From an uncultured Bacillaceae bacterium (GTDB lineage Bacteria > Bacillota > Bacilli > Bacillales > Amphibacillaceae): 64,000 bases of DNA. Shown here in pieces: positions 1 to 64,000 of the stretch. The position numbers and the translations under genes are program-made. The first letter of the stretch is position 1. Each line of letters opens with the position of its first letter. The notes beneath the pieces are model-generated. The model saw only the letters and a list, made by a program, of their open reading frames with translations, made no database searches and had not been told where the DNA came from. Where the stretch lies: contig CALAMD010000055.1 in NCBI GenBank assembly GCA_937925695.1, positions 116,681-180,680 of the forward strand. Reading direction: 5' to 3'.

Positions 1-25
1 TAAATATAACATAGGACCGTTGTAG

Positions 26-763
26 GTGAAGGTTATGACGATGAATGAAGAAACTAAAGAGAAACATGTTCATCACGTTTTTGAAAAAATATATGAACAT
101 TATGATTCTATGAATTCAATTATTTCTTTTCGCCGACACAAGGCGTGGCGAAAAGATGTGATGAAACAGATGGAAGTAAAACAGGGTACAAAAGCCCTCG
201 ATGTATGTTGTGGGACAGGCGATTGGGCAATTGCCTTAGCAAATGAAGTTGGCCCGAACGGAAAGGTCGTTGGCTTGGATTTTAGTAAAAACATGCTTTC
301 TATTGCTGAAGATAAGAGGAAAAAACTCAAACTAGATCACCTTACACTCGTCCATGGCGACGCGATGGAGCTACCTTTTCCTGATCAAACCTTTGATTAT
401 GTCACAATCGGTTTTGGCTTAAGGAATGTTCCAGATTATATGAGAGTCTTGCAAGAACTATACCGTGTCGTTAAATCTGGTGGTAAAGTTGTCTGTTTAG
501 AAACATCTCAACCGGAATTGTTTGGCTTTAAGCAATTATATTTCTTATATTTTCGTTTTATCATGCCTTTATTCGGAAAGGTTTTTGCGAAAAGCTATGA
601 AGAATATTCATGGCTTCATGAATCAACAAAAAATTTCCCCGATAAACAGACTTTAAAACAGATGTTTTTACAAGCAGGTTTTTCAGACGTAAAAATCAAA
701 AGTTATTCCGGTGGTGTTGCTGCCATGCATATGGCCTTTAAAACAGAAAGAAAAATACAATAA
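26..763 (+). CDS. menG: Demethylmenaquinone methyltransferase (MenG/UbiE; B. subtilis menH)
   Basis: SAM motif [15 protein letters not shown]; precedes hepT-ndk. True start may be ATG 35 or 41. Confidence 0.95.
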
Positions 764-766
764 TAG

Positions 767-1747
767 GTGACAGTCATGAAATTAGCTCAAACATATCAAT
801 TTTTAAAAACTGATCTAAATGAGATAGAATTAAAGCTCCATCAAATCATTCAGGCTGACCATCCAGTTTTACGAAAAGCATCAACTCAGTTATTAGAGGC
901 CGGTGGCAAAAGAATTCGTCCAGTTTTTGTTTTACTTTCTGGACATTTTGGCCATTATAATTTTAACCGTCTGCTAACAGTAGCTGTTTCTTTGGAATTA
1001 ATACATATGGCAACATTGGTTCATGATGATGTTGTCGATGATGCTGCTCTACGAAGAGGCGAACCGACTGTTAAACATCGTTACGGAAATCGAGTGGCGA
1101 TGTATACCGGTGACTACATGTTGGCTAGGGCCCTTGAGAACATTACTTTATTAAATGATCCAGCGTTACATCAACAATTGGCAAAAACCCTTGTTGAGGT
1201 ATGCGTTGGTGAAATTGAACAAATAAAATATAAATATCATTGGGATCAGCATATTCGTGATTATTTAAGAAGAATTAAAAGAAAAACAGCCTTATTGATC
1301 GCGACAAGCTGTAAATTAGGTGCGATAGCTAGTGGAGCTTCCCGTGAAGATGCAAAAAACTTATTTAAATACGGATACTATATTGGCATGTCGTATCAAA
1401 TTATTGATGATATTCTCGATATAACAGAATCCGAAAAAACACTAGGAAAGCCAACAGCGAGTGATTTACTACAAGGAAATGTTACACTTCCTGTTTTGCT
1501 AGCGATGAAACAGCCATCATTTAAAGAGATGTTGACGGAGACGTTTCAAAATCGTGAATCAGTTGATCCTGATCGCTTTCAACGCCTACACGAAATGCTA
1601 CTAGCGACAAATGCTGTGGAAAAATCCTATGAATGGAGTCAATTATATTTACAAAAAGCGATCAATATTTTGGATAAATTACCAGATCATGAAGTAAAAC
1701 AAACCTTGCATGATATTGCAAGTTATATAGGCAAGCGCAAGAAGTAA
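767..1747 (+). CDS. hepT: Heptaprenyl diphosphate synthase component II
   Basis: GGKRIRP, two DDxxD motifs (HDDVVD, DDILD); synteny. Confidence 0.95.
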   Translation: MTVMKLAQTYQFLKTDLNEIELKLHQIIQADHPVLRKASTQLLEAGGKRIRPVFVLLSGHFGHYNFNRLLTVAVSLELIHMATLVHDDVVDDAALRRGEPTVKHRYGNRVAMYTGDYMLARALENITLLNDPALHQQLAKTLVEVCVGEIEQIKYKYHWDQHIRDYLRRIKRKTALLIATSCKLGAIASGASREDAKNLFKYGYYIGMSYQIIDDILDITESEKTLGKPTASDLLQGNVTLPVLLAMKQPSFKEMLTETFQNRESVDPDRFQRLHEMLLATNAVEKSYEWSQLYLQKAINILDKLPDHEVKQTLHDIASYIGKRKK

Positions 1748-1806
1748 TCATTTAACAACACCTTGTTACCTTTTAACTTTTCAAAATAAACATTGGAGGA
1801 ATTGAT

Positions 1807-2220
1807 TTGGAAAGAACGTTTATCATGATTAAACCTGATGGTGTCGAGCGGAAATTAATTGGCGAGATTATCAAACGGTTTGAAGCAAAAGGATTTACAC
1901 TCGTCGGTGCCAAATTAATGAATTTGACTGAGGAGATGGCAAAACAACATTATCAAGAACATAAGGACAAGCCATTTTTTGGTGATCTCATCAAGTTTAT
2001 TACATCAGGACCGGTGTTTGCCATGGTTTGGGAAGGGGAAGCCGTCATTAAAATTGCTCGACAAATGATCGGTGATACTAATCCACAAGATGCAATACCT
2101 GGCACAATTAGAGGCGATTATGCTGTCGTATTAAGACATAATATTATCCATGGATCAGATTCAGTAGCGAGTGCTGAAAGAGAAATCAATCTTTTTTTTC
2201 AACCAGAAGAACTGATTTAA
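1807..2220 (+). CDS. ndk: Nucleoside diphosphate kinase
   Basis: [21 protein letters not shown]; GGAGG RBS before TTG. Confidence 0.97.
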
Positions 2221-2273
2221 ATAAAATTAGCAATTCACCTTTTGGAATGTAGTTTCTCTAGAAGGAGGTACCA

Positions 2274-3065
2274 ATGACAGAGGGGTATGAGCAGTTTAAA
2301 ATAAAAATAAAAAACAAACTTGGTATTGATTTAAATCTATATAAAGAAGCACAGATGAAAAGAAGAATCACTTCGCTAAAAACGAAACGTGGTTTTAAGC
2401 ACTTTGCAGATTATTACCAAGCCCTTGAAGAAAATCAAGATTTGCTAACGGAGTTTATTGATCGCTTAACAATTAATGTCTCTGAATTTTATCGCAACCC
2501 TAAACGCTGGGAAGTTTTTAGAAAAAAAGTCATACCATTTTTGATCCAAGAAAAGGAAGGATTAAATATTTGGAGTGCCGCTTGTTCAACTGGTGAAGAA
2601 CCTTATACAATTGCTATGATTATGGAGGAATATTTTCCACAAATAAAGTACCGCATATTGGCAACTGATATTGATGAAAAGGTATTAGCTAAGGCTAAAA
2701 TTGGTATTTATCATGGACAATCCTTAAAGGCACTTCCGAAAAATTTATTACATAAATATTTTACGAAAAAAGATGGGCTATTTTATCTTGATTTAGCCCT
2801 TAAAGAATCTATCACATTTAATCGACATGATCTGTTAGCAGATAAATATCCTAACAATATAGATCTCATTGTTTGTCGAAATGTATTAATTTATTTTACT
2901 GATGTAGCAAAAGACATTATTTATCGAAATTTTAGCCAATCTTTAACAGATGATGGCATTTTATTTGTTGGCAGTACAGAACAAATCTTTACGCCTCAAG
3001 ACTATCATTTAACCGTTTTCGATACATTCTTTTATCAAAAAATGTCGAAAAATGCTGTCAATTAA
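2274..3065 (+). CDS. cheR: Chemotaxis protein-glutamate methyltransferase
   Basis: INVSEFYR, WSAACSTGEEPY, CRNVLIYF; synteny. Confidence 0.96.
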   Translation: MTEGYEQFKIKIKNKLGIDLNLYKEAQMKRRITSLKTKRGFKHFADYYQALEENQDLLTEFIDRLTINVSEFYRNPKRWEVFRKKVIPFLIQEKEGLNIWSAACSTGEEPYTIAMIMEEYFPQIKYRILATDIDEKVLAKAKIGIYHGQSLKALPKNLLHKYFTKKDGLFYLDLALKESITFNRHDLLADKYPNNIDLIVCRNVLIYFTDVAKDIIYRNFSQSLTDDGILFVGSTEQIFTPQDYHLTVFDTFFYQKMSKNAVN

Positions 3066-3103
3066 TAATATCTGATTGCTAATTTAAGAGATTTGCCTCG
3101 TTT

Positions 3104-3150
3104 AAAATAATACTCTTTGTTTTACAAACAAGAGTGTTATTTTTATTTTT
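3104..3150 (+). terminator. Probable intrinsic terminator after cheR
   Basis: Inverted repeat AAAATAATACTCTT...AAGAGTGTTATTTT followed by T tract. Confidence 0.6.
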
Positions 3151-3174
3151 AATCTACCAAAAACATTTAATCCA

Positions 3175-3203
3175 TTGCAAAATCATTCATTTACACTTAT
3201 AAT
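3175..3203 (+). promoter_or_regulatory. SigA-type promoter of the aro operon
   Basis: TTGCAA (3175-3180), 17 bp, TATAAT (3198-3203). Confidence 0.7.
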
Positions 3204-3288
3204 TATAAGTTATATTTTATATGCATAAATATTTTGAAATATGAGTCATTGATAATGGTACTCACATTGATTATACGTAAATGGAGGA

Positions 3289-4461
3289 ATGATCATGCGT
3301 TATTTAACAGCTGGTGAATCACATGGTAAACAATTAACGACAATTATTGAAGGTGTTCCTGCTCGGATGCCGTTACTGAAAGAAGACATTGACGAATCAT
3401 TACTGCGCAGACAAAAGGGGTATGGGCGTGGTCGACGCATGCAAATTGAAAAAGATCTAGTTGAAATTATGAGTGGGGTTCGCCATGGCTATACATTAGG
3501 TTCGCCAATATCTTTAGTTGTACATAATGATGATTTTAAAGCCTGGACAAAAATTATGGGCGAGGAACCAATCGATGAAGATGAGAAAATTCGTCGTGTG
3601 GTTACTAGACCAAGACCAGGTCATGCTGATTTAAATGGTGCGTTAAAATATGGTCATCGTGATATGCGAAATGTGTTAGAAAGATCATCTGCCCGGGAAA
3701 CTACTGCCCGTGTAGCTGCTGGTGCTGTCGCCAAAATTTTATTAAGACATTTAGGCATTGAAGTAGTTGGTTATGTAAAAGAAATTGCCGGTATTCGAGC
3801 CGATGATGACTTAACATTAACGATGAAAGAACGTCAAGATATATCCGAAGCATCACCTGTGAGAACATTGGACAAAAACGTTGAACAACAAATGATGGAT
3901 GCCATTGATCAGGCAAAAGCAGATGGTGATTCTATTGGTGGAGTTGTCGAAGTATATGTTGAAGGCATGCCAGCTGGAGTCGGATCATATGTACACTATG
4001 ATCGCAAATTAGATGGCCGGATTGCAGGAGCTGTTATGAGTATTAATGCCTTTAAAGGTGTTGAATTTGGTATTGGCTTTGAGGCTGCTCGTAAGCCTGG
4101 TAGTGAAGTACATGATGAAATTGCTTGGAATGAAGAACAAGGTTATTATCGTAAATCGAATCGCCTCGGTGGTTTTGAAGGTGGAATGACAAATGGAATG
4201 CCAATTGTTGTCAAAGGCGTGATGAAACCAATTCCAACCCTTTATAAACCATTGCAAAGTGTTGACATTGAAACGAAAGAACCATTCAATGCCAGTATCG
4301 AACGTTCGGATTCATGTGCAGTACCAGCCGCTGCCGTAGTCATGGAACACGTTGTCGCCTTTGAATTAGCAAAAGCCATAACAGAACAGTTTTCAAGTGA
4401 CCAGTTTCCGCAATTGAAAAAAGCAGTTGATCAATATCGTGAAGAAATTAGGTTGTTTTAA
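3289..4461 (+). CDS. aroC: Chorismate synthase (B. subtilis aroF)
   Basis: [37 protein letters not shown]. Confidence 0.97.
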
Positions 4462-5531
4462 TGAAAAAGTTAACAGTTCAATCAAGTACAAACCGATATC
4501 AAGTCGTAATCGGTCAGAATATTCGCTTTCACCTCCAAGAATTCATCGATAAACAATACTCAGCTATTATGATCATTACCGATGAAACCGTCGAAAAGTT
4601 ATATTTATCAGATATTAAAGAAAACTTTTCTAATCAGACCATCTACACAGCTGTTGTACCTAGTGGGGAACAGTCAAAAAGCTTTGACTATTATTATGAG
4701 TTACAAACAAAAGCCATTCAGAACGGCCTCGATCGAAAGTCGTTGATTATAGCCCTAGGTGGTGGAGTTGTTGGAGATTTAGCGGGATTTGTAGCTGCTA
4801 CATTTTTACGAGGCATCGACTATATTCAAGTACCAACAACGATTCTCGCCCATGATAGTAGTGTAGGTGGAAAAGTAGCAATCAATCATGAATTAGGTAA
4901 AAACTTAATTGGAAGTTTTTATCCACCTCAAGCAGTCATTTATGATGTACATACATTACAAACATTGAGTGAGAGCGAAGTCAGATCTGGTTATGCAGAG
5001 CTTATAAAAGAGGCTTTAATCGCTGATCAACACTTTTTTCAATCCTTAATCAATACTGATTTACAGAAAATTACTCCTGATCAATTACAAGAACATCTTT
5101 ATGCGGGGATTAAGATTAAAAGAGATATTGTCGAAGCAGACGAAAAAGAAGCTGGCGAACGGATGTTTCTCAATTTAGGTCATACATTGGCCCATGCACT
5201 AGAAGCCGAACTCGGTTATGGCAAATTGACACATGGTGAGGCAGTCGCAATTGGCTTACTATTTGCCATGCTAGTAAGTGAACAATTATATAAAAGTCCA
5301 TTACCATATGATCAATTATTAACTTGGTTAAAGAACAACAATTATCCGCTTCAGCTAACAGAAATTTCAGTAGATAAAATTATCCAAAAAATGAAACTTG
5401 ATAAAAAAGTAGTTCAGCAGACAATCCAAATGGTTTTATTAAAACAGATCGGTGAACCTGTTGTGACAGAAATGAGTGATGAAGCATTGACTACATATTT
5501 AACAAGATTTTTAAGAGAGTTGGTGAAATGA
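4461..5531 (+). CDS. aroB: 3-dehydroquinate synthase
   Basis: GGGVVGDLAGF, DSSVGGK, LNLGHTLAHA, HGEAV. Confidence 0.97.
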   Translation: MKKLTVQSSTNRYQVVIGQNIRFHLQEFIDKQYSAIMIITDETVEKLYLSDIKENFSNQTIYTAVVPSGEQSKSFDYYYELQTKAIQNGLDRKSLIIALGGGVVGDLAGFVAATFLRGIDYIQVPTTILAHDSSVGGKVAINHELGKNLIGSFYPPQAVIYDVHTLQTLSESEVRSGYAELIKEALIADQHFFQSLINTDLQKITPDQLQEHLYAGIKIKRDIVEADEKEAGERMFLNLGHTLAHALEAELGYGKLTHGEAVAIGLLFAMLVSEQLYKSPLPYDQLLTWLKNNNYPLQLTEISVDKIIQKMKLDKKVVQQTIQMVLLKQIGEPVVTEMSDEALTTYLTRFLRELVK

Positions 5532-5908
5532 TGACGAGAGGTGTACGAGGTGCTACCACTGTTACAAATAATGATGCGGAAGAAATCATAACTAATACGA
5601 AACATTTACTTGAAGAAATGATCGATAAAAATAATATTCATCCAGAAGAGGTTTCACATGTTTTTATTTCAGTTACCAACGATATCAATGCAACATTTCC
5701 AGCACAAGCATTGCGACAGTTACCAGGATGGAAGTTTGTTCCGGTCATGTGTATGCGTGAGATAGATGTTCCTGGAAGTTTACCTAAATGTATCCGAGTG
5801 ATGATGGTGATTAATACTGATAAAAACCAAAAAGAAATTGATCATGTATTCCACCATGAAGCGATTAAATTACGACCTGATCTAATTTCAGAGGAAGGGG
5901 ATCGCTAA
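5528..5908 (+). CDS. aroH: Chorismate mutase, AroH class
   Basis: RGVRGATT, FPA, LRPDL. Confidence 0.95.
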   Translation: MMTRGVRGATTVTNNDAEEIITNTKHLLEEMIDKNNIHPEEVSHVFISVTNDINATFPAQALRQLPGWKFVPVMCMREIDVPGSLPKCIRVMMVINTDKNQKEIDHVFHHEAIKLRPDLISEEGDR

Positions 5909-7002
5909 TGTTTGGTAAAGAGGTACTCAAAGAACTATCACCCTATCAGCAAGGTAAACAAATAGAAGAAATTAAAGCCCAATATCAATTAGATCAAGTA
6001 GTCAAATTATCTTCAAATGAAAACCCCTATGGATTTTCTGAGCGCGTGAAAGAAGTCCTACAAAACCAATTGGATTTATTGCATATTTATCCTGATGGTT
6101 ATGCAAGTAAACTGAGAACGGCACTTGCCAATCAGTTAGGGGTTGAAGAACAACAGTTAGTATTTGGAAGTGGCTCTGATGAATTAATTCAAATTATTTG
6201 TCGTACTTTTCTTTATGATGGCACAAATACAGTCATGGCCACGCCGACCTTCACCCAATATAAACATCATAGTTTAATCGAAGGTGCTGAAATTGTAGAG
6301 GTACCAACGAAAGATGGCTATCATCAATTAGATGAGATGATTATGGCTATTAATGATATGACTAAAGTTGTTTGGATTTGTGCACCAGATAATCCAAGCG
6401 GAACAATGATTCATAAAAATGACTTACTTGATTTCTTGAAACAATGTCCAAGTCATGTGATCGTAGTCTTAGATGAAGCTTATTACGAATATATCGATCC
6501 TGACCATAGGATAGATGGGATAGATTTGCTTAAAACTTATCCAAATTTAGTCTTACTAAGAACGTTTTCGAAAGCATATGGCATAGCAGCCTTACGTATT
6601 GGTTACGCGATAACAAGTGAACAAGTTGCTGACAAGTTAAATGTCGTTCGCGGACCCTTTAATACAACGACACTGACACAGGAAGCCGCCCTTAGTGCAC
6701 TTTTTGATCAGTCATTTATTCATGAAACAGTTACCAAAAACAAACGAGTTAAACAATTATTTCAACGTTCATTAGCTGACATTGGTTGGGAGTATTATCC
6801 TTCCCAAACAAATTTTGTATTAGTTAAAACCCCAATTAGTGGTCTTGAAGTTTTTGACTACTTGATTAGGTATGGATACATTGTTCGGCCTGGGGAATTA
6901 CTTGGCTATCCTAATACAATTCGAGTAACGATTGGCACAGAAGAGGATATGTTGTCGTTATCAAAAGTTATTTTGCAACTAGATAATGAAACTAAAAAAT
7001 GA
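5908..7002 (+). CDS. hisC: Histidinol-phosphate/aromatic aminotransferase
   Basis: KLSSNENP, DEAY, RTFSKAYG (PLP lysine). Confidence 0.95.
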   Translation: MFGKEVLKELSPYQQGKQIEEIKAQYQLDQVVKLSSNENPYGFSERVKEVLQNQLDLLHIYPDGYASKLRTALANQLGVEEQQLVFGSGSDELIQIICRTFLYDGTNTVMATPTFTQYKHHSLIEGAEIVEVPTKDGYHQLDEMIMAINDMTKVVWICAPDNPSGTMIHKNDLLDFLKQCPSHVIVVLDEAYYEYIDPDHRIDGIDLLKTYPNLVLLRTFSKAYGIAALRIGYAITSEQVADKLNVVRGPFNTTTLTQEAALSALFDQSFIHETVTKNKRVKQLFQRSLADIGWEYYPSQTNFVLVKTPISGLEVFDYLIRYGYIVRPGELLGYPNTIRVTIGTEEDMLSLSKVILQLDNETKK

Positions 7003-7005
7003 GGT

Positions 7006-8112
7006 ATGTCCATGACTAAAACAATATTCATTGCTGGTCTTGGATTGATCGGTGGTAGTATTGCTAAGGCAATTTCCCAAACAAACGATTATTGTATCAT
7101 TGGCTATGATACAAATGTAAAAGCATCAAAATATGCCTTATCACAGCAGATTATCGATATCCAAGCCCATAATTTTAACGAAGCAGCTAAACAAGCTGAT
7201 GTGATTATTTTAGCTACACCGATTTCAGAAACAATTAAATTATTAAAGACCTTAGATCAGATTAATTTTACCCATGAAGTTATCGTAACAGATGTATCAT
7301 CTGTTAAAGGATCAATCATGGCGGTTGCTAATGAATTATCGAACGAAAAAATTGTCTTTATTGGTGGCCATCCAATGGCAGGTTCACATAAAACGGGTAT
7401 TCAAGCTGCCAAAGAACATTTATTTGAAAATGCTATTTATGTGTTAACACCTACTCATAATTGTTCAAATACAAAGGTAGCAGAATTAAAAGAAATATTA
7501 GCAGGAACGAAGAGTCATTTTATCATTTTAAAACCTGAAGAACACGATGAAATGACTAGTGTCATCTCTCATTTCCCCCATTTAATTGCATCATCACTTG
7601 TACATCAAGCACGGAAATGGGAACAAAAACATGCTTATATTCCAGATTTAGCAGCAGGGGGATTTCGTGATATAACTCGAATAGCATCCAGCAATCCAAA
7701 GTTATGGCAAGATATTTTTTATCATAATGGCCGTAAAATGATTAGTTTACTCGATGAATGGATTAAAGAAATGACGAGCCTCAAAAAAATGTTAGCTGAA
7801 AATCAAAAAGAACAAATGATCAATTACTTAACAACTGCTAAAGATTATCGGGATGGATTAAATAAAGACAAAAAAGGTGCGATTCCATCTTTTTATGATT
7901 TTTATGTTGATATTAAAGACCAACCAGGTGCAATTGCCCTCGTTGTACAAATCTTAGCAGTAAAAGAAATTAATATAAAAAACATTCAAATTTTAGAAAT
8001 TAGAGATGGCATTAACGGTGCATTACGAATCAGTGTACCAACAAAAGAAGCCCAATCTGAAAGTGTAAAATTATTAACTAAACACGGCTATGATGTGACC
8101 GTTGCAGATTAA
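7006..8112 (+). CDS. tyrA: Prephenate dehydrogenase with C-terminal ACT domain
   Basis: GLGLIGGS, GGHPMAGS, SHFPH, GFRDITRIA, ACT motif DQPG. Confidence 0.95.
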   Translation: MSMTKTIFIAGLGLIGGSIAKAISQTNDYCIIGYDTNVKASKYALSQQIIDIQAHNFNEAAKQADVIILATPISETIKLLKTLDQINFTHEVIVTDVSSVKGSIMAVANELSNEKIVFIGGHPMAGSHKTGIQAAKEHLFENAIYVLTPTHNCSNTKVAELKEILAGTKSHFIILKPEEHDEMTSVISHFPHLIASSLVHQARKWEQKHAYIPDLAAGGFRDITRIASSNPKLWQDIFYHNGRKMISLLDEWIKEMTSLKKMLAENQKEQMINYLTTAKDYRDGLNKDKKGAIPSFYDFYVDIKDQPGAIALVVQILAVKEINIKNIQILEIRDGINGALRISVPTKEAQSESVKLLTKHGYDVTVAD

Positions 8113-8136
8113 TGATAAACAGGGAAGTGAATAATA

Positions 8137-9432
8137 TTGGCTAAATTAACACGTAGACCGTTGCAAAGTCCAATAACCGGTGAAATTGAAGTACCAGGTG
8201 ATAAATCAATTTCTCATCGCGCTATTATGCTAGGATCTTTAGCAAAGGGAACAACTGTCATTACGAACTTTTTAAATGGTGAAGATTGTCTGCGAACAGT
8301 CGAAGCTTTTCGCGCATTAGGTGTAGAGATTGAGCAGCAAGGAACAACCATCACCATTCAAAGCAACGGAATGAATGAACTAAAAGAACCAACCAGTCCA
8401 TTGTACTTTGGGAATTCGGGGACAACTGCCCGGTTAATGCTTGGGATATTATCTGGTTTACCTTTTTTTACGACGATCTATGGTGATCCCTATTTAACGC
8501 AACGTCCTATGGATCGAGTAACAAACCCATTACAGAAAATGGGTGTAACCCTCGATGGACGCAGCGAGAAAAGATTTTTACCAATCTCTATTCGTGGGGG
8601 CAATTTAACAGGTATCCATTATGAATTACCAGTAAAAAGTGCACAAGTTAAATCAGCCATTTTACTTGCAGGTTTATTTGCCAATGGTGAAACAACCGTG
8701 GTCGAAAAAACCAAGACTAGAGACCATACAGAGAATTTATTAACAGCATTTGGTGCTGATATTAAGAGGACAAATAATGAAATCACCATAACAAATAAAC
8801 AACCTCTCGTTGCTACAGATGTATTTGTTCCAGGTGACATTTCTTCAGCAGCCTTTTTATTAGTTGCAGCTGCCATTGTTCCAAATAGTGAGTTAACGAT
8901 TAAAAAGGTCGGTTTAAACGAAACACGTACTGGTATCATCGATGTCCTACAAGCGATGGGGGCATCATGTGAGATCACTAATGTGCAACGATTAAATGGG
9001 GAAGTCTACGGTGATATACACATCCGCTATCAAGAATTAACGGGCACAACGATTGCAGGTGATATCATACCGCGACTAATTGATGAGTTGCCGATCATTG
9101 CCTTATTGGCTACCCAAGCAGAAGGGAAAACAATTATCCGTGACGCAGAAGAACTACGTGTAAAAGAAACAGATCGCATTGCTGCAGTTGTCGATGTATT
9201 ATCAACCCTTGGGGCAAACATTGAAGCAACGAAAGATGGCATGATCATTCAGGGAAAAACACCGTTAACTGGTGGCGAAATATCCGCTTATCACGATCAT
9301 CGAATCGCGATGATGGGTGTGGTGGCATCTTTAATAGCTAAAGGCCCTGTTACCCTTGATGATGATTCATCAATTGCGATCTCCTATCCTACATTTTTTG
9401 AAGATCTAAGTGCAATCTCGAAAACCTATTAA
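8137..9432 (+). CDS. aroA: EPSP synthase (B. subtilis aroE)
   Basis: PGDKSISHR, GNSGT, SAQVKSA, KETDRI, DHRIAM. Confidence 0.97.
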   Translation: MAKLTRRPLQSPITGEIEVPGDKSISHRAIMLGSLAKGTTVITNFLNGEDCLRTVEAFRALGVEIEQQGTTITIQSNGMNELKEPTSPLYFGNSGTTARLMLGILSGLPFFTTIYGDPYLTQRPMDRVTNPLQKMGVTLDGRSEKRFLPISIRGGNLTGIHYELPVKSAQVKSAILLAGLFANGETTVVEKTKTRDHTENLLTAFGADIKRTNNEITITNKQPLVATDVFVPGDISSAAFLLVAAAIVPNSELTIKKVGLNETRTGIIDVLQAMGASCEITNVQRLNGEVYGDIHIRYQELTGTTIAGDIIPRLIDELPIIALLATQAEGKTIIRDAEELRVKETDRIAAVVDVLSTLGANIEATKDGMIIQGKTPLTGGEISAYHDHRIAMMGVVASLIAKGPVTLDDDSSIAISYPTFFEDLSAISKTY

Positions 9433-9520
9433 TCAGGCTTGTTCATCACCAGCATTTATCTGGATTCTTACTCTTTTACTATGTTAAAATTTATAGACTG
9501 AAACGATATGTAAAGAGAGG

Positions 9521-10792
9521 ATGCACTACATGGATTTTATTTTCGAAGCAATGCAATTGATGGAGAATAAGGAAACGAAACGTGCCCTCAAACTAATAAA
9601 CGATCAACTGCCAAATGCAAATGATGAGCAAAAATACGCCATTGTAGAATTCTATTTACAATGGGGTTTTTTTGAAGAAGCAAAGGAACTATTACATGTT
9701 TTAATCCGCCAATATCCTGATGAATCAGAACTAAAGGTTTTACTAGCGAACATTTATATTGATTTAGAAAATGACCAAGAGGCCATTCAGTTATTAAATG
9801 AAGTTCGAGAAGGTGACCCTTCCTATGAACAAGCCCTTCTGCAACTTGCTGATCTATATCAGTCACAAGGATTGTTTGAAGTGGCAGAACAAAAATTATT
9901 ACAAGCGAAGCAAATCAATCCCGATGAAATTATAATTGATTTGGCCCTTGGTGAATTTTATTTTTCAATTGCTGAATATCCAAAAGCGGTTCTTTATTAT
10001 GAGAGAATCATTGAACAAACAAAAGAAGTGGCTAACATTTCAATTACCGCTCGTTTAGCTGAAGCGTTAGCATCATCTGGTCAATATGAACAAGCCCTCC
10101 ATTATTATGAACAACTAGATAGCGATGATCCGGATCTATTATTTAAATTTGGATTAACCGCCTATCATACTGATCGGAAAGATTTGGCTATTCAGGTTTG
10201 GAATCAAGTACTAGAAATTGATGAATATTATCACACTGTATATTATGAGTTAGCCAATACCTATCATGAAGAGGGTATGTTACCAGAGGCCTATCGTATC
10301 AGTCAACAGGGTATTCAAAAAGATAATTTCAATAAAGAACTATTTTATTTAGCTGGCGTTATTGCCTATGAGTTAGAAAAATACGATGAAAGTGAAAAAC
10401 ATCTATCCAATGCTGTCGCTTTAGATCCCGATTATCTTGATGCTGGTTTATTCTTAATCAAAATGTATAAAGAGGAAGACGATTACGATAAAATTGTGGA
10501 TTTCATCAGTGATTTACAAGCCCAAGGAACCACAGATCCAATGTATCAATGGGAATTGGCAAGTGCATACAGCGAACTTGATGATTATGATTTAGCTGCT
10601 GAACATTATGAAGAAGCCTATTCTTACTTAAATCATAACAGTGATTTTTTAAAAGAGTATGGCTATTTTCTCGTTGAATATGGCCAAGTACAACAAGCCA
10701 TACCTATATTAAAAGCATATCTAAATTATGAACCGACAGATCTGGACATGCAAGATTATCTCGAACGATTGGAAGATATTTATGAAGAGTAA
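9521..10792 (+). CDS. ypiA: TPR-repeat protein YpiA
   Basis: Multiple helical TPR-like repeats; position after aroA. Confidence 0.85.
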   Translation: MHYMDFIFEAMQLMENKETKRALKLINDQLPNANDEQKYAIVEFYLQWGFFEEAKELLHVLIRQYPDESELKVLLANIYIDLENDQEAIQLLNEVREGDPSYEQALLQLADLYQSQGLFEVAEQKLLQAKQINPDEIIIDLALGEFYFSIAEYPKAVLYYERIIEQTKEVANISITARLAEALASSGQYEQALHYYEQLDSDDPDLLFKFGLTAYHTDRKDLAIQVWNQVLEIDEYYHTVYYELANTYHEEGMLPEAYRISQQGIQKDNFNKELFYLAGVIAYELEKYDESEKHLSNAVALDPDYLDAGLFLIKMYKEEDDYDKIVDFISDLQAQGTTDPMYQWELASAYSELDDYDLAAEHYEEAYSYLNHNSDFLKEYGYFLVEYGQVQQAIPILKAYLNYEPTDLDMQDYLERLEDIYEE

Positions 10793-10806
10793 GGGGGAGC
10801 ACGATA

Positions 10807-11361
10807 GTGAATCGTGATATTCCTATTCAAGCTAAAAAAGATTTTATTCAAATGATTTTAAAGCAATATGAATTAAAAAACCTTGCTAGTAAATGGATTT
10901 TAGAATACGTATTAGTGAATGACCATTTACTAGTCAATAGTCATTTTGTAAAAGACGCTAGTCACTGTCCACGAGGCATTATGATCAGTACGACCTGTTC
11001 ACCAAGAGTTGGATTTCGTTTTCATAAAAAACATGTTGTTACTTTTGATGTTGATAAGGCTTTTCATGATTTAAGATTTAACAAAGATGAACCGATGTAT
11101 TGGCAAATTAATTTTCATCAAGCAGAAAAAAATCCACAATATATCGCCATATTAGCAGACAATCCTTATGCACCTGAGTACAAAACATTACAAAAACAAG
11201 ATGAAATCATTGCTAACCATTTACTTACAAAAATTATGTTTGAAGAGCGAGAATCTGTTTTAAAAAAACAGATTGATCGCTCATTGGATGAACATGATCG
11301 AAATAAATTTTATCAGCTCACAAATGAATTAAAGCAATTGTATGAGCTTTATAAAGGATAA
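10807..11361 (+). CDS. ypiB: YpiB/ReoY family protein (UPF0302 plus IDEAL domain)
   Basis: KKDFI, CPRG, AFHDLR, C-terminal IDRSLD...FYQLT; synteny. Confidence 0.85.
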   Translation: MNRDIPIQAKKDFIQMILKQYELKNLASKWILEYVLVNDHLLVNSHFVKDASHCPRGIMISTTCSPRVGFRFHKKHVVTFDVDKAFHDLRFNKDEPMYWQINFHQAEKNPQYIAILADNPYAPEYKTLQKQDEIIANHLLTKIMFEERESVLKKQIDRSLDEHDRNKFYQLTNELKQLYELYKG

Positions 11362-11398
11362 CAATTACTGTATTAGTTATTAAACAAGTCGAGGGTGA

Positions 11399-11863
11399 GT
11401 GCAGTTGAAATGGATTAAAGCCGATTTAGAAAAGTACCTTCAGGAGAAGAAATATATTGATACGTTATTAGTTCCACTCTTGCCCATCTCTTTTTCAAAT
11501 GATCCTGAATTAACTAACTTAGCTTATAAAACGAATTTATTGACAACGTTATCAAATGAACTAGAACGAGAATTAGCAGGCAGGTTGTTCCAAACGCCAC
11601 CATATTTTTATCTTGAGGGAACCGAACGAAGTAAGGAGATTGAACGTCTTAATGAATGGATAATGGATGCATGTAAACAACCATTTAAGCATACGTTTAT
11701 TGTGACCCATGATATGAGTTGGAAAAAGAATGAACAGGCTTTAACAGGTACTTTGTTATGGATACCAAGTTTAACGTCTGTAGATCCACAAGCAGACGAA
11801 TATAAAACATTTATCCGTAGTCAAGTTGAACAGTTGGTAGAATTTATTCGTTCATATTGGTAA
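11399..11863 (+). CDS. ypiF: YpiF family protein
   Basis: KW...YLQEKKYIDTLLVPL; position before qcrA. Confidence 0.8.
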   Translation: MQLKWIKADLEKYLQEKKYIDTLLVPLLPISFSNDPELTNLAYKTNLLTTLSNELERELAGRLFQTPPYFYLEGTERSKEIERLNEWIMDACKQPFKHTFIVTHDMSWKKNEQALTGTLLWIPSLTSVDPQADEYKTFIRSQVEQLVEFIRSYW

Positions 11864-12023
11864 TATTTTTGTTTTTTCATTGCTTGTTTCCTATTTTAAA
11901 AGTTTTATACTATTAACATAATAATAACCGTGCAAATAATTGACCAAATGTTCAGATTAGGCTATGATAATGGTGTCCTAGTAAATTCATGTGCCCGTGA
12001 AAAAAATAGAGGGGGGGAGAAGC

Positions 12024-12536
12024 ATGAACGAGAAAAAACAACAAGTTTCCCGTCGGCAGTTTTTAAATTATACACTAACGGGTGTAGGCGGATTCATGGC
12101 AGCAGGTGTGTTAGTCCCAATGTTAAGATTCGCTGTTGATCCAGTCTTACAACCTTCATCAAAGGGTGATTTTGTAAACGTTGGCTTAGCTGTAGAAGAT
12201 ATTACGTCTGAGCCGCAACGAATCGAATGGCAAGTCGTACAAGAAGATGCATGGAATAAATCAGAAGTAACTAAAGTAGCATGGGTATTTAGAAATGATG
12301 ATGGTGAGATTATTGCTCATTCCCCAATTTGTAAGCATCTCGGATGCTTCGTCACTTGGGAAGGTAGTGAGGACTATCCAAACGAATATTTTTGTCCTTG
12401 TCATGATGGTCGCTATTATAAGGATGGTACGAATGTTCCAAACACACCTCCAATGGCGCCGTTAGATGAATATGAACAAAGGATAGAAAATGGGATGTTA
12501 TATCTTGGAGATCCAAAACCTAGAGGGGAGGCATAA
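12024..12536 (+). CDS. qcrA: Menaquinol-cytochrome c reductase Rieske subunit
   Basis: Tat motif SRRQFL, CKHLGC and CPCHDG; start moved to ATG 12024 behind a G-rich RBS. Confidence 0.96.
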   Translation: MNEKKQQVSRRQFLNYTLTGVGGFMAAGVLVPMLRFAVDPVLQPSSKGDFVNVGLAVEDITSEPQRIEWQVVQEDAWNKSEVTKVAWVFRNDDGEIIAHSPICKHLGCFVTWEGSEDYPNEYFCPCHDGRYYKDGTNVPNTPPMAPLDEYEQRIENGMLYLGDPKPRGEA

Positions 12537-12542
12537 TCAAAC

Positions 12543-13217
12543 ATGTTACAAAAAGTATATGACTGGATTGATGAACGGGTAGATATTACGCCAATTTGGC
12601 GAGATATAGCCGATCATGAAGTACCAGAACATGTAAATCCAGCTCATCATTTTTCAGCATTTGTTTATTGTTTTGGTGGACTAACTTTCTTTGTTTTAGT
12701 TATTCAAATATTGTCAGGTATGTTTTTAACGATGTACTATGTTGCAGATATTGAAAATGCTTGGAGATCAGTTTATTATTTACAAACAGAAGTAGCCCAT
12801 GGACAAATTGTGCGTGGCATGCATCATTGGGGGGCAAGCGTGCTAATTGTCATGCTCTTATTACATACAATGCGTGTCTTCTTCCAAGGTGCGTATAAGA
12901 AACCACGTGAGTTAAACTGGATGGTAGGCGTGTTAATTTTCTTTATTATACTTGGATTAGGCTTTACCGGATATTTATTACCGTGGGATAATAAAGCCTA
13001 TTTTGCAACACAAGTTGGTCTTGATATTGCCGAACAAGTGCCGTTTATCGGCGAACATTTAAAAACACTACTAGCGGGGGACCCAAATATCATTGGGGCT
13101 GCAACCTTAGCTAGATTCTTTGCGATTCACGTATTCTTTTTACCAGCAGCTTTATTTGCATTGTTAGCGGTTCACTTTATTTTAATCCGCCGACAAGGAA
13201 TTGCTGGCCCACTATAA
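12543..13217 (+). CDS. qcrB: Menaquinol-cytochrome c reductase cytochrome b subunit
   Basis: YCFGG, RGMHHWGAS, GYLLPWD, FFAIHV. Confidence 0.97.
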   Translation: MLQKVYDWIDERVDITPIWRDIADHEVPEHVNPAHHFSAFVYCFGGLTFFVLVIQILSGMFLTMYYVADIENAWRSVYYLQTEVAHGQIVRGMHHWGASVLIVMLLLHTMRVFFQGAYKKPRELNWMVGVLIFFIILGLGFTGYLLPWDNKAYFATQVGLDIAEQVPFIGEHLKTLLAGDPNIIGAATLARFFAIHVFFLPAALFALLAVHFILIRRQGIAGPL

Positions 13218-13247
13218 TACGATATCAGAAAAAAGGAGGGGGAAGCA

Positions 13248-14033
13248 GTGAAGCGAGGAAAAGGCATGCAATTTGTGGGAGATTCACGAATCTCTGCCAA
13301 GCGTACGCCAAATATACCTAAAGATTATTCTGAATATCCCGGACGAACTGAAGCTTTTTGGCCTAACTTTTTATTAAAAGAATGGTTAGTCGGTGCTGTC
13401 TTTCTTATCGGTTTTCTTTGCTTAGTGTTAGCACATCCACCACCGTTAGAAGGCTTAGCTGATCCAACAACAATTGGTTATATTCCTTTACCTGACTGGT
13501 ATTTCCTATTTTTATACCAGCTGTTGAAATATCCTTTTGCTAGTGGTAAGTTTGTCTTATTTGGTATCATTATCATACCTGGTTTAGCATTTGGAGCTTT
13601 ATTTTTAGCACCATTTTTAGACAATGGCACAGGAAGACGTCCGCCTCAACGTCCAATCGCTGTAGCGATGATGATTTTAGCGTTAGCATCTGTTGTTTGG
13701 TTAACCTATGAATCTGCTGCGGCTGTTGACTGGGAGGCCCGGGCAGAAGCGAATAAACCTATTCCACCAGATGCAGTAACGATTGACGTAAGTGATCCAG
13801 GATATGAATTCTATAAAAATAGCTGTGCTATGTGTCATGGAGATGCCTTAGAGGGCTTATCAGCACCATCATTGATTGGTACTGAATATACTGCTGAGGA
13901 AATTGCAATTGTATCTAGAGAGGGAATTGATGGTGATCCAGGAATGCCAGCCGATGCTTTCAAAGGAACAGATGAAGAACTTGAACTATTAGTTGAATTT
14001 ATTATGTCAGTGAATGAAGAGTTTGCTGAATAG
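13248..14033 (+). CDS. qcrC: Menaquinol-cytochrome c reductase cytochrome b/c subunit
   Basis: PDWYFLF plus heme c motif CAMCH. Confidence 0.96.
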   Translation: MKRGKGMQFVGDSRISAKRTPNIPKDYSEYPGRTEAFWPNFLLKEWLVGAVFLIGFLCLVLAHPPPLEGLADPTTIGYIPLPDWYFLFLYQLLKYPFASGKFVLFGIIIIPGLAFGALFLAPFLDNGTGRRPPQRPIAVAMMILALASVVWLTYESAAAVDWEARAEANKPIPPDAVTIDVSDPGYEFYKNSCAMCHGDALEGLSAPSLIGTEYTAEEIAIVSREGIDGDPGMPADAFKGTDEELELLVEFIMSVNEEFAE

Positions 14034-14044
14034 ATAACAATATT

Positions 14045-14086
14045 AACACCTTTGCCAAAGTGATATACTTGGTAAAGGTGTTTTTT
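14045..14086 (+). terminator. Intrinsic terminator after qcrC
   Basis: AACACCTTTGCCAA...TTGGTAAAGGTGTT followed by T tract. Confidence 0.8.
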
Positions 14087-14122
14087 ATCATCAATTTTTT
14101 AGACAAAGGAGATCAATGAAAC

Positions 14123-14692
14123 GTGTTACAAAAGATATTGCTCAATAAATACTTTCTATGGCTATTATTTTTTATTAATCTATTCGGTACAATTTATGGA
14201 TACATATGGTATGACAGTCAGTTGTCAATTACACCACCAATATTTCTTCCTTTTGTGCCAGATAGTCCAACAGCAAGTCTATTTTTTACCATCTTTCTTT
14301 TCTACTTCATCTTTAACAGAAATGTCCCTTATCTTGAAGCGCTGGGTCTTATGTCGTTATTTAAATATGGGATTTGGGCCGTTGCGATGAATTTGTTTAC
14401 CTTATACATAGATGGTTCTTTAGATTGGCAAGGCTATATGTTAATGGCATCCCATGCCGGAATGGCATTACAAGCTGTATTATATGCTCCATATTATAAA
14501 ATTGAGTTAAAGCATTTGGTTGTAGCGGCGCTCTGGATTTTACATAATGACATTATCGATTATGTGTTCGAAATGATGCCAATATATTCTTCCTTAACAA
14601 CCTACATGAAGGAAATTGGCTATTTTACTTTTTGGTTAAGCGTAATCACCATTTTTGTTGCCTATCGGCTAACAATTGGTAAGAAACGGTGA
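14123..14692 (+). CDS. ypjA: YpjA (DUF1405) membrane protein
   Basis: GTIYGYIWY, FVPDSPTASLFF, HNDIIDY; synteny. Confidence 0.9.
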   Translation: MLQKILLNKYFLWLLFFINLFGTIYGYIWYDSQLSITPPIFLPFVPDSPTASLFFTIFLFYFIFNRNVPYLEALGLMSLFKYGIWAVAMNLFTLYIDGSLDWQGYMLMASHAGMALQAVLYAPYYKIELKHLVVAALWILHNDIIDYVFEMMPIYSSLTTYMKEIGYFTFWLSVITIFVAYRLTIGKKR

Positions 14693-14711
14693 GCAAGAAA
14701 CATTGCTAGTT

Positions 14712-14738
14712 ATATATTTTCCTATCTTCACATACATT
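14712..14738 (+). promoter_or_regulatory. Candidate SigE promoter for ypjB
   Basis: ATA (14712-14714), 16 bp, CATACATT (14731-14738) fits the SigE pattern ATA-16/18-CATAcanT. Confidence 0.5.
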
Positions 14739-14768
14739 GATAAAAGTATGGTATGTGAGGTGATCTCC

Positions 14769-15038
14769 ATCAAAAAACTTAAATTTTACCAATTATGTTT
14801 AGCCCTCATGGTAGGCATCCTACTTAACAGTATGACTATATTTATTAAACTTGATCCCGTAATGGCACAAAATGTAAATGATATGACCTTATCTAAAACA
14901 AATTTTGATATGACCCCGTTTTTTTGGGCACTAGCAATTGTTGGTGGTTGTATTGCCGTGACCTTGGGTTATGTAAGTTGGCGGAAATATAAAGCCGAAC
15001 AAAAAGCGAAGATTGAACAGGACACATCAGTTGACTAG
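14769..15038 (+). CDS. ypjB: Short YpjB-like protein (signal peptide plus C-terminal membrane anchor only)
   Basis: C-terminus FFWALAIVGGCIAVTLGYVSWRKYKAE resembles the YpjB tail; ypjB position; SD GAGGTGA (14757-14763) points to in-frame ATC 14769. The track start at 14676 is unlikely. Confidence 0.65.
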   Translation: MKKLKFYQLCLALMVGILLNSMTIFIKLDPVMAQNVNDMTLSKTNFDMTPFFWALAIVGGCIAVTLGYVSWRKYKAEQKAKIEQDTSVD

Positions 15039-15106
15039 ATAAATGAATTTGACTAAAATTGACCTATACAGCAAATCTATCTTTTAGCAAAGGAGGAATA
15101 CACCGC

Positions 15107-15784
15107 ATGACGCTAGGACAATATTTAATCTACTTTGCTTTGTTAATGATTATCCCTATGTGGGCGCAAGCAAGAGTTCAGCGAACCTATAAAACATATT
15201 CGCAAATAGCGACTTCTTCCTATATGACTGGTGCACAAGTTGCACGCAAAATATTAGATGATAATGGTCTTTTTGATGTTCGAATTGAAGAGGTTAAAGG
15301 ATTTTTAACCGACCACTACGATCCTCGCGAAAAAGTTGTTCGATTATCGAGTAAAAACTACCATGGATACTCAATGGCTGCTGCCGCTGTAGCTGCCCAT
15401 GAAGTTGGACACGCTCTACAAGATAGTGAAGAGTATGCCTTCCTTAATTTTCGTACAGCCCTTGTTCCGTTAGCTAGTTTTGGGTCAAGATCAGCGATTT
15501 GGATTATTATTATTGGTGCTGCGTTAGGTATGTTAAATTTAGTCTTGATAGGTATTTTCTTTATGGCATTTGCTGTTTTGTTCCAACTAGTTACCTTACC
15601 TGTAGAATTTAACGCATCTAATCGAGCCATGGATCAACTTGTTGTCTCAGGAATTATTCAAAATAACGAAGAGAGAGACACGAAGAAAGTGCTCAATGCT
15701 GCAGCTTTAACCTATGTAGCAGCTGCCCTTGTAGCCGTGATGGAGCTCTTAAGATTTGTCTTCATCTTTTTAAACAATGATTAA
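15107..15784 (+). CDS. Membrane zinc metallopeptidase (YugP-like)
   Basis: DHYDP, HEVGH, PVEFNAS, AAALTYVA; AGGAGG RBS before ATG 15107. Confidence 0.9.
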   Translation: MTLGQYLIYFALLMIIPMWAQARVQRTYKTYSQIATSSYMTGAQVARKILDDNGLFDVRIEEVKGFLTDHYDPREKVVRLSSKNYHGYSMAAAAVAAHEVGHALQDSEEYAFLNFRTALVPLASFGSRSAIWIIIIGAALGMLNLVLIGIFFMAFAVLFQLVTLPVEFNASNRAMDQLVVSGIIQNNEERDTKKVLNAAALTYVAAALVAVMELLRFVFIFLNND

Positions 15785-15815
15785 ATATAAGCTGAGCCTT
15801 CACTCAGCTAATTTT

Positions 15816-15853
15816 AAAAGGAGTTCAGTCTTAAACTGGACTCCTTTCATTTT
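15816..15853. terminator. Bidirectional terminator between convergent genes
   Basis: AAAGGAGTTCAGT...ACTGGACTCCTTT. Confidence 0.7.
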
Positions 15854-15865
15854 GCAAAGTATTTT

Positions 15866-16738
15866 TTAGTCTGTCAGGGGATTTTTATTCTCATCTAATG
15901 TAAATCCTTCACCCATTACTTCGTGAACGGCGCTCACTGTAACAAAGGCATGGGGATCGACAGCATGAATGATGCCTTTTAATTTAACAATTTCATTCCT
16001 ACCAACTACGCAAAACAATACATGATGTTGCTGTCCAGTATAACTCCCAGTTCCTGAAAAGATCGTTACACCTCGATCCATTTCACGATGGATTCTTTTC
16101 GCAATTTCCTCACTATGTTGGGAAATAATGGTTGTTCCTCGAGCAGAGTAGGCACCTTCTTGAATAAAATCAATTACTCTAGCGCCAATATATACAGCTA
16201 ATAATGTGTACATTCCTTGTACTAATTCTAAAATGGCAAAAACAGATGTGGCAATAACAGCTAAGTCAAATACAAACATCGTTTTTCCCATACTCCAGCC
16301 AAAATATTTATTGATAATCCGGGCGATAATGTCGACCCCGCCGGTCGTACCCCCATAACGAAAAATAATCCCTAAACCTACACCTAGAAAGACACCGGCA
16401 AATAAGGCAACAAGGGTCATATCTGTTTGCAGATCGATCATTAACGGTTTAATTTGAAAGATTTTCAAAAATAATGAAACGGATACGGTACCTATAATAG
16501 TGTAAATAAATGAAATCCGTCCTAAAAACTTCCAACCGATTAAAAATACAGGAATATTCAGGATAATATAAGTAATTGCTGGATCAAGGCCCCATAAGAA
16601 ATATAACAATAGGGTAATACCAGTAAATCCACCTTCACCTAGGCTGTGTTGCATATTGAAATGGACAATCCCGAAGGAAAAAATAGCTGAACCGAGTAGG
16701 ATAAAGAAGATATTCTTATATTTGAGTCCAAAAAACAT
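15866..16738 (-). CDS. ypjC: YitT family membrane protein YpjC
   Basis: EGGFTG, GGTTGGVD, DPHAFV...EVMGEGF; synteny. Confidence 0.9.
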   Translation of the reverse strand: MFFGLKYKNIFFILLGSAIFSFGIVHFNMQHSLGEGGFTGITLLLYFLWGLDPAITYIILNIPVFLIGWKFLGRISFIYTIIGTVSVSLFLKIFQIKPLMIDLQTDMTLVALFAGVFLGVGLGIIFRYGGTTGGVDIIARIINKYFGWSMGKTMFVFDLAVIATSVFAILELVQGMYTLLAVYIGARVIDFIQEGAYSARGTTIISQHSEEIAKRIHREMDRGVTIFSGTGSYTGQQHHVLFCVVGRNEIVKLKGIIHAVDPHAFVTVSAVHEVMGEGFTLDENKNPLTD

Positions 16739-17100
16739 AGGCTAAACCTCCAATGTCTATGATTGGCTAAACAAGCAGTTCTTAGTTATAGTAAAGATAT
16801 CATGAACGTTGTTAATATTTTCCTCATTTTGTTTTTGTAAGAAAAAAATTTGTCAAAAGAAGACTATTTAGCTAACATTAAAGAAGATTAAACTAATCAA
16901 AACATCCTTGAATCATATTATCATATCTATTCCTTAACTGACGAGTATTTACTAAGTATAATAATGAAAATTAATGACCTTATTTTTGACTGAATTAGAT
17001 CAAATATGCTCGTACGATATAGCTAAATTGTTCTTAAAGACGATCGAAATCAATCAAAATATGGCAAGAGATGTATTTGTAAAAAAGGAGGTCATACATC

Positions 17101-17904
17101 ATGACAGTAAAAATCATTTTAGCTGGACCCCGTGGTAAAATGGGTTCTACATTTCTTAAAGTCGTTCAACAAGAAGAAAATTTTGAATTGGTGGCTTGTA
17201 TTGACCGTAAGCATAATGGAAAAAGGTTATGGGAGATCCATCCTTCTTCCCATTTAGATGTACCAATTTACGAAGATGCTCAAACATGTTTTCAGGAAAA
17301 TCCTGCAGATGTGTTTGTCGATTTAACCATGCCTGATGTCGGGTTTGAACATACAAAAAAAGCACTTAATAATGGAATTAGAACTGTGACAGGGACATCA
17401 GGATTTACAAGCCAACAAATTGATGAATTAACAGCCTTAGCTAATAAAAATCAAGTTGGCTGTATCATCGCACCTAATTTTGCAATTGGCGCAGTGCTCA
17501 TGATGCAATTCGCTCAAATGGCAGCTAAATTTTTCCCAAATGTTGAAATTATTGAAAAACATCATGATCGAAAAATAGATGCTCCTTCTGGCACCGCCAT
17601 GAAAACAGTTGATATGATCAAAGAGGTTAGACAAGCCCAACAACAAGGCCACCCTGGGGAATTTGAAACCTTACCCCATGCTAGAGGGGGAGAGGTTGAA
17701 GGAATTCGTATCCATAGTGTAAGGCTACCAGGACTAATTGCCCACCAAGAAGTAATCTTTGGTGCACCTGGCCAAACGCTAACGATTACCCACGATTCCT
17801 TTAGTCGGGAGTCCTTCATGGAAGGTATTAAATTAGCAGTCAATGAGGTTATGAACTTAGAGAAACTCGTCTATGGGTTAGAAAATATCTTAAATTCGCG
17901 TTAA
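17101..17904 (+). CDS. dapB: 4-hydroxy-tetrahydrodipicolinate reductase
   Basis: GPRGKMG, APNFAIG, EKHHDRKIDAPSGTA. Confidence 0.97.
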   Translation: MTVKIILAGPRGKMGSTFLKVVQQEENFELVACIDRKHNGKRLWEIHPSSHLDVPIYEDAQTCFQENPADVFVDLTMPDVGFEHTKKALNNGIRTVTGTSGFTSQQIDELTALANKNQVGCIIAPNFAIGAVLMMQFAQMAAKFFPNVEIIEKHHDRKIDAPSGTAMKTVDMIKEVRQAQQQGHPGEFETLPHARGGEVEGIRIHSVRLPGLIAHQEVIFGAPGQTLTITHDSFSRESFMEGIKLAVNEVMNLEKLVYGLENILNSR

Positions 17905-17948
17905 AGGTCATCAATACGTTAAAATAACAGTATAGAGGAGATTATAAA

Positions 17949-18359
17949 ATGGTAAATATTGCGCTGATTGCTCATGATAAAAAGAAACAAGATATGATCA
18001 ATTTTGCTATTGCTTATAAGCATACGTTAGCAAAAGCTGATTTATATGCTACGGGAACAACAGGAAAATTGGTTTCTGAAGCAACAGGTCTACACGTACA
18101 TCGTTTTCAATCAGGACCAATAGGTGGGGATCAACAAATTGGAGCTATGATTGCTAGTAATGAAATGGATATTGTTATCTTTTTCCGTGATCCTTTAACA
18201 GCTCAACCCCATGAGCCTGATATTAGTGCCTTAATGAGACTTTGCGATGTTCATCTCATTCCATTGGCAACGAATATGGCAACAGCAGAAATTTTAATGC
18301 ATGGATTAAACCGTGGTGATTTAAAGTGGAGAGAAATAATGAACACAAAAAGTGATTGA
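17949..18359 (+). CDS. mgsA: Methylglyoxal synthase
   Basis: [27 protein letters not shown]. Confidence 0.97.
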
Positions 18360-18373
18360 GGTGATGTTTCCCG

Positions 18374-19513
18374 ATGAAAAAAATAGGAATTACTTGTTAT
18401 CCGACTGTTGGCGGTTCAGGGATAATCGCTACAGAATTAGGCATGAAACTAGCTGAAGTAGGGCATGAAGTCCATTTTATCACATCAAAAATGCCATTTC
18501 GGTTAAATAAGCTATATCCTAAAATATTTTATCATGAAGTGGAAATAACAAACTATCCGGTGTTTCAATCTCCTCCATACGATTTAGCGTTAGCAGCTAA
18601 AATGGCTGAAGTCGTTGAACGAGAAAAACTAGATATCCTACATGTTCATTATGCAATCCCTCATGCAATGAGCGCGATTTTGGCGAGAGACCTTGCTGAA
18701 CATGATGTTAAAGTCATTACAACCCTTCATGGAACAGATATATCTGTCTTAGGTCATGATCCGGCCTTTAAACGAATACTTCATTATGGCATTGAACAAT
18801 CAGATGCCGTAACAGCTGTATCACATAGTCTTGCCAAAGAAACAAAAGAAAGAATTGGTATCGAAAAAGATATTTCAGTCATATACAATTTCGTCAATGA
18901 AGATGTCTATTTCAGAAAAAATCTTGCTTCCATTAAAGAACAATTTTCTATTGATCCTGATGAAAAAATTGTGATGCATATATCAAATTTTCGGAAAGTA
19001 AAACGAATTCCTGACGTTATTCATACATTTAAATATATTCGTGAAAAAGTAAAAGCAAAACTACTGCTTGTCGGTGATGGTCCAGAAGCATCAACCGCTT
19101 TTTCTTTAGTGAAAGAGTTAAATTTAGAAAATGATGTATTGTTTTTAGGTAAAAAGAGAAAGATTAGTGATTTATTATCAATTGCTGATTTAATGTTACT
19201 ATTATCAGAACATGAAAGCTTTGGACTTGTTTTATTAGAAGCCATGTCATGTGAAGTACCAGCGATTGGAACTAACGTTGGTGGGATACCTGAAGTGATT
19301 CAACATGATGAAACAGGTTATATCGTTGAATTAGGTGAGGTCAAACAAGCGGCCGAATATGCGACGAAATTGTTGACTGATGATGGCTTACTAAAGAAAT
19401 TTTCGAAAAATGCCTTAGTATATGCAAGAGAAAGATTTCATTCGAAAAAAATTGTGAAACAATATACAGATTTGTATGATAAACTGTTAAGAAAACCCGT
19501 TAAAGTTGAGTGA
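18374..19513 (+). CDS. bshA: N-acetylglucosaminyl-malate synthase (bacillithiol)
   Basis: CYPTVGGSG, HVHYAIPHA, TTLHGTD, HISNFRKVKR, ESFGL. Confidence 0.96.
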   Translation: MKKIGITCYPTVGGSGIIATELGMKLAEVGHEVHFITSKMPFRLNKLYPKIFYHEVEITNYPVFQSPPYDLALAAKMAEVVEREKLDILHVHYAIPHAMSAILARDLAEHDVKVITTLHGTDISVLGHDPAFKRILHYGIEQSDAVTAVSHSLAKETKERIGIEKDISVIYNFVNEDVYFRKNLASIKEQFSIDPDEKIVMHISNFRKVKRIPDVIHTFKYIREKVKAKLLLVGDGPEASTAFSLVKELNLENDVLFLGKKRKISDLLSIADLMLLLSEHESFGLVLLEAMSCEVPAIGTNVGGIPEVIQHDETGYIVELGEVKQAAEYATKLLTDDGLLKKFSKNALVYARERFHSKKIVKQYTDLYDKLLRKPVKVE

Positions 19514-20724
19514 TAACGATGCCTAAAGACCCGTTTGTCGACGGAATAAAGATTATTGAACAAATCGAACAGGCTAATGAAGAAGCTTATTTTGTTGGTG
19601 GTTGTGTACGAGACTTGTTGCTTAAACGACCAATAAAAGACATAGATATTGCCACATCAGCAAAACCTGAGAAAATACAACAAATCTTTAAACAGGTTAT
19701 TCCTGTTGGGATTGAACATGGAACGGTGATCGTCAGATATAATCATCGTTCATATGAAGTAACAACTTTTCGGGTCGATGGACAATATTCTGATAACCGT
19801 CATCCTGATGAGGTTCAATTTATAAATAGCATTGATGAAGATTTGAAACGAAGAGACTTTACGATGAATGCTCTCGCTATGGACAAAGATGGGGAAATAA
19901 TTGATTTATTTTCTGGTAGGAAAGATATTAAACGAAGACAAATAAGAACAGTAGGCGATGGCTATGAGCGGTTCATGGAAGATGCTTTACGGATGGTTCG
20001 AGCTATTCGTTTTGCTAGTCAATTAGGTTTTGCCATTGAATCAGAAACCTTACAAAACATTATTGCCCTAAGAGAAAATATTTCTCATATTGCTATTGAG
20101 CGAATTACGAATGAATTAACGAAATTATTTGCTGGTGATTTCGTCAATCAGGGCATTGATTATTTAAAACAAACGAAACTCGATCAATATTTACCGATTT
20201 TTAAAGAACATCCGCAGATTTTACAGCGAATACCACATTTACATGAACCATTACATTCTTTTGCTGAAGTCATTGCTTTACTTCATAATCTTGAACCAAC
20301 CGTTCGGGTATCTGCCTGGGCAAAGGCATGGAAAACATCCAATCGAATTGAACGGGAAGCAATTTTTCTAACCGAAGCCTTGCAAAATTATCAAATGCAT
20401 GGTCTTAATGAGTGGCTAGTTTATCAATTACCAGAACATCTGCTAGAAGGTTTTTGGCGACTCGTTGAAAATATTTTTCCTGATAAGAAATTTCAACGAA
20501 CACAGTTAGTACAATTAAAACAATCTTTACCTATACAAGCAAAAACAGATTTAGCCATTAATGGCTCAGATATTATTGCTTTGTTTCCAGCCATTAAGCA
20601 AGGGCCATGGATACGTGAGATGATCACAAGCCTAGAAAAAAAAGTCGTTCAGCAGGAATTGCCAAATGATAGAAAAGTATTAAAGGAGTGGATATTATGC
20701 AATCCACCCAAAATAAACTCATAG
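19510..20724 (+). CDS. cca: CCA-adding tRNA nucleotidyltransferase
   Basis: VGGCVRD, DIDIAT, DLKRRDFTMNA, EDALRMVR. Confidence 0.96.
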   Translation: MITMPKDPFVDGIKIIEQIEQANEEAYFVGGCVRDLLLKRPIKDIDIATSAKPEKIQQIFKQVIPVGIEHGTVIVRYNHRSYEVTTFRVDGQYSDNRHPDEVQFINSIDEDLKRRDFTMNALAMDKDGEIIDLFSGRKDIKRRQIRTVGDGYERFMEDALRMVRAIRFASQLGFAIESETLQNIIALRENISHIAIERITNELTKLFAGDFVNQGIDYLKQTKLDQYLPIFKEHPQILQRIPHLHEPLHSFAEVIALLHNLEPTVRVSAWAKAWKTSNRIEREAIFLTEALQNYQMHGLNEWLVYQLPEHLLEGFWRLVENIFPDKKFQRTQLVQLKQSLPIQAKTDLAINGSDIIALFPAIKQGPWIREMITSLEKKVVQQELPNDRKVLKEWILCNPPKINS

Positions 20725-21683
20725 AAATCTTGTCAAAACATCAAGGTCAATACGTTTCGGGACAAAAACTATCAGAAGCACTCAATATATCAAGAAGCGC
20801 TATTTGGAAACATATGAAAAATTTAGCTCAGGCTGGCTATCAAATTGATGCCAAGTCAAGAGTAGGCTATCGAATTATTAGTGGGCCTAATCAACTTAAC
20901 GAATATACCCTTAAATGGGGTCTAAAAACATCGTGGTTAGGTAAAACATTGATTCATAAACCAACGACCATTTCGACACAATCTGATGCCCATCAATTAG
21001 CTAGAAATAATGCAAAACATGGTACAATCATTATTGCTGATCAGCAAACAGGTGGTGTTGGGCGAAGAAAACGACCATGGCATTCTGCTGAAGAAAAAGG
21101 TATTTGGATGAGTATGATTCTCCGTCCGGACTTATTACCTTATCAAGCACCCCAACTCACCTTACTTACTGCAACTGTATTAGCTGATGTAATTCAAAGG
21201 TTGACAGATCTTAAACCAAAGATCAAATGGCCAAATGATATTTTAATCAATCATAAAAAGGCAGCAGGTATTTTAACTGAAATGCAAGCTGAACAAGATG
21301 AGATTGACTATGTGATTATTGGTATTGGTCTAAATATCAATCAACAGCGCAATGATTTACCAACAGATCTTCAAGAAATAGCAACTTCGATTGCTATAGA
21401 GACTAATCAAGAATGGTCACTCGTTCTTTTTGTGCAAGAGATTTTACAAACCTTTGAAGATCAGTATCATAAATATGTAACCAATGGATTCGACAAGATA
21501 AAAGATCAATGGGAGCGCTTCGGATACAAAATCGGTGAAAAAGTCTGGATTAAACAGACTGATCAATACGAACAAGCTACATTTTTAGGCATAGCTGAAG
21601 ATGGCGCTTTATTAATCGAAAATACACCAGGAGACATACATAAAGTATATTCAGCAGAAATTGATTGGCTAAAGGAGGATTAA
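20697..21683 (+). CDS. birA: Biotin-protein ligase/repressor
   Basis: N-terminal HTH (SRSAIWKH), [19 protein letters not shown]; start probably ATG 20697. Confidence 0.95.
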
Positions 21684-21691
21684 CTAATAAA

Positions 21692-22519
21692 GTGTTAACT
21701 CGATTAGATTTAGAACGGATGAAACTAGCAGGCGAAAAAATTACGATGATCACTGCCTATGATTATCCGTCTGCCAAAATGGCTGAGTCTGCTCAGGTTG
21801 ATATGATTCTCGTAGGTGACTCATTAGGCAATACCGTTTTAGGCTACACATCAACCATTCAAGTCACCGTTGACGATATGATTCATCATGCTAAAGCCGT
21901 TAAACGAGGAGCACCAAATACATTTATTGTCGTTGATATGCCATTTATGTCGTACCATATTTCAAAGGAAGAATCCCTGAAGAATGCCAAGAGAATTTTT
22001 CAACAAACTGACACACAAGCCCTTAAAATTGAAGGTGCATCACCGGAAGTATTAGAGCTGACAAAATCGTTAACGAACGCGGGAATTCCAGTTGTTGCAC
22101 ACTTAGGATTAACACCCCAATCAGTCAATGTCTTAGGAGGATATCGTGTGCAAGGAAATGATGAAAATACGGCTAATAATTTATTGGCCGATGCAAAAAA
22201 AGTAGCCGATGCCGGAGCGATTGCGCTAGTTCTTGAATGTATACCTAAAGAATTAGCGAAAGTGATTACGGAAGCAATTAGTATTCCAACCATTGGAATT
22301 GGTGCTGGCGTAGATTGTGATGGCCAAGTCCTTGTATATCATGATATTTTACAATATGGTGTTGATCGCCTAGCAAAATTTGTTAAATCCTATGCTAATT
22401 TTAACGAAATTGGCACAAAAGCGCTGCAATCATATGTTGCAGATGTAAAAAACAAACAATTTCCAACAGATGAGCACTCATATATTATAAAAGATCCAAA
22501 TATATTACCAAAGAAGTGA
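21692..22519 (+). CDS. panB: Ketopantoate hydroxymethyltransferase
   Basis: TAYD, LVGDSL, KIEG, HLGLTPQ, IGIGAG; start likely GTG 21692 after AAGGAGG. Confidence 0.96.
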
Positions 22520-23397
22520 GAATAATGGAAATTATTAAATCGCCACGAGAATTACAATCTATGGTCATCGATATTAAAAAACAACATAAGGAAATTGGTT
22601 TTGTTCCAACGATGGGCGCATTTCATGAAGGTCATACTTCTTTAATGAAACAAGCTCGAAAAGAAAATGATCTGCTTATCACAAGTATTTTTGTTAATCC
22701 ATTGCAGTTTGGCGCAAATGAAGATTTTGATACTTATCCACGTAACGCCGACCATGATATTGAAATAGCTAAAAAGCATGGCGTTGATATATTGTTTATG
22801 CCAGAAGTAGAGGATATGTATCCCCAAGAATTATCAATTAGGATGCATGTTACGAAAAGAACAAATGTCCTTTGTGGCAAATCTCGTCCTGGACATTTTG
22901 ATGGTGTTGTTACAGTATTAACGAAATTATTCAATATTATTATGCCAAATCGTGCCTATTTTGGTTTAAAAGATGCGCAACAATTTGCCGTTGTTGATAG
23001 TTTAATTACTGATTATAACTTTCCAATCGAACTCATCGGCTTACCAACAATTAGAGATAACAATGGTTTAGCTAAAAGCAGTCGAAATGTCAATTTAGAC
23101 CAAGCTGAATACGAAGAAGCTTTATGGTTATATCGTGCCTTAAAACATGGACAACAAATGATTAAAGCAGGAGAAAAAAATCCGCAATTAATTATTTCTG
23201 AAGTAAATAATATTATTGCAGCAAATACTTCTGGTACAATAGATTATATCGAAGTATTAAGTTATCCAGAGTTAACACCAATTAAGCAAATTGATTCACT
23301 GATTATATTAGCAGTAGCAGTAAAGTTTAGTCGCGCAAGATTAATTGATAACATGTTACTCGATAAAGATGGGAATATTGTACCATCTTTACGATAG
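22516..23397 (+). CDS. panC: Pantoate-beta-alanine ligase
   Basis: [33 protein letters not shown]. Confidence 0.96.
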
Positions 23398-23410
23398 GGG
23401 GGTATTCTTC

Positions 23411-23794
23411 ATGTTCCGCACCATGATGAAAGCTAAAATACATCGTGCTCGCGTAACTGATGCAAATTTAGATTATATCGGAAGTGTTACCATAGATGAA
23501 GATATTTTAGAGCAAGTCGATATCTTACCAAATGAAAAAGTTCAGATTGTTAATAATAATAATGGGGCACGCTTTGAAACCTATGTCATACCAGGTGAAA
23601 GAGGATCAGGTATCATTTGTTTAAACGGCGCAGCAGCCCGCTTAGTGCAGAAAAATGATATTATCATTATTATTTCTTATGCATTAGTATCTGAAACAGA
23701 GTTACCATCATTTACATCGAAAGTGGCTATTATGAATGAAAATAATCAAATTGAACGAATGATTACACAAGAAACGCCATTAACCAAAATGTAA
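23411..23794 (+). CDS. panD: Aspartate 1-decarboxylase
   Basis: [17 protein letters not shown] cleavage site, NGAAAR; start moved to ATG 23411. Confidence 0.96.
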
Positions 23795-23805
23795 GATTGT
23801 ATGGG

Positions 23806-23838
23806 TAAAACTCTTATCAGTTCATGATAAGAGTTTTA
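23806..23838 (+). terminator. Hairpin/terminator between panD and dinG
   Basis: TAAAACTCTTATCA...TGATAAGAGTTTTA perfect stem, weak U tail. Confidence 0.55.
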
Positions 23839-23870
23839 TGTTGAAAAGCTGAGGGAGGAGACAAGAAAAG

Positions 23871-26660
23871 TTGGATAAATTTGTCGTCATTGATTTAGAA
23901 ACAACTGGGCACTCTCCAGCTGTCGATGATCAAATTATTGAAATTGGCATTGTTGTCATCGAAAATAATCAAATCAGTGAAGAATTCACAACCTTACTAA
24001 AACCGAAAAAAATAGTACCAAAATTTATTACCAATTTAACGGGTATTGATAATAGCGATGTGGAAAATGCGCCATATTTTGAAGATATAGCCGAAACCGT
24101 TATTTCGTTTTTTGAAGGAGCATATTTCGTCGCTCATAATGTCACCTTTGATTTAGGGTTCTTAAATCATGAGCTAAACAAGAGCGGTTTTGAACCATTG
24201 AAGCCTAAAACAATTGATACTGTTGAGCTATCACGAATTTTGTTTCCACAAGCTCCTGGGTTTAAATTGAATCAATTAGCTGAGTTCTTACAAATTTCCC
24301 ATGATCATCCACATCGAGCCCTATCTGATGCTTATGTAACAGCGAAGTTATTGCTCATATTAACTGATAAGTTAGCTGCTTTACCTTATGAGACAATTAC
24401 TCATCTATTAACATTAGAAGAGGACTTGCAATCAGATATAGCTGAACTGCTTACGTATTATCAAGAAAAAGCTAGTATGCGGCATGATGATCAATATGAA
24501 GTATTCCAAGGAATCGCTTATAAAAAAAGTAAACCGATCAATACCGAATTATATGAAGTAAAAGATTCTTTTGGCAGCTGTCTCGAGCAAATTTATGATA
24601 CAAATGGCGCATTAGCTAGAGAAATGCAATCTTACGAACAACGACCAGGCCAAAAAATGATGTCTGAACAAATCTATGATTGTTTCCAAGCCAATCAGCA
24701 TGCTTTAATTGAAGCTGAAACAGGGACTGGAAAATCCCTTGCATATTTGATTCCAGCGGTTTATGAAGCTGTCAAACAGAATGAAAAAATTGTCATTAGC
24801 ACTTATACAACCCAATTACAAAACCAACTGTTAGAAGAAGAAATTCCTTTATTAAAAAAGATTATTTCATTTCCATTTACTGCCACAATCTTAAAAGGTA
24901 AAAGTCATTATATCAGTTTAGAAAGATTTGCCTATGCCTTAGCCAATGACCATGAAGAAAATTATGATTTAACCTTGACAAAAGCGATGATTCTTGTTTG
25001 GTTGACTGAAACAGAAACAGGAGACGTTGATGAAATTCAATTGCCTTCTAGTGGCTATTATTTTTTTAGAAAAATATCAACCGAAGCCGAAAGAACTCTT
25101 GATCCAAAGTCACCATGGTACTCACGTTCCTATTATTACCGAGCGCAAATGAGGGCAGAACATGCTGATATTATCATCACGAATCATGCCTTATTATGTT
25201 CTGATTTATTTAATGATTATCGACTTCTACCCGATTATCAAAAAGTAATAGTAGACGAGGCCCATCATTTTGATGAAACAGCAGGTAAATACTATGGTTT
25301 TAAAATGGATTATGCGAGTATGCAATTTGCCTTAAATCAACTTGGTACATCGACGCAGACGAGTACAATCAATCAACTAATAAATCAATACCCTTCACTA
25401 AGGGAAGAAATAAATGTAGATCAATGGGATGAACAACTAAAAGAAGCTAAATATGAATTAGATACGTTATTTGGCTATCTTTATCATTATGTATTAAAAC
25501 ACCGAAATGATAAAACAGCCTACAGTGATATCGGACGTATTCAACATCGGCTTATGGATCCTAAACAAGAAAAGGATAAACAGTGGATTTCTATCCAGGA
25601 TATGGCTAAACGATTAATCGCTATTTTAAATGATTTAATACATACTTTGGCGAAGATCAATCAATACTTGAAACAAGACAAAACACCAAACACATATGAT
25701 GTCGATGACGTAGAAAATCACGCTAAAGTTTTGCAAACTTATACCGATTATACAGAAAATTTATTTTTACAAGACACTGAGCCAACAGTCGTTAAATGGA
25801 TTGAGATTGATGTCCATGGCGGAAAAAATGCCGTATTTTTATATAGTGAGCCGGCAGATATGTCAGCCTTATTAAAGGAAAAGTTTTTTAATGATAAGCA
25901 AAGCGTAATCTTAACAAGTGCCACATTAACGATGCGTAATTCATTTTCTTTTATTAGAAACAAACTTGGTTTAACAGCTGACGATGTTGTTACAGAAAAA
26001 ATACCATCACCATTTTCCTATGAAGATCAAGTTCGCTTCATGGTACCGAATGATTTTCCGCATATTAATGATGAAGATTTTATTTATGCAACCTGTGAAG
26101 CGATTTTATCCCTTGCAGAAATTACTAAAGGACGGATGCTCGTTCTCTTTACATCCTATGAGATGTTAAGAAAGTCATATTTTCTTTTACAAGAGATGAT
26201 GGATGTAGATGAATATATTTTAATGGCTCAAGGAATTTCTAGTGGTAGTCGTACCCGACTCAAAAAGAATTTTCAGACCTTCGAAAAAGCAATTCTTTTA
26301 GGCACAAGCTCATTTTGGGAAGGTGTTGACATTAAAGGTGAAGCTCTCTCTTCCTTGATGATTGTACGACTTCCATTCCAACCACCCAATCATCCTGTAT
26401 TAGAAGCAAAAGCCGAATCATACAAACAGCAAGGAAAGAATGCATTTTATGAATTATCTTTACCCCATGCGGTGTTACGATTCAAACAAGGATTTGGTCG
26501 ACTCATTCGTTCAGCCAATGACCGAGGGATCGTATTTGTATGTGATGCGAGAATCATGAAGTCATCCTATGGTAAGTTCTTTCTCGACTCGATTCCTCCT
26601 GTACCAGTTCTATATCATTCAACAAACGAACTGATGGAACAGGCCGAATCATGGTTTTAA
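23871..26660 (+). CDS. dinG: DinG helicase with N-terminal DEDDh exonuclease
   Basis: DLETTG, HRALSDA, EAETGTGKS, DEAH, QGFGRLIRS. Confidence 0.95.
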   Translation: MDKFVVIDLETTGHSPAVDDQIIEIGIVVIENNQISEEFTTLLKPKKIVPKFITNLTGIDNSDVENAPYFEDIAETVISFFEGAYFVAHNVTFDLGFLNHELNKSGFEPLKPKTIDTVELSRILFPQAPGFKLNQLAEFLQISHDHPHRALSDAYVTAKLLLILTDKLAALPYETITHLLTLEEDLQSDIAELLTYYQEKASMRHDDQYEVFQGIAYKKSKPINTELYEVKDSFGSCLEQIYDTNGALAREMQSYEQRPGQKMMSEQIYDCFQANQHALIEAETGTGKSLAYLIPAVYEAVKQNEKIVISTYTTQLQNQLLEEEIPLLKKIISFPFTATILKGKSHYISLERFAYALANDHEENYDLTLTKAMILVWLTETETGDVDEIQLPSSGYYFFRKISTEAERTLDPKSPWYSRSYYYRAQMRAEHADIIITNHALLCSDLFNDYRLLPDYQKVIVDEAHHFDETAGKYYGFKMDYASMQFALNQLGTSTQTSTINQLINQYPSLREEINVDQWDEQLKEAKYELDTLFGYLYHYVLKHRNDKTAYSDIGRIQHRLMDPKQEKDKQWISIQDMAKRLIAILNDLIHTLAKINQYLKQDKTPNTYDVDDVENHAKVLQTYTDYTENLFLQDTEPTVVKWIEIDVHGGKNAVFLYSEPADMSALLKEKFFNDKQSVILTSATLTMRNSFSFIRNKLGLTADDVVTEKIPSPFSYEDQVRFMVPNDFPHINDEDFIYATCEAILSLAEITKGRMLVLFTSYEMLRKSYFLLQEMMDVDEYILMAQGISSGSRTRLKKNFQTFEKAILLGTSSFWEGVDIKGEALSSLMIVRLPFQPPNHPVLEAKAESYKQQGKNAFYELSLPHAVLRFKQGFGRLIRSANDRGIVFVCDARIMKSSYGKFFLDSIPPVPVLYHSTNELMEQAESWF

Positions 26661-26853
26661 CAATTGTATTTGGGTTTTGGGGTTAAAAAATACTGATGCT
26701 AGTACAGCATCAGTAAATATGGTATGAGATGGAAGTGTATTGAATTTCATCACGCGATATAATTCAGCGTTACTTATAGGATGGGCAAGTAGGACATTAA
26801 TATGATTGACATTATCTAAGTATGAAGCAAGCTTTTAACTTAGGAGGCAAAAA

Positions 26854-26913
26854 ATGACGATAAATCAATATATACGAAAAATAACAAGTAAAGATGTGAA
26901 GCAAAATGAGTAA
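26854..26913 (+). CDS. Candidate 19-aa small ORF (MTINQYIRKITSKDVKQNE) at the ypmA position
   Basis: AGGAGG at 26842-26847, ATG 26854, TAA 26911-26913 overlapping the ypmB start. Confidence 0.35.
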   Translation: MTINQYIRKITSKDVKQNE

Positions 26914-27430
26914 TATCTTTCGTTCCAATATTTTCAAATGGTCGTTACTCCTATTTATCGTCTTGTTAGGGGCTTGTCTCGTATATTTTATCTATTTATA
27001 TTTTGACATTCAGGCTAATAAAACGGAAGGATTTGATGAAGCTAAACAAATTGCCCTGCAAAATACGACATTAGTTGATGTAGATCAGATTGTTCGTTTT
27101 CACGGTGATGAACCATATTATGTACTATTTGGAAAATCAGCAGAAGATGAAGAATTACTCGTTTTTGTACCCTTTAATTACGAACCTGATGATCCATTAA
27201 TCGTTGTCAATCAATTAGAGATTATGTCTGAACATACTATCATAAATAGTTGGGAACAGGAATGTCACCAATGTAAGTTTATTAAAATAACGCCAGGAAT
27301 TCTTAATGATGAACCCCTATGGGAATTAATGTATATTGATTCCTCTGACAGATATGTACTGGATTACGTATCTATGTATGATGGTTCACCTTATGAACAA
27401 CTGCGATTTAAAACGATGTTTCAACGATAG
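26906..27430 (+). CDS. ypmB: YpmB/TseB-like membrane protein (DUF5590)
   Basis: N-terminal TM helix, FHG..PYYV, PLWEL; between dinG and aspB. Confidence 0.8.
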   Translation: MSNIFRSNIFKWSLLLFIVLLGACLVYFIYLYFDIQANKTEGFDEAKQIALQNTTLVDVDQIVRFHGDEPYYVLFGKSAEDEELLVFVPFNYEPDDPLIVVNQLEIMSEHTIINSWEQECHQCKFIKITPGILNDEPLWELMYIDSSDRYVLDYVSMYDGSPYEQLRFKTMFQR

Positions 27431-27445
27431 AAAGGCGGTCTAAGC

Positions 27446-28627
27446 ATGGAGTTATCAAATCGGGTAAAAACATTAACACCATCATCTACTTTAGCTATTT
27501 CCGCATTAGCCCAACAACTAAAAAAAGAAGGCCATGATGTTATCGGTTTAGGTGTCGGTGAGCCAGACTTTAATACACCTGATTACATAATAGAAGCGGC
27601 CACAAAAGCAATGCAGGAAGGTAAAACAAAGTATACACCTTCAGGTGGGATTCCTGAACTTAAAGAAGCGATTGCGGCGAAATTATTAGCCGATCATCAG
27701 CTTACTTATACTCTAGATGAAATAATCGTTACCCTTGGGGCAAAAGATGCCCTTTATAATTTATTTCAAGTCATATTAAACAAAGATGATGAAGTAATTA
27801 TACCTGCACCTTATTGGGTAAGTTATCCTGAACAAGTTAAACTTGCTGAAGGAAAACCTATCATCATTCAAACAACTGAAGAAAATAATTTAAAAATCAC
27901 CCCTGAACAATTAGAAGCAGCCATTACAAACAAAACAAAAGCATTCATTATTAATTCGCCGAGTAACCCAACTGGTTATATGTATACGGAAGAAGAGTTA
28001 GCCCAACTAGGTGAAGTATGTCTCAAACATAATATTCTTATCGTTTCAGACGAAATTTATGAAAAGCTTATTTATACAGATGAAGAACATATCTCTATTG
28101 CTTCCATTTCGCCAGAATTAAAGGAACAGACGATTGTTATTAATGGCGTTAGTAAAACATATGCGATGACAGGATGGCGGATTGGTTTTGCTGCCGGTCC
28201 TCAAGGAATTATTAAAGCCATGACCGGTTTAGCATCCCATTCTACCTCAAATCCGGTTTCTTTTGCTCAATACGGAGCATTAGCAGCCTACACGACGGAA
28301 AATGGCTTTGTTAAGGAAATGGCTGATATTTTTGCCGAAAGATTAGCGGTTTTTTATGATTTAATCGTTGATATTCCGGGGATTTCATGTAATCGACCAC
28401 AAGGTGCATTTTATTTGTTTCCCAATGTGAAGGAAGCAGCAAAAATGGGTGGTTTTGCTACCGTAGATGAATGGGTATCAGCATTATTAGAAGAAGAGAA
28501 AGTAGCTATCGTTCCAGGTTCTGGATTTGGGGCACCTGATCATGTAAGGATGTCCTATGCAACATCTATTGATCAGTTACAAGAAGCAGCCAAACGCATT
28601 CATCGCTTTGTATTAAATCATCAATGA
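27446..28627 (+). CDS. aspB: Aspartate aminotransferase
   Basis: [30 protein letters not shown]. Confidence 0.93.
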
Positions 28628-28653
28628 ACAACAAAATGTTTGGAGGTATTATC

Positions 28654-29949
28654 TTGAAAACAACAATTAAGCAAGTTCCACAACACGAAAATAAAGAAGT
28701 AACAATTGGTGCATGGCTTGCCAATAAACGATCAAGTGGGAAAATTGTCTTTTTACAATTACGTGACGGTACTGGATTTATGCAAGCTGTAGTCGTTAAA
28801 AATGATGTGTCAGAGGAAGTATTTGAACTAGCTAAGAGCATGACCCAAGAATCCTCAATGTATATAACAGGTACAATTGTCGAAGACACACGTTCATCCT
28901 TTGGCTATGAGATGCAAGTAAAGGATATTCAATTAATTCATCAAGCAGTTGATTATCCAATTACGCCTAAGGAACATGGTATAGAATTTTTAATGGACCA
29001 TCGTCATTTATGGCTTCGTTCCCGAAAACAATATGCGATTATGAAAATTCGTAACCAGCTCATTCAAGCTACGTATCAATTTTTCTACCAACATGATTTC
29101 GTTAAAATTGATCCACCAATTATTACTGCCTCATCAGCAGAAGGAACAACAGAATTGTTCCATACGGATTACTTTGGTGAAGAAGCGTATTTATCCCAAA
29201 GTGGGCAACTATATATGGAAGCTGCCGCCATGGCATTTGGTAAAGTCTTTTCATTCGGGCCAACATTTAGAGCGGAAAAATCACATACCCGTAGGCACTT
29301 AATAGAGTTTTGGATGATTGAACCTGAAATGGCCTTTGTTGATCATGAAGAAAGCTTAGAAGTTCAGGAACAATATGTAAGCTATATTGTTCAATCTGTT
29401 TTAGAAAATTGTCAATTAGAATTAGAAATCTTAGAAAGAGATTTAAGCAAACTGAAAAATGTAAAACCACCATTTCCACGGATCACTTATGATGAAGCGA
29501 TTGAGATATTAACGAATGAACTCGGTTTCGATGACATAAAATGGGGCGATGATTTTGGGGCGCCACATGAAACAGCTATCGCTGAACAATTTGACAAACC
29601 GGTATTTATTACCCATTATCCTGCAGATATAAAAGCATTTTATATGAAACCACATCCAGAACGTCCTGAAGTTGTTCTGTGTGCTGATTTAATCGCACCA
29701 GAAGGATATGGTGAAATTATCGGTGGTTCCCAACGGATTGATGACTATGATTTGATGAGAGAAAGATATGAACAGCATAATTTAACAGGTGAAGCCTATC
29801 AGTGGTATTTAGAGTTACTAAAATATGGTTCCGTACCTCACTCAGGCTTTGGTTTAGGTTTTGAACGAACTGTCGCTTGGCTAGCTGGTGTCAAACATAT
29901 CCGCGAAACCATTCCGTTTCCTCGTTTATTAAATCGGCTATACCCATAA
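28654..29949 (+). CDS. asnS: Asparagine-tRNA ligase
   Basis: [28 protein letters not shown]; start TTG 28654 after GGAGG. Confidence 0.97.
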
Positions 29950-30032
29950 TCCTATCAATAAAAATAGATCTCATGCATGTAAGCATGGGATCTTTTCTTT
30001 TCATGGTATACTATTACATGAGGTGTGAAAAC

Positions 30033-30731
30033 ATGACAAAATCAATTCCTTTTCAACAAATGTTACTACAACAAATTAATATTCCTGCCAAATTATTAAC
30101 TACTTATAAAGAGTTAGGATTAAATGAAATAGAAGTGATAGTTATTTTGCAATTGCATCGTTTTTTACAAGACAATAATGATTTTCCAACCCCACAAGAG
30201 ATAGCCACGCATTTAACCATTGACGAAAAAGAATGTTCCCATATTTTACGTAAATTGATCCAACAAGGATTATTAGAAATTATTCAATGGGAAAATGAAC
30301 AACAACAATTAAGTGAAGCATACAGTTTAAATCCATTGTGGGAAAGACTATTTAAGCAAGCAACCAAAACGCGTGAAGAAGAAGAAAGTAATATTGGTAC
30401 GATTTTTATTCTCTTTGAACAAGAATTTGGTCGACCATTATCACCCTTTGAAATAGAAACGATTAATGCTTGGTTGGATGAGGATGAGTTTTTACCAGCA
30501 TTGATTAAAGCCGCCTTAAGAGAAGCGGTGTTAATGGGGAAATTAAATTTTACATATATAGATCGGATTTTACGGGATTGGAAAAAGAAGGGGATTCATA
30601 CTGTTGAAGATGCCCGTGAATCAAGTCGAGCTTTTCGCGACAAACAAAAACCAAGATTAAGCGAACAACAAGTAGAGACAAAAAAAGTTGATCAATCCTT
30701 ATATTATAACTGGTTAGAAGAAGGGGAATAA
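30033..30731 (+). CDS. dnaD: Primosomal protein DnaD
   Basis: FEQEFGRPLSPFEIE, YIDRILRDW, YYNWLE; start ATG 30033 after GAGGTG. Confidence 0.95.
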   Translation: MTKSIPFQQMLLQQINIPAKLLTTYKELGLNEIEVIVILQLHRFLQDNNDFPTPQEIATHLTIDEKECSHILRKLIQQGLLEIIQWENEQQQLSEAYSLNPLWERLFKQATKTREEEESNIGTIFILFEQEFGRPLSPFEIETINAWLDEDEFLPALIKAALREAVLMGKLNFTYIDRILRDWKKKGIHTVEDARESSRAFRDKQKPRLSEQQVETKKVDQSLYYNWLEEGE

Positions 30732-30734
30732 AAG

Positions 30735-31385
30735 GTGTTAAATAATCAACAAATCCGAAGAGTTTTAGATGTAATCGGGGAGATGTTTCCTGACGCTGAT
30801 TGTGAGCTAAATCATGATAATCCTTTTGAGTTACTTATTGCCGTTGTTTTATCGGCCCAATGTACTGATGCTCTTGTCAATAAAGTAACGGCAAATTTAT
30901 TTAAGAAATACAAAACACCTGAAGATTATTTAGCTGTCGATCTCGAAGAACTACAACAAGATATCCGTTCAATTGGTTTATATCGAAATAAAGCAGCAAA
31001 TATCCAGAAATTGTGTCGGACACTTATCGATGAACATGATGGCGAAGTACCAAAAAGTCGAACTGAATTAATGAAATTAGCTGGTGTTGGTAGAAAAACA
31101 GCTAATGTGGTCATGTCTGTAGCATTTAATGAACCGGCCATTGCTGTGGATACTCATGTGGAGCGGGTTTCCAAACGGCTAGGAATTTGTCGCTGGAAAG
31201 ATTCCGTGTTAGAAGTAGAAAAAACATTAATGAGACGTATCCCAAAAGAAGAATGGAGCCAAACCCATCATCGACTAATCTTTTTTGGAAGATATCATTG
31301 TAAAGCCAGGAATCCTAATTGTTCTGAATGTCCATTATTGGACCTATGTCGCGAAGGTAAGAAGAGGATGAAAAAGAGGATATAA
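30735..31385 (+). CDS. nth: Endonuclease III
   Basis: SAQCTD, HhH GVGRKTA, VDTH, CKARNPNCSECPLLDLC Fe-S motif. Confidence 0.97.
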   Translation: MLNNQQIRRVLDVIGEMFPDADCELNHDNPFELLIAVVLSAQCTDALVNKVTANLFKKYKTPEDYLAVDLEELQQDIRSIGLYRNKAANIQKLCRTLIDEHDGEVPKSRTELMKLAGVGRKTANVVMSVAFNEPAIAVDTHVERVSKRLGICRWKDSVLEVEKTLMRRIPKEEWSQTHHRLIFFGRYHCKARNPNCSECPLLDLCREGKKRMKKRI

Positions 31386-31584
31386 ACTAAATTATCAAAT
31401 ATCATACATTCAGAATAGATTTGAGGTGATAACGTAGTGATCTTTCTTTTTATAATTTTAAGTATTACATTTTCTTTTCTTTTTATACTAGTTTGTGATA
31501 TACTGAGCATATATCATGGTAATATTTTACATAAATAGAGGTATATGCCTATAAAACTGGCGTAATTATCTAAAATTCAATTTG

Positions 31585-31611
31585 CAACACTTCTACATAT
31601 GTGAAGTGTTG
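31585..31611. promoter_or_regulatory. 27-bp near-perfect palindrome upstream of the SDR gene (candidate operator)
   Basis: CAACACTTC-T-ACATATGT-GAAGTGTTG, one bulged base. Confidence 0.4.
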
Positions 31612-31671
31612 AACAATTATGTTTGTAAAGATTATTATTAAATAAGAGAACAAATAATAAGGAGTGATAAG

Positions 31672-32418
31672 ATGGGCCGTTTGGATAACAAAGTAATCAT
31701 TGTTACTGGTGCCGCAGGTGGAATGGGTGAAGCCTATGCGAGAAAGTTTGTTGAAGAAGGGGCAAAGGTTATATTAGCAGACATCAATGAAGAGAAAGGT
31801 AATGCAATTGCTGATGAACTAGGTGAAAATGCAACTTTTGTTAAACTTGATGTAAGAAATAAAGATCAGTGGGAAAATGCTGTTCGTACAGCCGAAGAAA
31901 AATATGGTTACGTTACTGGATTAATGAACAATGCTGCCATAGATGGCAATCCAGAAAAACTAATTGAAGAGGTCACTAGGGAAGAATACGACGAAATGTT
32001 TGATATTAACGTTTATGGTGTATTCCTAGGCATGCAAGCTGTCGTAGAATCAATGAAAAAGAATAAATCTGGGTCTATTGTGAATGTGTCATCAACTGCA
32101 GGTGTAAATAGTAGCAAATGGGATGCAGCCATTTATGTTGGTTCTAAATTTGCTGTTACCGGCTTATCAAAGGCGGCAGCAGTAGAATTTGGTAAATACA
32201 ATATTCGTGTCAATTCACTACATCCTGGAGCCATTGCTACGCCAATGCTGGCAGAAGTAGGTCCTGAAGTGATTGAAACGATAAATGCAGAAACAGCTTT
32301 GAATCGTACCGGGAAAACAGAAGAAATTGCAAATATAGGTGTTTTTCTCATGTCTGATGAATCAACATATTCAACTGGTGCGGAATTTATGGTAGATGGT
32401 GGTTTATTACTGAAATAA
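31672..32418 (+). CDS. Classical NAD-dependent SDR (3-alpha/20-beta-HSD or glucose-1-dehydrogenase-like)
   Basis: TGAAGGMG, acidic D in ADI, NNAA, YVGSK catalytic motif, VDGG. Confidence 0.9.
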   Translation: MGRLDNKVIIVTGAAGGMGEAYARKFVEEGAKVILADINEEKGNAIADELGENATFVKLDVRNKDQWENAVRTAEEKYGYVTGLMNNAAIDGNPEKLIEEVTREEYDEMFDINVYGVFLGMQAVVESMKKNKSGSIVNVSSTAGVNSSKWDAAIYVGSKFAVTGLSKAAAVEFGKYNIRVNSLHPGAIATPMLAEVGPEVIETINAETALNRTGKTEEIANIGVFLMSDESTYSTGAEFMVDGGLLLK

Positions 32419-32469
32419 AAGCCTTTCATTGTATCTAATGCCACCTAACAACTCCAGGATCTAAAAAAC

Positions 32470-32518
32470 AAACTGTGTATGTAAGAAGCCATTGACTTCT
32501 TACATACACAGTTTTTTA
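32470..32518. terminator. Bidirectional terminator between SDR and ponA
   Basis: 19-bp stem AAACTGTGTATGTAAGAAG/CTTCTTACATACACAGTTT flanked by A and T tracts. Confidence 0.85.
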
Positions 32519-32545
32519 ATCTACCCAAATCTTCATCAAAACAAC

Positions 32546-35248
32546 CTATACTTCTTCTTCTTCCTGGTCATTGTTGTTTTCATTCGGTTGTTCATCGACA
32601 GGTTCTTCATCATTTGCCTCGGCAGGAATTTCAATCGTCGTACTACGTGCTTCACCTTCAACCCCTTCATTGGCGCCATTGGTACCAATCGGCACGACCG
32701 TAATTGTATAGGTTTCACCAGGTAAGGCACCCTCAATGACTATTCCTTGTGATTGCACCGTGTGTTCCTGTCGATAATTAACAATTACTTTAAAGGCAGC
32801 AGGGGGGCCATTGTATTGCCAATTAACATCGATTATCTGACTTTCCTCATTATAAACCGCAGATAAATCAGATACTGGTGGAATATTTTGTTCTTCTTCC
32901 TCTGGCTCTTCTTCCTCTTCTTCTTCTAGTTCAGGTATGATGATTGTAGTTGTTCGTGGATCACTATTGCCTAAACCTTCGTTACTGATTACAACTACTT
33001 GAATTTCATATTCAGCACCAGGCTCAACCTCGGTAATGTCGAGGGATAATTCAGTCACATCGGCTAGTTTTTGCATTTGGCCATCATTTATTTTGGCACT
33101 CACTTCGAAGCTAACATCATGGTCAGACTCATATTCCCAGCTTACGTGAATCGTATTTGTTTCTTCATCATAAGTAGCCGCCAATTGATCGACCGGATCT
33201 AGCTGATCATATACATCTGATGTTTCTTTAGGTTCATATCCCTTCACAAATAACTCACGAACAATTTTATCCGAAGGTGTATACTTACTTGGTAATTTTG
33301 GTGGGTTAGAACCTACCTCAACTTCAACTTCGACAACAGAATCAGGCATTTCAAAATCAGGTGTTTCGATATCTTTGGATAACTCAATCATCGTATGTTT
33401 AAACAATTGCTGAGAAACCGTCGTAATACTCATGGCCTTATTATGTTCTTTATAACCGGTCCAAACAGCAATTGTATAGTTGGTTGTGTAACCAGCAAAC
33501 CATGCGTTATTTACACCTTGGTCATTCGGAAGATTTGTCGTTCCTGTTTTACCAGCCACTGGTAGTCCAGGAATATTTGCTCTACCACCAGTAGCATAGC
33601 TTTCTGTCAGTACTGATTTCAACATATCCGTTACCATATAGGCAGTATAATCAGCCATTACTGGTTCAGGTGTAGGTTTTAATTCAACAACTTTTCCATC
33701 CGGAAATTCAACTTTTGTTACAGCATATGGTTCATTATAAATACCACCATTACCAAAGGCCCGATAAGCTCCTGCTAATTGGAGTGGGGTAACATTTGTC
33801 TCTGCACCACCAATGGCTTCGGTAACTGGCACATAGTCTTGCGCAAATTCAATACCTAATTTTTCACCGAACTCCTTGACTAATTCATTATCAACTTCTA
33901 AAAAGGCCTTAATCGTCGGCACATTTAGTGATCTAGCTAGGGCCATACGAGCAGACACCCAGCCGCGATATTGACGATCCCAATTTCGCACTTGATGATC
34001 AGTACCAGGGATTTGATATGGTTGATCATCTTCTAATTGGTGATAGGTAGAAATTTTATTGTATTCAATTGCTGGACCAAAAGCGACGATAGGCTTGGCA
34101 GTAGACCCTGCTTGACGGCCACCTTGAATCGCATAGTTATAACCATCGATATTTTCTCGGTTCCGACTGCCACCTATTGCTTGGATGGCACCAGTCTTTG
34201 TATCAAGAACAACTAAACCAGCTTGTAATTCTTCATCATCACCATAATCAATTGGGTTATCTTCGCTATCAGTTAATAAAAACTCTACATATTCCTGGGC
34301 ATCTCGGTCCATCGTTGTGTATATTTTTAAGCCATCTGTATAAATATCAGCACCACCTAGTTTTTCCTCTACTTCTTCACGTACTTTACGTAAAAAAGCA
34401 TCGTGGGGGGCAGTAGCTGGCTTTTCATCTGTTAATAATGAAGCAATGTCAACTTGACGTGCTTCTTCAGCTTCCTCTTCGGAAATTTTACCGTGGTGAA
34501 CCATGAGATCAAGCACTGTATCGACTCGTTTAGCCATTAAATCAGGATTTTCAAATGGATTGTATGCCGATGGTCGTTGGGGTAGTCCAGCTAATATGGC
34601 TGCTTCAACTAATGTTAGATCATGTAAGTCCTTTTTACCAAAGTATACTTCCGCTGCTTTGGCAACTCCATAAGCACCATTTCCAAAAAATATTTTATTT
34701 AAATACATTTCCATAATTTGTTCTTTAGAATATTCTCGTTCTAACTTTAATGCTAACCACTGTTCTTGGACTTTAATTTTCAAGGACTTTTCTGGTGTTA
34801 AAAAGGCGTTTTCCACCACTTGTTGGGTGATTGTACTTGCACCTTCAGCACCAAAGCCTCGTTTAATGTTGGCAATAATCGCACCGCCAATCCGGCGCAA
34901 ATCAATGCCGAAGTGATCAAAGAACCTCGCATCTTCTGTAGCCGTGACAGCATCAATGAGGACAGGTGGTAAATCATCAAATTCTACTTTTGTCCGCTTG
35001 ACATTACCTAATTCAGCAAACAATTCACCATCTTTATCATATATTTGCGATGAAAATGGATCAGATAGTTTTTCAGGATCAAGTTCTGGAGCGGTGGAAA
35101 TATAATAAATAAACAGACTTATACCTGCAATGAACATAGCAAGGAAGATAATACCAATGATGAGAAAAACTCTTTTTGCTATTGATTTTTGTTTTGGTTT
35201 AGCTTGTTTTTGTCTTCTTGCTACTCGTGACTTATTATTCTCTGTCAT
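32546..35248 (-). CDS. ponA: Class A penicillin-binding protein PBP1 with FN3-like C-terminal domains
   Basis: EDARF, GASTITQQ, STAK (SxxK), SLN, KTG; downstream of recU. Confidence 0.95.
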   Translation of the reverse strand: MTENNKSRVARRQKQAKPKQKSIAKRVFLIIGIIFLAMFIAGISLFIYYISTAPELDPEKLSDPFSSQIYDKDGELFAELGNVKRTKVEFDDLPPVLIDAVTATEDARFFDHFGIDLRRIGGAIIANIKRGFGAEGASTITQQVVENAFLTPEKSLKIKVQEQWLALKLEREYSKEQIMEMYLNKIFFGNGAYGVAKAAEVYFGKKDLHDLTLVEAAILAGLPQRPSAYNPFENPDLMAKRVDTVLDLMVHHGKISEEEAEEARQVDIASLLTDEKPATAPHDAFLRKVREEVEEKLGGADIYTDGLKIYTTMDRDAQEYVEFLLTDSEDNPIDYGDDEELQAGLVVLDTKTGAIQAIGGSRNRENIDGYNYAIQGGRQAGSTAKPIVAFGPAIEYNKISTYHQLEDDQPYQIPGTDHQVRNWDRQYRGWVSARMALARSLNVPTIKAFLEVDNELVKEFGEKLGIEFAQDYVPVTEAIGGAETNVTPLQLAGAYRAFGNGGIYNEPYAVTKVEFPDGKVVELKPTPEPVMADYTAYMVTDMLKSVLTESYATGGRANIPGLPVAGKTGTTNLPNDQGVNNAWFAGYTTNYTIAVWTGYKEHNKAMSITTVSQQLFKHTMIELSKDIETPDFEMPDSVVEVEVEVGSNPPKLPSKYTPSDKIVRELFVKGYEPKETSDVYDQLDPVDQLAATYDEETNTIHVSWEYESDHDVSFEVSAKINDGQMQKLADVTELSLDITEVEPGAEYEIQVVVISNEGLGNSDPRTTTIIIPELEEEEEEEPEEEEQNIPPVSDLSAVYNEESQIIDVNWQYNGPPAAFKVIVNYRQEHTVQSQGIVIEGALPGETYTITVVPIGTNGANEGVEGEARSTTIEIPAEANDEEPVDEQPNENNNDQEEEEV

Positions 35249-35266
35249 CGTTCATTTTCCTCCAAT

Positions 35267-35842
35267 CTAAAAGTAAAGCTTATCAACAACTGCTAAATAA
35301 TCCACTCTTGCTTGATATTTAAAGGGAATTAGATAACCATGAGTTTGTACATGTTTATAAGGTATTGACTTTCTACCACCTTGTTGTTGATCATGCCAAA
35401 AGGATAGAAAATCTTCTATTTTTAACAGAAATGTTTCATCGTGAGCAGAAAAACGAATAATAATAAAACAGATACCCCCATGTTCATGAATGGCCTTCAT
35501 ATGTTTAACTTGATGTTCATGGAAATTAGCAAGGGGAAATGACGTTTTATTTTTCGTTTCTTTTGCTTCAAAGTCAATATATTTCGCTTTATACAAACCA
35601 TTATAATCTGTTGTTGAAGGTTGTTTAAAGTATCCTTCTGTAATGACAGCTGCGCTTCTTTTCGGATAATTTACTTTGACGATTTGTACCGGTGTTGGTT
35701 TTTTATGAATCACAGCTTTATTTGTTTCAAGATAGTATTGATTTGTTAAATTAATATCTTCCTCTAAGGACATCCCGCGATTTCGATAATCGATCTTAGG
35801 TATGACCGAAGAGCGACTTTTCATGCCATTTGGATAATTCAT
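35267..35842 (-). CDS. recU: Holliday junction resolvase RecU
   Basis: NRGMSLE, HKKPTP, TTDYNG, FEAKET. Confidence 0.97.
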   Translation of the reverse strand: MNYPNGMKSRSSVIPKIDYRNRGMSLEEDINLTNQYYLETNKAVIHKKPTPVQIVKVNYPKRSAAVITEGYFKQPSTTDYNGLYKAKYIDFEAKETKNKTSFPLANFHEHQVKHMKAIHEHGGICFIIIRFSAHDETFLLKIEDFLSFWHDQQQGGRKSIPYKHVQTHGYLIPFKYQARVDYLAVVDKLYF

Positions 35843-36040
35843 TATTAATAATCCTCCAAATTATTAGAATAACATATTTGACTCGTGTTTACTAGTTTCC
35901 TTGCACTAGATAAGGGTTATGAACAGGAAACTAATTGACTCTATTATATATCAATTTACACATTCAAGCATAATTTTAATCATGTTTAGCTATGCTAAGT
36001 TCGTCATTCCTACACTTGTTTTGTAACATTCATTCTAGTT

Positions 36041-36355
36041 TTGTCGAACGTGAAGGGTATTTTTTATGAAAGGCGAAACATAACAATTAATACCATTGGA
36101 AAGGATGTGCATGTCATGGGCCCACTTGTCAAACAGCGTACTTTTAACCCTCTGCAAAAGGATACATTATCAGTCTTATTAATGGATCTTTCCAAACAGT
36201 CACAACAAATCGAACAGGCACTAACGAACAAAGTGAATCAAAAAATTAATGATAGCTTACAAAAACAATATGATCAGATAATTGTTGTAAAAACCTATGT
36301 TAGAAATCTATGTAAAATGGAAGAGTCGTCAACAATGAAAGAAGTGATGAGATAA
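36041..36355 (+). CDS. Hypothetical protein (yppD-like position)
   Basis: Open frame upstream of yppE; true start may be ATG near 36116 after AAGGATGTG. Confidence 0.45.
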   Translation: MSNVKGIFYERRNITINTIGKDVHVMGPLVKQRTFNPLQKDTLSVLLMDLSKQSQQIEQALTNKVNQKINDSLQKQYDQIIVVKTYVRNLCKMEESSTMKEVMR

Positions 36356-36387
36356 GTTATAATGGTCTTAGTAAATGAATATGATAG

Positions 36388-36756
36388 GTGAAATATACCG
36401 TGCTAATAAAAGAAGTAACAGAGCAGCTGAATATATATCTAGAACAATTGAAGCAAATATTTTTAAATAATGCCCCACCTGAGCACATAAGTGATCGAAT
36501 CTTTTTTACTAAGATGAAAACAGAAACCGAGCCGATTTATCAATTGCTCGATAAATGGGAGCAGCTAGCCATGACTTCTGTCAAAAACAGAGAAGTGTCA
36601 ATCCATCCTCAACAAGTTCAATCAACAAAAGAGAATTATGAATTAATTATTTTGCATAGTTACTATATTGATGTTCGTAAAAGAAGATATATGGAAATAT
36701 ATCAATCCATTCAATATATATTCGAACAAATTTTGCAAGATAGACCAAGTGGGTGA
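36388..36756 (+). CDS. yppE: YppE family protein (DUF1798)
   Basis: FF..MK, W, HPQQV.STKEN pattern; divergent from recU as in Bacillus. Confidence 0.8.
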   Translation: MKYTVLIKEVTEQLNIYLEQLKQIFLNNAPPEHISDRIFFTKMKTETEPIYQLLDKWEQLAMTSVKNREVSIHPQQVQSTKENYELIILHSYYIDVRKRRYMEIYQSIQYIFEQILQDRPSG

Positions 36757-36762
36757 GACGGG

Positions 36763-37158
36763 ATGCCAAAAAATAAATTGATTGAAAAAGCTAAAAAAAT
36801 CCGTGATCAAGCCTATGCCCCATATTCTAACTTTCATGTTGGTGCGGCTTTATTAGCAAACTCGGGAAAAATATATACGGGCTGTAATATAGAAAATGCC
36901 GCTTTTTCAAACACTTGTTGTGCCGAACGGGTTGCAATCTTTAAAGCTATTTCATCAGGTGAACGTAATTTTACAGCCATAGCAGTTGTGGCCGATTCGC
37001 CGAGACCTGTTCCACCGTGTGGTTCATGTCGACAAGTGATGAGTGAATTTTTTTCAGAAGATACTCATATCCTTTTAGCCAATTTAAAAGGGGAGTCAAT
37101 CACTTTTACAATGAAAGACCTATTGCCATTTTCTTTTCAAGACAACGATATACAATAA
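36763..37158 (+). CDS. cdd: Cytidine deaminase (homotetrameric)
   Basis: AYAPYSNF, GCNIENA, CAE, PCGSCRQ, LLP. Confidence 0.95.
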   Translation: MPKNKLIEKAKKIRDQAYAPYSNFHVGAALLANSGKIYTGCNIENAAFSNTCCAERVAIFKAISSGERNFTAIAVVADSPRPVPPCGSCRQVMSEFFSEDTHILLANLKGESITFTMKDLLPFSFQDNDIQ

Positions 37159-37184
37159 CAGCCTAAAGCTCTTTATATAATCAT

Positions 37185-37215
37185 GAAGGAAGTTGATTTC
37201 CAACTTCCTTTTTTA
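37185..37215 (+). terminator. Terminator after cdd
   Basis: GAAGGAAGTTG...CAACTTCCTTT followed by T tract. Confidence 0.75.
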
Positions 37216-37314
37216 TGTTATAATATATTTTAGTACAAACACATATAATGAAAACAGCTATTATGAACGTAATTCTAAAGTAAACAATGAGTCAAGATAA
37301 AGAGGTGAAGGCAA

Positions 37315-37614
37315 ATGAGCATAAATGAAATTCGATTAACGAGCAAAGATATTTTAGAAAAAGATTTTAAGATATCGATGCGTGGTTATAATCAAATAGA
37401 AGTTGACGAATTTTTGGATATGATCATTAAGGATTATGAAGCATTTAATCAAGAAATCGAAAAACTAAAACTAGAAAATGAACGGTTAAGAAAGCAGACG
37501 GAACAAGTAAGAACTCGTCCAGCCCAAACAAGTCATCAAGTGAATTATGATGTGTTAAAAAGATTATCTAATTTAGAAAAAGAAGTATTTGGAAAACGGT
37601 TTGTTGATTCATAA
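37315..37614 (+). CDS. gpsB: Cell division regulator GpsB
   Basis: [12 protein letters not shown]...[24 protein letters not shown]. Confidence 0.96.
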
Positions 37615-37674
37615 AATTCCTTTATTAGCCAATGAAATAATATTTGAACTATGATATAATTATATGAGCCAAAA

Positions 37675-38082
37675 CTTGAATACTCACATAATCGCTGCAT
37701 CTATTTAGGATGTAGAGGAAAGTCCATGCTCACACAAGCTGAGATGCTTGTAGTGTTCATGCTTGACGAAATCATAAGTCAAGGTAACCTTTTTTAAAGG
37801 TTAACGGCAGGGTAAAGTCCTACGTCACAATTGTGATATGGACTGATGCCCTATAAAGTGCCACAGAGACGAGTCAGGGTGGAAACATCCTGGGTGGAAC
37901 GGGTAAACCCCATGAGTGAGCAACCCAAACAATGGTAGGGGCACCTTCGATTAGGGAAATGAACCGAAAGAAGGACAAGTATCAAAGCCTGATACTTGTA
38001 GATAGATGATTATGACCGGCGTACGAGGCTGACCACCGTTTGTAGTACTAAGGTACAGAACATGGCTTATCGAGTATTCAAG
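37675..38082 (+). ncRNA. rnpB: RNase P RNA, type B
   Basis: GAGGAAAGTCCATGCTC, AAAGTGCCACAG, GGTAAACCCC, ACAGAACATGGCTTA; P1 helix CTTGAATACTC/GAGTATTCAAG; between gpsB and ypsC; TGnTATAAT upstream. Confidence 0.97.
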
Positions 38083-38111
38083 AGGTCGATATAAAGTTAA
38101 TTTTCCTTACG

Positions 38112-38153
38112 AAGCCTTTTTAATAACATTTTCGTTATTAAAAAGGCTTTTTA
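38112..38153 (+). terminator. Terminator after rnpB
   Basis: AAGCCTTTTTAATAAC...GTTATTAAAAAGGCTT followed by T tract. Confidence 0.85.
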
Positions 38154-38208
38154 CGTGTTACACTAACATCATCATGAAAATTTGCAAATGAAAGAGGTAT
38201 AACCAAAT

Positions 38209-39339
38209 ATGGCACAAACTATTACATTAATAGCTACTGCTGCGATGGGAATTGAAGCTATTGTAGCGAAGGAAGTACGCGAACTTGGTTATGAACCAAA
38301 GACTGAAAACGGTAAAGTGACATTTTCAGCACCGATATCTGCTATTCCCCGTTGCAATCTGTGGTTAAGAACAGCCGATCGCATCAAGATACAAATCGGC
38401 TCGTTTAAGGCAGAAACCTTTGATGAATTATTTGAAGCAACGAAAGCATTACCTTGGGAAGACTTTATTCCTGAGGATGGTCAGTTTCCTGTAATCGGAA
38501 AATCTCATAAATCAAAGCTACATAGTGTGCCAGATTGTCAAGCCATTGTTAAAAAGGCAGTAGCTGAAAGATTAAAACTAAAACACGGTGTGGCTTCGCG
38601 AATGCCAGAAACAGGTGCGATGTACAAAATTGAAGTTGCGTTACATAAAGATATCGCAACCTTAACAATCGATTCTTCGGGCGTTGGCCTTCATAAACGG
38701 GGCTATCGCGTTGATCAAGGTGAAGCTCCTCTAAAAGAAACATTAGCTGCTGCGTTAATTTTGTTAACAAATTGGCGAGCTGATGAACCATTTATTGATC
38801 CATTTTGTGGTTCGGGAACGATTCCGATTGAAGCAGCGTTAATTGGACAAAATATTGCACCTGGGTTTAATCGGGAGTTTGCTTCAGAGGAATGGGATTT
38901 TATTAACCAGAAATATTGGGATGAGGCCTTTCAAGAAGTAGAAGATTTAGCAAAGTACGATCAAAAGTTATCGATTACAGGATCTGATATTAATCATCAA
39001 ATGATCAATATTTCCAAAAGAAATGCCCTTGAGGCCGGGTTAGTAGACCTGATTACTTGGAAACAGATGCAAGTAAAAGATCTTACCATTCAGGGATATA
39101 ATGGTTATTTAATCGGCAACCCTCCTTATGGTCATCGGATTGGTGACAAGGAAGAAGTAAGCCAAATCTATCGTGATTTAGGTAAAATTATGCAAGCACA
39201 TCCGTCATGGAGTGTCTATATCTTAACAGCTGATGAACAATTTGAGTCAGCTTACGGGAAGCAAGCAACAAAGAAACGAAAGCTATTTAATGGATTTATC
39301 CGGACCGATTATTATCAATACTTTGGGAAGAAAATATAA
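38209..39339 (+). CDS. ypsC: THUMP-domain 23S rRNA methyltransferase (RlmL-like)
   Basis: LHKRGYR, APLKETLAA, DPFCGSGT, NPPYG. Confidence 0.93.
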   Translation: MAQTITLIATAAMGIEAIVAKEVRELGYEPKTENGKVTFSAPISAIPRCNLWLRTADRIKIQIGSFKAETFDELFEATKALPWEDFIPEDGQFPVIGKSHKSKLHSVPDCQAIVKKAVAERLKLKHGVASRMPETGAMYKIEVALHKDIATLTIDSSGVGLHKRGYRVDQGEAPLKETLAAALILLTNWRADEPFIDPFCGSGTIPIEAALIGQNIAPGFNREFASEEWDFINQKYWDEAFQEVEDLAKYDQKLSITGSDINHQMINISKRNALEAGLVDLITWKQMQVKDLTIQGYNGYLIGNPPYGHRIGDKEEVSQIYRDLGKIMQAHPSWSVYILTADEQFESAYGKQATKKRKLFNGFIRTDYYQYFGKKI

Positions 39340-39347
39340 CCTTAGCT

Positions 39348-39379
39348 AATCAGTAGAGATACGCTCTACTGATTTTTTT
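39348..39379 (+). terminator. Terminator after ypsC
   Basis: AATCAGTAGAG...CTCTACTGATT followed by T tract. Confidence 0.8.
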
Positions 39380-39448
39380 ATGTAGATGAGTTTAGTATGA
39401 AGGTGATGCATATTTTGCTCGTTAACAGCCCACACTCATAATAAAAGG

Positions 39449-40543
39449 ATGAAAAAAATGGTATATATTAGTTCAATCGGTATCGCTCCACCTAAGCATC
39501 GTTTTCCCCAAGCCTATGTTAAAACCCTTGTCCAAAAGATTTTTCAATTACCTGAAGAAAAAATAAGCAGGTTATTACCAGTCTTTGATCATGCCCTCGT
39601 AAACGAGAGACAACTTGTTGTAGATGAAGAGTGGTTACAGGGCGATCATACTTTTGCTGAAAGAAATAAATTATATCAAACAAATGCCCTTACATATTCC
39701 CTTAAAGCTATGGATCATTGTTTAACGAATTCGACCTTTTTAAATACACCTTTTCCATACGAAGCGATTGATATGATTTGCTTTGTCTCGAGTACTGGTA
39801 TTTCTACACCTACAATCGACGCTTATCTTATGAATGAACGGCCTTTTCGTAACGATGTGATTCGCTTACCATTGTGGGGATTGGGCTGTGCTGGAGGTGC
39901 GATAGGGTTAGCTAGAGCATTTGATTGGTTAAAAGCCCATCCTGATAAAAATGCGCTTATTATTTGCTGTGAATTATGTAGCTTAACATTCCAAAAACAA
40001 GATCTTAAAAAAAGCAATTTAATCGGAGCGGCGCTATTTGGTGACGGTATCAGTTGTGCATTACTACTGGGAGAACAATCACCATACATAAATTATCATC
40101 AAGGTAAGAAACCAGTCATTCAGCATGCTAGCTCATACATGAAAAAACAAACCCTCGATCTCATGGGATGGCACGTAACCAATAGCGGGCTTGAAGTCAT
40201 CTTTTCAAAAAATATTCCAGCTTTGCTTGATACAATTTGGCAAGAGCATTTTCGAGTATTTCTATTATCTTTACATAAAGGCGTGGAAGACTTTGACTCG
40301 TTTATCGTACATCCAGGTGGACCTAAAATATTAACGACATTAGAAAAAATTGGCCAAATTGAGCCAGTAAAACTTCGTTATTCCTATCAAGTACTAAAAG
40401 ATCACGGTAACATGTCATCGGTAACGATATTTTATGTCCTGTATCAATGGATGCTGCATCACGAAGAATTACATCAGAGTTTATTAACGGCTCTAGGTCC
40501 TGGGTTTAGTTCTGAATTATTATATTTGGAGTGGGTAAGTTGA
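39449..40543 (+). CDS. bpsA: Type III polyketide synthase (BpsA/BcsA-like)
   Basis: Cys-His-Asn triad in GLGCAGG, HPGG, GNMSS; LFGDG; GPGFS. Confidence 0.92.
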   Translation: MKKMVYISSIGIAPPKHRFPQAYVKTLVQKIFQLPEEKISRLLPVFDHALVNERQLVVDEEWLQGDHTFAERNKLYQTNALTYSLKAMDHCLTNSTFLNTPFPYEAIDMICFVSSTGISTPTIDAYLMNERPFRNDVIRLPLWGLGCAGGAIGLARAFDWLKAHPDKNALIICCELCSLTFQKQDLKKSNLIGAALFGDGISCALLLGEQSPYINYHQGKKPVIQHASSYMKKQTLDLMGWHVTNSGLEVIFSKNIPALLDTIWQEHFRVFLLSLHKGVEDFDSFIVHPGGPKILTTLEKIGQIEPVKLRYSYQVLKDHGNMSSVTIFYVLYQWMLHHEELHQSLLTALGPGFSSELLYLEWVS

Positions 40544-41049
40544 TGAATCCATTTCACCTTGTATTATTTATGTTTGTCCTATTACAACGACTTGTTGAGC
40601 TCGTGATCGCTAAACGTAACGAAAAATTGATGAAACGAAGGGGAGCCATTGAAATCGGACAAGCACACTATAAATGGTTTATCCTCGTTCATAGTCTGTT
40701 TTTTATTTGCTTATTTGGGGAATGGTTATACTATCAGCCATTAGCACATGTTAATGGTTGGTTATTTATTATATTTGTTGTACTACAAATAGGTAGGCTA
40801 TGGTGTTTGATAAGCCTAGGAAGATATTGGAATACAAAAATTATCTACCTACCAGGTGCACGAATGATTAAAAAAGGACCTTACAAATATATGAAACATC
40901 CCAATTATCTCATTGTAGGGTTGGAATTGTTTATTTTGCCTTTATTGTTTCAGGCCTATATGTGTGCGATCATTTTTCCATTACTTCACGTCTTGTTGCT
41001 TAGGGTTAGAATTCCAATAGAAAATAAAGCTTTATTAGAATTGAAATGA
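40531..41049 (+). CDS. bpsB: Isoprenylcysteine carboxyl methyltransferase family (BpsB/YpbQ)
   Basis: QRLVEL..AKRNE, LGRYWNTKI, GPYKYMKHPNY; coupled to bpsA. Confidence 0.9.
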   Translation: MGKLMNPFHLVLFMFVLLQRLVELVIAKRNEKLMKRRGAIEIGQAHYKWFILVHSLFFICLFGEWLYYQPLAHVNGWLFIIFVVLQIGRLWCLISLGRYWNTKIIYLPGARMIKKGPYKYMKHPNYLIVGLELFILPLLFQAYMCAIIFPLLHVLLLRVRIPIENKALLELK

Positions 41050-41149
41050 AAATCCACCTGTTTATTGGATAACAAATAAAATTATGAAAAAAAATATGTA
41101 TTACGGTATAATAAAACAAATTATATTTTGAATAAAAGGGAGTTTACAG

Positions 41150-42811
41150 ATGAAATCAGACATAGAAATCGCTCAACAGGCAACGATTAAACCGATTCAT
41201 GAAATTGTTGAAAAATTAGGTCTGCATACAGAAGATTGGGAACCATATGGTCATACAAAGGCTAAACTTTCTTTACAATTATTAGATAAATTAGCTGATC
41301 GTCCAGATGGCAAGGTAATCTTAGTCACTTCAATTAATCCAACACCAGCAGGTGAAGGCAAGTCAACAGTATCAGTCGGACTAGGACAAGCCTTACAAAG
41401 ATTAGGAAAAAAAGCCATCATAACATTACGGGAACCTTCACTAGGACCAGTCATGGGAAGAAAAGGTGGGGCAGCAGGTGGTGGTTACTCCCAAGTAATT
41501 CCAATGGAAGATATTAATCTCCATTTTACCGGTGATATTCATGCGATTACAGCTGCTCATAATGCACTATCAGCCATGATTGATCAGCATCTTCATCAAG
41601 GAAACACACTTGGCATTGATCCCCGGAAGATTATCTGGAAGCGGGTTATCGATATGAATGACCGTGCCCTTCGTCATATCGTCGTTGGGTTAGGTGGACC
41701 TTTAAATGGGATACCTAGAGAAGATGGCGTTCATATAACTGTCGCTTCAGAAATTATGGCCATACTCTGTTTAGCCACAAGTTTACAGGATTTAAAAGAC
41801 CGACTAGCTAAAATTGTCATCGGTTATACATACGATGATCAACCTGTCACGGTAAGAGATTTAAAAATCGAAGGTGCACTTACCGTTTTGCTTAAAGATG
41901 CAATTAAACCTAATCTTGTTCAAACGATTGAACATACACCTGCGATCATCCATGGTGGTCCATTTGCCAATATAGCCCACGGTTGTAATAGTGTCATTGC
42001 CACAAAAATAGCCCGTAAACTTGGGGATTATGTTGTAACAGAAGCTGGTTTTGGTGCTGATTTAGGTGCAGAAAAGTTTTTAAATATCAAAACATTAATT
42101 GGCGATATTGATACAGCTGCTGTTGTCATTGTGGCAACCGTCGCTGCTTTAAAAATGCATGGAGGTAGCGATCCCAAATCATCAAATATGGACGCATTAA
42201 AAAAAGGTATGGCTAATTTACAAAAGCATATGGAAACAATTGAACATTTCGGTTTACCTTATGTGATTGCCTTAAATAAATTCCCTACAGATACAGAAGA
42301 AGAAATTAATTTCGTCAACAATTGGTGTGAGAAATATGGTGCTGACATGGCGCTGACTGACGTCTGGGCTAAGGGCGGCGAAGGGGGTATCGAGCTTGCC
42401 GAAAGGGTCATAAATATTGCCAATACTAAATCTAGCTCGATTAAACGGACGTATGATGTAAAAGATCCCATTGCCGAAAAACTTCGTAAAGTTGCCCAAA
42501 CCGTTTATGGAGCTGATGATATTATTATTACCGAAAAAGCCCGCAAACAGATTGCCTATTATGAGCAGCAAGGATGGGGAAACTTACCGGTATGTATTGC
42601 CAAAACCCAGTATTCATTATCAGATAATCCAGCTTTACGGGGTAGACCAGAAGGATTCAAGATTACGATTAGAGAATTAAAACCTTCTATTGGAGCAGGT
42701 TTTATTGTTGCATTGACAGGTGATGTACTAACAATGCCTGGTTTACCAAAAGAACCAGCTGCTTTAAAGATGGACATATCAGACACAGGTGAAATAACCG
42801 GACTTTTCTAA
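41150..42811 (+). CDS. fhs: Formate-tetrahydrofolate ligase
   Basis: [41 protein letters not shown]. Confidence 0.97.
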
Positions 42812-42879
42812 TACAAAAATAGTGATCAAAGCGACTGATAGTGAGTAGACTCTATTTCTAGTCTTTGATCACTATATAC

Positions 42880-43953
42880 TTATTGTTCGATGCGTTTCGT
42901 ACCTAAATACCGTTCTTTCCAGTAAGAATTACTTAAGTTACTAATAACAACCCCAGTCGATGCTCCGGCATGGATAAATTGATCATTTCCCAAATATATG
43001 CCCACATGGGATGGACCTGGCTTATATGTTTCAAAAAAGACAAGGTTCCCAACGGATAAATCATCAGCAGGCTGGGAAAAATTCCAGATTTCATTAACTG
43101 TTCGAGGAATTGTCATATCTTGTTCTTGATATACATACTGGATAAACCCGCTACAATCAAAACCACTTGGTGAATCGCCACCCCAAACATAAGGAGTACC
43201 AATCAAAGACCGGGCAGTTTCAATAATTTCACCATTGGATGACGATGTTGTTGGAACTGTTTTTATTTCTGGTTCATCTTTTTCTGCTTTTTCTTGAATA
43301 GTCTCATCAATTGATTCTTTTTCTGGATCTAGCAGCATTTGTTCTTTCAGTTCTATTGTCTGTTCGTTAGCGTCAGCTTCTGCTTGAACGGGCTCATATA
43401 GTGTCTCAAGGGATTCTTGTGTTACTTCTGTCGTTAACTCAATGCCATGTTCTTCTTCAGCAATTTCTAACGCTTTTGCTGTTAATGGTCCATAGATACC
43501 ATCGATTTCTCCTTCATAGTAACCGAAATAGGTTAATGCCTCTTGAACAATTTTCACATCTTCGCCATGCATACCAGGATTGACAGTTGAAGATAAATGC
43601 TTTAATCGATTTAAATATAAATCTTTTTCTACTGCAATTAACGCAAGAACTGTTTCTTGATCCGTTTGTCCAGTAACGGAGATATCGTGATCTGCTTGAA
43701 ATTTCTTAACAGCGTGTTCGGTTAAGATGCCATAATTTCCATCAATCTCATCTTCATAATATGATAATTTATTTAATTTTTTCTGAAGCACCCGTACGAT
43801 TTCACCATGATGGCCATAACCAAGTTGTTCCGCTTCTTCTAACATTTTGTTTTGCAAGACAGGATAAAAATCGATATAAGAGGCGAACGGTTGACTGAGC
43901 AATAGACTATAAAGAAATGAGTGCTTAATGACACGATCTACAGTACCATTCAT
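42880..43953 (-). CDS. NlpC/P60 (C40) peptidase with two peptidoglycan-binding domains
   Basis: Two IDG.YG..T repeats; PYVWGG..PSGFDCSGF, HVGIY, FIHA. Confidence 0.9.
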   Translation of the reverse strand: MNGTVDRVIKHSFLYSLLLSQPFASYIDFYPVLQNKMLEEAEQLGYGHHGEIVRVLQKKLNKLSYYEDEIDGNYGILTEHAVKKFQADHDISVTGQTDQETVLALIAVEKDLYLNRLKHLSSTVNPGMHGEDVKIVQEALTYFGYYEGEIDGIYGPLTAKALEIAEEEHGIELTTEVTQESLETLYEPVQAEADANEQTIELKEQMLLDPEKESIDETIQEKAEKDEPEIKTVPTTSSSNGEIIETARSLIGTPYVWGGDSPSGFDCSGFIQYVYQEQDMTIPRTVNEIWNFSQPADDLSVGNLVFFETYKPGPSHVGIYLGNDQFIHAGASTGVVISNLSNSYWKERYLGTKRIEQ

Positions 43954-44070
43954 TAAAAAAATCCCCTTTCTTAGCTGACACTAATAAAATTTATGATAAA
44001 ATAAAACTTTATATGTATTTCGTTTATGTTACAATAGCTTGTAGTAAGTTTATAAAAGGTGGTTATTGGC

Positions 44071-45027
44071 ATGGTAAAAAATGAACAAGCCTATTTAGAT
44101 TTATGTCAACATGTACTTGAAAATGGCGTAAAAAGAGATGACCGTACAAATACTGGTACCTATTCCGTATTTGGTCACCAAATGCGTTTTGATTTAAGTG
44201 ATGGCTTTCCTTTATTAACAACGAAAAGAGTTGCTTTTAGATTAGTAGCCAGTGAACTGCTCTGGTTTATTAAAGGCGATACAAATATACGTTATTTACT
44301 TGAACATAATAATAATATATGGAACGAATGGGCATTTGAAAAGTGGGTTACAAGCGATCAATATGACGGCCCGGATATGACCGATTTTGCTCATCGGAGT
44401 CTTCGGGATCCTGAATTTAAAGAGCTTTACGACGAGCAAATGGATATTTTCAAACAAAGAATCCTTGAAGATGATGAGTTTGCTGCTGAATTTGGCGATT
44501 TAGGAAATGTCTATGGTAAACAATGGCGTGCCTGGAAAACCTCGCAAAATGAGACCATTGATCAGTTAAAAGATGTCATTGAATCGATCCGAACGAATCC
44601 AAATTCTCGAAGACATATCGTCACAGCTTGGAATCCTGAAGATATTCCCAATATGGCATTGCCACCATGTCACACACTGTTTCAATTTTATGTGGCGGGT
44701 GGAAAATTATCCTGTCAGCTGTATCAACGCAGTGCTGATCTATTTCTTGGTGTGCCATTTAATATTGCGAGTTATGCCTTACTGACTCATCTGATTGCTC
44801 ATGAATGTGACTTAGAAGTCGGTGAGTTTGTACATACACTTGGTGATGTCCATATTTATAGCAACCATGTTGATCAAGTAAAATTACAGCTCAGTCGTGA
44901 TATTAAACAAGCACCAACATTAATTTTAAACAAGGATAAAAAATCAATCTTTGACTTTGAATTATCCGATTTTACAATTGAAAATTATGATCCTCATCCT
45001 GCGATTAAAGCACCAATTGCTGTCTAG
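44071..45027 (+). CDS. thyA: Thymidylate synthase (long type)
   Basis: [31 protein letters not shown]; uninterrupted. Confidence 0.97.
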
Positions 45028-45065
45028 TGATGAGAAATTCTCAAGAAAGAAAGACAGGTGTTAGC

Positions 45066-45557
45066 ATGATTTCGTTGTTGGTAGCCATGGATAAAAACAA
45101 CGTCATTGGTTACAAAAATGATTTACCTTGGCATTTGCCAAGGGATCTCAAATACTTTAAGGAAAAAACAACTGGACATACGATCATTATGGGGCGAAAA
45201 ACATTTGAATCCATTGGTCGACCATTGCCAAACCGTCACAATATCGTGGTAACGAGAAATAAGACCTTTGTTCCAGAGGGTGTTGAAGTCATTCATGACT
45301 TAGCGACGATTTGGCAGCTTAATGACGAGTCCCCAAGAGAAGAATTGTTTATTATAGGGGGTGCCGAATTATATCGACAAGCACTACCCCATGCTGATCG
45401 CTTATATATTACTAAGATTGAAGAAACATTTGAAGGGGATACTTACTTTCCGGTTTTTTCGGAAGACGAGTGGGAGTTAACGAAAAAAGAACAAGGTATC
45501 CAAGATGAAAATAATCCTTATGAATACTATTTTTTACAATACGAACGAAAGAAGTAA
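45066..45557 (+). CDS. dfrA: Dihydrofolate reductase
   Basis: LPWHLPRD, MGRKTFESIGRPLPNR, IIGG, GDTYFP; start ATG 45066. Confidence 0.96.
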   Translation: MISLLVAMDKNNVIGYKNDLPWHLPRDLKYFKEKTTGHTIIMGRKTFESIGRPLPNRHNIVVTRNKTFVPEGVEVIHDLATIWQLNDESPREELFIIGGAELYRQALPHADRLYITKIEETFEGDTYFPVFSEDEWELTKKEQGIQDENNPYEYYFLQYERKK

Positions 45558-45706
45558 ATAATATCCTCATGGTTGTAAGCATTTTAACTTGTCCAAATAT
45601 AGGTAATCATGGTAAACTAGGAACTAATCATTGTTATGTTACGCTAGTCATATGATTATGTATAAAAAAGATCAAAAATTCACAACAAAGGGTAGGGGTG
45701 AGTTAA

Positions 45707-45892
45707 ATGGGACCGAGTGCAATTGGCGTTCCAGGTCTAATCTTAATTGTCATTGTTGCCTTGATTATTTTTGGTCCATCTAAATTACCGGAAATCGGAA
45801 GAGCCGCTGGTAATTCATTAAGAGAGTTTAAGAATGCAACAAAAGGTATTGTAAATGATGAGTCAACCGAAGATAAGCAAGATGACAAGTAA
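45707..45892 (+). CDS. tatA: Twin-arginine translocase TatA
   Basis: TM helix, [10 protein letters not shown]...G..LREFK. Confidence 0.95.
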
Positions 45893-45907
45893 ATAAATAC
45901 GATTTAC

Positions 45908-45948
45908 AGGGTGTAGGGATTTTTTTGCCTACATCTTCTTTTTTGTTT
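45908..45948 (+). terminator. Intercistronic terminator-like hairpin between tatA and tatC
   Basis: AGGGTGTAGG/CCTACATCTT stem followed by CTTTTTTGTTT. Confidence 0.55.
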
Positions 45949-45968
45949 GGAACAAAAGGGGTGAGGCC

Positions 45969-46721
45969 ATGTCTACAAGTACTGAACAAGTCAATGATAA
46001 AGAAATGCATGTCATTGATCATTTAGCCGAGTTAAGGAATCGTTTAATTTTTACTGCTGTGTTTTTTGTTATTTTCTTTGCGTTAGGTTTTATTTTTGTC
46101 GAGGAAATTTATCACTTCTTTCAAAAGGATTTTTCTTTTGATCTACATATAACAAGTCCTGGTGAAATTATTTGGATTTATATTACGATTGCAGGTGTGA
46201 CGGCTATTGTCGGGACACTTCCAATTCTCTGTGTGCAATTATGGTTATTTGTTAAACCTGGATTAACTAAAAAAGAGCGTAAAGTATCCTTGTCATATAT
46301 TCCAGCAGTTGTACTCTTATTTATCATCGGGTTAATTTTTGGCTATTTTATGTTTGTTCAGCTTATTTTGCCTTTCTTACTTTCATTAAATGATGGGATG
46401 TTTCAACAAATATTTACGGTTGAAGGGTATTTTCGGTTTATGTTTCGGATTATTTTACCCTTTGCTTTTCTATTTGAAATACCTATTATGATCATGTTTT
46501 TAACGAGTTTAGGTATTGTTACACCACAATTACTAAAGAAAATGCGAAAATACGCATATTTTATACTACTTGTCGTGGCTGCCTTGATTACGCCACCAGA
46601 TTTGTTTTTACACCTGCTGGTCGTCTTTCCATTATTCATGTTATATGAAATTAGCATCTATTTAGCTAGTTTCGTTTACCGGCGAAAACAGGAAAGACAC
46701 GAAGCATTTATGAATTCATAG
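45969..46721 (+). CDS. tatC: Twin-arginine translocase TatC
   Basis: HLAELRNRL, FVKPGL..KER, FEIP, ITPPD, LYEISI. Confidence 0.95.
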   Translation: MSTSTEQVNDKEMHVIDHLAELRNRLIFTAVFFVIFFALGFIFVEEIYHFFQKDFSFDLHITSPGEIIWIYITIAGVTAIVGTLPILCVQLWLFVKPGLTKKERKVSLSYIPAVVLLFIIGLIFGYFMFVQLILPFLLSLNDGMFQQIFTVEGYFRFMFRIILPFAFLFEIPIMIMFLTSLGIVTPQLLKKMRKYAYFILLVVAALITPPDLFLHLLVVFPLFMLYEISIYLASFVYRRKQERHEAFMNS

Positions 46722-46731
46722 AGGTGGATTT

Positions 46732-46950
46732 ATGCTAACGTTTTATCAATTTTTACTCACTTTTCGCGGTCGAAAGCAACCAAATGATCAAAGTCGTTTG
46801 GCCGATTGGTGTTTTCATGATCACGACTTTCCTAAACAGTCTACAGATTATGATGAATTAAGTAGTTATCTTGAATACAACAGTCCATTTCCTAATGCCC
46901 TACAAACATTTGATGAACTATGGGAAATATATCAATTAAAAATGCAATGA
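46732..46950 (+). CDS. yozE: YozE family protein (UPF0346)
   Basis: FYQFLLTFRG, DHDFPKQS.DYDELSSYLE, FDELW. Confidence 0.9.
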   Translation: MLTFYQFLLTFRGRKQPNDQSRLADWCFHDHDFPKQSTDYDELSSYLEYNSPFPNALQTFDELWEIYQLKMQ

Positions 46951-47027
46951 TTGAGAGCTCTGATTTTTGAACTGCCTCCAGTTTAGTATCCAAGGAAATA
47001 AACAAAATGGTTTGCCATGTATGATAT

Positions 47028-47375
47028 TCATGCATGGCTTTTTTCATCATTCATGTGAACAGAAACAACTTGTTCAAAGGCAATTGTTTGTTGAGTTGAG
47101 TCTTTTTGCTCGATCACTAATTGCTGTTCGTGCGTTTTTATGTTGGTAATCGTACCTTGTATTTCTTCTATTCGCCCATCATGATAGATAGCTATCGTGA
47201 CGGGCAATTTTTGCTGGAATGCTTCAACCAATTGTTCATTGATCGATTCTAATTCCTGTGGATCCAGTAAGGGTTTAGTTGTTTTTTCTGTTTCACTCCA
47301 CATATTTTTCAAACGCTCAACATGTTCAGGAAGCATAAGTGAAGTCCATTTAATTGTTCCACGATCCTTTAACAT
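47028..47375 (-). CDS. YolD-like protein
   Basis: DRGTIKWTSLMLPEH signature, KPLLD. Confidence 0.9.
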   Translation of the reverse strand: MLKDRGTIKWTSLMLPEHVERLKNMWSETEKTTKPLLDPQELESINEQLVEAFQQKLPVTIAIYHDGRIEEIQGTITNIKTHEQQLVIEQKDSTQQTIAFEQVVSVHMNDEKSHA

Positions 47376-47403
47376 TTATATCATCTCCTAATAACATTAT
47401 ATA

Positions 47404-47417
47404 CGAACACGTGTTCT
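47404..47417. promoter_or_regulatory. LexA (Cheo/SOS) box inside the promoter of the yolD-like gene
   Basis: CGAACACGTGTTCT lies between minus-strand TTGACA (47421-47426) and TATAAT (47396-47401). Confidence 0.9.
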
Positions 47418-47655
47418 TTTTGTCAATTATATTATTTCACTTGATTAAACTGATACATAATCTGTCGTAATTTGGCGGATAATCAGACTAATTATGTGAA
47501 AATTCAACATGTATATTGATAAAACTACGATCCATGGGGATTCCTGCGGTTGCCCGGGAAATAATGAAACGAAAGGGAACAAGTTGTAGCCTACACTATT
47601 TTAAAACCAAAAACGTACAATAACCTAGATCATTATCGGCAAAGGAGGCACTGCA

Positions 47656-48120
47656 ATGATATTTCCCAGACAGCAACCACCACACCCGATGCATCTGTAC
47701 GGTCCGATGCATCCGATGAGACCTTACCATCATACAGCTACACCAACTAATCCACTTCAGCAAATCATGGGCTATTTTTCTAAAGGAAATGTACCAGGGT
47801 ACGGCACATCTTTAACGACCAAAGGGATACATGGACTTTCTAGTACATTAAATAATGTGCAACAAGTACTTAGAGTCGTTCAATCAGCCACACCGATCAT
47901 TCAAGAATACGGACCTTTAATTAAAAATTTACCCGCCATGTATAAAATGTATAAAGCGATGAAAGACATAAATGATGAAGATGAGGAAAAAGAAATAAAT
48001 GAACTAAAATCAGAAACAGAACTAGATCAAACGGACGTAAGTGATCAGAAACCAATTAAAAAACAAGCACCTCAAACCGATCAACAGAAAGGACAATCCA
48101 TTCCAAAGTTGTATATTTAA
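47656..48120 (+). CDS. VrrA/YqfQ family protein
   Basis: Pro/Gln-rich N-terminus, LNNVQQVL...PIIQEYGPLIKNLPAM, C-terminal PKLYI. Confidence 0.85.
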   Translation: MIFPRQQPPHPMHLYGPMHPMRPYHHTATPTNPLQQIMGYFSKGNVPGYGTSLTTKGIHGLSSTLNNVQQVLRVVQSATPIIQEYGPLIKNLPAMYKMYKAMKDINDEDEEKEINELKSETELDQTDVSDQKPIKKQAPQTDQQKGQSIPKLYI

Positions 48121-48201
48121 CGTTAAAGCCAATGTACTTGCATTTTTTACAAATAAACGAAAGAATAGAACATAAATGAACCAATTGGAGGGTAAACATA
48201 A

Positions 48202-49170
48202 ATGGATAATAATTATGAACTAGCCACTTTTGCTGGCGGTTGCTTTTGGTGTATGGTCGATCCCTTTGATAAACGACCCGGCATTATCAAGGTTGTTTCA
48301 GGATATACTGGTGGCCATGTAGAAAATCCTACCTATGAACAAGTAACATCACAGACAACGGGCCACGTTGAAGCTGTACAAATTACATTCGATCCAACGA
48401 TCATGTCATATGAAAAATTAGTAGAAATATATTGGCAACAGATCGATCCTACTGATCCTGGTGGGCAGTTTAATGACCGTGGTGAATCTTATCAAACAGC
48501 GATCTTTTACCATAATGAAGAGCAAAAAAGAATTGCTGAAGCATCTAAACAATCCCTAGCTGAAAGTGGTAAATTTTCTAAACCAATCGTAACGAAAATT
48601 TTGCCTGCAAAGCCTTTTTACGAAGCAGAAGAAGACCATCAAAATTATTATCAAAAACAACCCTTCCATTATCAGCTTTATAAGAAAGGTTCAGGAAGAG
48701 AAGCGTTTATTGAGAAACATTGGCGGAAAAAATATGATAAAGAAGAATTAAAAAAGAAATTAACTCCGATGCAATATCGAGTAACCCAAGAAGATGCAAC
48801 TGAACCACCTTTTCAAAATGAATATTGGGACCACGAAGAAGAGGGTATTTATGTCGATATTGTCTCCGGTGAAGTATTGTTCTCATCAAAGGATAAATTC
48901 GATGCCAATTGTGGGTGGCCAAGTTTTACAAAACCTGTAGATGGCAGTCAAATTGTTGAAAAACTTGATACATCCCACGGGATGATTCGAACTGAAGTGA
49001 GAAGCAGAGAGGCTGATTCCCACTTAGGACACGTCTTTAATGACGGCCCTAGAGAACATGGCGGACTTCGTTACTGTATCAACTCAGCAGCATTACGTTT
49101 TATTCCGAAAGAAAAAATGGATGCCGAGGGTTATGGAGACTATTTATTTCTGTTCAAAAACACAGATTAA
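48202..49170 (+). CDS. msrAB: Fused methionine sulfoxide reductase MsrA-MsrB
   Basis: [15 protein letters not shown] (MsrA); GWPSF, HLGHVF.DGP, RYCINS (MsrB). Confidence 0.95.
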
Positions 49171-49235
49171 GTTTACGATAATTAGATTATGTTAACTTTA
49201 ATGATAATTATTCACAAAAGGGGATGACTTAACAA

Positions 49236-49439
49236 ATGATCCATTATGAATGGGAAAATAAAGAAACAATCAAACAAGTAAAATGTGTTCATACAAATGC
49301 CGCCAAATATATCGTCCATAACAAATTAACACCAGGAAAAGTTTATGATGTCAAAAATGAAACAGATGATTTTTATTTCATAATTGATGATTCCAACCGT
49401 ATCGGTGGTTTTTTTAAGGAATATTTTGAAGAAAAATAA
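49236..49439 (+). CDS. Small conserved Bacillales protein (DUF6501-like)
   Basis: GGGGA RBS; MIH..W....TIK.VKCVHTNA.KY pattern; downstream terminator. Confidence 0.75.
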   Translation: MIHYEWENKETIKQVKCVHTNAAKYIVHNKLTPGKVYDVKNETDDFYFIIDDSNRIGGFFKEYFEEK

Positions 49440-49555
49440 TAACAGGGCTATTCCCTGTTATTTTTTATTTAAATACTCATTTTGTCGTATTTTATCGACA
49501 ATAGAATAATGGTATAATGAACTAAATCAGTAGACATCCTAAGGGGGCTTGTTCA

Positions 49556-50110
49556 TTGAAGAAAATTTTCTTTGTTAGACACTGTTTAGCCACTGGACAA
49601 CATAAAGATGCACCGTTAACTCAAAAGGGAGTAAAGCAATCCTATCAGCTCGCACAATTTTTCAGTGAACAACGCTTTCCAATTGATAGAATTATTTCCA
49701 GTCCATATTTACGAGCGATCGATACGATTAAACCTTATGCTGAACAACAAGGGATTGCCATCGAACTTGATCATCGCTTAGAGGAACGCATCCTAAGTGG
49801 TGATCCAATAGATGATTGGTTTGAAATGTTAGCCTATTCGTTTGTCAACAAAGAATTTAAATTACCTGGAGGCGAATCATCCCATGAAGCTACACAGCGG
49901 GGATTGAGTGTATTAACTACTATTTTTCAAGATCATGATCATGATCATATTATCTGTGTATCCCACGGAAATTTAATCGCATTGATCATTCATTATTATG
50001 ACCAACAATTTGGGTTCGATGGCTGGCGTCGATTACAATATCCTGACTTATTCATGATGACATATACTGATCGAGTTCAATCAATTAAACATATAGAATT
50101 AGAGATATAA
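49556..50110 (+). CDS. Histidine phosphatase family protein
   Basis: VRHC, SSPYLRA, GGES, SHGN. Confidence 0.9.
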   Translation: MKKIFFVRHCLATGQHKDAPLTQKGVKQSYQLAQFFSEQRFPIDRIISSPYLRAIDTIKPYAEQQGIAIELDHRLEERILSGDPIDDWFEMLAYSFVNKEFKLPGGESSHEATQRGLSVLTTIFQDHDHDHIICVSHGNLIALIIHYYDQQFGFDGWRRLQYPDLFMMTYTDRVQSIKHIELEI

Positions 50111-51289
50111 ATTTGCCAACATAATTCCTAAACTATTTTCATATATTTCTGGAAATTGTTCGATTGGCAATGGATTCATTCCCCGTCCCAATTCAATCGT
50201 GAAACCCGGACGGCGAAAATCTTGAATAAACCAATCCTTATAACCGGCATAACTGTCTGTATATTGAATCGGTTCATAACCACTGACCCGGGCATATTCA
50301 TTAGCAATAACCTCTGATTCAGGAGGTTCGAGTCCTTCAAATCCCCAAAAGATAACTTCACCTTGGGTATGAAACGCATTTACTCGGCTAAAATTACTTA
50401 CACTCGTATAATTAGCGATCGCCATGGCTTCAGGTTCTGATAAAGGGTAGGGGCCCGGATAATCACGTGGAGCTGGTTGCTTAGGTTTACGTTCTGCTTC
50501 AATTTCCCACTCGGCTGGAAATTGATTATTTAAATCAACACCACGAATATTAGCCTTCCAATTAGAAAAGTCTTCACTTTCGCCATTGATGGCTAACACC
50601 TCCGTTGAATATTGACCGGCAGCTGATATGCCATCAATCACCAAATCTACTCCATCTGGATTTACCATTGGTATAACTGACAAATTCGTTTCAAGGAATA
50701 AAGGTAACATATAAAGCCCTCTAATTGGTTCATTATTCGTCAATGCAAGCAAGTAATCATTGACAAATCTCATGATGATCGGGGTTGTAATCCATTCATT
50801 GGCGTGAAAAGAACCATTTATATGAACATTTTTCATACCAGTTCCAATTTGTAAAGCGACAAGATTTTTCCCCAACACCGATCTACCAATCATTTGTTGT
50901 TGAATAAATGGATAAATGGATATTAATTCTTCAATATGAGCAATCATTTTTGCATATGTATAGTTATTGATATCATCAACGATTAAATTTGTCACCCGCT
51001 GCGGTAACATGATGTTCTGGCCTATTTGTAATTGATTCGGATTAATTTGCTGATTAACTAGCAATAACGAATCAACTGTAAGGTTATGTTGATTTGCTAT
51101 AGTCCATAACGAATCATTAGCTTTAATAGTATACTCATGTAAAACATATCCCGGAATAAGAATCCGTTGACCGATATTTAACAAGGCTGGGTCAACCCCG
51201 GGATTGGATTGCTCAATTAACACCAAAGGTATATTAAATAATTCACTATAATACCACAATGAATCATGAGGTCGCACAAATATTTCCAT
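50099..51289 (-). CDS. M14 gamma-D-glutamyl-meso-DAP endopeptidase with two LysM domains (YqgT/endopeptidase I-like)
   Basis: Two DSLW LysM repeats, HANE, NPDG, GVDLN, HTQG, TIELG. Confidence 0.92.
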   Translation of the reverse strand: MEIFVRPHDSLWYYSELFNIPLVLIEQSNPGVDPALLNIGQRILIPGYVLHEYTIKANDSLWTIANQHNLTVDSLLLVNQQINPNQLQIGQNIMLPQRVTNLIVDDINNYTYAKMIAHIEELISIYPFIQQQMIGRSVLGKNLVALQIGTGMKNVHINGSFHANEWITTPIIMRFVNDYLLALTNNEPIRGLYMLPLFLETNLSVIPMVNPDGVDLVIDGISAAGQYSTEVLAINGESEDFSNWKANIRGVDLNNQFPAEWEIEAERKPKQPAPRDYPGPYPLSEPEAMAIANYTSVSNFSRVNAFHTQGEVIFWGFEGLEPPESEVIANEYARVSGYEPIQYTDSYAGYKDWFIQDFRRPGFTIELGRGMNPLPIEQFPEIYENSLGIMLANLYL

Positions 51290-51505
51290 ATTTTTCGCTC
51301 CTTTATTAATATCAAAGAATAGTAAATCGTATGTGAAGACAGCTAAAAAATGAACTGAAGTTTAATATTTTCTCAATCTGTTCAAAAAATAGAAATGAAT
51401 TTTGATCAAATAGTTTTATTTGAAGGTTCATCAAGAGGGTAAAGGTTTTTTAGTGTTGAACTTATGTAAAGATGAAGACAGAAAATTAACCTGGAGGGGT
51501 AGCTA

Positions 51506-51991
51506 ATGAAAATGCCAGTACATATTGTTGCTGCAGGCGGAATCGTTGAAAACGAAAAAGGTGAAATATTATTGGTAAAAACTCGTCGAGAGGGTAATTG
51601 GGTATTTCCAGGCGGCCAAATCGAAGTCGGCGAAAACTTAATAGATGGGGTAGTCAGAGAGGTTAAAGAGGAAAGCGGAATTGATGTTCATGTATTACAT
51701 TTGATAGGGGTTTATTCCAATACAGCTACATATGAAGGCCACAGTGGTGTAAAAACTATACCGACCAAGGTTATGTTTGATTTTGTCTGTGAACCAATAG
51801 GTGGCGAATTAGCAACATCTGATGAAACGTCAAAAAGTCGTTGGATTCATAAGGAGGAAGTGCTCGACATGATCACAACGCCAGCAATACGGACTCGTTT
51901 TAAAGCATATTTAGATTATAAGGGAAGTGTCCAGTATATGGACTATATAACAAAACCCCATTTTACATTAAAATTAACGAGAAATATATAA
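51506..51991 (+). CDS. Nudix hydrolase
   Basis: Nudix box GGQIEVGE...GVVREVKEESG. Confidence 0.92.
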   Translation: MKMPVHIVAAGGIVENEKGEILLVKTRREGNWVFPGGQIEVGENLIDGVVREVKEESGIDVHVLHLIGVYSNTATYEGHSGVKTIPTKVMFDFVCEPIGGELATSDETSKSRWIHKEEVLDMITTPAIRTRFKAYLDYKGSVQYMDYITKPHFTLKLTRNI

Positions 51992-52299
51992 AAGCAATCT
52001 GATAACTAATTAGTTGTATGTTTAAATCTCGACGTATACTCGTTTTGTTATTGAAGATACGATAATAATACCATTCATCTTATGAGTTAATAAAAATGAA
52101 TATTTATAATTTCCATATTATGTTATAATCATTTTATATTTGTTTAAGTACAATAATCTGATTATTGGTAATTGGGCGAATTACTTATATGTTTGTATTC
52201 AACTTGATTGGGGGAAGTCGATCAGGATGTTTACAGCCAATTAACTGCTGAAATTACTACAATGAAATATGAAAAAAGACTAAAAATGGGAGAGGTTCT

Positions 52300-53142
52300 A
52301 TGAAAATTGGTAGAAAAATAGGTGAGGGCAGTAACTCAGAAATATTTGAATATGAGAACGACAATAAAATCATAAAGTTAGCCAAACCAAATACGAATAA
52401 AGTAACAATACAAAGAGAATTTAATAATAGTTTAATTGTCTCGAAAGTCGGTTTGCCTGTACCTAAACCATATCAAGTTGTTGAGATAAATGAACGTCCT
52501 GGGATTGTATTTGAACGTATTTATGGCGTTCCTATAAAACAACTCTTATTTGAAAATTTATTTAATCTACTTAATGGAAATGAACAACAAGATAGTTGGG
52601 ATGTAATAACATCCATTGCTCGTATATTAAGTGAAGTCCACCAAATATCCAATGATGAACTACCTTCCCAAAGGGATTCCATTAAATATCAGATATTGCG
52701 CGTAGACTATTTAAGTAATAGTGAAAAGAACGCGGTTATAGGAATGCTAGAAAGATTACCTATAGATAATAAGATCTGCCATGGCGATCCCAATCCAGAT
52801 AACATATTGGTCAGCAATGAAAAAATTGTATTAATCGACTGGAATGATACGACAAAAGGCAATCCAGAAGCTGATATAGCAGAATTTGTTATTATGATTA
52901 AATTTGCAATTTTACCAGCAGATATACCGCAAGAGATAGTAAGAATTTTTGATTCCCTAAGAGAATCAATTATTGAAGTATTTATGGATGAGTACACGCG
53001 CCTTACAGGTATTACCTATGATGATATTGATCCCTGGATTGCTCCCATAGCAGCCCGAAAGCTTTCTGCTGATGCCATTTCTGAGGAAGAAAAACAATTA
53101 TTAACAAATGAGATTAGATTAAGACTCGGTAGTAAGCAATAA
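52300..53142 (+). CDS. APH/choline-kinase-like phosphotransferase
   Basis: IGEG..SEIF, CHGDPNPDNIL, IDW, GNPEADIA. Confidence 0.88.
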   Translation: MKIGRKIGEGSNSEIFEYENDNKIIKLAKPNTNKVTIQREFNNSLIVSKVGLPVPKPYQVVEINERPGIVFERIYGVPIKQLLFENLFNLLNGNEQQDSWDVITSIARILSEVHQISNDELPSQRDSIKYQILRVDYLSNSEKNAVIGMLERLPIDNKICHGDPNPDNILVSNEKIVLIDWNDTTKGNPEADIAEFVIMIKFAILPADIPQEIVRIFDSLRESIIEVFMDEYTRLTGITYDDIDPWIAPIAARKLSADAISEEEKQLLTNEIRLRLGSKQ

Positions 53143-53203
53143 ATTGGTATCTATTTATTGGGGATGAGCAGGAAATTAATAAAGATTGTGACGTTATGAG
53201 AAG

Positions 53204-53479
53204 CTATTTAATTGAAAATGTCTGATAACCAACCTGGTTTGTAGATTTCATAACATCGATATGATCTATACGAATGAGGGCATGTAGATTCGTTTTAATT
53301 TCCTGAATAAACCTTTCAATCGTTTGTTCATTACCTTCAACCTCGATCCTTACTGTACCATCATCATTATTTTTTACCCAACCAACTAACCCAAATCCAA
53401 GGGCTTTTCTTCGCACCGAATAACGAAAACCTACACCTTGAACACGGCCACTGACTATCATTTGAACATTCATCATCAA
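53204..53479 (-). CDS. acyP: Acylphosphatase
   Basis: GRVQGVGFR, GWVKNNDDGTV. Confidence 0.95.
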   Translation of the reverse strand: MMMNVQMIVSGRVQGVGFRYSVRRKALGFGLVGWVKNNDDGTVRIEVEGNEQTIERFIQEIKTNLHALIRIDHIDVMKSTNQVGYQTFSIK

Positions 53480-53557
53480 TCCACCTCATTTAGCGCTAAC
53501 ATAGTCATGCTTATATTACATGATTTATCCCATTAAGGATACAATATAAAATAGAAT

Positions 53558-53586
53558 TCATACCATTGGCGATAAATGGGAATGAT
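53558..53586 (+). promoter_or_regulatory. Candidate SigF promoter
   Basis: TCATA, 15 bp, GGGAATGAT upstream of the yhfW-like gene; loose fit to the SigF consensus. Confidence 0.3.
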
Positions 53587-53633
53587 GGTAAAGATTACTT
53601 CTATAGTTAAACTAAACGAAAGAGTGAATACCT

Positions 53634-55172
53634 ATGACCGATATACAAATGCCACAATTTCCATCATCCTACTGGCGCGAATCTGTTGATTTACCCAGTT
53701 TTCCTAAATTAGATCAAGACATAAAAACAGATGTGACGATCGTTGGGGGTGGTATCACTGGCATTACCGCAGCATATTTGTTATCAAGACACCAAATCCA
53801 AGTGACCTTACTGGAAGCTGGTGTTATGTTAAACGGCACAACAGGACACACAACAGCAAAGATCACGGCCCAGCATGGGTTAATTTATGACGAATTCATC
53901 AACCATTTTGGCACCGACCAAGCTCAATTATATTATCAAGCTGCTATGGAAGCCAAAGAGATGATTGAAAAGATCATCGAAAAACACCAAATCGAATGCG
54001 AATTTGAACGAGATGACGCATATATTTTTACAAATTCAGAAAAATATTTGAAAAAATTAGAGAATGAGAAAAGAGCATATGATCAATTGGGGATACCCAG
54101 TGAACTAAATGATTCTATACCACTTAATTTACCAGTTCTTGCTGGGATGAAAATGAAGGATCAAGCCCAATTTCATCCGTTAAAATATTTACAAACCCTC
54201 ATTCAGGAAGCCGTTGAAAATGGTTTGAAAATATTTGAACATACAACAGCAATAGACATTAGATATGGAAAAGAACCCGTTGTCAAGACTATAGATGGAT
54301 ATGAAGTGACAAGTAAATACGTTATTCAAGCATCACATTTTCCATTTTATGATGGGATGGGGTTTTATCCAACAAGAATGTATCCTGAACGATCATATAT
54401 TATCGCAACAAAAACATCCGAGAAATACCCAGGTGGCATGTATATTAATGCTGAATCCCCAACTAGATCAATTCGCAAAGTCACGATGGGTAATGAAGAT
54501 TTGTGGTTGTTTGGTGGGGAAAATCATAAAACTGGACAAGGTGAACCGACTTACCATCATTATGAAGCTCTACAAGAGTTTGCAACGAAACATTTTCATA
54601 TTACAGCATTCCCATATCGCTGGTCTGCTCAAGATTTAACAACTATGGATAAACTTCCTTACATCGGTCCGGTTACAAGCGAACAAAAGCGAGTCTTTGT
54701 CGCAACTGGCTATCGGAAGTGGGGGATGACAAATGGCACGATCGCAGCCAAAATCATTCATGATTTAATCGTGGAAAAATCAAGTCCATACGCTAAGTTA
54801 TTTACACCTTCCAGGTTCCATGCTGAACCTTCATTAAAAGAATTTATGAGTATGAACGTCGATGTGGCTAAACATTTAATCCAAGGAAAACTAGAATTTA
54901 TTAATGATCAGATCCATGATCTAAATCCAGATGAAGCAACCATTACAAGAATAAATGGTATGAGAACTGGAGTTTACAAAGATCTCGATAATCAACTACA
55001 TGCTGTCGATACGACGTGTAAACACCTTGGTTGTGAAGTTCAATGGAATTCAGGTGACCGTACTTGGGATTGTCCATGCCACGGATCACGATATAAGTAT
55101 ACAGGTGAAGTTGTAGAAGGACCAGCTAAAGAACCATTAAATAAAGTTTCCATTAATGAAAATGATTTATAA
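53634..55172 (+). CDS. yhfW: FAD-dependent oxidoreductase with C-terminal Rieske domain (YhfW-like)
   Basis: GGGITG, GTTGHTTAK, WSAQD, CKHLGC and CPCHGS. Confidence 0.9.
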   Translation: MTDIQMPQFPSSYWRESVDLPSFPKLDQDIKTDVTIVGGGITGITAAYLLSRHQIQVTLLEAGVMLNGTTGHTTAKITAQHGLIYDEFINHFGTDQAQLYYQAAMEAKEMIEKIIEKHQIECEFERDDAYIFTNSEKYLKKLENEKRAYDQLGIPSELNDSIPLNLPVLAGMKMKDQAQFHPLKYLQTLIQEAVENGLKIFEHTTAIDIRYGKEPVVKTIDGYEVTSKYVIQASHFPFYDGMGFYPTRMYPERSYIIATKTSEKYPGGMYINAESPTRSIRKVTMGNEDLWLFGGENHKTGQGEPTYHHYEALQEFATKHFHITAFPYRWSAQDLTTMDKLPYIGPVTSEQKRVFVATGYRKWGMTNGTIAAKIIHDLIVEKSSPYAKLFTPSRFHAEPSLKEFMSMNVDVAKHLIQGKLEFINDQIHDLNPDEATITRINGMRTGVYKDLDNQLHAVDTTCKHLGCEVQWNSGDRTWDCPCHGSRYKYTGEVVEGPAKEPLNKVSINENDL

Positions 55173-55224
55173 TAAAATATGGTCTATTCAACTTGTAATG
55201 AAAAATGAATAGACCATATTTTAT
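55172..55224. terminator. Bidirectional terminator
   Basis: ATAAAATATGGTCTATTCA/TGAATAGACCATATTTTAT 19-bp stem. Confidence 0.75.
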
Positions 55225-55386
55225 CAATATCAGTGAATATTAGCGAAAATATCAAGTAATTAAGAGGAACTTAAATGGAAGGGATGAAAATATGCTCATA
55301 ATAAAAATTCATCTATAGATTCCTATAATAAATATTATGTCAATCTGAGGATTAAAAAAAATAAAGCTGTTAAGCTTTATGGCTTT

Positions 55387-56180
55387 TTATTTTTCTTCTA
55401 ATTGTTCCATGGATAGTTTTTCTTGCATAAATATATTGTACTTTCTCATTAAATACAATCCTTTATTTTTATATAGCCAATTAGAGAATTGTTTAAGAGT
55501 TTTCCTGCCACTTACATAAACGCGAAAATCTGTTTTATAATCAACAAATTTAGTTTTGAAACCTGCATTCTCTATATGATCCCTCAATGTAAGCATAAAC
55601 TGTTTAGAACCTCCAACGATATTTACAAAATATTTTTCGTATTTTACATGTCCATCACCATCAAAATATCCTCTTATAAAATGACTCAAATATTGCTTCG
55701 GAACTTGTGGGAATTTTATCTGACGGGCTTTATTTGGCATCAGATCATATAACGTAATTAAATCTGTACGCATAATTTTACTGTTTATATTTAATATATA
55801 TACGCCAGTATCTTTGTTTTGAATTATTGGATGATTTGATTGCATTTCATCACGAATGTTTTCTAAAATTCCCTTTTCTTTTTGCGAAAAGCTAATAATT
55901 TGTGCATCACGTGCGACCATACCATCTGCAAAAAAGAATCCGAGTATATATGCCATATTATTTGACCACGTTTTAAAATAATCTTCATTAACCGAATATT
56001 TTCTTTTCCAGCTGCCATGTGGTCTAAGCATAACATTATTTTTATTTAATAACATCCGTACATATCTTGCAGAAACATTAGCTTTTACACCGATTTCTTC
56101 TGTACTTAAGCCTTGCTCATATAAAAGTCTATGATTGTTTGTGTACTTAGCGTTCTTTTTCTACGTTTATCATTACCCAA
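55387..56180 (-). pseudogene. Free-standing HTH plus double-motif LAGLIDADG endonuclease-like gene, frameshifted near codon 19
   Basis: Motifs AYILGFFFADG and HFIRGYFDGDG. SD GGAGGTG (56187-56193) and TTG 56180 give MGNDKRRKRTLSTQTIID, which continues as LYEQGLSTEEIGVKANVSARYVR only after a frame change at the T4 run (56123-56126). Confidence 0.8.
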
Positions 56181-56205
56181 TAATAACACCTCCAATAATT
56201 AACCA

Positions 56206-56234
56206 GGAACATATGTTCTTAACTAATTGTATCA
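56206..56234 (-). promoter_or_regulatory. LexA box at the predicted start site of an extended -10 promoter for the LAGLIDADG gene
   Basis: Perfect GAACATATGTTC (56207-56218); minus-strand TGATACAAT (56226-56234). Confidence 0.85.
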
Positions 56235-56334
56235 TAATGATTCTTATCGTGTTGATTATAATTTTCTATTTTTTGTGTGTTGAATATCGTGAAAATTGAG
56301 ATTTGAATGTTACAATGGAAAAAATTCTTATATG

Positions 56335-56378
56335 AAAAAGGACGTGAAAATTTAAAATTTTACATTCGTCGTCTTTTT
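56335..56378. terminator. Possible bidirectional terminator
   Basis: AAAAAGGACG...CGTCTTTTT inverted repeat. Confidence 0.45.
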
Positions 56379-56406
56379 AACCAATACAAATCGGGACCAA
56401 TGTTAC

Positions 56407-56610
56407 TTCCCTGCCCTACGTTTGCTTTCTTATATTGATTGTTATTGGCAAGTATCAGGTAAAATGCTCAAACCCAATCAAACTAGCATGCATAAAGGAT
56501 TACTAAACGATTGTAATGACATAGTGTTTGTAAAACGGAATTCTTTATGTTTAGAAGGAAGATTTTCAATTGTTATGACTAGTTACATGAGCGTACCGAT
56601 TAGTTATTAG
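56407..56610 (+). pseudogene. Decayed N-terminal fragment of an AraC-family (DUF6597-type) regulator
   Basis: LLSYIDCYW and HKGLLNDCNDIVF resemble the recalled L..YI.CYW and HRVLPDGC.DIIF motifs; no start/RBS and no HTH. Confidence 0.4.
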
Positions 56611-56626
56611 CTTGTAATTAGTTGGC

Positions 56627-56821
56627 ATGCATATTCGAAGTGGAAAATTTGGAGAAAACAGTGGAAAACATCAAAATAACGGCGGTAAATGTGAGACGGA
56701 AATTCATGATCAACCTGATTGGGGCATACGTGCCGTTCATTTGCGTAATCCGAATCGTACATTAATTGAACTATATACCGAATTTGCAGAGGACAAATGG
56801 CGTCATGTCTCATTGAATTAA
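56627..56821 (+). pseudogene. C-terminal fragment of a VOC/glyoxalase family protein
   Basis: DQPDWGIRAVHLRNPNRTLIEL matches the VOC end motif WG.R..hFRDPDGNLIE with decay. Confidence 0.6.
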
Positions 56822-56830
56822 GTAAAAAAT

Positions 56831-56945
56831 ATGAATAAAAGTGTCCTATAGGACCCTTTATTGAAGTCCTATTTTTTTATGAAAAAACGTCCTATAGGAC
56901 CCCTTGTATTAATTTTTCTTAAACAAAAAGTTTCCTGTAGAATCC
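56831..56945. repeat. Short degenerate array of GTCCTATAGGAC palindromes
   Basis: Exact copies at 56843-56854 and 56889-56900, half copy GTCCTAT at 56866, degenerate TTCCTGTAGAAT at 56932. Confidence 0.75.
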
Positions 56946-57009
56946 TGATATAATCATCTTCCTTAATAAAAATTCAATTATTTTATTTTGTCAATATAGA
57001 CTTTTTACT

Positions 57010-57057
57010 CAAACGTTTGTTTGATTAAATCATAACATAGTAAATTTTTATTTCGAA
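57010..57057 (-). promoter_or_regulatory. Candidate minus-strand promoter with LexA-like site
   Basis: TTCGAA (57052-57057), 17 bp, TGnTATGAT (57029-57037), then CAAACAAACGTTTG (57010-57023). Confidence 0.4.
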
Positions 57058-57079
57058 TCTTTTTTCAAAAAGTTTTGTA

Positions 57080-57517
57080 AACACTTCAATTGATTTGATT
57101 CGTCAAATCGCAGAATACGGAAAAGGTAAATGCGAATATGTTATTGTCGAAGGAATCTTAACGAAAGAACGTTATGGTCATATGTTGGAGCATCTTATCC
57201 ATTTTTATAACGGTAACGTATATGCTTTTTATTTTGATTTATCCTTTGAAGAAACATTAAGACGTCATAACGCTAGCGATAAAAGAAATAATTTCGGGGT
57301 AGATTCTTTGCGTTCCTGGTGGAATCCTCGTGATTATCTCGGCATTGAAAATGAAACATTACTAACTGATGACATGTCCAAGGATGAAGTTTTACAGATT
57401 ATTTTAGATAAGGTACTAGAGCAAACAAGATCATTGAATTCTGCTATTTGTGATAAGTATGTTTTCGTTTTCCCTACATATTCCAATGTAGGCAATCAAG
57501 TATATAATAATATATAA
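57080..57517 (+). pseudogene. N-terminally truncated P-loop kinase (AAA_33-like)
   Basis: SIDLIRQIAEYG, VIVEGIL, YFDLSFEETLRRH, WWNP.DYL typical of the family; Walker A and RBS absent. Confidence 0.7.
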
Positions 57518-57532
57518 AGCGAGGAAACAAAT

Positions 57533-57943
57533 ATGGATAACTGTGTGTTTTGTAATCTAGACTTAGAACCAAAGCAAAGAATAATTTTTAGCAATAACCA
57601 TTGTCTATTTTTACAATTGGAACAATCCAACATGAAAGGTAGTCAACTTGAAGGTGCAGGTGTTATTGTACCTAAAATGCACAGAAAAACTGTTTTTGAT
57701 ATAACTGAGGAAGAATGGATGGCAACATATAGCCTTCTTCAACAAGTTAAAGAATACATAGATCACAATCACAAACCGCAAGGATATAATATAGGTTGGA
57801 ACTGTGGTGAAGTCGGTGGGCAGCATATCTTTCACGCTCATTTACACGTAATCCCAAGATATGTAGATGAACCTCTTGCCGGTAAAGGAATTCGATATAT
57901 ATTTAAAAGTATAGAAAATATCAGAATAGGCATCTCTGAATGA
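57533..57943 (+). CDS. HIT family hydrolase
   Basis: CVFC, GYNIGWN.G..GGQHIFHAHLHVIPR. Confidence 0.93.
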   Translation: MDNCVFCNLDLEPKQRIIFSNNHCLFLQLEQSNMKGSQLEGAGVIVPKMHRKTVFDITEEEWMATYSLLQQVKEYIDHNHKPQGYNIGWNCGEVGGQHIFHAHLHVIPRYVDEPLAGKGIRYIFKSIENIRIGISE

Positions 57944-58029
57944 CGAAACCTTTCACATTGTTTTGTACACAATATCCATCCCTATCATAAAAGAACCAAC
58001 CTACTTTATATTCGAAATAACAACATGAA

Positions 58030-58071
58030 AACCACCTTCAAATCAATTATCGATAAGATTTGAAAGTGGTT
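58030..58071. terminator. Terminator between convergent HIT and ATPase genes
   Basis: AACCACCTTCAAATC/GATTTGAAAGTGGTT inverted repeat. Confidence 0.65.
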
Positions 58072-58148
58072 ATTGTCTAGTCCGATTCACCTAAAACGTG
58101 TTTGCTCTTTTTGTTACAAAAGTGGTTATCCAAAGTTAGTACTATCCT

Positions 58149-59975
58149 TCATTTCAATAATAAACGTAATCCATTTAAAATAACTAAAATAGTGGATCCC
58201 TCATGAAATAGCACTGCCATAGGTAAGTTTAAGATACCGAACATGTTTAAAACTATCAAAATCACAATAACAGCGATGGAAAAGATCACATTGCCGGCAA
58301 TAATTCGGTTTAATTGTTGGCTTAATTTAAACGTATCAAACAGTTTGGCTAAATTATTTTTCACAATAACAACATCAGAAGACTCCATCGCTACGGATGT
58401 GCCACTGCCCATCGCAATGCCAATATCAGCATTGGCGAGGGCCGGTGCATCATTAATTCCATCCCCGATCATCCCGACTATTTTTCCTTCGTGTTGACTT
58501 TCTTGGACAAATTTAATTTTATCTTCTGGCATGGCGTCAGCTTGATAATCAGTAATTCCTACTTCTGCGGCAACTTTTTTAGCAACATTTTCGTTATCAC
58601 CGGTCAACAAAGAAACTTGAATACCTTCTTTTTGAAAATTGGCTACTGCTTGAGCTGATTCTTCACGAATTTGATCAGCTAGTGAAATATAACCAACGAT
58701 CTCGTTACCTTTACCAACAAATACAGTTGTATCCCCTACCATTTCTTTATAACAATATTGGTTTGGATCATTATAGTTAGCAAATATAGATGGTTTGCCT
58801 ACTTTAATATCGCCTTTTACCACACCTGATCCGGCGATTTCTTCCACAGCTTGCGTCATATCTACGGTATCTAGAGGGAGATCATTAAATGTTTTCACGA
58901 TTGCTTCTGCTATCGGGTGGGAAGATTGTTGTTCCATATAGACAACTTCTTTTAACATCTCTTCATCAATTTCATAATCTATGACTTGAAACTCGCCATA
59001 TGTTAATGTGCCTGTTTTATCACTGTAGAGTACATTCATCGAACTTAACGCTTCCATTGCTGCGCCACCTTTAAATAACACACCATTTTTTGCTCCATTA
59101 CTAATGGCACTTAATGTGGCTGGTGTAGCAGATGCAACTAAGGCACACGGACTAGCAACTGTCAATAAAACCATGCCCCGATAAAATGATTCCTGAAACG
59201 AAAAATCTAGTAAACTATACAAGATTAATATAAATACTGGAACAGCGATTAATACAGTAATCACGTATTTTGATTCAATTCGATCAATTAATTTAGATAT
59301 TTTGGACGGGCGATTTTGAGCTTCTTCAACCATACGAATAATATTAGAAAAAACTGTCTCACTGCTTAATTTATTCACTTTAAGGTGAAATACATTCCCC
59401 TCATTAATCGTGCCGGCGAACACTTCATCACCCTGGTTCTTTTCAACTGGCATCGATTCACCGGTTAATGCTGATTCATTTACGAGGGTGTCGCGATCGG
59501 TGTAACCATCAATCGGGATTTGAGCCCCTCTTGCAACAACGACAATATCGCCAATTTGGAGTTGATCTGTTGCTACTTCAACGACCTCACCATTATCCTG
59601 CAGAACTTGCGCAGTATCAGGCAATTGGGACATTAATTCAGAAATGGCACTCGTAGACTTGGTTGATGCATAATCTTCTAAAACTTCAGCACCAGCAAAG
59701 ATAAGTAATAAAACTGCTCCTTCAGACTCATATTGAATAATTACTGCTCCGATTGCAGCTAAAATCATTAATAAGTCAACATTCGGTGATTTAGACTGAA
59801 TCGTATCCACTACCGCATCTTTCGCAGCAAAAAATCCTAAAAAGAAAATAGCAATATAAAAAAATATCCGGCTGAAGCCATCATGAAACATAAGAAACAC
59901 AAATCCTAAAATAATAAATAAAATACCAATAAGTAAAAATTGACCGGGACGCGTTTTCATTAAATAATTTATCAC
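58149..59975 (-). CDS. P1B-4 heavy-metal ATPase (PfeT/ZosA-like; Fe2+/Co2+ exporter)
   Basis: TGES, SPC in ASPCALV, DKTGT, HP, GDGIND, HEGST; no N-terminal metal-binding domain. GTG 59975 fits SD GGAAGGA better than ATG 59984. Confidence 0.9.
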   Translation of the reverse strand: MINYLMKTRPGQFLLIGILFIILGFVFLMFHDGFSRIFFYIAIFFLGFFAAKDAVVDTIQSKSPNVDLLMILAAIGAVIIQYESEGAVLLLIFAGAEVLEDYASTKSTSAISELMSQLPDTAQVLQDNGEVVEVATDQLQIGDIVVVARGAQIPIDGYTDRDTLVNESALTGESMPVEKNQGDEVFAGTINEGNVFHLKVNKLSSETVFSNIIRMVEEAQNRPSKISKLIDRIESKYVITVLIAVPVFILILYSLLDFSFQESFYRGMVLLTVASPCALVASATPATLSAISNGAKNGVLFKGGAAMEALSSMNVLYSDKTGTLTYGEFQVIDYEIDEEMLKEVVYMEQQSSHPIAEAIVKTFNDLPLDTVDMTQAVEEIAGSGVVKGDIKVGKPSIFANYNDPNQYCYKEMVGDTTVFVGKGNEIVGYISLADQIREESAQAVANFQKEGIQVSLLTGDNENVAKKVAAEVGITDYQADAMPEDKIKFVQESQHEGKIVGMIGDGINDAPALANADIGIAMGSGTSVAMESSDVVIVKNNLAKLFDTFKLSQQLNRIIAGNVIFSIAVIVILIVLNMFGILNLPMAVLFHEGSTILVILNGLRLLLK

Positions 59976-60048
59976 TTGCTCCATCCTTCCGATTGGCTTT
60001 GCTCCCTATTGAGCAAAAGCGTATAATAAAAAAATCTCGCGAATCTAT

Positions 60049-60185
60049 TTATAATAATTACATTATTAATATATTTATAATATAAAAGTTTAAATATTGA
60101 TTTATCAATTGTTATCATTATAAAATTAGAAGTTAAAAATGTCAATTAATTGAGAATTAAATATAGTAATTGAGAATGAATCTCA
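60049..60185 (-). promoter_or_regulatory. Consensus SigA promoter of the ATPase flanked by Fur-like and PerR-like boxes
   Basis: TTGACA (60140-60145), 17 bp, TATAAT (60117-60122); TGAGAATGAATCTCA (60171-60185); TTATAATAATTACAT (60049-60063). Confidence 0.7.
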
Positions 60186-60332
60186 TCCTCGTTTAGCTTT
60201 TGTTGATGAAAATAAAACGATCCAAGAAAAAGAATTCAGTGGTTCATTATCGGGAAAGGTTTCTTTGAAAACAACAAAAGCAAGTATATTTCCATTACCC
60301 TACTAGGATAAATTCCATACTTGCTTTTTTGT

Positions 60333-60658
60333 TTACTTATTCAGTTTTTTCTTTAAGTACCTATGGGTTGAAAAAATCATCAATATGGAAAATAACGGTG
60401 TCAGCACAAGCAAATCAATCAAAAACCAACTTGGAAAATAAGTGTCTGTAACAATTGGATAACCGGTTAATAAGCCAATAAGCATCATGATAAGACATAT
60501 TTAAACAAGGCCTTCGTATTATGGGCTAAGCGCCATGCTTGTTCACTTGATTTAGATAATGGTGTCCGATATCCATACCAATCATTGATTTCCTTTGGTG
60601 GCCAAATTTTCATCAAAAAAGCACCAATCAAACTAATCATTCCAACAATGAATAACAC
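60333..60658 (-). pseudogene. Frameshifted SdpI/YhfL-family membrane protein (not in ORF track)
   Basis: GTG 60658 reads MLFIVG...WPPKEINDWYGYRTPLSKSSEQAWRLAH, stop at 60485; the hydrophobic C-terminal half continues in another frame to TAA 60333. Confidence 0.75.
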
Positions 60659-60679
60659 GTCTGCTCTATCTTCCCCCCC

Positions 60680-61387
60680 CTATAAATATTTACATACCCT
60701 ACGGTGGATCTTTAATAGCTTAATCAATTCGATTACTTTTTCATCATCTCCAACATCAACAGCGACGAGTTCAGTGTTTTCAATCATTTCTTTCGTCAGT
60801 TCATACATATAATTTTCATCCAAATCATCAGGAACATTCGTCTCCCAACGTACAGGTACATGATAAAGGTTTATTGTACCATCACCATTTCCGCTATACG
60901 TTATTGAACCATCAACTAAGCGACTTCCTGTAAGCTGTATGACATCTTCTGGATAGGTCGCACTTGTCTCATCAAGAGGATTAACGCGTTCACCAGCCGG
61001 GATAAAGTAAACATTTAATTCGTCTATTTCTTGATTCACTCCAAGTTGCAGCCATATACGCGCATATTCAATTTCTTCACTGGAAAATTGAGCTAATGTT
61101 TCTTCCGCTTCTTCATGGGTATTCGTAGTATTATGATGAAAAATAGTTTCATCATCATTAGTCATTTCAACAGCAGCACTCTCATCATAAGGTAATGCAT
61201 TGGAATGATCCTCTTCTGCTTCCAATTCCTCATTGTTCGTAAGGTCTTCCCTTTCCTCTATGACAGGTTGATTTGTATTATTATCCTCGTCCTGATTGTT
61301 CGCAATATCCCTTGATGCCTCTGAACATCCAACTAGGACTAGTAAAATAAAAATTGTAAAATAAAAAATCATTGATTGTTTTTTCAT
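60680..61387 (-). CDS. Uncharacterised lipoprotein
   Basis: ATG 61387 MKKQ..., lipobox LVGC, acidic linker, folded C-terminal domain (IEYARIWL, YP.DVIQL.GSRL.DG..TYSGNGDGTIN). Confidence 0.8.
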   Translation of the reverse strand: MKKQSMIFYFTIFILLVLVGCSEASRDIANNQDEDNNTNQPVIEEREDLTNNEELEAEEDHSNALPYDESAAVEMTNDDETIFHHNTTNTHEEAEETLAQFSSEEIEYARIWLQLGVNQEIDELNVYFIPAGERVNPLDETSATYPEDVIQLTGSRLVDGSITYSGNGDGTINLYHVPVRWETNVPDDLDENYMYELTKEMIENTELVAVDVGDDEKVIELIKLLKIHRRVCKYL

Positions 61388-61515
61388 GTTGTAATCAGTC
61401 CTTAGTATGTAAAGTATCGTCATTTTTTTGATATTCTTTGCCATGGTTCCCGCTTATGATCATTAAAAGTTAACTTAATTAGTGTTGTCTCAAATTCATA
61501 GATTCCAATAGACGT

Positions 61516-62463
61516 CTATGTATGAGCAGGAAAATATGGAACAACTTCTTCGGCTAGTTCTTGAATCATTTCATCGATTGGACGTTCTGCAAATTTAAAC
61601 GTTAATATTACATGGTTAACACCGATTTTCTCCAACTTATGTAGAAAATCAAGTAAATATTTTCTACCGGTGCGAAAACCTAAATGAATCGGTTGAGGTT
61701 CTGCATCAGGATCCTCAAGTAAGTCAAGATATAAGGATTGGATAAATGGCTTAAAGGTGTCCAAATGTGATCGCCAGTCGTTAATAATCATTTCCTGATC
61801 TCCAATGCTACGGGGATAATTAATCCACCCATCGCCATGTTTAGCGATCCATTCAATAGTTTGACCTGAACGTCCAGTGATAAAAACAGGAATATCATTG
61901 ATTACTGGTTTTGGTAACAGATCAGTTTCCCCATTCATCTGAACTCTATCCGTATGTATCGTTGGATGTGAACGATGCCAAAGTGCTTTCATCACATGGA
62001 TTGCTTCCCGATATAATGTAGCACGTTGATCACGATTTACTTTAAAAGCTTTAAACTCAATCGTACGATCCCCGGTAGCTAGTCCTAATAAAAGTCTGCC
62101 ATTCGATATTTTATCTAAAGAGGCTGCTGATTTAGCTAAATTTATTGGATGCTGAAAAGAAGTAATCGCACTAGCTGTGCCTAATCCTATCTGGTTTGTA
62201 TGGGCGGCAAGATAACTTAAAAAAATCCATGGATCATACATTTGACCTGCATCCCCAAACATCGGATCGTTTAAAGGAATATCTCGAACAAACAGTGATG
62301 CAAATTTCGCTCTCTCTGCTTTTTTTGCTAGTTCTATTTGTTCCTGAAGATTCATTTCAGGAACATTTCCTTCATAAGCTTCCAGAGGAAAAATCATCCC
62401 TAACGTCAGTTTGTTTTTTTGAAATGTACGAGCATATCCTGCATGTTGAGCAAACCTTGTCAT
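61516..62463 (-). CDS. LLM-class (luciferase-like) oxidoreductase
   Basis: RDIPL.DP.FGDAGQ.YDPW, AKSAASLD..S.GR..LG.ATGDR, GVNHV. Confidence 0.9.
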   Translation of the reverse strand: MTRFAQHAGYARTFQKNKLTLGMIFPLEAYEGNVPEMNLQEQIELAKKAERAKFASLFVRDIPLNDPMFGDAGQMYDPWIFLSYLAAHTNQIGLGTASAITSFQHPINLAKSAASLDKISNGRLLLGLATGDRTIEFKAFKVNRDQRATLYREAIHVMKALWHRSHPTIHTDRVQMNGETDLLPKPVINDIPVFITGRSGQTIEWIAKHGDGWINYPRSIGDQEMIINDWRSHLDTFKPFIQSLYLDLLEDPDAEPQPIHLGFRTGRKYLLDFLHKLEKIGVNHVILTFKFAERPIDEMIQELAEEVVPYFPAHT

Positions 62464-62630
62464 GTTCTGTCCCCTTTCAAATGCTGCTACTCAATAATTG
62501 CTCATGTTTATTGAAACAAACAACTAATCGTTAGCCATATGCTCATGCTAACATATTTACATCATGATCTCAGATTAATAGCTCAAAATTATAGGCTAAC
62601 TCGATACCTAACGGCTATTGATATTTTCTA

Positions 62631-63188
62631 TCATAATCTTTTTTCAAAAATAAGAAATTGACAAGGAACTTGGAGCATCTCAATTAATCTTGGAAAAACT
62701 TCTGCTACCGTTTCCACACGGGTCACCTCAAATCCAAGCCGACGGTACCACTGATCTAAAAATACTTTTGTTGGATGTGTGCCTTGTGTGGGAACGAGTA
62801 ATTCAAGCTTTAGTTTCTTGATATTTGCTTTACGACACAGTTCTTCCGCATAGGTCATTATTTGTCTGCCAATACCATTTTTTTGATAACGATCATCAAC
62901 AGCTAGCATTCCAAGCACAGCTGTTTCATCATCGAGTTTTTGAATACGTACACAGCCAATCACAGTATTATTTTTTTCTGCGACAATTAATTCTTCCTTG
63001 TTTATTAAGTCAGCTATTTCCCTAGCAGTTGTTCGATACATTCCTTGTTTCCATAGTCCCTTTTCAGCTATTTCATATACGCGATTAACAAGGGCTGAAA
63101 TGTATTCTGTTTTCTCTTCATTTATTTGTTCATAACTTGGTAATACATGTATTTGAAGGTGTTCCATCTTCTCATCTTCCCCATTCAA
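62631..63188 (-). CDS. GNAT family acetyltransferase
   Basis: MLAVDDRYQKNGIGR acetyl-CoA motif, WYRRLGF. Confidence 0.88.
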   Translation of the reverse strand: MNGEDEKMEHLQIHVLPSYEQINEEKTEYISALVNRVYEIAEKGLWKQGMYRTTAREIADLINKEELIVAEKNNTVIGCVRIQKLDDETAVLGMLAVDDRYQKNGIGRQIMTYAEELCRKANIKKLKLELLVPTQGTHPTKVFLDQWYRRLGFEVTRVETVAEVFPRLIEMLQVPCQFLIFEKRL

Positions 63189-63221
63189 TGTTTGTTTTGT
63201 ATAGATAAAATATAGTATTGA

Positions 63222-63662
63222 TCATAATAACTTTTTTGTAAAACAAATGATTCGATTGACTTCTTGAAACCCTAGCTTTTTATGGACAGCTAAACTTGTT
63301 ACATTGTCTAATTCACAGTCACTAGCAAATTCTCGACACCCCTTTTCCTTAGCCCAATTTTCACAGGCTCTCACCAATTTTCTTCCAGCACCTTGATTAC
63401 GAAAAGCTTCTTTCACATATAGTCCCTCTAAATATCCAACAGGACTAGAACTTGTTCCTTCTACATAGTCATACCTCAATTGGCAATAAGCAAAGCCGAT
63501 TGGTTCGTTATTAACATAACATAAATAAATTTTCGCCTTAGGATCAGTAATTACTTCAGTCATTTCCTCTTTAAATTCTTCATATGTATGATCATGCCAA
63601 AGCAATAACGCCATTTTTACTACTTCATTTATATCTTTCACCGTTGCTTCTTTTATCATCAA
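63222..63662 (-). CDS. aac(6'): Aminoglycoside 6'-N-acetyltransferase, AAC(6')-I family
   Basis: LRYDYVEG.SSSPVGYLEG.YV, FRNQG.GRKLV, EFASDCELDN..S...HKKLGF.E. Confidence 0.88.
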   Translation of the reverse strand: MMIKEATVKDINEVVKMALLLWHDHTYEEFKEEMTEVITDPKAKIYLCYVNNEPIGFAYCQLRYDYVEGTSSSPVGYLEGLYVKEAFRNQGAGRKLVRACENWAKEKGCREFASDCELDNVTSLAVHKKLGFQEVNRIICFTKKLL

Positions 63663-63739
63663 TAAACCTCCAATAATATAAGATGATGTTTATTTTTATA
63701 GAAAAATAAGGTATACTATAGTTGAAGTATAATAATATA

Positions 63740-63860
63740 TGAAAGACCACCCATGCGGGAAACATGGATGGTCAGCGTGATTAGCCCTTCAAAGGGGCGA
63801 CTCGCTAATAAAGTGGCATAACCACCCTTTTCGCTCGTCAGGCTCAGGGGTGGTTATTTT
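63740..63860 (+). ncRNA. Putative antisense antitoxin RNA (SR4/SR5/RatA-like)
   Basis: TATAAT at 63728-63733; hairpin GACCACCCATG/CATGGATGGTC, a second hairpin with core GCCCTT/AGGGGC, and terminator ATAACCACCC/GGGTGGTTAT-TTT overlapping the toxin stop codon. Confidence 0.7.
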
Positions 63861-63931
63861 CGTTCTGACAGCATGGCCACGATTAATGCTGCAAATGTGA
63901 GCATAATCATCAATGACTCAAAAACTGTCAT
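63854..63931 (-). CDS. Type I toxin, BsrE/BsrG-like (putative holin-like toxin), 25 aa MTVFESLMIMLTFAALIVAMLSERK
   Basis: SD AAAGGAGGTG; single TM helix with basic tail; N-terminus like BsrG MTVYESLMIM; too short for the ORF track. Confidence 0.85.
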   Translation of the reverse strand: MTVFESLMIMLTFAALIVAMLSERK

Positions 63932-64000
63932 TGGCATCACCTCCTTTCCCAACAAAGGAAAGAAAGCGAGCCACCACCCATGAAAGCCCTATCACACAAT

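Follow-up and report, generated by a model that had tools for sequence, protein, structure and literature searches.

Homing endonucleases are usually viewed as passengers of introns and inteins or as phage genes, without dedicated host regulation. Within the LAGLIDADG class, I-DmoI, I-Tsp061I and PI-PfuI carry two LAGLIDADG domains per chain with an acidic residue ending each motif helix, and the protein described here is like them in this respect. However, these enzymes are encoded inside archaeal introns or inteins, whereas our gene is free-standing in a bacterial chromosome, and its family adds to the I-DmoI type an N-terminal HTH, its own LexA-boxed promoter and adjacency to dif. The HTH-LAGLIDADG architecture itself is shared with phage endonucleases, such as ORF036 ('mobile intron protein') of Bacillus phage 0305phi8-36 and proteins of Staphylococcus Kayvirus and Brevibacillus phages, which match our protein over nearly its full length at 26-30% identity. 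These are phage-borne and often annotated as intron- or intein-encoded, whereas the Bacillaceae clade is chromosomal, and we know of no LexA box or dif context for any of them. Integron integrases, colicin operons and SOS-induced ICEs are functions that LexA controls, and the B. thuringiensis phage GIL01 is under LexA control as well (PMC4551915). In all of these the host SOS repressor times a selfish or optional element, as it appears to do here, but none of them is a homing endonuclease gene. The nearest published case, the homing endonuclease of the M. tuberculosis recA intein, is SOS-linked only via its host gene (PMC11377839). Free-standing homing endonucleases have been reviewed (PMC3984707), and include intronless ones (T4 seg/mob) and collaborative ones (cyanophage F-CphI beside the psbA intron). 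Like our gene, they stand alone, have their own promoter and are parked next to highly conserved DNA; however, they are phage cases, mostly of the GIY-YIG or HNH type, and are not LexA-regulated, whereas LexA control is predicted for the family described here.

Two further groups of known systems resemble the locus in part. IS1202-family insertion sequences are found 5 bp from the XerC arm of dif (PMC10132070), and they share with IMEXs (CTX/TLC phages) the fixed dif-adjacent position and orientation seen in our family. However, the mobility of these elements relies on XerCD or a transposase, whereas our locus has no second dif-like site and the LAGLIDADG nuclease is its sole gene. In WhiA and yeast HO, as in our protein, the LAGLIDADG fold is joined to additional DNA-binding domains, and HO is also free-standing with regulated expression. 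On the other hand, the catalytic residues are lost in WhiA, whose HTH is C-terminal, whereas our family keeps these residues and has its HTH at the N-terminus; and HO is intein-derived and cell-cycle controlled, whereas our family is SOS-boxed, dispensable and patchy. In the full-text literature that we searched, whose coverage leaves out most subscription journals, no LAGLIDADG or homing endonuclease was linked to LexA/SOS operators or to dif, and no dif-adjacent chromosomal free-standing homing endonuclease was described. This agrees with an initial annotation of this DNA, which knew of no description of an SOS-boxed LAGLIDADG member, and the combination of a LexA box and dif adjacency on a LAGLIDADG gene is one for which we found no published description.

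The DNA analysed here (the window) is a 64-kb stretch of the genome of an uncultured Bacillaceae bacterium. It contains, on the minus strand, a gene for a protein combining an HTH with a two-motif LAGLIDADG_3 region; the gene runs from a TTG at 56180 to a stop at 55387. The features of the locus, in the direction of transcription, are as follows.

56226..56255, minus strand: predicted promoter, consisting of TCAACA (-35-like, 56255-56250), an 18-nt spacer and the extended -10 TGATACAAT (56234-56226); consensus scan
56207..56218, unstranded: putative Cheo box (LexA operator) GAACATATGTTC at about +1; it begins 8 nt past the -10
56193-56189, minus strand: ribosome-binding site (RBS) GGAGG, 8 nt 5' of the TTG; sequence
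56180-56178, minus strand: TTG start; sequence
56106..56180, minus strand: frame 1 of the broken gene, 24 codons from the TTG on (MGNDKRRKRTLSTQTIIDFYMSKA), then TAA at 56108-56106; translation
56123..56126, minus strand: frameshift, a run of 4 T versus 2 in intact alleles (TT insertion); DNA alignment with contigs L084-L086
55387..56127, minus strand: frame 2 (P0001), 246 codons, ending with TAA at 55389-55387; translation
55389-55387, minus strand: stop TAA; sequence
55354..55389, minus strand: weak AU-rich terminator-like hairpin (AUAAAGCU-UAAC-AGCUUUAU), then U8; RNA fold
55318..55345, plus strand: dif GATTCCTATAATAAATATTATGTCAATC, with its XerD-type arm toward the nuclease 3' end, 41 nt away; similarity scan

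The gene is thus split between two frames. The peptide of frame 1 matches residues 1-18 of an intact 263-aa allele, P0002 (N-terminus ...TIIDLYEQGLSTEE...), and frame 2 encodes both LAGLIDADG domains, preceded by what remains of the HTH, whose helices extend to about residue 46. The intact allele is encoded by three metagenome contigs (L084-L086), which read GACTTATATGAG at the frameshift site versus GACTTTTATATGAG in the window and are otherwise nearly identical to the window over the promoter and the aligned 5' part of the gene. Since the intact alleles differ solely by the absence of the TT insertion, we ruled out a programmed frameshift. The frameshifted copy, the only one in the source genome, either became a pseudogene very recently or reflects an error in the assembly. 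Intron models gave no match in the 64-kb window and we found no host ORF interrupted at the nuclease gene; therefore, we consider the gene free-standing, as the initial annotation had placed it, outside any intron or intein. It has its own promoter, RBS and terminator-like hairpin; the latter folds at -8.5 kcal/mol (z = -3.0) and was not called by a stricter terminator scan. The conserved hairpin beside dif matched no Rfam family. The GTCCTATAGGAC palindromes found upstream are confined to the window's species and are not a feature of the family.

The Shine-Dalgarno sequence and the extended -10 that had been noted earlier are both present, and the perfect GAAC-N4-GTTC core does lie at about the point where transcription is expected to start, between the extended -10 and the RBS. 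The promoter stretch is the same as in the contigs with the intact allele bar one base. However, promoter-like matches are not above chance in this AT-rich upstream stretch, so the promoter assignment rests on its position and on the promoters of the homologs. The host encodes a LexA of 207 aa with LexA_DNA_bind and Peptidase_S24 domains, whose gene has a perfect box 120 nt upstream, and the same perfect core is carried by the host parE and by a yolD-like gene (window 47405). The core is not rare by chance, with two occurrences in the 64-kb window versus 0.46 expected and 19 in the 2.15-Mb draft genome versus about 25 predicted from base composition; a single box would thus prove little, and it is the comparison with homologs that makes the evidence strong. 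These counts are also what would favor an incidental LexA-like box upstream of a gene that is constitutive or silent, so we turned to the upstream regions of the homologs for the decision.

We found more than 345 homologs of the protein, mostly 50-65% identical and nearly all from Bacillaceae in the broad sense; their database name is 'LAGLIDADG family homing endonuclease'. From species-representative genomes we took 80 loci, 69 of which are Bacillaceae. A Cheo box with at most one mismatch is located just upstream of the gene in 66 of these 69 loci, which span more than 20 genera. The 150 nt upstream of the 69 genes hold 44 perfect boxes and 71 boxes with at most one mismatch, versus a background, in the rest of the same loci, of 0.006 perfect boxes and 0.045 boxes with at most one mismatch per 150 nt. 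The resulting enrichment of about 100-fold for perfect boxes bears out the expectation that LexA boxes would be enriched upstream of homologs. The box, with the consensus AGAACaTaTGTTCg, is the sole conserved island in otherwise unalignable upstream DNA, and the positions that were not used for finding it agree with the B. subtilis-type operator. It occurs in two promoter layouts: in 47 loci from most genera it directly precedes the -10 (GTTCgTATAAT), and in 12 loci, from the Oceanobacillus/Virgibacillus group and the window, the -10 comes first and the box lies over the start site. That the operator was kept through a rebuilding of the promoter argues for selection on LexA control. The box was also present in all 12 further loci from the window's taxonomic family, whereas distant homologs outside the Bacillaceae have no such box and relatives without the nuclease gene have no perfect box beside dif. 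Given the enrichment, its spread over genera and the two layouts, an incidental box is hardly credible. These operators support the prediction that the gene family is under LexA control and DNA-damage-inducible.

The predicted protein has the marks of an active enzyme. Pfam LAGLIDADG_3 (PF14528) matched two stretches of frame 2 (E=1.2e-11; 45.1 bits versus a cutoff of 22.5), and the only NCBIfam matches were to models of intein-bearing archaeal IF-2 and RNA polymerase. Both LAGLIDADG motifs reported in the initial annotation have their acidic residues and read ...ILGFFFADG and ...IRGYFDGDG. An AF2 model of the intact allele, with 26 homologs as input, reached a pLDDT of 90 and consists of a three-helix N-terminal HTH (residues 13-46), which bears out the HTH that had been proposed once the frameshift is bridged, and two alpha-beta-beta-alpha-beta-beta-alpha domains in one chain. 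The top Foldseek matches are the TliVMA intein endonuclease, I-Tsp061I, PI-PfuI and I-DmoI, with a probability of 1.0 to 7qsu, 2dch, 1dq3 and I-DmoI. D85 (…FFFADG) is kept in all 116 homologs compared and D175 (…YFDGDG) in 114 of them, both at helix ends in the model; K100 and K150 are kept in 116 of 116, and Q99 is also essentially invariant. The HTH of the window protein is N-terminal, and many homologs have a C-terminal HTH as well.

LAGLIDADG proteins do not always cut, as WhiA and intron maturases have lost catalytic residues. The saddle and HTH of our protein might accordingly only bind DNA near dif or elsewhere during the SOS response, as a WhiA-like regulator or an accessory factor of Xer. 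The extra HTH domains, a match to LAGLIDADG_WhiA (PF14527) that falls below threshold (21.2 bits versus a cutoff of 23.2) and the presence of two WhiA structures (3hyi and 3hyj) among the fold matches would fit such a role. However, the WhiA structures rank lower than those of active endonucleases, and the catalytic Asp residues with their neighboring Lys and Gln are essentially invariant in the 116 homologs, a pattern expected of an active enzyme and not of a WhiA-like binder. Nor does the family show the WhiA-type combination of lost catalytic residues, a C-terminal HTH and universal vertical conservation. We therefore regard a non-cutting binder as improbable. The best reading of the sequence and the model is that the protein is a single-chain LAGLIDADG endonuclease with a fused N-terminal HTH, for which DNA cleavage is predicted.

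The adjacency to dif, the site at which linked sister chromosomes come apart, was absent from the initial annotation and is the most informative feature of the locus. We scanned each locus with the experimentally defined dif of B. subtilis (PMC3025954). The site in the window shares an identical 22-nt core with the dif-like site of the Oceanobacillus loci and is the unique best match in the source genome, and it lies about 2 kb from the maximum of cumulative GC skew along the 184-kb contig; we therefore took it as the genuine dif of the terminus. Each homolog locus has one dif-like site, located 3' of the nuclease gene and with the XerD-type arm always facing the 3' end of the gene. The distance from the end of the ORF to dif is 15-365 nt in 47 loci (overall median about 100), a weaker match lies at 23-166 nt in about 10 additional loci, and in total about 60 of 70 homolog loci have the same layout and orientation. 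Two Omnitrophota homologs, at 34-36% identity, likewise have a dif-like site close to their end, 4 nt away in one and 39 nt in the other. In complete chromosomes of the B. cereus group the gene is found at about 2.5-2.7 Mb of 5.2-5.4 Mb.

Gene neighbors, in contrast to dif, are common only within family-level groups: a Rieske-FAD oxidoreductase and a GT4 glycosyltransferase in Oceanobacillus, Virgibacillus and Halobacillus, and an MBL-fold protein and DUF1963 in the B. cereus group. Being limited to such groups and without a functional link to the nuclease, they were rejected as a clue to its function. In non-carrier relatives within the genus, dif still directly follows the same Rieske-FAD oxidoreductase gene. 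What the loci have in common is dif, the true anchor of the gene; synteny with other genes does not extend beyond family-level groups. On the best reading of these loci, the nuclease family is an old Bacillaceae clade anchored on the XerD-arm side of dif.

A fixed position and orientation beside dif would also be expected if the gene were the cargo of a minimal Xer-dependent element (IMEX), a cassette of about 1 kb that entered dif via XerCD recombination and not by its own nuclease. No integrase gene is present at the locus, which would suit such an element, and elements that target dif are known, e.g., IMEXs and the IS1202 family (PMC10132070, PMC9226527). However, the sequences closest to dif within 650 nt on the promoter side had 9-13 mismatches, as many as in control windows; without a second dif-like site bounding the cassette, the hallmark of Xer-integrated elements is missing. 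Passive entry also gives no reason for the constant presence of a catalytically intact LAGLIDADG enzyme as the cargo. We consider this origin very improbable.

The distribution of the gene is patchy. In the window's taxonomic family it is found in 31 of 201 genomes (11 of 57 genera), at least 11 of these 31 matches being fragments or carrying several stops, and it was not found in any of 8 other genomes from the window's genus, several of them incomplete. For the B. cereus-group genus, a match was obtained in 50 of 71 species representatives; about 30 of these matches are full length and about 20 are fragments or interrupted. The homolog searches returned no B. subtilis copy among their matches, and plasmids gave only distant relatives (23-30% identity). 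The Bacillaceae clade is chromosomal and more than 50% identical within itself; its nearest outside relatives are the phage HTH-LAGLIDADG endonucleases at 26-30% identity, several of which are annotated as intron- or intein-borne. Those losses that we could resolve are deletions and not clean empty sites. G224, a non-carrier of the B. cereus group, was considered as a naive empty site and ruled out, because its deletion spans the ORF from the RBS to shortly beyond the stop codon and leaves the LexA-boxed promoter in place. Two ORFs (c24 and c25) that some strains have between the gene and dif were likewise ruled out as a dif-proximal insertion, as they are removed by a deletion in the strains with the short variant. 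An empty-site comparison within the window's genus was abandoned, since the relatives are too diverged (63% amino acid identity for the neighbor gene) and not syntenic on the far side. The family shows presence/absence polymorphism at a fixed dif-adjacent site together with degeneration and loss, the pattern by which homing genes are recognized. On the other hand, intact copies are under purifying selection, with dN/dS values of 0.09-0.46 in 12 close pairs, and the protein tree has 22 changes of genus label versus a minimum of 17 and 32 when shuffled.

The initial annotation offered two alternatives, a domesticated effector and a selfish endonuclease active under RecA-high conditions, without choosing between them. 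The dif anchoring and the patchy, decaying distribution tilt the choice toward the latter. Further signs of a selfish gene are the clean ORF deletion in G224, the phage endonucleases as nearest outside relatives, and a second LexA-boxed LAGLIDADG family, described below, beside a mobile group I intron. On balance, the locus is probably a LexA-gated, free-standing homing-type endonuclease gene anchored at dif. In undamaged cells, LexA would sit on the promoter-overlapping Cheo box and block RNA polymerase. Upon DNA damage, RecA bound to single-stranded DNA would trigger the self-cleavage of LexA and the nuclease would be made; this would probably happen in competence too. In B. subtilis, competent cells likewise have an induced SOS response. 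The saddle and the HTH would together bind a long asymmetric target and then cut it, with D85 and D175 holding the metal ions. We infer that this target would lie in or next to the dif of chromosomes without the gene, and that repair templated by a copy with the gene would let it spread or persist, i.e., intronless homing. Being short, unique and conserved across the group, dif would make an ideal homing address. Through LexA gating, cutting by such a risky nuclease would be limited to cells in which RecA is abundant, division is blocked and the chromosome is present in several copies. If the enzyme recognizes dif or its flank, this would explain how a selfish nuclease persists without an intron across genera and, apparently, phyla.

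Several observations stand against the homing reading. The tree follows the genera to a large extent and dN/dS is low, which fits long vertical inheritance better than frequent invasion. Since dif is not disruptable, a nuclease aimed at it would threaten its own chromosome. The stop-to-dif distance of 15-365 nt means that there is no fixed insertion junction. Other observations on the same side are that the losses are deletions, that the sole copy in the source genome is broken, and that no dif-arm variant specific to carrier genomes was obvious by eye among the loci compared.

Some of these points would suit a domesticated SOS effector at dif and the terminus, for which the host keeps a nuclease or nickase. 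RecA-driven crossovers and chromosome dimers increase upon DNA damage, and a nuclease that, once induced by SOS, cuts or binds tightly beside dif might help to resolve, process or restart the terminus region together with XerCD and topoisomerase IV. The LexA operator kept through two promoter layouts, the purifying selection on intact copies, the tree largely congruent with taxonomy (vertical inheritance), the fixed orientation to the XerD arm, and the LexA-boxed parE in the same genome, whose product acts at the terminus, are all in line with such a function. However, about 85% of the genomes of the family lack the gene, including all 8 others of the same genus; pseudogenes are frequent, the window copy included; no partner or pathway genes co-occur with it; and the closest outside relatives are mobile phage endonucleases. 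A domesticated effector is thus rather unlikely, although it is the main rival of the homing reading. A related proposal, that the nuclease acts on its own dif or terminus during the SOS response, so that damage signaling would be wired to dimer resolution or terminus recombination as a host-level function that arose from a homing endonuclease, seems doubtful to us.

If the enzyme does recognize dif or its flank, the Bacillus SOS regulon, which has been studied mostly in B. subtilis, would gain a nuclease, and the family would be a source of natural meganucleases that carry extra HTH modules and whose target region is defined and present universally. The LexA-boxed family described here is tied to dif, the one short sequence that each chromosome must keep.

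The source genome also encodes a second, unrelated LAGLIDADG gene (contig C60 of G000), with a perfect Cheo box in the spacer of its TTGACA promoter. Its protein of 580 aa has two LAGLIDADG_2 units and a C-terminal HTH. Single-unit homologs of about 300 aa are present in 33 of 301 Bacillales genomes, and a Cheo box is found upstream in 21 of 29 of their loci, 15 of these boxes being perfect, versus a background of 0.003 per 270 nt. Judging by their operators, two unrelated Bacillales LAGLIDADG families have each acquired LexA control. Two chromosomal families with conserved LexA operators depart from the usual view of homing endonucleases given at the outset, and LexA gating may be a general rule for the chromosomal homing endonucleases of Bacillales, recruited at least twice, in the dif-anchored and in the flagellin-intron families. 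The flagellin gene is interrupted in its 3' end by a group I intron (Rfam RF00028, 69-90 bits), and the LAGLIDADG_2 genes are arranged tail to tail with this intron, which is mobile and is known from thermophilic Bacillus species (PMC3984707). This layout is that of collaborative homing, in which a free-standing endonuclease lies beside an intron that splits its target, and by this arrangement the LAGLIDADG_2 family is plainly part of a mobile system.

The genome from which the window was taken carries, on its contig C60, a second LAGLIDADG gene with a LexA box, which is listed below together with the other features considered here.

Features in the window and at related loci (window positions unless a contig or locus is named)
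C60:1-2420 (loci L114/L115), second LAGLIDADG gene with a LexA box
47405-47416, perfect Cheo core (GAAC-N4-GTTC, the predicted LexA operator) GAACACGTGTTC, 29 nt 5' of a YolD-like gene
L020:463-2064 and equivalent B. cereus-group loci, dnaN paralog, ~2 kb 5' of the nuclease gene
56843-56854 and 56889-56900, pair of perfect GTCCTATAGGAC palindromes
37680-38074 (~37.7 kb of the window), plus strand, RNase P class B RNA (Rfam)
63748-63996, window end, minus strand, BsrG-type RNA (type I toxin-antitoxin region; Rfam, 64.5 bits)

The product of the C60 gene, which is preceded by the promoter TTGACA-GAACACTAGTTC, is a 580-aa protein composed of two LAGLIDADG_2 units and then an HTH at the C-terminus. 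Homologs of about 300 aa were found in 33 of the 301 Bacillales genomes, and Cheo boxes are present at 21 of the 29 homolog loci (L116-L144). The genes for these shorter homologs and a group I intron are arranged tail to tail, the intron splitting the 3' end of the flagellin gene; the layout is of the collaborative-homing type.

Besides the nuclease gene's own box, GAACACGTGTTC is the sole perfect Cheo core in the window, and the YolD-like gene next to it (115 aa, minus strand) is an SOS translesion-polymerase accessory gene of the typical kind. The dnaN paralog of the B. cereus group encodes 376 aa with all three beta-clamp domains; since a perfect GAACAATCGTTC is located directly ahead of it, it may be a further SOS-controlled gene close to the terminus. 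G224, a B. cereus-group species lacking the nuclease, retains the RBS and the promoter with its LexA box (L145, reverse strand, 2655-3810), and these now adjoin a 332-aa ORF, for which no Pfam family was found. Sequence matching this ORF region stands after the nuclease gene in carriers such as L043.

The GTCCTATAGGAC palindromes, located within an 860-nt non-coding stretch 5' of the nuclease promoter, contain TCCTATA, a string also present in the XerC-type arm of dif, and are restricted to contigs of the window's species, being absent from the other homolog loci.

In most Bacillaceae loci, with or without the nuclease gene, dif is adjoined by a hairpin of conserved sequence, GTCTCAAT-(loop with AAGTAWACT)-ATTGAGAC, which matches no Rfam family and lies ~20 nt past the XerC-type arm (e.g., L033:4920-4965 and L110:1445-1480). 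In the genome of the window, the only hairpin of this kind is a diverged one at 55180-55225, ~110 nt from dif.
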